In this document: positions 1 through 64,000 of the stretch, in pieces | Layout: each line of letters starts with the position of its first letter | How positions within the stretch are numbered: position 1 is the stretch's first letter | Made by a program: the position numbers and the translations under genes | From: Auanema rhodensis | Lineage: Eukaryota > Animalia > Nematoda | Length of the DNA stretch: 64,000 bases | Assembly (NCBI GenBank): GCA_964057225.1 | Contig: CAXKVF010000074.1 | Location: 310,001 to 374,000 of the forward strand | Direction of reading: 5' to 3' | Notes under the pieces: model-generated | Seen by the model: the letters and a program-made list of their open reading frames with translations, nothing else | Database searches by the model: none | Told to the model about the DNA's origin: nothing

Positions 1-7
1 TATTGGT

Positions 8-22
8 GCATGGTAACCATGA
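8..22. other. Interrupted palindrome CATGGT-A-ACCATG in essentially every monomer (pos 9-21; 15-bp TCATGGTAACCATGA when pos 8 is T)
   Basis: Read directly; contains a BstEII site (GGTNACC). Confidence 0.95.
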
Positions 23-95
23 CTTTGAAATTTACGTGAACTTTAATTTATGCTAATTAAATGTACACGTGATGTGCACTTGGTATGTAACTCGC

Positions 96-105
96 TTCAC
101 GTGAA
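96..105. other. Perfect 10-bp palindrome TTCACGTGAA (E-box core CACGTG) in essentially every monomer; a second CACGTG lies at pos 66-71
   Basis: Read directly; protein binding is not demonstrated. Confidence 0.9.
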
Positions 106-3100
106 AGATAAAGAGATGCGGTTTTCAAAATTAGATTCCCCATGTCCATATTAGTCTAAAAACAAATTTTTATTGATATTGGTTCATGGTAACCATGACT
201 TTGAAATTTACGTGAACTTTAATTAATGCTAATTAAATGTACACGTGATGTGCACTTGGTTTGTAACTCGCTTCACGTGAAAGATAAAGAGATCCGGTTT
301 TCAAAATTAGATTCCCCATGTCCATATTAGTCTAAAAACAAATTTTTATTGATATTGTTTCATGGTAACCATGACTTTGAAATTTACGTGAACTTTAATT
401 TATGCTAATTAAATGTACACGTGATGTGCACTTGGTATGTAACTCGCTTCACGTGAAAGATAAAGAGATGCGGTTTTCAAAATTAGATTTCCCATGTCCA
501 TATTAGTCTAAAAACAAATTTTTATTGATATTGGTTCATGGTAACCATAACTTTGAATTTTACGTGAACTTTAATTTATGCTAATTAAATGTACACGTGA
601 TGTGCACTTGGTATGTAACTCGCTTCACGTGAAAGATAAAGAAATGCGGTTTTCAAAATTAGATTCCCCATGTCCATATTAGTCTAAAAACAAATTTTTA
701 TTGATATTGGTTCATGGTAACCATGACTTTGAAATTTACGTGAACTTTAATTTATGCTAATTAAATGTACACGTGATGTGCACTTGGTATGTAACTCGCT
801 TCACGTGAAAGATAAAGAGATGCGGTTTTCAAAATTAGATTCCCCATGTCCATATTAGTCTAAAAACAAATTTTTATTGATATTGCTTCATGGTAACCAT
901 GACTTTGAAATTTACGTGAACTTTAATTTATGCTAATTAAATGTACACGTGATGTGCACTTGGTATGTAACTCGCTTCACGTGAAAGATAAAAAGATGCG
1001 GTTTTCAAAATTAGATTCCCCATGTCCATATTAGTCTAAAAACAAATTTTTATTGATATTGGTGCATGGTAACCATGACTTTGAAATTTACGTGAACTTT
1101 AATTTATGCTAATTAAATGTACACGTGATGTGCACTTGGTATGTAACTCGCTTCACGTGAAAGATGAAGAGATGCGGTTTTCAAAATTAGATTCCCCATG
1201 TCCATATTAGTCTAAAAACAAATTTTTATTGATATTGGTTCATGGTAACCATGACTTTGAAATTTACGTGAACTTTCATTTATGCTAATTAAATGTACAC
1301 GTGATGTGCACTTGGTATGTAACTCGCTTCACGTGAAAGATAAAGAGATGCGGTTTTCAAAATTAGATTCCCCATGTCCATATTAGTCTAAAAACAAATT
1401 TTTATTGATATTGGTGCATGGTAACCATGACTTTAAAATTTACGTGAACTTTAATTTATGCTAATTAAATGTACACGTGATGTGCACTTGGTATGTAACT
1501 CGCTTCTCGTGAAAGATAAAGAGATGCGGTTTTCAAAATTAGATTCCCCATGTCCATATTAGTCTAAAAACAAATTTTTATTGATATTGGTTCATGGTAA
1601 CCATGACTTTGAAATTTACGTGAACTTTAATTTATGCCAATTAAATGTACACGTGATGTGCACTTGGTATGTAACTCGCTTCACGTGAAAGATAAAGAGA
1701 TGCGGTTTTCAAAATTAGATTCCCCATGTCCATATTAGTCTAAAAACAAATTTTTATTGATATTAATGCATGGTAACCATGACTTTGAAATTTACGTGAA
1801 CTTTAATTTATGCTAATTAAATGTACACGTGATGTGCACTTGGTATGTAACTCGCTTCACGTGAAAGATGAAGAGATGCGGTTTTCAAAATTAGATTCCC
1901 CATGTCCATATTAGTCTAAAAACAAATTTTTATTGATATTGGTGCATGGTAACCATGACTTTGAAATTTACGTGAACTTTAATTTATGCTAATTAAATGT
2001 ACACGTGATGTGCACTTGGTATGCAACTCGCTTCACGTGAAAGATAAAGAGATGCGGTTTTCAAAATTAGATTCCCCATGTCCATATTAGTCTAAAAACA
2101 AATTTTTATTGATATTGGTGCATGGTAACCATGACTTTGAAATTTACGTGAACTTCAATTTATGCTAATTAAATGTACACGTGATGTGCACTTGGTATGT
2201 AACTCGCTTCACGTGAAAGATAAAGAGATGCGGTTTTCAAAATTAGATTCCCCATGTCCATATTAGTCTAAAAACAAATTTTTATTGATATTGGTTCATG
2301 GTAACCATGACTTTGAAATTTACGTGAACTTTAATTTATGCTAATTAAATGTACACGTGATGTGCACTTGGTATGTAACTCGCTTCACGTGAAAGATAAA
2401 GAGATGCGGTTTTCAAAATTAGATTTCCCATGTCCATATTAGTCTAAAAACAAATTTTTATTGATATTGGTTCATGGTAACCATAACTTTGAATTTTACG
2501 TGAACTTTAATTTATGCTAATTAAATGTACACGTGATGTGCACTTGGTATGTAACTCGCTTCACGTGAAAGATAAAGAGATGCGGTTTTCAAAATTAGAT
2601 TTCCCATGTCCATATTAGTCTAAAAACAAATTTTTATTGATATTGGTTCATGGTAACCATAACTTTGAATTTTACGTGAACTTTAATTTATGCTAATTAA
2701 ATGTACACGTGATGTGCACTTGGTATGTAACTCGCTTCACGTGAAAGATAAAGAAATGCGGTTTTCAAAATTAGATTCCCCATGTCCATATTAGTCTAAA
2801 AACAAATTTTTATTGATATTGGTGCATGGTAACCATGACTTTGAAATTTACGTGAACTTTAATTTATGCTAATTAAATGTACACGTGATGTGCACTTGGT
2901 ATGTAACTCGCTTCACGTGAAAGATAAAGAGATGCGGTTTTCAAAATTAGATTCCCCATGTCCATATTAGTCTAAAAACAAATTTTTATTGATATTGGTT
3001 CATGGTAACCATGACTTTGAAATTTACGTGAACTTTAATTTATGCTAATTAAATGTACACGTGATGTGCACTTGGTATGTAACTCGCTTCACGTGAAAGA

Positions 3101-6100
3101 TAAAGAGATGCGGTTTTCAAAATTAGATTCCCCATGTCCATATTAGTCTAAAAACAAATTTTTATTGATATTGGTGCATGGTAACCATGACTTTGAAATT
3201 TACGTGAACTTTAATTTATGCTAATTAAATGTACACGTGATGTGCACTTGGTATGTAACTCGCTTCACGTGAAAGATGAAGAGATGCGGTTTTCAAAATT
3301 AGATTCCCCATGTCCATATTAGTCTAAAAACAAATTTTTATTGATATTGGTGCATGGTAACCATGACTTTGAAATTTACGTGAACTTTAATTTATGCTAA
3401 TTAAATGTACACGTGATGTGCACTTGGTATGTAACTCGCTTCACGTGAAAGATAAAGAGATGCGGTTTTCAAAATTAGATTCCCCATGTCCATATTAGTC
3501 TAAAAACAAATTTTTATTGATATTGGTGCATGGTAACCATGACTTTGAAATTTACGTGAACTTTAATTTATGCTAATTAAATGTACACGTGATGTGCACT
3601 TGGTATGTAACTCGCTTCACGTGAAAGATGAAGAGATGCGGTTTTCAAAATTAGATTCCCCATGTCCATATTAGTCTAAAAACAAATTTTTATTGATATT
3701 GGTGCATGGTAACCATGACTTTGAAATTTACGTGAACTTTAATTTATGCTAATTAAATGTACACGTGATGTGCACTTGGTATGTAACTCGCTTCACGTGA
3801 AAGATAAAGAGATGCGGTTTTCAAAATTAGATTCCCCATGTCCATATTAGTCTAAAAACAAATTTTTATTGATATTGGTGCATGGTAACCATGACTTTGA
3901 AATTTACGTGAACTTCAATTTATGCTAATTAAATGTACACGTGATGTGCACTTGGTATGTAACTCGCTTCACGTGAAAGATAAAGAGATGCGGTTTTCAA
4001 AATTAGATTCCCCATGTCCATATTAGTCTAAAAACAAATTTTTATTGATATTGGTGCATGGTAACCATGACTTTGAAATTTACGTGAACTTTAATTTATG
4101 CTAATTAAATGTACACGTGATGTGCACTTGGTATGTAACTCGCTTCACGTGAAAGATAAAGAGATGCGGTTTTCAAAATTAGATTCCCCATGTCCATATT
4201 AGTCTAAAAACAAATTTTTATTGATATTGGTGCATGGTAACCATGACTTTGAAATTTACGTGAACTTTAATTTATGCTAATTAAATGTACACGTGATGTG
4301 CACTTGGTATGTAACTCGCTTCACGTGAAAGATGAAGAGATGCGGTTTTCAAAATTAGATTCCCCATGTCCATATTAGTCTAAAAACAAATTTTTATTGA
4401 TATTGGTGCATGGTAACCATGACTTTGAAATTTACGTGAACTTTAATTTATGCTAATTAAATGTACACGTGATGTGCACTTGGTATGTAACTCGCTTCAC
4501 GTGAAAGATAAAGAGATGCGGTTTTCAAAATTAGATTCCCCATGTCCATATTAGTCTAAAAACAAATTTTTATTGATATTGGTGCATGGTAACCATGACT
4601 TTGAAATTTACGTGAACTTCAATTTATGCTAATTAAATGTACACGTGATGTGCACTTGGTATGTAACTCGCTTCACGTGAAAGATAAAGAGATGCGGTTT
4701 TCAAAATTAGATTCCCCATGTCCATATTAGTCTAAAAACAAATTTTTATTGATATTGGTGCATGGTAACCATGACTTTGAAATTTACGTGAACTTTAATT
4801 TATGCTAATTAAATGTACACGTGATGTGCACTTGGTATGTAACTCGCTTCACGTGAAAGATAAAGAGATGCGGTTTTCAAAATTAGATTCCCCATGTCCA
4901 TATTAGTCTAAAAACAAATTTTTATTGATATTGGTGCATGGTAACCATGACTTTGAAATTTACGTGAACTTTAATTTATGCTAATTAAATGTACACGTGA
5001 TGTGCACTTGGTATGTAACTCGCTTCACGTGAAAGATAAAGAGATGCGGTTTTCAAAATTAGATTCCCCATGTCCATATTAGTCTAAAAACAAATTTTTA
5101 TTGATATTGGTGCATGGTAACCATGACTTTGAAATTTACGTGAACTTTAATTTATGCTAATTAAATGTACACGTGATGTGCACTTGGTATGTAACTCGCT
5201 TCACGTGAAAGATGAAGAGATGCCGTTTTCAAAATTAGATTCCCCATGTCCATATTAGTCTAAAAACAAATTTTTATTGATATTGGTGCATGGTAACCAT
5301 GACTTTGAAATTTACGTGAACTTTAATTTATGCTAATTAAATGTACACGTGATGTGCACTTGGTATGTAACTCGCTTCACGTGAAAGATAAAGAGATGCG
5401 GTTTTCAAAATTAGATTCCCCATGTCCATATTAGTCTAAAAACAAATTTTTATTGATATTGGTGCATGGTAACCATGACTTTGAAATTTACGTGAACTTT
5501 AATTTATGCTAATTAAATGTACACGTGATGTGCACTTGGTATGTAACTCGCTTCACGTGAAAGATGAAGAGATGCCGTTTTCAAAATTAGATTCCCCATG
5601 TCCATATTAGTCTAAAAACAAATTTTTATTGATATTGGTGCATGGTAACCATGACTTTGAAATTTACGTGAACTTTAATTTATGCTAATTAAATGCACAC
5701 GTGATGTGCACTTGGTATGTAACTCGCTTCACGTGAAAGATAAAGAGATGCGGTTTTCAAAATTAGATTCCCCATGTCCATATTAGTCTAAAAACAAATT
5801 TTTATTGATATTGGTTCATGGTAACCATGACTTTGAAATTTACGTGAACTTTAATTTATGCTAATTAAATGTACACGTGATGTGCACTTGGTATGTAACT
5901 CGCTTCACGTGAAAGATAAAGAGATGCGGTTTTCAAAATTAGATTCCCCATGTCCATATTAGTCTAAAAACAAATTTTTATTGATATTGGTGCATGGTAA
6001 CCATGACTTTGAAATTTACGTGAACTTTAATTTATGCTAATTAAATGTACACGTGATGTGCACTTGGTATGTAACTCGCTTCACGTGAAAGATAAAGAGA

Positions 6101-9100
6101 TGCGGTTTTCAAAATTAGATTCCCCATGTCCATATTAGTCTAAAAACAAATTTTTATTGATATTGGTGCATGGTAACCATGACTTTGAAATTTACGTGAA
6201 CTTTAATTTATGCTAATTAAATGTACACGTGATGTGCACTTGGTATGTAACTCGCTTCACGTGAAAGATGAAGAGATGCCGTTTTCAAAATTAGATTCCC
6301 CATGTCCATATTAGTCTAAAAACAAATTTTTATTGATATTGGTGCATGGTAACCATGACTTTGAAATTTACGTGAACTTTAATTTATGCTAATTAAATGT
6401 ACACGTGATGTGCACTTGGTATGTAACTCGCTTCACGTGAAAGATAAAGAGATGCGGTTTTCAAAATTAGATTCCCCATGTCCATATTAGTCTAAAAACA
6501 AATTTTTATTGATATTGGTGCATGGTAACCATGACTTTGAAATTTACGTGAACTTTAATTTATGCTAATTAAATGTACACGTGATGTGCACTTGGTATGT
6601 AACTCGCTTCACGTGAAAGATAAAGAGATGCGGTTTTCAAAATTAGATTCCCCATGTCCATATTAGTCTTAAAACAAATTTTTATTGATATTGGTGCATG
6701 GTAACCATGACTTTGAAATTTACGTGAACTTTAATTTATGCTAATTAAATGTACACGTGATGTGCACTTGGTATGCAACTCGCTTCACGTGAAAGATAAA
6801 GAGATGCGGTTTTCAAAATTAGATTCCCCATGTCCATATTAGTCTAAAAACAAATTTTTATTGATATTGATGCATGGTAACCATGACTTTGAAATTTACG
6901 TGAACTTTAATTTATGCTAATTAAATGTACACGTGATGTGCACTTGGTATGTAACTCGCTTCACGTGAAAGATGAAGAGATGCGGTTTTCAAAATTAGAT
7001 TCCTCATGTCCATATTAGTCTAAAAACAAATTTTTATTGATATTGGTTCATGGTAACCATGACTTTGAAATTTACGTGAACTTTAATTTATGCTAATTAA
7101 ATGTACACGTGATGTGCACTTGGTATGTAACTCGTTTCACGTGAAAGATAAAGAGATGAGGTTTTCAAAATTAGATTCCCCATGTCCATATTAGTCTAAA
7201 AACAAATTTTTATTGATATTGGTGCATGGTAACCATGACTTTGAAATTTACGTGAACTTTAATTTATGCTAATTAAATGTACACGTGATGTGCACTTGGT
7301 ATGTAACTCGCTTCACGTGAAAGATAAAGAGATGCGGTTTTCAAAATTAGATTCCCCATGTCCATATTAGTCTAAAAACAAATTTTTATTGATATTGGTG
7401 CATGGTAACCATGACTTTGAAATTTACGTGAACTTTAATTTATGCTAATTAAATGTACACGTGATGTGCACTTGGTATGTAACTCGCTTCACGTGAAAGA
7501 TGAAGAGATGCCGTTTTCAAAATTAGATTCCCCATGTCCATATTAGTCTAAAAACAAATTTTTATTGATATTGGTGCATGGTAACCATGACTTTGAAATT
7601 TACGTGAACTTTAATTTATGCTAATTAAATGTACACGTGATGTGCACTTGGTATGTAACTCGCTTCACGTGAAAGATAAAGAGATGCGGTTTTCAAAATT
7701 AGATTCCCCATGTCCATATTAGTCTAAAAACAAATTTTTATTGATATTGGTTCATGGTAACCATGACTTTGAAATTTACGTGAACTTTAATTTATGCTAA
7801 TTAAATGTACACGTGATGTGCACTTGGTATGTAACTCGCTTCACGTGAAAGATAAAGAGATGCGGTTTTCAAAATTAGATTCCCCATGTCCATATTAGTC
7901 TAAAAACAAATTTTTATTGATATTGGTGCATGGTAACCATGACTTTGAAATTTACGTGAACTTTAATTTATGCTAATTAAATGTACATGTGATGTGCACT
8001 TGGTATGTAACTCGCTTCACGTGAAAGATAAAGAGATGCGGTTTTCAAAATTAGATTCCCCATGTCCATATTAGTCTAAAAACAAATTTTTATTGATATT
8101 GGTGCATGGTAACCATGACTTTGAAATTTACGTGAACTTTAATTTATGCTAATTAAATGTACACGTGATGTGCACTTGGTATGTAACTCGCTTCACGTGA
8201 AAGATAAAGAGATGCGGTTTTCAAAATTAGATTCCCCATGTCCATATTAGTCTTAAAACAAATTTTTATTGATATTGGTGCATGGTAACCATGACTTTGA
8301 AATTTACGTGAACTTTAATTTATGCTAATTAAATGTACACGTGATGTGCACTTGGTATGTAACTCGCTTCACGTGAAAGATAAAGAGATGCGGTTTTCAA
8401 AATTAGATTCCCCATGTCCATATTAGTCTAAAAACAAAATTTTATTGATATTGGTGCATGGTAACCATGACTTTGAAATTTACGTGAACTTTAATTTATG
8501 CTAATTAAATGTACACGTGATGTGCACTTGGTATGTAACTCGCTTCACGTGAAAGATAAAGAGATGCGGTTTTCAAAATTAGATTCCCCATGTCCATATT
8601 AGTCTAAAAACAAATTTTTATTGATATTGGTTCATGGTAACCATGACTTTGAAATTTACGTGAACTTTAATTAATGCTAATTAAATGTACACGTGATGTG
8701 CACTTGGTTTGTAACTCGCTTCACGTGAAAGATAAAGAGATCCGGTTTTCAAAATTAGATTCCCCATGTCCATATTAGTCTAAAAACAAATTTTTATTGA
8801 TATTGTTTCATGGTAACCATGACTTTGAAATTTACGTGAACTTTAATTTATGCTAATTAAATGTACACGTGATGTGCACTTGGTATGTAACTCGCTTCAC
8901 GTGAAAGATAAAGAGATGCGGTTTTCAAAATTAGATTTCCCATGTCCATATTAGTCTAAAAACAAATTTTTATTGATATTGGTTCATGGTAACCATAACT
9001 TTGAATTTTACGTGAACTTTAATTTATGCTAATTAAATGTACACGTGATGTGCACTTGGTATGTAACTCGCTTCACGTGAAAGATAAAGAAATGCGGTTT

Positions 9101-12100
9101 TCAAAATTAGATTCCCCATGTCCATATTAGTCTAAAAACAAATTTTTATTGATATTGGTTCATGGTAACCATGACTTTGAAATTTACGTGAACTTTAATT
9201 TATGCTAATTAAATGTACACGTGATGTGCACTTGGTATGTAACTCGCTTCACGTGAAAGATAAAGAGATGCGGTTTTCAAAATTAGATTCCCCATGTCCA
9301 TATTAGTCTAAAAACAAATTTTTATTGATATTGCTTCATGGTAACCATGACTTTGAAATTTACGTGAACTTTAATTTATGCTAATTAAATGTACACGTGA
9401 TGTGCACTTGGTATGTAACTCGCTTCACGTGAAAGATAAAAAGATGCGGTTTTCAAAATTAGATTCCCCATGTCCATATTAGTCTAAAAACAAATTTTTA
9501 TTGATATTGGTGCATGGTAACCATGACTTTGAAATTTACGTGAACTTTAATTTATGCTAATTAAATGTACACGTGATGTGCACTTGGTATGTAACTCGCT
9601 TCACGTGAAAGATGAAGAGATGCGGTTTTCAAAATTAGATTCCCCATGTCCATATTAGTCTAAAAACAAATTTTTATTGATATTGGTTCATGGTAACCAT
9701 GACTTTGAAATTTACGTGAACTTTCATTTATGCTAATTAAATGTACACGTGATGTGCACTTGGTATGTAACTCGCTTCACGTGAAAGATAAAGAGATGCG
9801 GTTTTCAAAATTAGATTCCCCATGTCCATATTAGTCTAAAAACAAATTTTTATTGATATTGGTGCATGGTAACCATGACTTTAAAATTTACGTGAACTTT
9901 AATTTATGCTAATTAAATGTACACGTGATGTGCACTTGGTATGTAACTCGCTTCTCGTGAAAGATAAAGAGATGCGGTTTTCAAAATTAGATTCCCCATG
10001 TCCATATTAGTCTAAAAACAAATTTTTATTGATATTGGTTCATGGTAACCATGACTTTGAAATTTACGTGAACTTTAATTTATGCCAATTAAATGTACAC
10101 GTGATGTGCACTTGGTATGTAACTCGCTTCACGTGAAAGATAAAGAGATGCGGTTTTCAAAATTAGATTCCCCATGTCCATATTAGTCTAAAAACAAATT
10201 TTTATTGATATTAATGCATGGTAACCATGACTTTGAAATTTACGTGAACTTTAATTTATGCTAATTAAATGTACACGTGATGTGCACTTGGTATGTAACT
10301 CGCTTCACGTGAAAGATGAAGAGATGCGGTTTTCAAAATTAGATTCCCCATGTCCATATTAGTCTAAAAACAAATTTTTATTGATATTGGTGCATGGTAA
10401 CCATGACTTTGAAATTTACGTGAACTTTAATTTATGCTAATTAAATGTACACGTGATGTGCACTTGGTATGCAACTCGCTTCACGTGAAAGATAAAGAGA
10501 TGCGGTTTTCAAAATTAGATTCCCCATGTCCATATTAGTCTAAAAACAAATTTTTATTGATATTGGTGCATGGTAACCATGACTTTGAAATTTACGTGAA
10601 CTTCAATTTATGCTAATTAAATGTACACGTGATGTGCACTTGGTATGTAACTCGCTTCACGTGAAAGATAAAGAGATGCGGTTTTCAAAATTAGATTCCC
10701 CATGTCCATATTAGTCTAAAAACAAATTTTTATTGATATTGGTTCATGGTAACCATGACTTTGAAATTTACGTGAACTTTAATTTATGCTAATTAAATGT
10801 ACACGTGATGTGCACTTGGTATGTAACTCGCTTCACGTGAAAGATAAAGAGATGCGGTTTTCAAAATTAGATTTCCCATGTCCATATTAGTCTAAAAACA
10901 AATTTTTATTGATATTGGTTCATGGTAACCATAACTTTGAATTTTACGTGAACTTTAATTTATGCTAATTAAATGTACACGTGATGTGCACTTGGTATGT
11001 AACTCGCTTCACGTGAAAGATAAAGAGATGCGGTTTTCAAAATTAGATTTCCCATGTCCATATTAGTCTAAAAACAAATTTTTATTGATATTGGTTCATG
11101 GTAACCATAACTTTGAATTTTACGTGAACTTTAATTTATGCTAATTAAATGTACACGTGATGTGCACTTGGTATGTAACTCGCTTCACGTGAAAGATAAA
11201 GAAATGCGGTTTTCAAAATTAGATTCCCCATGTCCATATTAGTCTAAAAACAAATTTTTATTGATATTGGTGCATGGTAACCATGACTTTGAAATTTACG
11301 TGAACTTTAATTTATGCTAATTAAATGTACACGTGATGTGCACTTGGTATGTAACTCGCTTCACGTGAAAGATAAAGAGATGCGGTTTTCAAAATTAGAT
11401 TCCCCATGTCCATATTAGTCTAAAAACAAATTTTTATTGATATTGGTTCATGGTAACCATGACTTTGAAATTTACGTGAACTTTAATTTATGCTAATTAA
11501 ATGTACACGTGATGTGCACTTGGTATGTAACTCGCTTCACGTGAAAGATAAAGAGATGCGGTTTTCAAAATTAGATTCCCCATGTCCATATTAGTCTAAA
11601 AACAAATTTTTATTGATATTGGTGCATGGTAACCATGACTTTGAAATTTACGTGAACTTTAATTTATGCTAATTAAATGTACACGTGATGTGCACTTGGT
11701 ATGTAACTCGCTTCACGTGAAAGATGAAGAGATGCGGTTTTCAAAATTAGATTCCCCATGTCCATATTAGTCTAAAAACAAATTTTTATTGATATTGGTG
11801 CATGGTAACCATGACTTTGAAATTTACGTGAACTTTAATTTATGCTAATTAAATGTACACGTGATGTGCACTTGGTATGTAACTCGCTTCACGTGAAAGA
11901 TAAAGAGATGCGGTTTTCAAAATTAGATTCCCCATGTCCATATTAGTCTAAAAACAAATTTTTATTGATATTGGTGCATGGTAACCATGACTTTGAAATT
12001 TACGTGAACTTTAATTTATGCTAATTAAATGTACACGTGATGTGCACTTGGTATGTAACTCGCTTCACGTGAAAGATGAAGAGATGCGGTTTTCAAAATT

Positions 12101-14919
12101 AGATTCCCCATGTCCATATTAGTCTAAAAACAAATTTTTATTGATATTGGTGCATGGTAACCATGACTTTGAAATTTACGTGAACTTTAATTTATGCTAA
12201 TTAAATGTACACGTGATGTGCACTTGGTATGTAACTCGCTTCACGTGAAAGATAAAGAGATGCGGTTTTCAAAATTAGATTCCCCATGTCCATATTAGTC
12301 TAAAAACAAATTTTTATTGATATTGGTGCATGGTAACCATGACTTTGAAATTTACGTGAACTTCAATTTATGCTAATTAAATGTACACGTGATGTGCACT
12401 TGGTATGTAACTCGCTTCACGTGAAAGATAAAGAGATGCGGTTTTCAAAATTAGATTCCCCATGTCCATATTAGTCTAAAAACAAATTTTTATTGATATT
12501 GGTGCATGGTAACCATGACTTTGAAATTTACGTGAACTTTAATTTATGCTAATTAAATGTACACGTGATGTGCACTTGGTATGTAACTCGCTTCACGTGA
12601 AAGATAAAGAGATGCGGTTTTCAAAATTAGATTCCCCATGTCCATATTAGTCTAAAAACAAATTTTTATTGATATTGGTGCATGGTAACCATGACTTTGA
12701 AATTTACGTGAACTTTAATTTATGCTAATTAAATGTACACGTGATGTGCACTTGGTATGTAACTCGCTTCACGTGAAAGATGAAGAGATGCGGTTTTCAA
12801 AATTAGATTCCCCATGTCCATATTAGTCTAAAAACAAATTTTTATTGATATTGGTGCATGGTAACCATGACTTTGAAATTTACGTGAACTTTAATTTATG
12901 CTAATTAAATGTACACGTGATGTGCACTTGGTATGTAACTCGCTTCACGTGAAAGATAAAGAGATGCGGTTTTCAAAATTAGATTCCCCATGTCCATATT
13001 AGTCTAAAAACAAATTTTTATTGATATTGGTGCATGGTAACCATGACTTTGAAATTTACGTGAACTTCAATTTATGCTAATTAAATGTACACGTGATGTG
13101 CACTTGGTATGTAACTCGCTTCACGTGAAAGATAAAGAGATGCGGTTTTCAAAATTAGATTCCCCATGTCCATATTAGTCTAAAAACAAATTTTTATTGA
13201 TATTGGTGCATGGTAACCATGACTTTGAAATTTACGTGAACTTTAATTTATGCTAATTAAATGTACACGTGATGTGCACTTGGTATGTAACTCGCTTCAC
13301 GTGAAAGATAAAGAGATGCGGTTTTCAAAATTAGATTCCCCATGTCCATATTAGTCTAAAAACAAATTTTTATTGATATTGGTGCATGGTAACCATGACT
13401 TTGAAATTTACGTGAACTTTAATTTATGCTAATTAAATGTACACGTGATGTGCACTTGGTATGTAACTCGCTTCACGTGAAAGATGAAGAGATGCGGTTT
13501 TCAAAATTAGATTCCCCATGTCCATATTAGTCTAAAAACAAATTTTTATTGATATTGGTGCATGGTAACCATGACTTTGAAATTTACGTGAACTTTAATT
13601 TATGCTAATTAAATGTACACGTGATGTGCACTTGGTATGTAACTCGCTTCACGTGAAAGATAAAGAGATGCGGTTTTCAAAATTGGATTCCCCATGTCCA
13701 TATTAGTCTAAAAACAAATTTTTATTGATATTGCTTCATGGTAACCATGACTTTGAAATTTACGTGAACTTTAATTTATGCTAATTAAATGTACACGTGA
13801 TGTGCACTTGGTATGTAACTCGCTTCACGTGAAAGATAAAGAGATGCGGTTTTCAAAATTAGATTCCCCATGTCCATATTAGTCTAAAAACAAATTTTTA
13901 TTGATATTGGTGCATGGTAACCATGACTTTGAAATTTACGTGAACTTTAATTTATGCTAATTAAATGTACACGTGATGTGCACTTGGTATGTAACTCGCT
14001 TCACGTGAAAGATGAAGAGATGCGGTTTTCAAAATTAGATTCCCCATGTCCATATTAGTCTAAAAACAAATTTTTATTGATATTGGTGCATGGTAACCAT
14101 GACTTTGAAATTTACGTGAACTTTAATTTATGCTAATTAAATGTACACGTGATGTGCACTTGGTATGTAACTCGCTTCACGTGAAAGATAAAGAGATGCG
14201 GTTTTCAAAATTAGATTCCCCATGTCCATATTAGTCTAAAAACAAATTTTTATTGATATTGCTTCATGGTAACCATGACTTTGAAATTTACGTGAACTTT
14301 AATTTATGCTAATTAAATGTACACGTGATGTGCACTTGGTATGTAACTCGCTTCACGTGAAAGATAAAGAGATGCGGTTTTCAAAATTAGATTCCCCATG
14401 TCCATATTAGTCTAAAAACAAATTTTTATTGATATTGGTGCATGGTAACCATGACTTTGAAATTTACGTGAACTTTAATTTATGCTAATTAAATGTACAC
14501 GTGATGTGCACTTGGTATGTAACTCGCTTCACGTGAAAGATAAAGAGATGCGGTTTTCAAAATTAGATTCCCCATGTCCATATTAGTCTAAAAACAAATT
14601 TTTATTGATATTGGTGCATGGTAACCATGACTTTGAAATTTACGTGAACTTTAATTTATGCTAATTAAATGTACACGTGATTTGCACTTGGTATGTAACT
14701 CGCTTCACGTGAAAGATGAAGAGATGCGGTTTTCAAAATTAGATTCCCCATGTCCATATTAGTCTGAAAACAAATTTTTATTGATATTGGTGCATGGTAA
14801 CCATGACTTTGAAATTTACGTGAACTTTAATTTATGCTAATTAAATGTACACGTGATGTGCACTTGGTATGTAACTCGCTTCACGTGAAAGATAAAGAGA
14901 TGCGGTTTTCAAAATTATA

Positions 14920-17900
14920 TTCCCCATGTCCATATTAGTCTAAAAACAAATTTTTATTGATATTGGTGCATGGTAACCATGACTTTGAAATTTACGTGAA
15001 CTTTAATTTATGCTAATTAAATGTACACGTGATGTGCACTTGGTATGTAACTCGCTTCACGTGAAAGATAAAGAGATGCGGTTTTCAAAATTAGATTCCC
15101 CATGTCCATATTAGGCTAAAAACAAATTTTTATTGATATTGGTGCATGGTAACCATGACTTTGAAATTTACGTGAACTTTAATTTATGCTAATTAAATGT
15201 ACACGTGATGTGCACTTGGTATGTAACTCGCTTCACGTGAAAGATAAAGAGATGCGGTTTTCAAAATTAGATTCCCCATGTCCATATTAGTCTAAAAACA
15301 AATTTTTATTGATATTGGTGCATGGTAACCATGACTTTGAAATTTACGTGAACTTTAATTTATGATAATTAAATGTACACGTGATGTGCACTTGGTATGT
15401 AACTCGCTTCACGTGAAAGATAAAGAGATGCGGTTTTCAAAATTAGATTCCCCATGTCCATATTAGTCTTAAAAACAAATTTTTATTGATATTGGTGCAT
15501 GGTAACCATGACTTTGAAATTTACGTGAACTTTAATTTATGCTAATTAAATGTACACGTGATGTGCACTTGGTATGTAACTCGCTTCACGTGAAAGATGA
15601 AGAGATGCGGTTTTCAAAATTAGATTCCCCATGTCCATATTAGTCTAAAAACAAATTTTTATTGATATTGGTGCATGGTAACCATGACTTTGAAATTTAC
15701 GTGAACTTTAATTTATGCTAATTAAATGTACACGTGATGTGCACTTGGTATGTAACTCGCTTCACGTGAAAGATAAAGAGATGCGGTTTTCAAAATTAGA
15801 TTCCCCATGTCCATATTAGTCTAAAAACAAATTTTTATTGATATTGGTGCATGGTAACCATGACTTTGAAATTTACGTGAACTTTAATTTATGCTAATTA
15901 AATGTACACGTGATGTGCACTTGGTATGTAACTCGCTTCACGTGAAAGATAAAGAGATGCGGTTTTCAAAATTAGATTCCCCATGTCCATATTAGTCTAA
16001 AAACAAATTTTTATTGATATTGGTGCATGGTAACCATGACTTTGAAATTTACGTGAACTTTAATTTATGCTAATTAAATGTACACGTGATGTGCACTTGA
16101 TATGTAACTCGCTTCACGTGAAAGATGAAGAGATGCGGTTTTCAAAATTAGATTCCCCATGTCCATATTAGTCTAAAAACAAATTTTTATTGATATTGGT
16201 GCATGGTAACCATGACTTTGAAATTTACGTGAACTTTAATTTATGCTAATTAAATGTACACGTGATGTGCACTTGGTATGTAACTCGCTTCACGTGAAAG
16301 ATAAAGAGATGCGGTTTTCAAAATTAGATTCCCCATGTCCATATTAGTCTAAAAACAAATTTTTATTGATATTGGTGCATGGTAACCATGACTTTGAAAT
16401 TTACGTGAACTTTAATTTATGCTAATTAAATGTACACGTGATGTGCACTTGGTATGTAACTCGCTTCACGTGAAAGATAAAGAGATGCGGTTTTCAAAAT
16501 TAGATTCCCCATGTCCATATTAGTCTAAAAACAAATTTTTATTGATATTGGTGCATGGTAACCATGACTTTGAAATTTACGTGAACTTTAATTTATGCTA
16601 ATTAAATGTACACGTGATGTGCACTTGGTATGTAACTCGCTTCACGTGAAAGATGAAGAGATGCGGTTTTCAAAATTAGATTCCCCATGTCCATATTAGT
16701 CTGAAAACAAATTTTTATTGATATTGGTGCATGGTAACCATGACTTTGAAATTTACGTGAACTTTAATTTATGCTAATTAAATGTACACGTGATGTGCAC
16801 TTGGTATGTAACTCGCTTCACGTGAAAGATAAAGAGATGCGGTTTTCAAAATTAGATTCCCCATGTCCATATTAGTCTAAAAACAAATTTTTATTGATAT
16901 TGGTGCATGGTAACCATGACTTTGAAATTTACGTGAACTTTAATTTATGCTAATTAAATGTACACGTGATGTGCACTTGGTATGTAACTCGCTTCACGTG
17001 AAAGATGAAGAGATGCGGTTTTCAAAATTAGATTCCCCATGTCCATATTAGTCTAAAAACAAATTTTTATTGATATTGCTTCATGGTAACCATGACTTTG
17101 AAATTTACGTGAACTTTAATTTATGCTAATTAAATGTACACGTGATGTGCACTTGGTATGTAACTCGCTTCACGTGAAAGATAAAGAGATGCGGTTTTCA
17201 AAATTAGATTCCCCATGTCCATATTAGTCTAAAAACAAATTTTTATTGATATTGGTGCATGGTAACCATGACTTTGAAATTTACGTGAACTTTAATTTAT
17301 GCTAATTAAATGTACACGTGATGTGCACTTGGTATGTAACTCGCTTCACGTGAAAGATGAAGAGATGCGGTTTTCAAAATTAGATTCCCCATGTCCATAT
17401 TAGTCTGAAAACAAATTTTTATTGATATTGGTGCATGGTAACCATGACTTTGAAATTTACGTGAACTTTAATTTATGCTAATTAAATGTACACGTGATGT
17501 GCACTTGGTATGTAACTCGCTTCACGTGAAAGATAAAGAGATGCGGTTTTCAAAATTAGATTCCCCATGTCCATATTAGTCTAAAAACAAATTTTTATTG
17601 ATATTGGTGCATGGTAACCATGACTTTGAAATTTACGTGAACTTTAATTTATGCTAATTAAATGTACACGTGATGTGCACTTGGTATGTAACTCGCTTCA
17701 CGTGAAAGATGAAGAGATGCGGTTTTCAAAATTAGATTCCCCATGTCCATATTAGTCTAAAAACAAATTTTTATTGATATTGCTTCATGGTAACCATGAC
17801 TTTGAAATTTACGTGAACTTTAATTTATGCTAATTAAATGTACACGTGATGTGCACTTGGTATGTAACTCGCTTCACGTGAAAGATAAAGAGATGCGGTT

Positions 17901-20900
17901 TTCAAAATTAGATTCCCCATGTCCATATTAGTCTAAAAACAAATTTTTATTGATATTGGTGCATGGTAACCATGACTTTGAAATTTACGTGAACTTTAAT
18001 TTATGCTAATTAAATGTACACGTGATGTGCACTTGGTATGTAACTCGCTTCACGTGAAAGATAAAGAGATGCGGTTTTCAAAATTAGATTCCCCATGTCC
18101 ATATTAGTCTAAAAACAAATTTTTATTGATATTGGTGCATGGTAACCATGACTTTGAAATTTACGTGAACCTTAATTTATGCTAATTAAATGTACACGTG
18201 ATGTGCACTTGGTATGTAACTCGCTTCACGTGAAAGATAAAGAGATGCGGTTTTCAAAATTAGATTCCCCATGTCCATATTAGTCTAAAAACAAATTTTT
18301 ATTGATATTGGTGCATGGTAACCATGACTTTGAAATTTACGTGAACTTTAATTTATGCTAATTAAATGTACACGTGATGTGCACTTGGTATGTAACTCGC
18401 TTCACGTGAAAGATGAAGAGATGCGGTTTTCAAAATTAGATTCCCCATGTCCATATTAGTCTGAAAACAAATTTTTATTGATATTGGTGCATGGTAACCA
18501 TGACTTTGAAATTTACGTGAACTTTAATTTATGCTAATTAAATGTACACGTGATGTGCACTTGGTATGTAACTCGCTTCACGTGAAAGATAAAGAGATGC
18601 GGTTTTCAAAATTAGATTCCCCATGTCCATATTAGTCTAAAAACAAATTTTTATTGATATTGGTTCATGGTAACCATGACTTTGAAATTTACGTGAACTT
18701 TAATTTATGCTAATTAAATGTACACGTGATGTGCACTTGGTATGTAACTCGCTTCACGTGAAAGATAAAGAGATGCGGTTTTCAAAATTAGATTCCCCAT
18801 GTCCATATTAGTCTAAAAACAAATTTTTATTGATATTGGTGCATGGTAACCATGACTTTGAAATTTACGTGAACTTTAATTTATGCTAATTAAATGTACA
18901 CGTGATGTGCACTTGGTATGTAACTCGCTTCACGTGAAAGATGAAGAGATGCGGTTTTCAAAATTAGATTCCCCATGTCCATATTAGTCTAAAAACAAAT
19001 TTTTATTGATATTGGTGCATGGTAACCATGATTTTGAAATTTACGTGAACTTTAATTTATGCTAATTAAATGTACACGTGATGTGCACTTGGTATGTAAC
19101 TCGCTTCACGTGAAAGATAAAGAGATGCGGTTTTCAAAATTAGATTCCCCATGTCCATATTAGTCTAAAAACAAATTTTTATTGATATTGGTGCATGGTA
19201 ACCATGACTTTGAAATTTACGTGAACTTTAATTTATGCTAATTAAATGTACACGTGATGTGCACTTGGTATGTAACTCGCTTCACGTGAAAGATAAAGAG
19301 ATGCGGTTTTCAAAATTAGATTCCCCATGTCCATATTAGTCTAAAAACAAATTTTTATTGATATTGGTGCATGGTAACCATGACTTTGAAACTTACGTGA
19401 ACTTTAATTTATGCTAATTAAATGTACACGTGATGTGCACTTGGTATGTAACTCGCTTCACGTGAAAGATAAAGAGATGCGGTTTTCAAAATTAGATTCC
19501 CCATGTCCATATTAGTCTAAAAACAAATTTTTATTGATATTGGTTCATGGTAACCATGACTTTGAAATTTACGTGAACTTTAATTTATGCTAATTAAATG
19601 TACACGTGATGTGCACTTGGTATGTAACTCGCTTCACGTGAAAGATGAAGAGATGCGGTTTTCAAAATTAGATTCCCCATGTCCATATTAGTCTAAAAAC
19701 AAATTTTTATTGATATTGGTGCATGGTAACCATGACTTTGAAATTTACGTGAACTTTAATTTATGCTAATTAAATGTACACGTGATGTGCACTTGGTATG
19801 TAACTCGCTTCACGTGAAAGATAAAGAGATGCGGTTTTCAAAATTAGATTCCCCATGTCCATATTAGTCTAAAAACAAATTTTTATTGATATTGGTGCAT
19901 GGTAACCATGACTTTGAAATTTACGTGAACTTTAATTTATGCTAATTAAATGTACACGTGATGTGCACTTGGTATGTAACTCGCTTCACGTGAAAGATAA
20001 AGAGATGCGGTTTTCAAAATTAGATTCCCCATGTCCATATTAGTCTAAAAACAAATTTTTATTGATATTGGTTCATGGTAACCATGACTTTGAAATTTAC
20101 GTGAACTTTAATTTATGCTAATTAAATGTACACGTGATGTGCACTTGGTATGTAACTCGCTTCACGTGAAAGATAAAGAGATGCGGTTTTCAAAATTAGA
20201 TTCCCCATGTCCATATTAGTCTAAAAACAAATTTTTATTGATATTGGTGCATGGTAACCATGACTTTGAAATTTACGTGAACTTTAATTTATGCTAATTA
20301 AATGTACACGTGATGTGCACTTGGTATGTAACTCGCTTCACGTGAAAGATAAAGAGATGCGGTTTTCAAAATTAGATTCCCCATGTCCATATTAGGCTAA
20401 AAACAAATTTTTATTGATATTGGTGCATGGTAACCATGACTTTGAAATTTACGTGAACTTTAATTTATGCTAATTAAATGTACACGTGATGTGCACTTGG
20501 TATGTAACTCGCTTCACGTGAACGATAAAGAGATGCGGTTTTCAAAATTAGATTCCCCATGTCCATATTAGTCTAAAAACAAATTTTTATTGATATTGGT
20601 GCATGGTAACCATGACTTTGAAATTTACGTGAACTTTAATTTATGATAATTAAATGTACACGTGATGTGCACTTGGTATGTAACTCGCTTCACGTGAAAG
20701 ATAAAGAGATGCGGTTTTCAAAATTAGATTCCCCATGTCCATATTAGTCTTAAAAACAAATTTTTATTGATATTGGTGCATGGTAACCATGACTTTGAAA
20801 TTTACGTGAACTTTAATTTATGCTAATTAAATGTACACGTGATGTGCACTTGGTATGTAACTCGCTTCACGTGAAAGATGAAGAGATGCGGTTTTCAAAA

Positions 20901-22690
20901 TTAGATTCCCCATGTCCATATTAGTCTAAAAACAAATTTTTATTGATATTGGTGCATGGTAACCATGACTTTGAAATTTACGTGAACTTTAATTTATGCT
21001 AATTAAATGTACACGTGATGTGCACTTGGTATGTAACTCGCTTCACGTGAAAGATAAAGAGATGCGGTTTTCAAAATTAGATTCCCCATGTCCATATTAG
21101 TCTAAAAACAAATTTTTATTGATATTGGTGCATGGTAACCATGACTTTGAAATTTACGTGAACTTTAATTTATGCTAATTAAATGTACACGTGATGTGCA
21201 CTTGGTATGTAACTCGCTTCACGTGAAAGATAAAGAGATGCGGTTTTCAAAATTAGATTCCCCATGTCCATATTAGTCTAAAAACAAATTTTTATTGATA
21301 TTGGTGCATGGTAACCATGACTTTGAAATTTACGTGAACTTTAATTTATGCTAATTAAATGTACACGTGATGTGCACTTGATATGTAACTCGCTTCACGT
21401 GAAAGATGAAGAGATGCGGTTTTCAAAATTAGATTCCCCATGTCCATATTAGTCTAAAAACAAATTTTTATTGATATTGGTGCATGGTAACCATGACTTT
21501 GAAATTTACGTGAACTTTAATTTATGCTAATTAAATGTACACGTGATGTGCACTTGGTATGTAACTCGCTTCACGTGAAAGATAAAGAGATGCGGTTTTC
21601 AAAATTAGATTCCCCATGTCCATATTAGTCTAAAAACAAATTTTTATTGATATTGGTGCATGGTAACCATGACTTTGAAATTTACGTGAACTTTAATTTA
21701 TGCTAATTAAATGTACACGTGATGTGCACTTGGTATGTAACTCGCTTCACGTGAAAGATAAAGAGATGCGGTTTTCAAAATTAGATTCCCCATGTCCATA
21801 TTAGTCTAAAAACAAATTTTTATTGATATTGGTGCATGGTAACCATGACTTTGAAATTTACGTGAACTTTAATTTATGCTAATTAAATGTACACGTGATG
21901 TGCACTTGGTATGTAACTCGCTTCACGTGAAAGATGAAGAGATGCGGTTTTCAAAATTAGATTCCCCATGTCCATATTAGTCTGAAAACAAATTTTTATT
22001 GATATTGGTGCATGGTAACCATGACTTTGAAATTTACGTGAACTTTAATTTATGCTAATTAAATGTACACGTGATGTGCACTTGGTATGTAACTCGCTTC
22101 ACGTGAAAGATAAAGAGATGCGGTTTTCAAAATTAGATTCCCCATGTCCATATTAGTCTAAAAACAAATTTTTATTGATATTGGTGCATGGTAACCATGA
22201 CTTTGAAATTTACGTGAACTTTAATTTATGCTAATTAAATGTACACGTGATGTGCACTTGGTATGTAACTCGCTTCACGTGAAAGATGAAGAGATGCGGT
22301 TTTCAAAATTAGATTCCCCATGTCCATATTAGTCTAAAAACAAATTTTTATTGATATTGCTTCATGGTAACCATGACTTTGAAATTTACGTGAACTTTAA
22401 TTTATGCTAATTAAATGTACACGTGATGTGCACTTGGTATGTAACTCGCTTCACGTGAAAGATAAAGAGATGCGGTTTTCAAAATTAGATTCCCCATGTC
22501 CATATTAGTCTAAAAACAAATTTTTATTGATATTGGTGCATGGTAACCATGACTTTGAAATTTACGTGAACTTTAATTTATGCTAATTAAATGTACACGT
22601 GATGTGCACTTGGTATGTAACTCGCTTCACGTGAAAGATAAAGAGATGCGGTTTTCAAAATTAGATTCCCCATGTCCATATTAGTCTGAA
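14920..22690 (+). repeat. Duplicated ~14-monomer block with 30-monomer (5281-bp) offset, each copy carrying a 177-bp monomer
   Basis: Shared rare variants at 15115/20396, 15365/20646, +T insertion 15470/20751, 16100/21381, 16703/21984, 17079/22360 and 17407/22688. Confidence 0.9.
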
Positions 22691-25600
22691 AACAAATTTT
22701 TATTGATATTGGTTCATGGTAACCATGACTTTGAAATTTACGTGAACTTTAATTTATGCTAATTAAATGTACACGTGATGTGCACTTGGTATGTAACTCG
22801 CTTCACGTGAAAGATGAAGAGATGCGGTTTTCAAAATTAGATTCCCCATGTACATATTAGTCTAAAAACAAATTTTTATTGATATTGGTGCATGGTAACC
22901 ATGACTTTGAAATTTACGTGAACTTTAATTTATGCTAATTAAATGTACACGTGATGTGCACTTGGTATGTAACTCGCTTCACGTGAAAGATAAAGTGATG
23001 CGGTTTTCAAAATTAGATTCCCCATGTCCATATTAGTCTAAAAACAAATTTGTATTGATATTGGTTCATGGTAACCATGACTTTGAAATTTACGTGAACT
23101 TTAATTTATGCTAATTAATTGTACACGTGATGTGCACTTGGTATGTAACTCGCTTCACGTGAAAGATAAAGAGATACGGTTTTCAAAATTAGATTCCCCA
23201 TGTACATATTAGTCTAAAAACAAATTTTTATTGATATTGGTTCATGGTAACCATGACTTTGAAATTTACGTGAACTTTAATTTATGCTAATTAAATGTAC
23301 ACGTGATGTGCACTTGGTATGTAACTCGCTTCACGTGAAAGATAAAGAGATGCGGTTTTCAACATTAGATTCCCCATGTCCATATTAGTCTAAAAACAAA
23401 TTTTTATTGATATTGGTTCATGGTAACCATGACTTTGAAATTTACGTGAACTTTAATTTATGCTAATTAAATGTACACGTGATGTGCACTTGGTATGTAA
23501 CTCGCTTCACGTGAAAGATAAAGAAATGCGGTTTTCAAAATTAGATTCCCCATGTCCATATTAGTCTAAAAACAAATTTTTATTGATATTGGTTCATGGT
23601 AACCATGACTTTGAATTTTACGTGAACTTTAATTTATGCTAATTAATTGTACACGTGATGTGCACTTGGTATGTAACTCGCTTCACGTGAAAGATAAAGA
23701 GATGCGGTTTTCAAAATTAGATTCCCCATGTCCATATTAGTCTAAAAACAAATTTTTATTGATATTGGTGCATGGTAACCATGACTTTGAAATTTACGTG
23801 AACTTTAATTTATGCTAATTAAATGTACACGTGATGTGCACTTGGTATGTAACTCGCTTCACGTGAAAGATAAAGAGATACGGTTTTCAAAATTAGATTC
23901 CCCATGTCCATATTAGTCTAAAAACAGATTTTTATTGATATTGGTGCATGGTAACCATGACTTTGAAATTTACGTGAACTTTAATTTATGCTAATTAAAT
24001 GTACACGTGATGTGCACTTGGTATGTAACTCGCTTCACGTGAAAGATGAAGAGATGCGGTTTTCAAAATTAGATTCCCCATGTACATATTAGTCTAAAAA
24101 CAAATTTTTATTGATATTGGTGCATGGTAACCATGACTTTGAAATTTACGTGAACTTTAATTTATGCTAATTAAATGTACACGTGATGTGCACTTGGTAT
24201 GTAACTCGCTTCACGTGAAAGATAAAGTGATGCGGTTTTCAAAATTAGATTCCCCATGTCCATATTAGTCTAAAAACAAATTTGTATTGATATTGGTTCA
24301 TGGTAACCATGACTTTGAAATTTACGTGAACTTTAATTTATGCTAATTAATTGTACACGTGATGTGCACTTGGTATGTAACTCGCTTCACGTGAAAGATA
24401 AAGAGATACGGTTTTCAAAATTAGATTCCCCATGTCCATATTAGTCTAAAAACAAATTTTTATTGATATTGGTTCATGGTAACCATGACTTTGAAATTTA
24501 CGTGAACTTTAATTTATGCTAATTAAATGTACACGTGATGTGCACTTGGTATGTAACTCGCTTCACGTGAAAGATAAAGTGATGCGGTTTTCAAAATTAG
24601 ATTCCCCATGTCCATATTAGTCTAAAAACAAATTTGTATTGATATTGGTTCATGGTAACCATGACTTTGAAATTTACGTGAACTTTAATTTATGCTAATT
24701 AAATGTACACGTGATGTGCACTTGGTATGTAACTCGCTTCACGTGAAAGATAAAGAGATACGGTTTTCAAAATTAGATTCCCCATGTCCATATTAGTCTA
24801 AAAACAAATTTGTATTGATATTGGTTCATGGTAACCATGACTTTGAAATTTACGTGAACTTTAATTTATGCTAATTAAATGTACACGTGATGTGCACTTG
24901 GTATGTAACTCGCTTCACGTGAAAGATAAAGAGATACGGTTTTCAAAATTAGATTCCCCATGTCCATATTAGTCTAAAAACAAATTTTTATTGATATTGG
25001 TTCATGGTAACCATGACTTTGAAATTTACGTGAACTTTAATTTATGCTAATTAAATGTACACGTGATGTGCACTTGGTATGTAACTCGCTTCACGTGAAA
25101 GATAAAGTGATGCGGTTTTCAAAATTAGATTCCCCATGTCCATATTAGTCTAAAAACAAATTTGTATTGATATTGGTTCATGGTAACCATGACTTTGAAA
25201 TTTACGTGAACTTTAATTTATGCTAATTAAATGTACACGTGATGTGCACTTGGTATGTAACTCGCTTCACGTGAAAGATAAAGAGATACGGTTTTCAAAA
25301 TTAGATTCCCCATGTCCATATTAGTCTAAAAACAAATTTGTATTGATATTGGTTCATGGTAACCATGACTTTGAAATTTACGTGAACTTTAATTTATGCT
25401 AATTAAATGTACACGTGATGTGCACTTGGTATGTAACTCGCTTCACGTGAAAGATAAAGAGATACGGTTTTCAAAATTAGATTCCCCATGTCCATATTAG
25501 TCTAAAAACAAATTTTTATTGATATTGGTTCATGGTAACCATGACTTTGAAATTTACGTGAACTTTAATTTATGCTAATTAAATGTACACGTGATGTGCA

Positions 25601-28600
25601 CTTGGTATGTAACTCGCTTCACGTGAAAGATAAAGAGATGCGGTTTTCAAAATTAGATTCCCCATGTCCATATTAGTCTAAAAACAAATTTGTATTGATA
25701 TTGGTTCATGGTAACCATGACTTTGAAATTTACGTGAACTTTAATTTATGCTAATTAAATGTACACGTGATGTGCACTTGGTATGTAACTCGCTTCACGT
25801 GAAAGATAAAGAGATGCGGTTTTCAAAATTAGATTCCCCATGTCCATATTAGTCTAAAAACAAATTTTTATTGATATTGGTTCATGGTAACCATGACTTT
25901 GAAATTTACGTGAACTTTAATTTATGCTAATTAAATGTACACGTGATGTGCACTTGGTATGTAACTCGCTTCACGTGAAAGATAAAGAGATGCGGTTTTC
26001 AAAATTAGATTCCCCATGTCCATATTAGTCTAAAAACAAATTTGTATTGATATTGGTTCATGGTAACCATGACTTTGAAATTTACGTGAACTTTAATTTA
26101 TGCTAATTAAATGTACACGTGATGTGCACTTGGTATGTAACTCGCTTCACGTGAAAGATAAAGAGATGCGGTTTTCAAAATTAGATTCCCCATGTCCATA
26201 TTAGTCTAAAAACAAATTTTTATTGATATTGGTTCATGGTAACCATGACTTTGAAATTTACGTGAACTTTAATTTATGCTAATTAAATGTACACGTGATG
26301 TGCACTTGGTATGTAACTCGCTTCACGTGAAAGATAAAGAGATGCGGTTTTCAAAATTAGATTCCCCATGTACATATTAGTCTAAAAACAAATTTTTATT
26401 GATATTGGTTCATGGTAACCATGACTTTGAAATTTACGTGAACTTTAATTTATGCTAATTAAATGTACACGTGATGTGCACTTGGTATGTAACTCGCTTC
26501 ACGTGAAAGATAAAGAGATGCGGTTTTCAACATTAGATTCCCCATGTCCATATTAGTCTAAAAACAAATTTTTATTGATATTGGTTCATGGTAACCATGA
26601 CTTTGAAATTTACGTGAACTTTAATTTATGCTAATTAAATGTACACGTGATGTGCACTTGGTATGTAACTCGCTTCACGTGAAAGATAAAGTGATGCGGT
26701 TTTCAAAATTAGATTCCCCATGTCCATATTAGTCTAAAAACAAATTTGTATTGATATTGGTTCATGGTAACCATGACTTTGAAATTTACGTGAACTTTAA
26801 TTTATGCTAATTAAATGTACACGTGATGTGCACTTGGTATGTAACTCGCTTCACGTGAAAGATAAAGAGATACGGTTTTCAAAATTAGATTCCCCATGTC
26901 CATATTAGTCTAAAAACAAATTTGTATTGATATTGGTTCATGGTAACCATGACTTTGAAATTTACGTGAACTTTAATTTATGCTAATTAAATGTACACGT
27001 GATGTGCACTTGGTATGTAACTCGCTTCACGTGAAAGATAAAGAGATACGGTTTTCAAAATTAGATTCCCCATGTCCATATTAGTCTAAAAACAAATTTT
27101 TATTGATATTGGTTCATGGTAACCATGACTTTGAAATTTACGTGAACTTTAATTTATGCTAATTAAATGTACACGTGATGTGCACTTGGTATGTAACTCG
27201 CTTCACGTGAAAGATAAAGTGATGCGGTTTTCAAAATTAGATTCCCCATGTCCATATTAGTCTAAAAACAAATTTGTATTGATATTGGTTCATGGTAACC
27301 ATGACTTTGAAATTTACGTGAACTTTAATTTATGCTAATTAAATGTACACGTGATGTGCACTTGGTATGTAACTCGCTTCACGTGAAAGATAAAGAGATA
27401 CGGTTTTCAAAATTAGATTCCCCATGTCCATATTAGTCTAAAAACAAATTTGTATTGATATTGGTTCATGGTAACCATGACTTTGAAATTTACGTGAACT
27501 TTAATTTATGCTAATTAAATGTACACGTGATGTGCACTTGGTATGTAACTCGCTTCACGTGAAAGATAAAGAGATACGGTTTTCAAAATTAGATTCCCCA
27601 TGTCCATATTAGTCTAAAAACAAATTTTTATTGATATTGGTTCATGGTAACCATGACTTTGAAATTTACGTGAACTTTAATTTATGCTAATTAAATGTAC
27701 ACGTGATGTGCACTTGGTATGTAACTCGCTTCACGTGAAAGATAAAGAGATGCGGTTTTCAAAATTAGATTCCCCATGTCCATATTAGTCTAAAAACAAA
27801 TTTTTATTGATATTGGTTCATGGTAACCATGACTTTGAAATTTACGTGAACTTTAATTTATGCTAATTAAATGTACACGTGATGTGCACTTGGTATGTAA
27901 CTCGCTTCACGTGAAAGATAAAGAGATGCGGTTTTCAAAATTAGATTCCCCATGTCCATATTAGTCTAAAAACAAATTTGTATTGATATTGGTTCATGGT
28001 AACCATGACTTTGAAATTTACGTGAACTTTAATTTATGCTAATTAAATGTACACGTGATGTGCACTTGGTATGTAACTCGCTTCACGTGAAAGATAAAGA
28101 GATGCGGTTTTCAAAATTAGATTCCCCATGTCCATATTAGTCTAAAAACAAATTTTTATTGATATTGGTTCATGGTAACCATGACTTTGAAATTTACGTG
28201 AACTTTAATTTATGCTAATTAAATGTACACGTGATGTGCACTTGGTATGTAACTCGCTTCACGTGAAAGATAAAGAGATGCGGTTTTCAACATTAGATTC
28301 CCCATGTCCATATTAGTCTAAAAACAAATTTTTATTGATATTGGTTCATGGTAACCATGACTTTGAAATTTACGTGAACTTTAATTTATGCTAATTAAAT
28401 GTACACGTGATGTGCACTTGGTATGTAACTCGCTTCACGTGAAAGATAAAGAAATGCGGTTTTCAAAATTAGATTCCCCATGTCCATATTAGTCTAAAAA
28501 CAAATTTTTATTGATATTGGTTCATGGTAACCATGACTTTGAATTTTACGTGAACTTTAATTTATGCTAATTAATTGTACACGTGATGTGCACTTGGTAT

Positions 28601-31330
28601 GTAACTCGCTTCACGTGAAAGATAAAGAGATGCGGTTTTCAAAATTAGATTCCCCATGTCCATATTAGTCTAAAAACAAATTTTTATTGATATTGGTGCA
28701 TGGTAACCATGACTTTGAAATTTACGTGAACTTTAATTTATGCTAATTAAATGTACACGTGATGTGCACTTGGTATGTAACTCGCTTCACGTGAAAGATA
28801 AAGAGATACGGTTTTCAAAATTAGATTCCCCATGTCCATATTAGTCTAAAAACAGATTTTTATTGATATTGGTGCATGGTAACCATGACTTTGAAATTTA
28901 CGTGAACTTTAATTTATGCTAATTAAATGTACACGTGATGTGCACTTGGTATGTAACTCGCTTCACGTGAAAGATGAAGAGATGCGGTTTTCAAAATTAG
29001 ATTCCCCATGTACATATTAGTCTAAAAACAAATTTTTATTGATATTGGTGCATGGTAACCATGACTTTGAAATTTACGTGAACTTTAATTTATGCTAATT
29101 AAATGTACACGTGATGTGCACTTGGTATGTAACTCGCTTCACGTGAAAGATAAAGTGATGCGGTTTTCAAAGTTAGATTCCCCATGTCCATATTAGTCTA
29201 AAAACAAATTTGTATTGATATTGGTTCATGGTAACCATGACTTTGAAATTTACGTGAACTTTAATTTATGCTAATTAAATGTACACGTGATGTGCACTTG
29301 GTATGTAACTCGCTTCACGTGAAAGATAAAGAGATGCGGTTTTCAACATTAGATTCCCCATGTCCATATTAGTCTAAAAACAAATTTTTATTGATATTGG
29401 TGCATGGTAACCATGACTTTGAAATTTACGTGAACTTTAATTTATGCTAATTAAATGTACACGTGATGTGCACTTGGTATGTAACTCGCTTCACGTGAAA
29501 GATAAAGAAATGCGGTTTTCAAAATTAGATTCCCCATGTCCATATTAGTCTAAAAACAAATTTTTATTGATATTGGTTCATGGTAACCATGACTTTGAAT
29601 TTTACGTGAACTTTAATTTATGCTAATTAATTGTACACGTGATGTGCACTTGGTATGTAACTCGCTTCACGTGAAAGATAAAGAGATGCGGTTTTCAAAA
29701 TTAGATTCCCCATGTCCATATTAGTCTAAAAACAAATTTTTATTGATATTGGTGCATGGTAACCATGACTTTGAAATTTACGTGAACTTTAATTTATGCT
29801 AATTAAATGTACACGTGATGTGCACTTGGTATGTAACTCGCTTCACGTGAAAGATAAAGAGATACGGTTTTCAAAATTAGATTCCCCATGTCCATATTAG
29901 TCTAAAAACAGATTTTTATTGATATTGGTGCATGGTAACCATGACTTTGAAATTTACGTGAACTTTAATTTATGCTAATTAAATGTACACGTGATGTGCA
30001 CTTGGTATGTAACTCGCTTCACGTGAAAGATGAAGAGATGCGGTTTTCAAAATTAGATTCCCCATGTACATATTAGTCTAAAAACAAATTTTTATTGATA
30101 TTGGTGCATGGTAACCATGACTTTGAAATTTACGTGAACTTTAATTTATGCTAATTAAATGTACACGTGATGTGCACTTGGTATGTAACTCGCTTCACGT
30201 GAAAGATAAAGTGATGCGGTTTTCAAAGTTAGATTCCCCATGTCCATATTAGTCTAAAAACAAATTTGTATTGATATTGGTTCATGGTAACCATGACTTT
30301 GAAATTTACGTGAACTTTAATTTATGCTAATTAAATGTACACGTGATGTGCACTTGGTATGTAACTCGCTTCACGTGAAAGATAAAGAGATGCGGTTTTC
30401 AACATTAGATTCCTCATGTCCATATTAGTCTAAAAACAAATTTTTATTGATATTGGTGCATGGTAACCATGACTTTGAAATTTACGTGAACTTTAATTTA
30501 TGCTAATTAAATGTACACGTGATGTGCACTTGGTATGTAACTCGCTTCACGTGAAAGATAAAGAGATGCGGTTTTCAAAATTAGATTCCCCATGTCCATA
30601 TTAGTCTAAAAACAAATTTTTATTGATATTGGTTCATGGTAACCATGACTTTGAAATTTACGTGAACTTTAATTTATGCTAATTAAATGTACACGTGATG
30701 TGCACTTGGTATGTAACTCGCTTCACGTGAAAGATAAAGAGATGCGGTTTTCAACATTAGATTCCCCATGTCCATATTAGTCTAAAAACAAATTTTTATT
30801 GATATTGGTGCATGGTAACCATGACTTTGAAATTTACGTGAACTTTAATTTATGCTAATTAAATGTACACGTGATGTGCACTTGGTATGTAACTCGCTTC
30901 ACGTGAAAGATAAAGAGATGCGGTTCTCAACATCAGATTCCCCATGTCCATATTAGTCTAAAAACAAATTTTTATTGATATTGGTGCATGGTAACCATGA
31001 CTTTGAAATTTACGTGAACTTTAATTTATGCTAATTAAATGTACACGTGATGTGCACTTGGTATGTAACTCGCTTCACGTGAAAGATAGAGAGATGCGGT
31101 TCTCAACATTAAATTCCCCATGTCCATATTAGTCTAAAAACAAATTTTTATTGATATTGGTGCATGGTAACCATGACTTTGAAATTTACGTGAACTTTAA
31201 TTTATGCTAATTAAATGTACACGTGATGTGCACTTGGTATGTAACTCGCTTCACGTGAAAGATAAAGTGATGCGGTTTTCAAAATTAGATTCCCCATTTC
31301 CATATTAGTCTAAAAACAAATTTGTATTGA

Positions 31331-34300
31331 TATTGGTTCATGGTAACCATGACTTTGAAATTTACGTGAACTTTAATTTATGCTAATTAAATGTACACGT
31401 GATGTGCACTTGGTATGTAACTCGCTTCACGTGAAAGATAAAGAGATGCGGTTTTCAAAATTTGATTCCCCATGTCCATATTAGTCTAAAAACAAATTTT
31501 TATTGATATTGGTTCATGGTAACCATGACTTTAAAATTTACGTGAACTTTAATTTATGCTAATTAAATGTACACGTGATGTGCACTTGGTATGTAACTCG
31601 CTTCACGTGAAAGATAAAGAGACGCGGTTTTCAACATTAGATTCCCCATGTCCATATTAGTCTAAAAACAAATTTGTATTGATATTGGTTCATGGTAACC
31701 ATGACTTTGAAATTTACGTGAACTTTAATTTATGCTAATTAAATGTACACGTGATGTGCACTTGGTATGTAACTCGCTTCACGTGAAAGATAAAGAGATG
31801 CGGTTTTCAAAATTAGATTCCCCATGTCCATATTAGTCTAAAAACAAATTTTTATTGATATTGGTTCATGGTAACCATGACTTTGAAATTTACGTGAACT
31901 TTAATTTATGCTAATTAAATGTACACGTGATGTGCACTTGGTATGTAACTCGCTTCACGTGAAAGATAAAGAGATGCGGTTTTCAAAATTAGATTCCCCA
32001 TGTCCATATTAGTCTAAAAACAGATTTTTATTGATATTGGTGCATGGTAACCATGACTTTGAAATTTACGTGAACTTTAATTTATGCTAATTAAATGTAC
32101 ACGTGATGTGCACTTGGTATGTAACTCGCTTCACGTGAAAGATGAAGAGATGCGGTTTTCAAAATTAGATTCCCCATGTACATATTAGTCTAAAAACAAA
32201 TTTTTATTGATATTGGTTCATGGTAACCATGACTTTGAAATTTACGTGAACTTTAATTTATGCTAATTAAATGTACACGTGATGTGCACTTGGTATGTAA
32301 CTCGCTTCACGTGGAAGATGAAGAGATGCGGTTTTCAAAATTAGATTCCCCATGTCCATATTAGTCTAAAAACAAATTTTTATTGATATTGGTGCATGGT
32401 AACCATGACTTTGAAATTTACGTGAACTTTAATTTATGCTAATTAAATGTACACGTGATGTGCACTTGGTATGTAACTCGCTTCACGTGAAAGATAAAGA
32501 GATGCGGTTTTCAAAATTAGATTCCCCATGTACATATTAGTCTAAAAACAAATTTTTATTGATATTGGTTCATGGTAACCATGACTTTGAAATTTACGTG
32601 AACTTTAATTTATGCTAATTAAATGTACACGTGATGTGCACTTGGTATGTAACTCGCTTCATGTGGAAGATAAAGAGATGCGGTTTTCAAAATTAGATTC
32701 CCCATGTCCATATTAGTCTAAAAACAAATTTTTATTGATATTGGTGCATGGTAACCATGACTTTGAAATTTACGTGAACTTTAATTTATGCTAATTAAAT
32801 GTACACGTGATGTGCACTTGGTATGTAACTCGCTTCACGTGAAAGTTGAAGAGATGCGGTTTTCAAAATTAGATTCCCCATGTACATATTAGTCTAAAAA
32901 CAAATTTTTATTGATATTGGTTCATGGTAACCATGACTTTGAAATTTACGTGAACTTTAATTTATGCTAATTAAATGTACACGTGATGTGCACTTGGTAT
33001 GTAACTCGCTTCACGTGAAAGATAAAGAGATGCGGTTTTCAACATTAGATTCCCCATGTCCATATTAGTCTAAAAACAAATTTTTATTGATATTGGTGCA
33101 TGGTAACCATGACTTTGAAATTTACGTGAACTTTAATTTATGCTAATTAAATGTACACGTGATGTGCACTTGGTATGTAACTCGCTTCACGTGAAAGATA
33201 AAGAGATGCGGTTTTCAAAATTAGATTCCCCATGTCCATATTAGTCTAAAAACAAATTTTTATTGATATTGGTTCATGGTAACCATGACTTTGAAATTTA
33301 CGTGAACTTTAATTTATGCTAATTAAATGTACACGTGATGTGCACTTGGTATGTAACTCGCTTCACGTGAAAGATAAAGAGATGCGGTTTTCAAAATTTG
33401 ATTCCCCATGTCCATATTAGTCTAAAAACAAATTTTTATTGATATTGGTTCATGGTAACCATGACTTTAAAATTTACGTGAACTTTAATTTATGCTAATT
33501 AAATGTACACGTGATGTGCACTTGGTATGTAACTCGCTTCACGTGAAAGATAAAGAGACGCGGTTTTCAACATTAGATTCCCCATGTCCATATTAGTCTA
33601 AAAACAAATTTGTATTGATATTGGTTCATGGTAACCATGACTTTGAAATTTACGTGAACTTTAATTTATGCTAATTAAATGTACACGTGATGTGCACTTG
33701 GTATGTAACTCGCTTCACGTGAAAGATAAAGAGATGCGGTTTTCAAAATTAGATTCCCCATGTCCATATTAGTCTAAAAACAAATTTTTATTGATATTGG
33801 TTCATGGTAACCATGACTTTGAAATTTACGTGAACTTTAATTTATGCTAATTAAATGTACACGTGATGTGCACTTGGTATGTAACTCGCTTCACGTGAAA
33901 GATAAAGAGATGCGGTTTTCAAAATTAGATTCCCCATGTCCATATTAGTCTAAAAACAGATTTTTATTGATATTGGTGCATGGTAACCATGACTTTGAAA
34001 TTTACGTGAACTTTAATTTATGCTAATTAAATGTACACGTGATGTGCACTTGGTATGTAACTCGCTTCACGTGAAAGATGAAGAGATGCGGTTTTCAAAA
34101 TTAGATTCCCCATGTACATATTAGTCTAAAAACAAATTTTTATTGATATTGGTTCATGGTAACCATGACTTTGAAATTTACGTGAACTTTAATTTATGCT
34201 AATTAAATGTACACGTGATGTGCACTTGGTATGTAACTCGCTTCACGTGGAAGATGAAGAGATGCGGTTTTCAAAATTAGATTCCCCATGTCCATATTAG

Positions 34301-35200
34301 TCTAAAAACAAATTTTTATTGATATTGGTGCATGGTAACCATGACTTTGAAATTTACGTGAACTTTAATTTATGCTAATTAAATGTACACGTGATGTGCA
34401 CTTGGTATGTAACTCGCTTCACGTGAAAGATAAAGAGATGCGGTTTTCAAAATTAGATTCCCCATGTACATATTAGTCTAAAAACAAATTTTTATTGATA
34501 TTGGTTCATGGTAACCATGACTTTGAAATTTACGTGAACTTTAATTTATGCTAATTAAATGTACACGTGATGTGCACTTGGTATGTAACTCGCTTCATGT
34601 GGAAGATAAAGAGATGCGGTTTTCAAAATTAGATTCCCCATGTCCATATTAGTCTAAAAACAAATTTTTATTGATATTGGTGCATGGTAACCATGACTTT
34701 GAAATTTACGTGAACTTTAATTTATGCTAATTAAATGTACACGTGATGTGCACTTGGTATGTAACTCGCTTCACGTGAAAGATGAAGAGATGCGGTTTTC
34801 AAAATTAGATTCCCCATGTACATATTAGTCTAAAAACAAATTTTTATTGATATTGGTTCATGGTAACCATGACTTTGAAATTTACGTGAACTTTAATTTA
34901 TGCTAATTAAATGTACACGTGATGTGCACTTGGTATGTAACTCGCTTCACGTGAAAGATAAAGAGATGCGGTTTTCAACATTAGATTCCCCATGTCCATA
35001 TTAGTCTAAAAACAAATTTTTATTGATATTGGTGCATGGTAACCATGACTTTGAAATTTACGTGAACTTTAATTTATGCTAATTAAATGTACACGTGATG
35101 TGCACTTGGTATGTAACTCGCTTCACGTGAAAGATAAAGAGATGCGGTTTTCAAAATTAGATTCCCCATGTCCATATTAGTCTAAAAACAAATTTTTATT
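31331..35200 (+). repeat. Tandem 11-monomer (1936-bp) higher-order duplication
   Basis: Variants at 31463/33399, 31623/33559 and 32662/34598 are all 1936 bp apart. Confidence 0.88.
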
Positions 35201-38200
35201 GATATTGGTTCATGGTAACCATGACTTTGAAATTTACGTGAACTTTAATTTATGCTAATTAAATGTACACGTGATGTGCACTTGGTATGTAACTCGCTTC
35301 ACGTGAAAGATAAAGAGATGCGGTTTTCAACATTAGATTCCCCATGTCCATATTAGTCTAAAAACAAATTTTTATTGATATTGGTTCATGGTAACCATGA
35401 CTTTGAAATTTACGTGAACTTTAATTTATGCTAATTAAATGTACACGTGATGTGCACTTGGTATGTAACTCGCTTCATGTGGAAGATAAAGAGATGCGGT
35501 TTTCAAAATTAGATTCCCCATGTCCATATTAGTCTAAAAACAAATTTTTATTGATATTGGTGCATGGTAACCATGACTTTGAAATTTACGTGAACTTTAA
35601 TTTATGCTAATTAAATGTACACGTGATGTGCACTTGGTATGTAACTCGCTTCACGTGAAAGATGAAGAGATGCGGTTTTCAAAATTAGATTCCCCATGTA
35701 CATATTAGTCTAAAAACAAATTTTTATTGATATTGGTTCATGGTAACCATGACTTTGAAATTTACGTGAACTTTAATTTATGCTAATTAAATGTACACGT
35801 GATGTGCACTTGGTATGTAACTCGCTTCACGTGAAAGATAAAGAGATGCGGTTTTCAACATTAGATTCCCCATGTCCATATTAGTCTAAAAACAAATTTT
35901 TATTGATATTGGTGCATGGTAACCATGACTTTGAAATTTACGTGAACTTTAATTTATGCTAATTAAATGTACACGTGATGTGCACTTGGTATGTAACTCG
36001 CTTCACGTGAAAGATAAAGAGATGCGGTTTTCAAAATTAGATTCCCCATGTCCATATTAGTCTAAAAACAAATTTTTATTGATATTGGTTCATGGTAACC
36101 ATGACTTTGAAATTTACGTGAACTTTAATTTATGCTAATTAAATGTACACGTGATGTGCACTTGGTATGTAACTCGCTTCACGTGAAAGATAAAGAGATG
36201 CGGTTTTCAACATTAGATTCCCCATGTCCATATTAGTCTAAAAACAAATTTTTATTGATATTGGTGCATGGTAACCATGACTTTGAAATTTACGTGAACT
36301 TTAATTTATGCTAATTAAATGTACACGTGATGTGCACTTGGTATGTAACTCGCTTCAAGTGAAAGATAAAGTGATGCAGTTTTCAAAATTAGATTCCCCA
36401 TGTCCATATTAGTCTAAAAACAAATTTGTATTGATATTGGTTCATGGTAACCATGACTTTGAAATTTACGTGAACTTTAATTTATGCTAATTAAATGTAC
36501 ACGTGATGTGCACTTGGTATGTAACTCGCTTCACGTGAAAGATAAAGAGATGCGGTTTTCAACATTAGATTCCCCATGTCCATATTAGTCTAAAAACAAA
36601 TTTTTATTGATATTGGTGCATGGTAACCATGACTTTGAAATTTACGTGAACTTTAATTTATGCTAATTAAATGTACACGTGATGTGCACTTGGTATGTAA
36701 CTCGCTTCACGTGAAAGATAAAGTGATGCAGTTTTCAAAATTAGATTCCCCATGTCCATATTAGTCTAAAAACAAATTTGTATTGATATTGGTTCATGGT
36801 AACCATGACTTTGAAATTTACGTGAACTTTAATTTATGCTAATTAAATGTACACGTGATGTGCACTTGGTATGTAACTCGCTTCACGTGAAAGATAAAGA
36901 GATGCGGTTTTCAAAATTAGATTCCCCATGTCCATATTAGTCTAAAAACAAATTTGTATTGATATTGGTTCATGGTAACCATGACTTTGAAATTTACGTG
37001 AACTTTAATTTATGCTAATTAAATGTACACGTGATGTGCACTTGGTATGTAACTCGCTTCACGTGAAAAATAAAGAGATGCGGTTTTCAAAATTAGATTC
37101 CCCATGTCCATATTAGTCTAAAAACAAATTTTTATTGATATTGGTTCATGGTAACCATGACTTTGAAATTTACGTGAACTTTAATTTATGCTAATTAAAT
37201 GTACACGTGATGTGCACTTGGTATGTAACTCGCTTCACGTGAAAGATAAAGAGATGCGGTTTTCAAAATTAGATTCCCCATGTCCATATTAGTCTAAAAA
37301 CAAATTTGTATTGATATTGGTTCATGGTAACCATGACTTTGAAATTTACGTGAACTTTAATTTATGCTAATTAAATGTACACGTGATGTGCACTTGGTAT
37401 GTAACTCGCTTCACGTGAAAGATAAAGTGATGCGGTTTCCAAAATTAGATTCCCCATGTCCATATTAGTCTAAAAACAAATTTGTATTGATATTGGTTCA
37501 TGGTAACCATGACTTTGAAATTTACGTGAACTTTAATTTATGCTAATTAAATGTACACGTGATGTGCACTTGGTATGTAACTCGCTTCACGTGAAAGATG
37601 AAGAGATGCGGTTTTCAAAATTAGATTCCCCATGTACATATTAGTCTAAAAACAAATTTTAATTGATATTGGTTCATGGTAACCATGACTTTGAAATTTA
37701 CGTGAACTTTAATTTATGCTAATTAAATGTACACGTGATGTGCACTTGGTATGTAACTCGCTTCACGTGGAAGATAAAGAGATGCGGTTTTCAAAATTAG
37801 ATTCCCCATGTCCATATTAGTCTAAAAACAAATTTTTATTGATATTGGTGCATGGTAACCATGACTTTGAAATTTACGTGAACTTTAATTTATGCTAATT
37901 AAATGTACACGTGATGTGCACTTGGTATGTAACTCGCTTCACGTGAAAGATAAAGAGATGCGGTTTTCAAAATTAGATTCCCCATGTCCATATTAGTCTA
38001 AAAACAAATTTGTATTGATATTGGTTCATGGTAACCATGACTTTGAAATTTACGTGAACTTTAATTTATGCTAATTAAATGTACACGTGATGTGCACTTG
38101 GTATGTAACTCGCTTCACGTGAAAGATAAAGAGATGCGGTTTTCAAAATTAGATTCCCCATGTCCATATTAGTCTAAAAACAAATTTTTATTGATATTGG

Positions 38201-41200
38201 TGCATGGTAACCATGACTTTGAAATTTACGTGAACTTTAATTTATGCTAATTAAATGTACACGTGATGTGCACTTGGTATGTAACTCGCTTCACGTGAAA
38301 GATAAAGAGATGCGGTTTTCAAAATTAGATTCCCCATGTCCATATTAGTCTAAAAACAAATTTGTATTGATATTGGTTCATGGTAACCATGACTTTGAAA
38401 TTTACGTGAACTTCAATTTATGCTAATTAAATGTACACGTGATGTGCACTTGGTATGTAACTCGCTTCACGTGAAAGATAAAGAGATGCGGTTTTCAAAA
38501 TTAGATTCCCCATGTCCATATTAGTCTAAAAACAAATTTGTATTGATATTGGTTCATGGTAACCATGACTTTGAAATTTACGTGAACTTTAATTTATGCT
38601 AATTAAATGTACACGTGATGTGCACTTGGTATGTAACTCGCTTCACGTGAAAGATAAAGTGATGCGGTTTCCAAAATTAGATTCCCCATGTCCATATTAG
38701 TCTAAAAACAAATTTGTATTGATATTGGTTCATGGTAACCATGACTTTGAAATTTACGTGAACTTTAATTTATGCTAATTAAATGTACACGTGATGTGCA
38801 CTTGGTATGTAACTCGCTTCACGTGAAAGATGAAGAGATGCGGTTTTCAAAATTAGATTCCCCATGTACATATTAGTCTAAAAACAAATTTTAATTGATA
38901 TTGGTTCATGGTAACCATGACTTTGAAATTTACGTGAACTTTAATTTATGCTAATTAAATGTACACGTGATGTGCACTTGGTATGTAACTCGCTTCACGT
39001 GGAAGATAAAGAGATGCGGTTTTCAAAATTAGATTCCCCATGTCCATATTAGTCTAAAAACAAATTTTTATTGATATTGGTGCATGGTAACCATGACTTT
39101 GAAATTTACGTGAACTTTAATTTATGCTAATTAAATGTACACGTGATGTGCACTTGGTATGTAACTCGCTTCACGTGAAAGATAAAGAGATTCGGTTTTC
39201 AAAATTAGATTCCCCATGTCCATATTAGTCTAAAAACAAATTTGTATTGATATTGGTTCATGGTAACCATGACTTTGAAATTTACGTGAACTTTAATTTA
39301 TGCTAATTAAATGTACACGTGATGTGCACTTGGTATGTAACTCGCTTCACGTGAAAGATAAAGAGATGCGGTTTTCAAAATTAGATTCCCCATGTCCATA
39401 TTAGTCTAAAAACAAATTTTTATTGATATTGGTTCATGGTAACCATGACTTTGAAATTTACGTGAACTTTAATTTATGCTAATTAAATGTACACGTGATG
39501 TGCACTTGGTATGTAACTCGCTTCACGTGAAAGATAAAGAGATGCGGTTTTTAACATTAGATTCCCCATGTCCATATTAGTCTAAAAACAAATTTTTATT
39601 GATATTGGTGCATGGTAACCATGACTTTGAAATTTACGTGAACTTTAATTTATGCTAATTAAATGTACACGTGATGTGCACTTGGTATGTAACTCGCTTC
39701 ACGTGAAAGATAAAGAGATTCGGTTTTCAAAATTAGATTCCCCATGTCCATATTAGTCTAAAAACAAATTTTTATTGATATTGCTGCATGGTAACCATGA
39801 CTTTGAAATTTACGTGAACTTTAATTTATGCTAATTAATTGTACACGTGATGTGCACTTGGTATGTAACTCGCTTCACGTGAAAGAAAAAGAGATGCGGT
39901 TTTCAACATTAGATTCCCCATGTCCATATTAGTCTAAAAACAAATTTTTATTGATATTGCTGCATGGTAACCATGACTTTGAAATTTACGTGAACTTTAA
40001 TTTATGCTAATTAAATGTACACGTGATGTGCACTTGGTATGTAACTCGCTTCACGTGAAAGATAAAGAGATGCGGTTTTCAAAATTAGATTCCCCATGTC
40101 CATATTAGTCTAAAAACAAATTTGTATTGATATTGGTTCATGGTAACCATGACTTTGAAATTTACGTGAACTTTAATTTATGCTAATTAAATGTACACGT
40201 GATGTGCACTTGGTATGTAACTCGCTTCACGTGAAAGATAAAGAGATGCGGTTTTCAAAATTAGATTCCCCATGTCCATATTAGTCTAAAAACAAATTTT
40301 TATTGATATTGGTTCATGGTAACCATGACTTTGAAATTTACGTGAACTTTAATTTATGCTAATTAAATGTACACGTGATGTGCACTTGGTATGTAACTCG
40401 CTTCACGTGAAAGAAAAAGAGATGCGGTTTTCAACATTAGATTCCCCATGTCCATATTAGTCTAAAAACAAATTTTTATTGATATTGGTGCATGGTAACC
40501 ATGACTTTGAAATTTACGTGAACTTTAATTTATGCTAATTAAATGTACACGTGATGTGCACTTGGTATGTAACTCGCTTCACGTGAAAGATAAAGTGATG
40601 CGGTTTTCAAAATTAGATTCCCCATGTCCATATTAGTCTAAAAACAAATTTTTATTGATATTGCTGCATGGTAACCATGACTTTGAAATTTACGTGAACT
40701 TTAATTTATGCTAATTAATTGTACACGTGATGTGCACTTGGTATGTAACTCGCTTCACGTGAAAGAAAAAGAGATGCGGTTTTCAACATTAGATTCCCCA
40801 TGTCCATATTAGTCTAAAAACAAATTTTTATTGATATTGCTGCATGGTAACCATGACTTTGAAATTTACGTGAACTTTAATTTATGCTAATTAAATGTAC
40901 ACGTGATGTGCACTTGGTATGTAACTCGCTTCACGTGAAAGATAAAGAGATGCGGTTTTCAAAATTAGATTCCCCATGTCCATATTAGTCTAAAAACAAA
41001 TTTGTATTGATATTGGTTCATGGTAACCATGACTTTGAAATTTACGTGAACTTTAATTTATGCTAATTAAATGTACACGTGATGTGCACTTGGTATGTAA
41101 CTCGCTTCACGTGAAAGATAAAGAGATGCGGTTTTCAAAATTAGATTCCCCATGTCCATATTAGTCTAAAAACAAATTTTTATTGATATTGGTTCATGGT

Positions 41201-44200
41201 AACCATGACTTTGAAATTTACGTGAACTTTAATTTATGCTAATTAAATGTACACGTGATGTGCACTTGGTATGTAACTCGCTTCACGTGAAAGAAAAAGA
41301 GATGCGGTTTTCAACATTAGATTCCCCATGTCCATATTAGTCTAAAAACAAATTTTTATTGATATTGGTGCATGGTAACCATGACTTTGAAATTTACGTG
41401 AACTTTAATTTATGCTAATTAAATGTACACGTGATGTGCACTTGGTATGTAACTCGCTTCACGTGAAAGATAAAGTGATGCGGTTTTCAAAATTAGATTC
41501 CCCATGTCCATATTAGTCTAAAAACAAATTTTTATTGATATTGGTTCATGGTAACCATGACTTTGAAATTTACGTGAACTTTAATTTATGCTAATTAAAT
41601 GTACACGTGATGTGCACTTGGTATGTAACTCGCTTCACGTGAAAGATAAAGAGATGCGGTTTTCAAAATTTGATTCCCCATGTCCATATTAGTCTAAAAA
41701 CAAATTTTTATTGATATTGGTTCATGGTAACCATGACTTTGAAAATTACGTGAACTTTAATTTATGCTAATTAAATAAACACGTGATGTGCACTTGGTAT
41801 GTAACTCGCTTCACGTGAAAGATAAAGAAATGCGGTTTTCAAAATTAGATTCCACATGTCCATATTAGTCTAAAAACAAATTTTTATTGATATTCGTTCA
41901 TGGTAACCATGACTTTGAAATTTACGTGAACTTTAATTTATGCTAATTAATTGTACACGTGATGTGCACTTGGTATGTAACTCGCTTCACGTGAAAGATA
42001 AAGAGATGCGGTTTTCAAAATTAGATTCCTCATGTCCATATTAGTCTAAAAACAAATTTTTATTGATATTGGTGCATGGTAACCATGACTTTGAAATTTA
42101 CGTGAACTTTAATTTATGCTAATTAAATGTACACGTGATGTGCACTTGGTATGTAACTCGCTTCACGTGAAAGATAAAGAGATGCGGTTTTCAAAATTAG
42201 ATTCCCCATGTCCATATTAGTCTAAAAACAAATTTTTATTGATATTGGTGCATGGTAACCATGACTTTGAAATTTACGTGAACTTTAATTTATGCTAATT
42301 AAATGTACACGTGATGTGCACTTGGTATGTAACTCGCTTCACGTGAAAGATAAAGAGATGCGGTTTTCAAAATTAGATTCCCCATGTCCATATTAGTCTA
42401 AAAACAGATTTTTATTGATATTGGTGCATGGTAACCATGACTTTGAAATTTACGTGAACTTCAATTTATGCTAATTAAATGTACACGTGATGTGCACTTG
42501 GTATGTAACTCGCTTCACGTGGACGATAAAGAGATGCGGTTTTCAAAATTAGATTCCCCATGTCCATATTAGTCTAAAAAAAAATTTTTATTGATATTGG
42601 TGCATGGTAACCATGACTTTGAAATTTACGTGAACTTTAATTTATGCTAATTAAATGTACACTTGATGTGCACTTGGTATGTAACTCGCTTCACGTGAAA
42701 GATAAAGAGATGCGGTTTTCAAAATTAGATTGCCCATGTCCATATTAGTCTAAAAACAAATTTTTATTGATATTGGTGCATGGTAACCATGACTTTGAAA
42801 TTTACGTGAACTTTAATTTATGCTAATTAAATGTACACGTGATGTGCACTTGGTATGTAACTCGCTTCACGTGAAAGATAAAGAGATGCGGTTTTCAACA
42901 TTAGATTCCCCATGTCCATATTAGTCTAAAAACAAATTTTTATTGATATTGGTTCATGGTAACCATGACTTTGAAATTTACGTGAACTTTAATTTATGCT
43001 AATTAAATGTACACGTGATGTGCACTTGGTATGTAACTCGCTTCACGTGAAAGATAAAGAGATGCGGTTTTCAAAATTTGATTCCCCATGTCCATATTAG
43101 TCTAAAAACAAATTTTTATTGATATTGGTGCATGGTAACCATGACTTTGAAATTTACGTGAACTTTAATTTATGCTAATTAAATGTACACGTGATGTGCA
43201 CTTGGTATGTAACTCGCTTCACGTGAAAGATAAAGAGATGCGGTTTTCAAAATTAGATTCCTCATGTCCATATTAGTCTAAAAACAAATTTTTATTGATA
43301 TTGGTGCATGGTAACCATGACTTTGAAATTTACGTGAACTTTAATTTATGCTAATTAAATGTACACGTGATGTGCACTTGGTATGTAACTCGCTTCACGT
43401 GAAAGATAAAGAGATGCGGTTTTCAAAATTAGATTCCCCATGTCCATATTAGTCTAAAAACAAATTTTTATTGATATTGGTTCATGGTAACCATGACTTT
43501 GAAATTTACGTGAACTTTAATTTATGCTAATTAAATGTACACGTGATGTGCACTTGGTATGTAACTCGCTTCACGTGAAAGATAAAGAGATGCGGTTTTC
43601 AAAATTTGATTCCCCATGTCCATATTAGTCTAAAAACAAATTTTTATTGATATTGGTGCATGGTAACCATGACTTTGAAATTTACGTGAACTTTAATTTA
43701 TGCTAATTAAATGTACACGTGATGTGCACTTGGTATGTAACTCGCTTCACGTGAAAGATAAAGAGATGCGGTTTTCAACATTAGATTCCCCATGTCCATA
43801 TTAGTCTAAAAACAAATTTTTATTGATATTGGTTCATGGTAACCATGACTTTGAAATTTACGTGAACTTTAATTTATGCTAATTAAATGTACACGTGATG
43901 TGCACTTGGTATGTAACTCGCTTCACGTGAAAGATAAAGAGATGCGGTTTTCAAAATTTGATTCCCCATGTCCATATTAGTCTAAAAACAAATTTTTATT
44001 GATATTGGTGCATGGTAACCATGACTTTGAAATTTACGTGAACTTTAATTTATGCTAATTAAATGTACACGTGATGTGCACTTGGTATGTAACTCGCTTC
44101 ACGTGAAAGATAAAGAGATGCGGTTTTCAAAATTAGATTCCTCATGTCCATATTAGTCTAAAAACAAATTTTTATTGATATTGGTGCATGGTAACCATGA

Positions 44201-47200
44201 CTTTGAAATTTACGTGAACTTTAATTTATGCTAATTAAATGTACACGTGATGTGCACTTGGTATGTAACTCGCTTCACGTGAAAGATAAAGAGATGCGGT
44301 TTTCAAAATTAGATTCCCCATGTCCATATTAGTCTAAAAACAAATTTTTATTGATATTGGTTCATGGTAACCATGACTTTGAAATTTACGTGAACTTTAA
44401 TTTATGCTAATTAAATGTACACGTGATGTGCACTTGGTATGTAACTCGCTTCACGTGAAAGATAAAGAGATGCGGTTTTCAAAATTTGATTCCCCATGTC
44501 CATATTAGTCTAAAAACAAATTTTTATTGATATTGGTGCATGGTAACCATGACTTTGAAATTTACGTGAACTTTAATTTATGCTAATTAAATGTACACGT
44601 GATGTGCACTTGGTATGTAACTCGCTTCACGTGAAAGATAAAGAGATGCGGTTTTCAAAATTAGATTCCTCATGTCCATATTAGTCTAAAAACAAATTTT
44701 TATTGATATTGGTTCATGGTAACCATGACTTTGAAATTTACGTGAACTTTAATTTATGCTAATTAAATATACACGTGATGTGCACTTGGTATGTAACTCG
44801 CTTCACGTGAAAGATAAAGTGATGCGGTTTTCAAAATTAGATTCCCCATGTCCATATTAGTCTAAAAACAAATTTTTATTGATATTGGTTCATGGTAACC
44901 ATGACTTTGAAATTTACGTGAACTTTAATTTATGCTATTTAAATGTACACGTGATGTGCACTTGGTATGTAACTCGCTTCACGTGAAAGATAAAGAGATG
45001 CGGTTTTCAAAATTAGATTCCCCATGTCCATATTAGTCTAAAAACAAATTTTTATTGATATTGGTGCATGTTAACCATGACTTTGAAATTTACGTGAACT
45101 TTAATTTATGCTAATTAAATGTACACGTGATGTGCACTTGGTATGTAACTCGCTTCACGTGAAAGATAAAGAGATGCGGTTTTTAAAATTAGATTCCTCA
45201 TGTCCATATTAGTCTAAAAACAAATTTTTATTGATATTGGTGCATGGTAACCATGACTTTGAAATTTACGTGAACTTTAATTTATGCTAATTAAATGTAC
45301 ACGTGATGTGCACTTGGTATGTAACTCGCTTCACGTGAAAGATAAAGTGATGCGGTTTTCAAAATTAGATTCCCCATGTCCATATTAGTCTAAAAACAAA
45401 TTTTTATTGATATTGGTTCATGGTAACCATGACTTTGAAATTTACGTGAACTTTAATTTATGCTAATTAAATGTACACGTGATGTGCACTTGGTATGTAA
45501 CTCGCTTCACGTGAAAGATAAAGAGATGCGGTTTTCAAAATTTGATTCCCCATGTCCATATTAGTCTAAAAACAAATTTTTATTGATATTGGTGCATGGT
45601 AACCATGACTTTGAAATTTACGTGAACTTTAATTTATGCTAATTAAATGTACACGTGATGTGCACTTGGTATGTAACTCGCTTCACGTGAAAGATAAAGA
45701 GATGCGGTTTTCAAAATTAGATTCCTCATGTCCATATTAGTCTAAAAACAAATTTTTATTGATATTGGTGCATGGTAACCATGACTTTGAAATTTACGTG
45801 AACTTTAATTTATGCTAATTAAATGTACACGTGATGTGCACTTGGTATGTAACTCGCTTCACGTGAAAGATAAAGAGATGCGGTTTTCAAAATTAAATTC
45901 CCCATGTCCATATTAGTCTAAAAACAAATTTTTATTGATATTGGTGCATGGTAACCATGACTTTGAAATTTACGTGAACTTTAATTTATGCTAATTAAAT
46001 GTACACGTGATGTGCACTTGGTATGTAACTCGCTTCACGTGAAAGATAAAGAGATGCGGTTTTCAAAATTAGATTCCCCATGTCCATATTAGTCTAAAAA
46101 CAGATTTTTATTGATATTGGTGCATGGTAACCATGACTTTGAAATTTACGTGAACTTTAATTTATGCTAATTAAATGTACACGTGATGTGCACTTGGTAT
46201 GTAACTCGCTTCACGTGGACGATAAAGAGATGCGGTTTTCAAAATTAGATTCCCCATGTCCATATTAGTCTAAAAAAAAATTTTTATTGATATTGGTGCA
46301 TGGTAACCATGACTTTGAAATTTACGTGAACTTTAATTTATGCTAATTAAATGTACACTTGATGTGCACTTGGTATGTAACTCGCTTCACGTGAAAGATA
46401 AAGAGATGCGGTTTTCAAAATTAGATTGCCCATGTCCATATTAGTCTAAAAACAAATTTTTATTGATATTGGTGCATGGTAACCATGACTTTGAAATTTA
46501 CGTGAACTTTAATTTATGCTAATTAAATGTACACGTGACGTGCACTTGGTATGTAACTCGCTTCACGTGGAAGATAAAGAGATGCGGTTTTCAAAATTAG
46601 ATTCCCCATGTCCATATTAGTCTAAAAACAAATTTTTATTGATATTGGTGCATGGTAACCATGACTTTGAAATTTACGTGAACTTTAATTTATGCTAATT
46701 GAATGTACACGTGATGTGCACTTGGTATGTAACTCGCTTCACGTGAAAGATAAAGAGATGCGGTTTTCAAAATTAGATTGCCCATGTCCATATTAGTCTA
46801 AAAACAAATTTTTATTGATATTGGTGCATGGTAACCATGACTTTGAAATTTACGTGAACTTTAATTTATGCTAATTAAATGTACACGTGATGTGCACTTG
46901 GTATGTAACTCGCTTCACGTGAAAGATAAAGAGATGCGGTTTTCAAAGTTAGATTCCCCATGTCCATATTAGTCTAAAAACGAATTTTTATTGATATTGG
47001 TGCATGGTAACCACGACTTTGAAATTTACGTGAACTTTAATTTATGCTAATTAAATGTACACGTGATGTGCACTTGGTATGTAACTCGCTTCACGTGAAA
47101 GATAAAGAGATGCGGTTTTCAAAATTAGATTCCTCATGTCCATATTAGTCTAAAAACAAATTTTTATTGATATTGGTGCATGGTAACCATGACTTTGAAA

Positions 47201-47522
47201 TTTACGTGAACTTTAATTTATGCTAATTAAATGTACACGTGATGTGCACTTGGTATGTAACTCGCTTCACGTGAAAGATAAAGAGATGCGGTTTTCAAAA
47301 TTAGATTTCTCATGTCCATATTAGTCTAAAAAAAAATTTTTATTGATATTGGTGCATGGTAACCATGACTTTGAAATTTACGTGAACTTTAATTTATGCT
47401 AATTAAATGTACACGTGATGTGCACTTGGTATGTAACTCGCTTCACGTGAAAGATAAAGAGATGCGGTTTTCAAAATTAGATTCCCCATGTCCATATTAG
47501 TCTAAAAAAAAATTTTTATTGA

Positions 47523-47661
47523 TATTGGTGCATGGTAACCATGACTTTGAAATTTACGTGAACTTTAATTTATGCTGATTAAATGTACACTTGATGTGCG
47601 CTTGGTATGTAACTCGCTTCACGTGCATGTCCATATTAGTCTAAAAACAAATTTTTATTGA
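47523..47661 (+). repeat. Truncated 139-bp monomer (37-bp deletion of monomer pos 104-140)
   Basis: Junction CTTCACGTG|CATGTCC at 47625/47626; AAAGATAAAGAGATGCGGTTTTCAAAATTAGATTCCC is missing. Confidence 0.97.
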
Positions 47662-50600
47662 TATTGGTGCATGGTAACCATGACTTTGAAATTTACGTGA
47701 ACTTTAATTTATGCTAATTAAATGTACACGTGATGTGCACTTGGTATGTAACTCGCTTCACGTGAAAGATAAAGAGATGCGGTTTTCAAAGTTAGATTCC
47801 CCATGTCCATATTAGTCTAAAAACGAATTTTTATTGATATTGGTGCATGGTAACCACGACTTTGAAATTTACGTGAACTTTAATTTATGCTAATTAAATG
47901 TACACGTGATGTGCACTTGGTATGTAACTCGCTTCACGTGAAAGATAAAGAGATGCGGTTTTCAAAATTAGATTCCTCATGTCCATATTAGTCTAAAAAC
48001 AAATTTTTATTGATATTGGTGCATGGTAACCATGACTTTGAAATTTACGTGAACTTTAATTTATGCTAATTAAATGTACACGTGATGTGCACTTGGTATG
48101 TAACTCGCTTCACGTGAAAGATAAAGAGATGCGGTTTTCAAAATTAGATTTCTCATGTCCATATTAGTCTAAAAAAAAATTTTTATTGATATTGGTGCAT
48201 GGTAACCATGACTTTGAAATTTACGTGAACTTTAATTTATGCTAATTAAATGTACACGTGATGTGCACTTGGTATGTAACTCGCTTCACGTGAAAGATAA
48301 AGAGATGCGGTTTTCAAAATTAGATTCCCCATGTCCATATTAGTCTAAAAAAAAATTTTTATTGATATTGGTGCATGGTAACCATGACTTTGAAATTTAC
48401 GTGAACTTTAATTTATGCTGATTAAATGTACACTTGATGTGCGCTTGGTATGTAACTCGCTTCACGTGAAAGATAAAGAGATGCGGTTTTCAAAATTAGA
48501 TTCCCCATGTCCATATTAGTCTAAAAACAAATTTTTATTGATATTGGTGCATGGTAACCATGACTTTGAAATTTACGTGAACTTTAATTTATGCTAATTA
48601 AATGTACACGTGATGTGCACTTGGTATGTAACTCGCTTCACGTGAAAGATAAAGAGATGCGGTTTTCAAAATTAGATTCCTCATGTCCATATTAGTCTAA
48701 AAACAAATTTTTATTGATATTGGTGCATGGTAACCATGACTTTGAAATTTACGTGAACTTTAATTTATGCTAATTAAATGTACACGTGATGTGCACTTGG
48801 TATGTAACTCGCTTCACGTGAAAGATAAAGAGATGCGGTTTTCAAAATTAGATTCCCCATGTCCATATTAGTCTAAAAACAAATTTTTATTGATATTGGT
48901 TCATGGTAACCATGACTTTGAAATTTACGTGAACTTTAATTTATGCTAATTAAATGTACACGTGATGTGCACTTGGTATGTAACTCGCTTCACGTGAAAG
49001 ATAAAGAGATGCGGTTTTCAAAATTTGATTCCCCATGTCCATATTAGTCTAAAAACAAATTTTTATTGATATTGGTGCATGGTAACCATGACTTTGAAAT
49101 TTACGTGAACTTTAATTTATGCTAATTAAATGTACACGTGATGTGCACTTGGTATGTAACTCGCTTCACGTGAAAGATAAAGAGATGCGGTTTTCAAAAT
49201 TAGATTCCTCATGTCCATATTAGTCTAAAAACAAATTTTTATTGATATTGGTGCATGGTAACCATGACTTTGAAATTTACGTGAACTTTAATTTATGCTA
49301 ATTAAATGTACACGTGATGTGCACTTGGTATGTAACTCGCTTCACGTGAAAGATAAAGAGATGCGGTTTTCAAAATTAGATTCCCCATGTCCATATTAGT
49401 CTAAAAACAAATTTTTATTGATATTGGTTCATGGTAACCATGACTTTGAAATTTACGTGAACTTTAATTTATGCTAATTAAATGTACACGTGATGTGCAC
49501 TTGGTATGTAACTCGCTTCACGTGAAAGATAAAGAGATGCGGTTTTCAAAATTTGATTCCCCATGTCCATATTAGTCTAAAAACAAATTTTTATTGATAT
49601 TGGTGCATGGTAACCATGACTTTGAAATTTACGTGAACTTTAATTTATGCTAATTAAATGTACACGTGATGTGCACTTGGTATGTAACTCGCTTCACGTG
49701 AAAGATAAAGAGATGCGGTTTTCAAAATTAGATTCCCCCTGTCCATATTAGTCTAAAAACAAATTTTTATTGATATTGGTTCATGGTAACCATGACTTTG
49801 AAATTTACGTGAACTTTAATTTATGCTAATTAAATGTACACGTGATGTGCACTTGGTATGTAACTCGCTTCACGTGAAAGATAAAGAGATGCGGTTTTCA
49901 AAATTTGATTCCCCATGTCCATATTAGTCTAAAAACAAATTTTTATTGATATTGGTGCATGGTAACCATGACTTTGAAATTTACGTGAACTTTAATTTAT
50001 GCTAATTAAATGTACACGTGATGTGCACTTGGTATGTAACTCGCTTCACGTGAAAGATAAAGAGATGCGGTTTTCAAAATTAGATTCCCCATGTCCATAT
50101 TAGTCTAAAAACAAATTTTTATTGATATTGGTTCATGGTAACCATGACTTTGAAATTTACGTGAACTTTAATTTATGCTAATTAAATGTACACGTGATGT
50201 GCACTTGGTATGTAACTCGCTTCACGTGAAAGATAAAGAGATGCGGTTTTCAAAATTAGATTCACCATGTCCATATTAGTCTAAAAACAAATTTTTATTG
50301 ATATTGGTTCATGGTAACCATGACTTTGAATTTTACGTGAACTTTAATTTATGCTAATTAAATGTACACGTGATGTGCACTTGGTATGTAACTCGCTTCA
50401 CGTGAAAGATAAAGAGATGCGGTTTTCAAAATAAGATTCACCATGTCCATATTAGTCTAAAAACAAATTTTTATTGATATTGGTTCATGGTAACCATGAC
50501 TTTGAATTTTACGTGAACTTTAATTTATGCTAATTAAATGTACACGTGATGTGCACTTGGTATGTAACTCGCTTCACGTGAAAGATAAAGAGATGCGGTT

Positions 50601-53600
50601 TTCAAAATTAGATTCACCATGTCCATATTAGTCTAAAAACAAATTTTTATTGATATTGGTTCATGGTAACCATGACTTTGAAATTTACGTGAACTTTAAT
50701 TTATGCTATTTAAATGTACACGTGATGTGCACTTGGTATGTAACTCGCTTCACGTGAAAGATAAAGAGATGCGGTTTTCAAAATTAGATTCCCCATGTCC
50801 ATATTAGTCTAAAAACAAATTTTTATTGATATTGGTGCATGTTAACCATGACTTTGAAATTTACGTGAACTTTAATTTATGCTAATTAAATGTACACGTG
50901 ATGTGCACTTGGTATGTAACTCGCTTCACGTGAAAGATAAAGAGATGCGGTTTTTAAAATTAGATTCCTCATGTCCATATTAGTCTAAAAACAAATTTTT
51001 ATTGATATTGGTGCATGGTAACCATGACTTTGAAATTTACGTGAACTTTAATTTATGCTAATTAAATGTACACGTGATGTGCACTTGGTATGTAACTCGC
51101 TTCACGTGAAAGATAAAGTGATGCGGTTTTCAAAATTAGATTCCCCATGTCCATATTAGTCTAAAAACAAATTTTTATTGATATTGGTTCATGGTAACCA
51201 TGACTTTGAAATTTACGTGAACTTTAATTTATGCTAATTAAATGTACACGTGATGTGCACTTGGTATGTAACTCGCTTCACGTGAAAGATAAAGAGATGC
51301 GGTTTTCAAAATTTGATTCCCCATGTCCATATTAGTCTAAAAACAAATTTTTATTGATATTGGTGCATGGTAACCATGACTTTGAAATTTACGTGAACTT
51401 TAATTTATGCTAATTAAATGTACACGTGATGTGCACTTGGTATGTAACTCGCTTCACGTGAAAGATAAAGAGATGCGGTTTTCAAAATTAGATTCCTCAT
51501 GTCCATATTAGTCTAAAAACAAATTTTTATTGATATTGGTGCATGGTAACCATGACTTTGAAATTTACGTGAACTTTAATTTATGCTAATTAAATGTACA
51601 CGTGATGTGCACTTGGTATGTAACTCGCTTCACGTGAAAGATAAAGAGATGCGGTTTTCAAAATTAGATTCCCCATGTCCATATTAGTCTAAAAACAAAT
51701 TTTTATTGATATTGGTGCATGGTAACCATGACTTTGAAATTTACGTGAACTTTAATTTATGCTAATTAAATGTACACGTGATGTGCACTTGGTATGTAAC
51801 TCGCTTCACGTGAAAGATAAAGAGATGCGGTTTTCAAAATTAGATTCCCCATGTCCATATTAGTCTAAAAACAGATTTTTATTGATATTGGTGCATGGTA
51901 ACCATGACTTTGAAATTTACGTGAACTTCAATTTATGCTAATTAAATGTACACGTGATGTGCACTTGGTATGTAACTCGCTTCACGTGAAAGATAAAGAG
52001 ATGCGGTTTTCAAAATTAGATTCCCCATGTCCATATTAGTCTAAAAACAAATTTTTATTGATATTGGTTCATGGTAACCATGACTTTGAAATTTACGTGA
52101 ACTTTAATTTATGCTAATTAAATGTACACGTGATGTGCACTTGGTATGTAACTCGCTTCACGTGAAAGATAAAGAGATGCGGTTTTCAAAATTAGATTCC
52201 CCATGTCCATATTAGTCTAAAAACAAATTTTTATTGATATTGGTGCATGGTAACCATGACTTTGAAATTTACGTGAACTTTAATTTATGCTAATTAAATG
52301 TACACGTGATGTGCACTTGGTATGTAACTCGCTTCACGTGAAAGATGAAGAGATGCCGTTTTCAAAATTAGATTCCCCATGTCCATATTAGTCTAAAAAC
52401 AAATTTTTATTGATATTGGTGCATGGTAACCATGACTTTGAAATTTACGTGAACTTTAATTTATGCTAATTAAATGTACACGTGATGTGCACTTGGTATG
52501 TAACTCGCTTCACGTGAAAGATAAAGAGATGCGGTTTTCAAAATTAGATTCCCCATGTCCATATTAGTCTAAAAACAAATTTTTATTGATATTGGTGCAT
52601 GGTAACCATGACTTTGAAATTTACGTGAACTTTAATTTATGCTAATTAAATGTACACGTGATGTGCACTTGGTATGTAACTCGCTTCACGTGAAAGATAA
52701 AGAGATGCGGTTTTCAAAATTAGATTCCCCATGTCCATATTAGTCTTAAAACAAATTTTTATTGATATTGGTGCATGGTAACCATGACTTTGAAATTTAC
52801 GTGAACTTTAATTTATGCTAATTAAATGTACACGTGATGTGCACTTGGTATGTAACTCGCTTCACGTGAAAGATAAAGAGATGCGGTTTTCAAAATTAGA
52901 TTCCCCATGTCCATATTAGTCTAAAAACAAATTTTTCTTGATATTGGTTCATGGTAACCATGACTTTGAAATTTACGTGAACTTTAATTTATGCTAATTA
53001 AATGTACACGTGATGTGCACTTGGTATGTAACTCGCTTCACGTGAAAGATAAAGAGATGCGGTTTTCAAAATTAGATTCCCCATGTCCATATTAGTCTAA
53101 AAACAAATTTTTATTGATATTGATGCATGGTAACCATGACTTTGAAATTTACGTGAACTTTAATTTATGCTAATTAAATGTACACGTGATGTGCACTTGG
53201 TATGTAACTCGCTTCACGTGAAAGATGAAGAGATGCGGTTTTCAAAATTAGATTCCTCATGTCCATATTAGTCTAAAAACAAATTTTTATTGATATTGGT
53301 TCATGGTAACCATGACTTTGAAATTTACGTGAACTTTAATTTATGCTAATTAAATGTACACGTGATGTGCACTTGGTATGTAACTCGTTTCACGTGAAAG
53401 ATAAAGAGATGAGGTTTTCAAAATTAGATTCCCCATGTCCATATTAGTCTAAAAACAAATTTTTATTGATATTGGTGCATGGTAACCATGACTTTGAAAT
53501 TTACGTGAACTTTAATTTATGCTAATTAAATGTACACGTGATGTGCACTTGGTATGTAACTCGCTTCACGTGAAAGATAAAGAGATGCGGTTTTCAAAAT

Positions 53601-56600
53601 TAGATTCCCCATGTCCATATTAGTCTAAAAACAAATTTTTATTGATATTGGTGCATGGTAACCATGACTTTGAAATTTACGTGAACTTTAATTTATGCTA
53701 ATTAAATGTACACGTGATGTGCACTTGGTATGTAACTCGCTTCACGTGAAAGATAAAGAGATGCGGTTTTCAAAATTAGATTCCCCATGTCCATATTAGT
53801 CTAAAAACAAATTTTTATTGATATTGGTGCATGGTAACCATGACTTTGAAATTTACGTGAACTTTAATTTATGCTAATTAAATGTACACGTGATGTGCAC
53901 TTGGTATGTAACTCGCTTCACGTGAAAGATAAAGAGATGCGGTTTTCAAAATTAGATTCCCCATGTCCATATTAGTCTAAAAACAAATTTTTATTGATAT
54001 TGGTTTATGGTAACCATGACTTTGAAATTTACGTGAACTTTAATTTATGCTAATTAAATGTACACGTGATGTGCACTTGGTATGTAACTCGCTTCACGTG
54101 AAAGATAAAGAGATGCGGTTTTCAAAATTAGATTCCCCATGTCCATATTAGTCTAAAAACAAATTTTTATTGATATTGGTGCATGGTAACCATGACTTTG
54201 AAATTTACGTGAACTTTAATTTATGCTAATTAAATGTACACGTGATGTGCACTTGGTATGTAACTCGCTTCACGTGAAAGATAAAGAGATGCGGTTTTCA
54301 AAATTAGATTCCCCATGTCCATATTAGTCTAAAAACAAATTTTTATTGATATTGGTGCATGGTAACCATGACTTTGAAATTTACGTGAACTTTAATTTAT
54401 GCTAATTAAATGTACACGTGATGTGCACTTGGTATGTAACTCGCTTCACGTGAAAGATAAAGAGATGCGGTTTTCAAAATTAGATTCCCCATGTCCATAT
54501 TAGTCTTAAAACAAATTTTTATTGATATTGGTGCATGGTAACCATGACTTTGAAATTTACGTGAACTTTAATTTATGCTAATTAAATGTACACGTGATGT
54601 GCACTTGGTATGTAACTCGCTTCACGTGAAAGATAAAGAGATGCGGTTTTCAAAATTAGATTCCCCATGTCCATATTAGTCTAAAAACAAATTTTTATTG
54701 ATATTGATGCATGGTAACCATGACTTTGAAATTTACGTGAACTTTAATTTATGCTAATTAAATGTACACGTGATGTGCACTTGGTATGTAACTCGCTTCA
54801 CGTGAAAGATAAAGAGATGCGGTTTTCAAAATTAGATTCCCCATGTCCATATTAGTCTAAAAACAGATTTTTATTGATATTGGTGCATGGTAACCATGAC
54901 TTTGAAATTTACGTGAACTTCAATTTATGCTAATTAAATGTACACGTGATGTGCACTTGGTATGTAACTCGCTTCACGTGAAAGATAAAGAGATGCGGTT
55001 TTCAAAATTAGATTCCCCATGTCCATATTAGTCTAAAAACAAATTTTTATTGATATTGGTTCATGGTAACCATGACTTTGAAATTTACGTGAACTTTAAT
55101 TTATGCTAATTAAATGTACACGTGATGTGCACTTGGTATGTAACTCGCTTCACGTGAAAGATAAAGAGATGCGGTTTTCAAAATTAGATTCCCCATGTCC
55201 ATATTAGTCTAAAAACAAATTTTTATTGATATTGGTGCATGGTAACCATGACTTTGAAATTTACGTGAACTTTAATTTATGCTAATTAAATGTACACGTG
55301 ATGTGCACTTGGTATGTAACTCGCTTCACGTGAAAGATGAAGAGATGCCGTTTTCAAAATTAGATTCCCCATGTCCATATTAGTCTAAAAACAAATTTTT
55401 ATTGATATTGGTGCATGGTAACCATGACTTTGAAATTTACGTGAACTTTAATTTATGCTAATTAAATGTACACGTGATGTGCACTTGGTATGTAACTCGC
55501 TTCACGTGAAAGATAAAGAGATGCGGTTTTCAAAATTAGATTCCCCATGTCCATATTAGTCTAAAAACAAATTTTTATTGATATTGGTGCATGGTAACCA
55601 TGACTTTGAAATTTACGTGAACTTTAATTTATGCTAATTAAATGTACACGTGATGTGCACTTGGTATGTAACTCGCTTCACGTGAAAGATAAAGAGATGC
55701 GGTTTTCAAAATTAGATTCCCCATGTCCATATTAGTCTAAAAACAAATTTTTATTGATATTGATGCATGGTAACCATGACTTTGAAATTTACGTGAACTT
55801 TAATTTATGCTAATTAAATGTACACGTGATGTGCACTTGGTATGTAACTCGCTTCACGTGAAAGATAAAGAGATGCGGTTTTCAAAATTAGATTCCCCAT
55901 GTCCATATTAGTCTAAAAACAGATTTTTATTGATATTGGTGCATGGTAACCATGACTTTGAAATTTACGTGAACTTCAATTTATGCTAATTAAATGTACA
56001 CGTGATGTGCACTTGGTATGTAACTCGCTTCACGTGAAAGATAAAGAGATGCGGTTTTCAAAATTAGATTCCCCATGTCCATATTAGTCTAAAAACAAAT
56101 TTTTATTGATATTGGTTCATGGTAACCATGACTTTGAAATTTACGTGAACTTTAATTTATGCTAATTAAATGTACACGTGATGTGCACTTGGTATGTAAC
56201 TCGCTTCACGTGAAAGATAAAGAGATGCGGTTTTCAAAATTAGATTCCCCATGTCCATATTAGTCTAAAAACAAATTTTTATTGATATTGGTGCATGGTA
56301 ACCATGACTTTGAAATTTACGTGAACTTTAATTTATGCTAATTAAATGTACACGTGATGTGCACTTGGTATGTAACTCGCTTCACGTGAAAGATGAAGAG
56401 ATGCCGTTTTCAAAATTAGATTCCCCATGTCCATATTAGTCTAAAAACAAATTTTTATTGATATTGGTGCATGGTAACCATGACTTTGAAATTTACGTGA
56501 ACTTTAATTTATGCTAATTAAATGTACACGTGATGTGCACTTGGTATGTAACTCGCTTCACGTGAAAGATAAAGAGATGCGGTTTTCAAAATTAGATTCC

Positions 56601-59600
56601 CCATGTCCATATTAGTCTAAAAACAAATTTTTATTGATATTGGTGCATGGTAACCATGACTTTGAAATTTACGTGAACTTTAATTTATGCTAATTAAATG
56701 TACACGTGATGTGCACTTGGTATGTAACTCGCTTCACGTGAAAGATAAAGAGATGCGGTTTTCAAAATTAGATTCCCCATGTCCATATTAGTCTTAAAAC
56801 AAATTTTTATTGATATTGGTGCATGGTAACCATGACTTTGAAATTTACGTGAACTTTAATTTATGCTAATTAAATGTACACGTGATGTGCACTTGGTATG
56901 TAACTCGCTTCACGTGAAAGATAAAGAGATGCGGTTTTCAAAATTAGATTCCCCATGTCCATATTAGTCTAAAAACAAATTTTTCTTGATATTGGTTCAT
57001 GGTAACCATGACTTTGAAATTTACGTGAACTTTAATTTATGCTAATTAAATGTACACGTGATGTGCACTTGGTATGTAACTCGCTTCACGTGAAAGATAA
57101 AGAGATGCGGTTTTCAAAATTAGATTCCCCATGTCCATATTAGTCTAAAAACAAATTTTTATTGATATTGATGCATGGTAACCATGACTTTGAAATTTAC
57201 GTGAACTTTAATTTATGCTAATTAAATGTACACGTGATGTGCACTTGGTATGTAACTCGCTTCACGTGAAAGATGAAGAGATGCGGTTTTCAAAATTAGA
57301 TTCCTCATGTCCATATTAGTCTAAAAACAAATTTTTATTGATATTGGTTCATGGTAACCATGACTTTGAAATTTACGTGAACTTTAATTTATGCTAATTA
57401 AATGTACACGTGATGTGCACTTGGTATGTAACTCGTTTCACGTGAAAGATAAAGAGATGAGGTTTTCAAAATTAGATTCCCCATGTCCATATTAGTCTAA
57501 AAACAAATTTTTATTGATATTGGTGCATGGTAACCATGACTTTGAAATTTACGTGAACTTTAATTTATGCTAATTAAATGTACACGTGATGTGCACTTGG
57601 TATGTAACTCGCTTCACGTGAAAGATAAAGAGATGCGGTTTTCAAAATTAGATTCCCCATGTCCATATTAGTCTAAAAACAAATTTTTATTGATATTGGT
57701 GCATGGTAACCATGACTTTGAAATTTACGTGAACTTTAATTTATGCTAATTAAATGTACACGTGATGTGCACTTGGTATGTAACTCGCTTCACGTGAAAG
57801 ATAAAGAGATGCGGTTTTCAAAATTAGATTCCCCATGTCCATATTAGTCTAAAAACAAATTTTTATTGATATTGGTTTATGGTAACCATGACTTTGAAAT
57901 TTACGTGAACTTTAATTTATGCTAATTAAATGTACACGTGATGTGCACTTGGTATGTAACTCGCTTCACGTGAAAGATAAAGAGATGCGGTTTTCAAAAT
58001 TAGATTCCCCATGTCCATATTAGTCTAAAAACAAATTTTTATTGATATTGGTGCATGGTAACCATGACTTTGAAATTTACGTGAACTTTAATTTATGCTA
58101 ATTAAATGTACACGTGATGTGCACTTGGTATGTAACTCGCTTCACGTGAAAGATAAAGAGATGCGGTTTTCAAAATTAGATTCCCCATGTCCATATTAGT
58201 CTAAAAACAAATTTTTATTGATATTGGTGCATGGTAACCATGACTTTGAAATTTACGTGAACTTTAATTTATGCTAATTAAATGTACACGTGATGTGCAC
58301 TTGGTATGTAACTCGCTTCACGTGAAAGATAAAGAGATGCGGTTTTCAAAATTAGATTCCCCATGTCCATATTAGTCTTAAAACAAATTTTTATTGATAT
58401 TGGTGCATGGTAACCATGACTTTGAAATTTACGTGAACTTTAATTTATGCTAATTAAATGTACACGTGATGTGCACTTGGTATGTAACTCGCTTCACGTG
58501 AAAGATAAAGAGATGCGGTTTTCAAAATTAGATTCCCCATGTCCATATTAGTCTAAAAACAAATTTTTATTGATATTGGTTCATGGTAACCATGACTTTG
58601 AAATTTACGTGAACTTTAATTTATGCTAATTAAATGTACACGTGATGTGCACTTGGTATGTAACTCGCTTCACGTGAAAGATAAAGAGATGCGGTTTTCA
58701 AAATTAGATTCCCCATGTCCATATTAGTCTAAAAACAAATTTTTATTGATATTGATGCATGGTAACCATGACTTTGAAATTTACGTGAACTTTAATTTAT
58801 GCTAATTAAATGTACACGTGATGTGCACTTGGTATGTAACTCGCTTCACGTGAAAGATGAAGAGATGCGGTTTTCAAAATTAGATTCCTCATGTCCATAT
58901 TAGTCTAAAAACAAATTTTTATTGATATTGGTTCATGGTAACCATGACTTTGAAATTTACGTGAACTTTAATTTATGCTAATTAAATGTACACGTGATGT
59001 GCACTTGGTATGTAACTCGTTTCACGTGAAAGATAAAGAGATGAGGTTTTCAAAATTAGATTCCCCATGTCCATATTAGTCTAAAAACAAATTTTTATTG
59101 ATATTGGTGCATGGTAACCATGACTTTGAAATTTACGTGAACTTTAATTTATGCTAATTAAATGTACACGTGATGTGCACTTGGTATGTAACTCGCTTCA
59201 CGTGAAAGATAAAGAGATGCGGTTTTCAAAATTAGATTCCCCATGTCCATATTAGTCTAAAAACAAATTTTTATTGATATTGGTGCATGGTAACCATGAC
59301 TTTGAAATTTACGTGAACTTTAATTTATGCTAATTAAATGTACACGTGATGTGCACTTGGTATGTAACTCGCTTCACGTGAAAGATAAAGAGATGCGGTT
59401 TTCAAAATTAGATTCCCCATGTCCATATTAGTCTAAAAACAAATTTTTATTGATATTGGTTTATGGTAACCATGACTTTGAAATTTACGTGAACTTTAAT
59501 TTATGCTAATTAAATGTACACGTGATGTGCACTTGGTATGTAACTCGCTTCACGTGAAAGATAAAGAGATGCGGTTTTCAAAATTAGATTCCCCATGTCC

Positions 59601-60509
59601 ATATTAGTCTAAAAACAAATTTTTATTGATATTGGTTCATGGTAACCATGACTTTGAAATTTACGTGAACTTTAATTTATGCTAATTAAATGTACACGTG
59701 ATGTGCACTTGGTATGTAACTCGCTTCACGTGAAAGATAAAGAGATGCGGTTTTCAAAATTAGATTCCCCATGTCCATATTAGTCTAAAAACAAATTTTT
59801 ATTGATATTGGTGCATGGTAACCATGACTTTGAAATTTACGTGAACTTTAATTTATGCTAATTAAATGTACACGTGATGTGCACTTGGTATGTAACTCGC
59901 TTCACGTGAAAGATAAGGAGATGCGGTTTTCAAAATTAGATTCCCCATGTCCATATTAGTCTAAAAACAAATTTTTATTGATATTGGTTCATGGTAACCA
60001 TGACTTTGAAATTTACGTGAACTTTAATTTATGCTAATTAAATGTACACGTGATGTGCACTTGGTATGTAACTCGCTTCACGTGAAAGATAAAGAGATGC
60101 GGTTTTCAAAATTAGATTCCCCATGTCCATATTAGTCTAAAAACAAATTTTTATTGATATTGATGCATGGTAACCATGACTTTGAAATTTACGTGAACTT
60201 TAATTTATGCTAATTAAATGTACACGTGATGTGCACTTGGTCTGTAACTCGTTTCACGTGAAAGATAAAGAGATGAGGTTTTCAAAATTAGATTCCCCAT
60301 GTCCATATTAGTCTAAAAACAAATTTTTATTGATATTGGTGCATGGTAACCATGACTTTGAAATTTACGTGAACTTTAATTTATGCTAATTAAATGTACA
60401 CGTGATGTGCACTTGGTATGTAACTCGCTTCACGTGAAAGATAAAGAGATGCGGTTTTCAAAATTAGATTCCCCATGTCCATATTAGTCTAAAAACAAAT
60501 TTTTATTGA

Positions 60510-60613
60510 TATTGGTGCATGGTAACCATGACTTTGAAATTTACGTGAACTTTAATTTATGCTAATTAAATGTACACGTGATGTGCACTTGGTATGTAAC
60601 TCGCTTCACGTGA
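60510..60613 (+). repeat. Truncated 104-bp monomer (72-bp deletion of pos 105-176, 3-bp TGA microhomology)
   Basis: TTCACGTGA is followed directly by TATTGGTTCATGG. TGA at 60611-60613 can be read as pos 102-104 or 174-176. Confidence 0.96.
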
Positions 60614-60646
60614 TATTGGTTCATGGTAACCATGACTTTGAAATTT

Positions 60647-61110
60647 GGGGAATCTAATTTTGAAAACCGCATCTCTTTATCTTTCACGTGAAGCGAGTTA
60701 CATACCAAGTGCACATCACGTGTACATTTAATTAGCATAAATTAAAATTCACGTAAATTTCAAAGTCATGGTTACCATGCACCAATATCAATAAAAATTT
60801 GTTTTTAGACTAATATGGACATGGGGAATCTAATTTTGAAAACCGCATCTCTTTATCTTTCACGTGAAGCGAGTTACATACCAAGAGCACATCACGTGTA
60901 CATTTAATTAGCATAAATTAAAGTTCACGTAAATTTCAAAGTCATGGTTACCATGCACCAATATCAATAAAAATTTGTTTTTAGACTAATATGGACATGG
61001 GGAATCTAATTTTGAAAACCGCATCTCTTTATCTTTCACGTGAAGCGAGTTACATACCAAGTGCACATCACGTGTACATTTAATTAGCATAAATTAAAGT
61101 TCACGTAAAT
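60647..61110 (-). repeat. 464-bp inverted block of the same satellite (about 2.6 monomers)
   Basis: GGGGAATCTAATTTTGAAAACCGCATCTC...AAAGTTCACGTAAAT is the reverse complement of the monomer. It runs from monomer pos 141 back through one full monomer to pos 30 (141+176+147=464). Confidence 0.98.
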
Positions 61111-61111
61111 G

Positions 61112-64000
61112 TGCGGTTTTCAAAATTAGATTCCCCATGTCCATATTAGTCTAAAAACAAATTTTTATTGATATTGGTTCATGGTAACCATGACTTTGAA
61201 ATTTACGTGAACTTTAATTTATGCTAATTAAATGTACACGTGATGTGCACTTGGTATGTAACTCGCTTCACGTGCATGTCCATATTAGTCTAAAAACAAA
61301 TTTTTATTGATATTGGTGCATGGTAACCATGACTTTGAAATTTACGTGAACTTTAATTTATGCTAATTAAATGTACACGTGATGTGCACTTGGTATGTAA
61401 CTCGCTTCACGTGAAAGATAAAGAGATGCGGTTTTCAAAATTAGATTCCCCATGTCCATATTAGTCTAAAAACAAATTTTTATTGATATTGGTTCATGGT
61501 AACCATGACTTTGAAATTTACGTGAACTTTAATTTATGCTAATTAAATGTACACGTGATGTGCACTTGGTATGTAACTCGCTTCACGTGAAAGATAAAGA
61601 GATGCGGTTTTCAAAATTAGATTCCCCATGTCCATATTAGTCTAAAAACAAATTTTTATTGATATTGGTGCATGCTAACCATGACTTTGAAATTTACGTG
61701 AACTTTAATTTATGCTAATTAAATGTACACGTGATGTGCATTTGGTATGTAACTCGCTTCACGTGAAAGATAAAGAGATGCGGTTTTCAAAATTAGATTC
61801 ACCATGTCCATATTAGTCTAAAAACAAATTTTTATTGATATTGGTTCATGGTAACCATGACTTTGAAATTTACGTGAACTTTAATTTATGCTAATTAAAT
61901 GTACACGTGATGTGCACTTGGTATGTAACTCGCTTCACGTGAAAGATAAAGAGATGCGGTTTTCAAAATTAGATTCCCCATGTCCATATTAGTCTAAAAA
62001 CAAATTTTTATTGATATTGGTTCATGGTAACCATGACTTTGAAATTTACGTGAACTTTAATTTATGCTAATTAAATGTACACGTGATGTGCACTTGGTAT
62101 GTAACTCGCTTCACGTGAAAGATAAAGAGATGCGGTTTTCAAAATTAGATTCCCCATGTCCATATTAGTCTAAAAACAAATTTTTATTGATATTGGTGCA
62201 TGGTAACCATGACTTTGAAATTTACGTGAACTTTAATTTATGCTAATTAAATGTACACGTGATGTGCACTTGGTATGTAACTCGCTTCACGTGAAAGATA
62301 AAGAGATGCGGTTTTCAAAATTAGATTCCCCTTGTCCATATTAGTCTAAAAACAAATTTTTATTGATATTGGTTCATGGTAACCATGACTTTGAAATTTA
62401 CGTGAACTTTAATTTATGCTAATTAAATGTACACGTGATGTGCACTTGGTATGTAACTCGCTTCACGTGAAAGATAAAGAGATGCGGTTTTCAAAATTAG
62501 ATTCCCCATGTCCATATTAGTCTAAAAACAAATTTTTATTGATATTGGTTCATGGTAACCATGACTTTGAAATTTACGTGAACTTTAATTTATGCTAATT
62601 AAATGTACACGTGATGTGCACTTGGTATGTAACTCGCTTCACGTGAAAGATAAAGAGATGCGGTTTTCAAAATTAGATTCCCCATGTCCATATTAGTCTA
62701 AAAACAAATTTTTATTGATATTGGTGCATGGTAACCATGACTTTGAAATTTACGTGAACTTTAATTTATGCTAATTAAATGTACACGTGATGTGCACTTG
62801 GTATGTAACTCGCTTCACGTGAAAGATAAAGAGATGCGGTTTTCAAAATTAGATTCCCCTTGTCCATATTAGTCTAAAAACAAATTTTTATTGATATTGG
62901 TTCATGGTAACCATGACTTTGAAATTTACGTGAACTTTAATTTATGCTAATTAAATGTACACGTGATGTGCACTTGGTATGTAACTCGCTTCACGTGAAA
63001 GATAAAGAGATGCGGTTTTCAAAATTAGATTCCCCATGTCCATATTAGTCTAAAAACAAATTTTTATTGATATTGGTTCATGGTAACCATGACTTTGAAA
63101 TTTACGTGAACTTTAATTTATGCTAATTAAATGTACACGTGATGTGCACTTGGTATGTAACTCGCTTCACGTGAAAGATAAAGAGATGCGGTTTTCAAAA
63201 TTAGATTCCCCATGTCCATATTAGTCTAAAAACAAATTTTTATTGATATTGGTGCATGGTAACCATGACTTTGAAATTTACGTGAACTTTAATTTATGCT
63301 AATTAAATGTACACGTGATGTGCACTTGGTATGTAACTCGCTTCACGTGAAAGATAAGGAGATGCGGTTTTCAAAATTAGATTCCCCATGTCCATATTAG
63401 TCTAAAAACAAATTTTTATTGATATTGGTTCATGGTAACCATGACTTTGAAATTTACGTGAACTTTAATTTATGCTAATTAAATGTACACGTGATGTGCA
63501 CTTGGTATGTAACTCGCTTCACGTGAAAGATAAAGAGATGCGGTTTTCAAAATTAGATTCCCCATGTCCATATTAGTCTAAAAACAAATTTTTATTGATA
63601 TTGATGCATGGTAACCATGACTTTGAAATTTACGTGAACTTTAATTTATGCTAATTAAATGTACACGTGATGTGCACTTGGTATGTAACTCGTTTCACGT
63701 GAAAGATAAAGAGATGAGGTTTTCAAAATTAGATTCCCCATGTCCATATTAGTCTAAAAACAAATTTTTATTGATATTGGTGCATGGTAACCATGACTTT
63801 GAAATTTACGTGAACTTTAATTTATGCTAATTAAATGTACACGTGATGTGCACTTGGTATGTAACTCGCTTCACGTGAAAGATAAAGAGATGCGGTTTTC
63901 AAAATTAGATTCCCCATGTCCATATTAGTCTAAAAACAAATTTTTATTGATATTGGTGCATGGTAACCATGACTTTAAAATTTACGTGAACTTTAATTTA
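61112..64000 (+). repeat. 176-bp satellite array, forward orientation resumed; runs off the window end
   Basis: Resumes at monomer pos 117 (TGCGGTTTTC). Monomer starts at 61172, 61311 (after a 37-bp deletion) and so on to 63951. Confidence 0.99.
61172..61310 (+). repeat. Second truncated 139-bp monomer with the identical 37-bp deletion
   Basis: Junction CTTCACGTG|CATGTCC at 61274/61275. Confidence 0.97.

Follow-up and report, generated by a model that had tools for sequence, protein, structure and literature searches.

The window considered here (the whole stretch of 64,000 nucleotides that was analysed) is a single array of a 176-bp satellite, ~99% uniform throughout. It was mapped by k-mers to the 176-bp consensus, numbered so that position 1 begins TATTGG; monomer positions ("pos") follow this numbering. 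The satellite is AT-1 of Auanema rhodense, identified by matching the published AT-1 FISH probe to the consensus: the 28-nt probe is the exact reverse complement of pos 61-88, and its sequence reads directly on the inverted tract described below, at ~60700-60727. The assembly analysed (180,911,798 bases) corresponds to the published 180.9-Mb germline assembly; AT-1 matches are found on contigs C1, C3 and C4 and on many unplaced contigs, and the contig bearing the scar (C81) is an unplaced satellite contig. Published work on A. rhodense describes AT-1 as germline-restricted and eliminated in the soma, with multi-megabase autosomal blocks, and gives a HiFi coverage of the AT-1 repeats of ~29-fold, mostly uniquely mapping. 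According to the published A. rhodense work, the elimination motif SFE has only 15 strong matches across all eliminated DNA; satellite units are thus without the motif, and a link between the scar and SFE was rejected.

The scar occupies 60613-61275, where four novel joints (J1 to J4) fall within 661 bp and enclose a 464-bp inverted tract. The k-mer map reproduced all coordinates of the original prediction, and the four junction k-mers listed there are all present in the window. The last forward monomer before the scar (60510-60613, plus strand) ends at pos 104. At J1 (60613/60614) pos 104 is joined to pos 1, with TGA common to both sides; this microhomology had been proposed correctly, pos 102-104 being equal to pos 174-176. 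A 33-bp forward piece follows (60614-60646, plus strand, pos 1-33), which carries G8T and ends at the AAATTT palindrome. At J2 (60646/60647) forward pos 33 passes to minus-strand pos 141 with an overlap of 1 nt (T), again as predicted. The inverted tract (60647-61110, minus strand) comprises 2.64 monomers, runs from pos 141 down to pos 30 and has two substitutions relative to the consensus, C41T (60747) and A78T (60886). J3 leads from minus-strand pos 30 to forward pos 117 through an extra G at 61111, which fits the continuation of neither strand. The second forward piece (61112-61274, plus strand, 163 bp) covers pos 117-176 and then 1-103, again with G8T, and ends directly after the CACGTG at pos 98-103. 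J4 (61274/61275, plus strand) is a blunt junction of pos 103 to pos 141 with 0 nt of microhomology, and from 61275 the forward array resumes at pos 141. The microhomology at J1 to J4 is therefore 3, 1, 0 (plus one inserted G) and 0 nt; only that at J1 is above chance (P = 0.05 for at least 3 nt). The k-mer strand map contains no second minus-strand block, which agrees with the claim that this is the sole strand switch in the 64-kb window.

The long inverted repeats that had been expected to result from such a structure are real, with arms of up to 465 nt at 99% identity, and so is their capacity to form hairpins: the predicted single-strand hairpins have energies of -265 and -196 kcal/mol (z of -51 and -36). 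The hairpin-capable arms created by the inversion measure 163-465 nt, with spacers of 70-229 nt. No function is evident for the scar, which leaves the array with a pair of long inverted repeats.

The bookkeeping offered in support of the earlier model, -72+4+1+25-37 = -79, is a correct sum; however, it does not confirm the model, as the equality holds by construction. Deleting d from a tandem array is equivalent to inserting 176-d, so that the accounting in deletions and duplications is not unique. J4 can be read as a 37-bp deletion or, equally, as a 139-bp duplication, and the "25-bp duplication plus 37-bp deletion" can equally be described as an overlap of 1 bp together with 164 bp of forward filler. 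For J1 the reading as a 72-bp deletion is supported by four paralogous blocks in which the monomers follow in the same order (blank, blank, G8T); to the left of J2 the monomer order is colinear with three paralogous blocks. Since the array is ~99% uniform, its history is not uniquely reconstructable.

Counted genome-wide in the 181-Mb assembly, the 17-mer of J1, the 20-mer of J2 and the 23-mer of J3 are each unique. The exact 20-mer of J4 occurs twice, in the scar and at 47625/47626; this count refers to the exact 20-mer only, as four "TGCATGTCC" matches on C1 (5.18-5.21 Mb) may be further 103|141 joints or 12|145 joints, and a wider census of joints with acceptor pos 141 is swamped by the common double substitution C139T+C140T. 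The second occurrence belongs to a perfect tandem duplication at 46783-48468 (plus strand) with a unit of 843 bp (4 x 176 + 139). Its two copies have 0 mismatches, the identity at offset 843 begins and ends exactly at the unit ends, and its novel joint is, like J4, a blunt junction of pos 103 to pos 141. It lies 13.6 kb from the scar in a different monomer background: its left flank is unlike that of J4, with A55G, G69T and A78G within 50 bp. In view of these three differences, copying of J4 from the 47.6-kb joint, or the reverse, is unlikely and would need a conversion tract of <26 bp on the left side. The recurrence appears to be independent; consequently, at least the J4 type of joint can arise alone.

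Joints of this kind are rare. Outside the scar, about 283-284 kb of the same contig contain three non-homopolymer joints and not one further strand switch, and against this local background the probability of at least two more joints within 1 kb of the inversion is 5.6e-5. The rarity indicates that the four joints within 661 bp are linked rather than independent. The linkage could reflect a single event, or else secondary events that came after an inversion; we give one multi-break event about the same chance as a series.

We believe that the scar is probably an in-place inversion of a resident segment, rejoined with little or no homology and accompanied by two associated joints. According to this scheme, a segment of 2.64 monomers, from pos 30 to pos 141 two units on, would have been turned round essentially in place and its ends resealed through end joining that used minimal homology, if any; the two out-of-register joints, 33 bp to the left and 163 bp to the right, would belong to the same episode or be its direct consequence. 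The ends 33/30 and 141/141 would then be the two sides of two staggered breaks. In monomer coordinates these ends overlap by 4 nt and 1 nt, respectively, in the way that the sides of one and the same break should, which makes an inversion in place plausible. Of the prediction that such an inversion had duplicated 4 bp and 25 bp at its ends, the inversion accordingly stands as plausible, while the 25-bp/37-bp accounting is only one of several. The repair may have been low-homology end joining, whether NHEJ or of the polymerase-theta type, or else a few successive template switches; the sequence by itself does not distinguish between the two.

The variants of the inverted tract bear on where it came from. 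The inverted monomers carry private variants and are not copies of their neighbours; the tract mirrors neither flank in register or in variants. G6A, A85C, C95T and C119A of the upstream monomers are absent from it, as are the G8T and the 103|141 joint found downstream, and neither flank carries C41T or A78T, the two variants of the tract. Apart from the scar tract, the adjacent pair A78T-then-C41T has a single occurrence, on contig C4, where the copy is already different. No nearby forward template with the variants of the tract was found, every local candidate differing by at least two variants. An empty-site paralogue representing the state before the event was not found in the genome either; the marker monomers are unique, including that of the right flank (G13C+C79T). 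In a sister block from 63071 the interval between the shared markers, G6A/C95T/C119A on one side and C139A on the other, is shorter by five monomers. This difference would point to a net gain of ~801 bp and not to an inversion in place, although the C139A anchor is weak.

These data should be considered together with the other ways in which the scar could have arisen. A fold-back at a broken end, in which the tract would have been copied in reverse orientation from one neighbour or from both, is very improbable: the mirror would begin at pos 33, while the tract begins at pos 141, and the variants disagree on both sides, so that the fold-back could be saved only by extensive mutation or conversion at a later time. 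Priming of a fold-back at the AAATTT palindrome was rejected likewise, as the sequence past J2 is not a mirror of that upstream. A switch guided by cryptic self-complementarity of the monomer was also considered. The best self-reverse-complement diagonal has 84/176 matches (shuffles 72 +/- 4, maximum 88), and J2 and J3 fall off this diagonal, on others that have 42-44/176, for which reason a homology-guided switch was rejected. Replicative serial template switching of the FoSTeS/MMBIR type, with the nascent strand jumping four times and once onto the complementary strand, is a possible, if doubtful, explanation. It agrees with the four clustered joints and jumps that are all <500 bp, with the preserved order and orientation of the 33-bp and 163-bp forward pieces, and with the 3-nt microhomology at J1; however, the homology is 0-1 nt at three of the four joints, a gain in copy number is not clear, and a copied tract should match a nearby template, whereas the A78T/C41T pair is without a local source. 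The original prediction of "one event" with serial template switching is thus right about the clustering, which is real; the single event and the template switching are not demonstrated, considering the weak microhomology, the lack of a nearby template and the recurrence of J4.

A stepwise history, in which a two-break inversion came first and its inverted repeats provoked J1 and J4 in later generations, seems to us unlikely. Palindromes and inverted repeats are unstable in general, J1 and J4 are each in or beside a hairpin-capable arm, and joints of the J4 type are able to form independently, all of which speaks for such a course. Nevertheless, J1 and J4 leave the inverted repeats intact (a pair of 427-nt arms with a 70-nt spacer persists), the assembly is without any copy holding a subset of J1 to J3, and the order of the joints is not derivable from the sequence by itself. 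An artefact of reading or assembly (a chimeric read or a mis-join) is improbable. It might be suspected from the unplaced state of the host satellite contig and from the best public run, which contains a fraction of 0.79 of the sampled words and whose 55-60-bp contigs fit many places, none of them demonstrably bridging a joint; but contigs lose rare variants in high-copy repeats, so absent words are expected. A chimeric or missed-adapter read would give one strand switch with long mirror arms, not a 464-bp patch that returns to the forward strand, and a chimera would not add two register shifts beside the patch; moreover, four joints in 661 bp are far below the length of a HiFi read, and a ~29-fold consensus would remove single-read errors.

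One may speculate, with low confidence, that the breaks prefer the site just 3' of ACGTG (ACRTG^), as would occur with a sequence-preferring nick, break or polymerase stall. The upstream end can be placed exactly after ACGTG in all four forward-to-forward non-homopolymer joints of the 284 kb, namely J1, J4, the 47626 joint of the 843-bp duplication and a 16-bp duplication at C81:68709. Acceptor pos 141 is the reverse-strand equivalent of the donor site (ACATG^), five of the eight scar ends are at, or within 1 nt of, ACGTG/ACATG sites, and the two blunt 103|141 joints formed in unlike monomer backgrounds. If true, the site preference would shape how the AT-1 array rearranges. A LINE in the A. 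rhodense genome nicks a monomer CACGTG, at pos 66-71 in 4/4 of the 3' junctions found. The LINE endonuclease is thus without direct support as the source of the breaks at the other CACGTG (pos 98-103).

The scar presents, resolved to the base, a case of a very uniform tandem array gaining a short inverted patch and out-of-register units. Such scars are the raw events behind satellite turnover, and in A. rhodense two thirds of the germline DNA consists of such repeats and is discarded from the soma. Taken alone, the scar is one more case of known repair-scar types; its broader value lies in offering a starting point for a census of joints across the genome. Such a census could reveal whether breaks in this satellite favour particular sites, and whether the evolution of the array is driven by end joining or by copying errors.

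Among the known types of rearrangement, inversions by staggered breaks have short inverted duplications at their ends (Ranz et al. 2007, PMC1885836). The scar resembles this model in that its inverted ends overlap the forward flanks, by 4 bp on the left and by 25 bp (or 1 bp) on the right: pos 30-33 is forward at 60643-60646 and inverted at 61107-61110, and pos 117-141 is inverted at 60647-60671 and forward at 61112-61136. The sequence between the proposed paired breaks is thus present at both ends in inverted orientation. Unlike the inversions of Ranz et al., the scar involves hundreds of bases within a tandem repeat and is not chromosomal, and it has two extra out-of-register joints. With FoSTeS/MMBIR and chromoanasynthesis it shares joints clustered in cis (four within 661 bp, where at least two are required), the deletion-inversion-duplication pattern and the short jumps; it differs in its weak microhomology (3, 1, 0 and 0 nt) and in the absence of a clear copy-number gain, and no nearby template from which the inverted segment was copied could be found.

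Polymerase-theta-mediated end joining has been described in nematodes (Roerink et al. 2014, PMC4032859; van Schendel et al. 2015, PMC4490562), its signature being homology of 1 nt or more at the majority of joints, short flank-templated inserts and deletions of ~50-200 bp (PMC4032859, PMC4490562). The scar is similar in arising in a nematode germline and in J1 (a 72-bp deletion with 3 nt) and J2 (1 nt); it is dissimilar in J3 and J4, which are without homology, and in the 464-bp inverted tract, which far exceeds the known templated inserts. The two forward pieces (33 bp and 163 bp) may, by analogy, be templated inserts, the source of which is untraceable in consensus-like sequence. On the whole, the scar is a new example of an already known type of repair scar, real-looking but ordinary.

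The window is a single array of a 176-bp AT-rich satellite at ~98% identity (Tandem Repeats Finder), at positions 310001-374000 of a 959-kb contig (C81) in an assembly of 180,911,798 bases. The consensus was taken from 334 units of exact length, with pos 1 set at TATTGG as in the original prediction, and every 13-mer in the window was assigned a consensus position and a strand. A preprint on the Auanema rhodense germline genome describes a PacBio HiFi assembly of 180.9 Mb with multi-megabase tandem repeats, which are lost from somatic cells by elimination and are covered ~29-fold by reads, mostly uniquely mapping. The FISH probe that it gives for AT-1, the eliminated repeat of the autosomes, matches the reverse complement of consensus pos 61-88 exactly; because of this agreement with the preprint, the exact probe match included, we identify the array by its sequence as AT-1, a germline-restricted satellite. 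Higher-order structure is visible at 55054-64000 and in the stretch L006 (1-2500): a 9-unit block of 1584 bp is repeated at 57166 and 58750, and a recombinant unit that combines G6A, C95T and C119A sits at both 60158 and 63599. Minus-strand satellite matches are also present at C81:275215-287886, with plus-strand matches on either side (250 kb and 292 kb), so the strand must switch at least twice more on this contig, 25-35 kb upstream of the window.

Consensus mapping reproduced every predicted coordinate of the scar. The forward array ends at 60613 (pos 104) and is joined to pos 1, with TGA common to both sides (joint J1, 60613/60614); a short forward piece follows (60614-60646, pos 1-33), and at 60646/60647 (J2) the plus strand switches to minus-strand pos 141, with one T in common. 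The inverted tract of 464 bp (60647-61110, minus strand, pos 141 down to 30) carries two substitutions, C41T and A78T, and is followed by one extra G (61111). Beyond this third joint, J3, the plus strand runs through 61112-61274 (pos 117-176, then pos 1-103) to J4 (61274/61275), where pos 103 is joined to pos 141, again on the plus strand. The tract is, as predicted, the sole minus-strand block in the 64-kb strand map; long inverted repeats are present as well, with arms up to 465 nt at 99%, and single-strand prediction gives hairpins down to -265 and -196 kcal/mol.

The bookkeeping of the prediction, -72+4+1+25-37 = -79, is correct; it does not check the model, as the sum equals the phase shift under any history. 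In a tandem array, a forward-to-forward joint that looks like a deletion of d could equally be a gain of 176-d together with whole units; J1 fits a 72-bp deletion and a 104-bp duplication alike. The deletion is the better supported of the two, since four paralogous blocks have a common monomer order (recombinant or marker unit, blank, blank, G8T), and J1 lies within the second of the blanks, followed in place by the G8T unit. On the right side, the predicted 25-bp duplication, added G and 37-bp deletion fit, and a 1-bp overlap at pos 141 with a 164-bp forward filler fits equally.

Junction k-mers of J1, J2 and J3 occur once each in the assembly, but that of J4, a 20-mer, has two sites, 61274/5 and 47625/6. 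Eleven variants recur across the latter at an 843-bp offset, and 46783-48468 consists of two tandem copies of an 843-bp unit (4 x 176 + 139) with 0 mismatches between them. Because the copies are identical and the identity at this offset begins and ends exactly at the unit ends, 47625/6 is the new joint created by a young and perfect tandem duplication out of register. It is blunt pos 103|141, the same as J4, without microhomology, and its left flank differs from that of J4 at three sites within 50 bp; it seems that the blunt joint formed in two backgrounds, or was shifted by a very short conversion tract. The sequence TGCATGTCCATATTAGTCT, missed by the exact J4 20-mer, matches contig C1 at 5180844, 5186508, 5187794 and 5210900; these sites are candidates for additional 103|141 joints, on a variant background, or else for 12|145 joints via CATG.

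For the background rate, a further 220 kb of C81 was mapped. No strand switch was found there; 1-bp homopolymer shifts are many, and only two joints are of another kind: one is a 3-bp ACG duplication (C81:63807, within CACGTG at pos 98-103), and the other duplicates the 16 bp of pos 57-72 in tandem (C81:68709, ending right after CACGTGA, pos 66-71). No others of this kind lie in the first 200 kb of the contig. With the 47626 joint included, the background is 3 non-homopolymer joints in 283 kb, and a probability of ~6e-5 follows for two additional joints falling within 1 kb of an inversion; the four scar joints are therefore causally linked, which does not imply simultaneity. Elsewhere, the first 47 kb of the window show just two phase shifts, at 15470 and 20751, each a 1-bp insertion into the A run of pos 157-161. 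At C81:1-17400 (L008, L009) a 1-bp homopolymer shift occurs about every 0.5 kb, compared with one per several kb or more further in, reflecting either an older, more diverged array edge or poorer consensus quality.

The upstream ends of J1, J4, the 47626 joint and the 16-bp duplication can all be placed, ambiguity allowed, exactly 3' of ACGTG, of which a monomer has three sites; the coincidence has a probability of 6.5e-7, or 3.8e-5 with J4 and 47626 counted once, in a post hoc test. The acceptor pos 141 is a reverse-strand look-alike (ACATG^GGGAAT against ACGTG^AAAGAT). A LINE with a (TTTG)n tail, antisense to the satellite forward strand, joins the satellite at four observed places (L031 ~3290, L033 ~432, C4:182746, C82:133168; two copies have 973-aa frames with RVT_1, two were found by pattern), always after CACG(T) of the CACGTG at pos 66-71. 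None of the four junctions is at pos 98-103, and the LINE enzyme was therefore rejected as a direct explanation of J1 or J4. The 16-bp duplication ends at the LINE insertion site and could be an empty target-site duplication.

We consider an assembly or read artefact very unlikely: a chimeric or missed-adapter read would give one switch with long mirror arms, whereas the scar packs a 464-bp patch, a return to the forward strand and two more shifts of register into 661 bp. Satellite words from 60400-61500 are present in public runs under six coded organism labels from six studies; in such runs the satellite appears as 55-60-bp contigs only, each fitting many places. A fold-back fails, for the tract starts at pos 141 where a mirror would start at pos 33, it lacks the flank variants (upstream G6A, A85C, C95T and C119A; downstream G8T and the 103|141 joint), and its C41T and A78T are missing from both flanks. 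The AAATTT palindrome was rejected as a fold-back primer, and the weak self-complementarity of the monomer was ruled out, as the switches do not follow it. The adjacent A78T/C41T pair recurs at one site only, on contig C4, in an already differing copy. Neither the flank variants nor this pair gave any sign of a nearby copying template for the tract, which weakens a purely replicative FoSTeS/MMBIR origin and fits a resident satellite segment turned in place.

A resident segment flipped in place would give the inverted tract, and two staggered breaks with fill-in would yield end overlaps such as those seen in monomer coordinates: 4 nt between ...33 and 30..., and 1 nt between the tract end ...141 and the array 141... 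after J4. Counter to an in-place inversion, the sister blocks 59630-60646, on the side that holds the scar, and 63071-64302 have a seven-unit marker string in common, and in the latter C139A, the next rare marker that both possess, comes five units sooner; the difference could be a net gain of ~801 bp, although C139A is a weak anchor in an array where unequal exchange is frequent. Microhomology at J1-J4 is 3, 1, 0 (+1 G) and 0 nt, above chance at J1 alone; this profile resembles low-homology end joining more than copying driven by microhomology. The predicted single template-switching event is among the readings that fit but is not singled out: repair of several breaks by end joining fits, as does replicative switching, and the two are indistinguishable by sequence alone. 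That all four joints arose in one event we regard as evenly balanced.

The scar is a further case of an already known type. Its tight end overlaps are those expected if two staggered breaks were filled in, the inversion model of Ranz et al. 2007, and the 72-bp deletion at J1 and the 1-nt homology at J2 resemble the published C. elegans footprint of polymerase theta.
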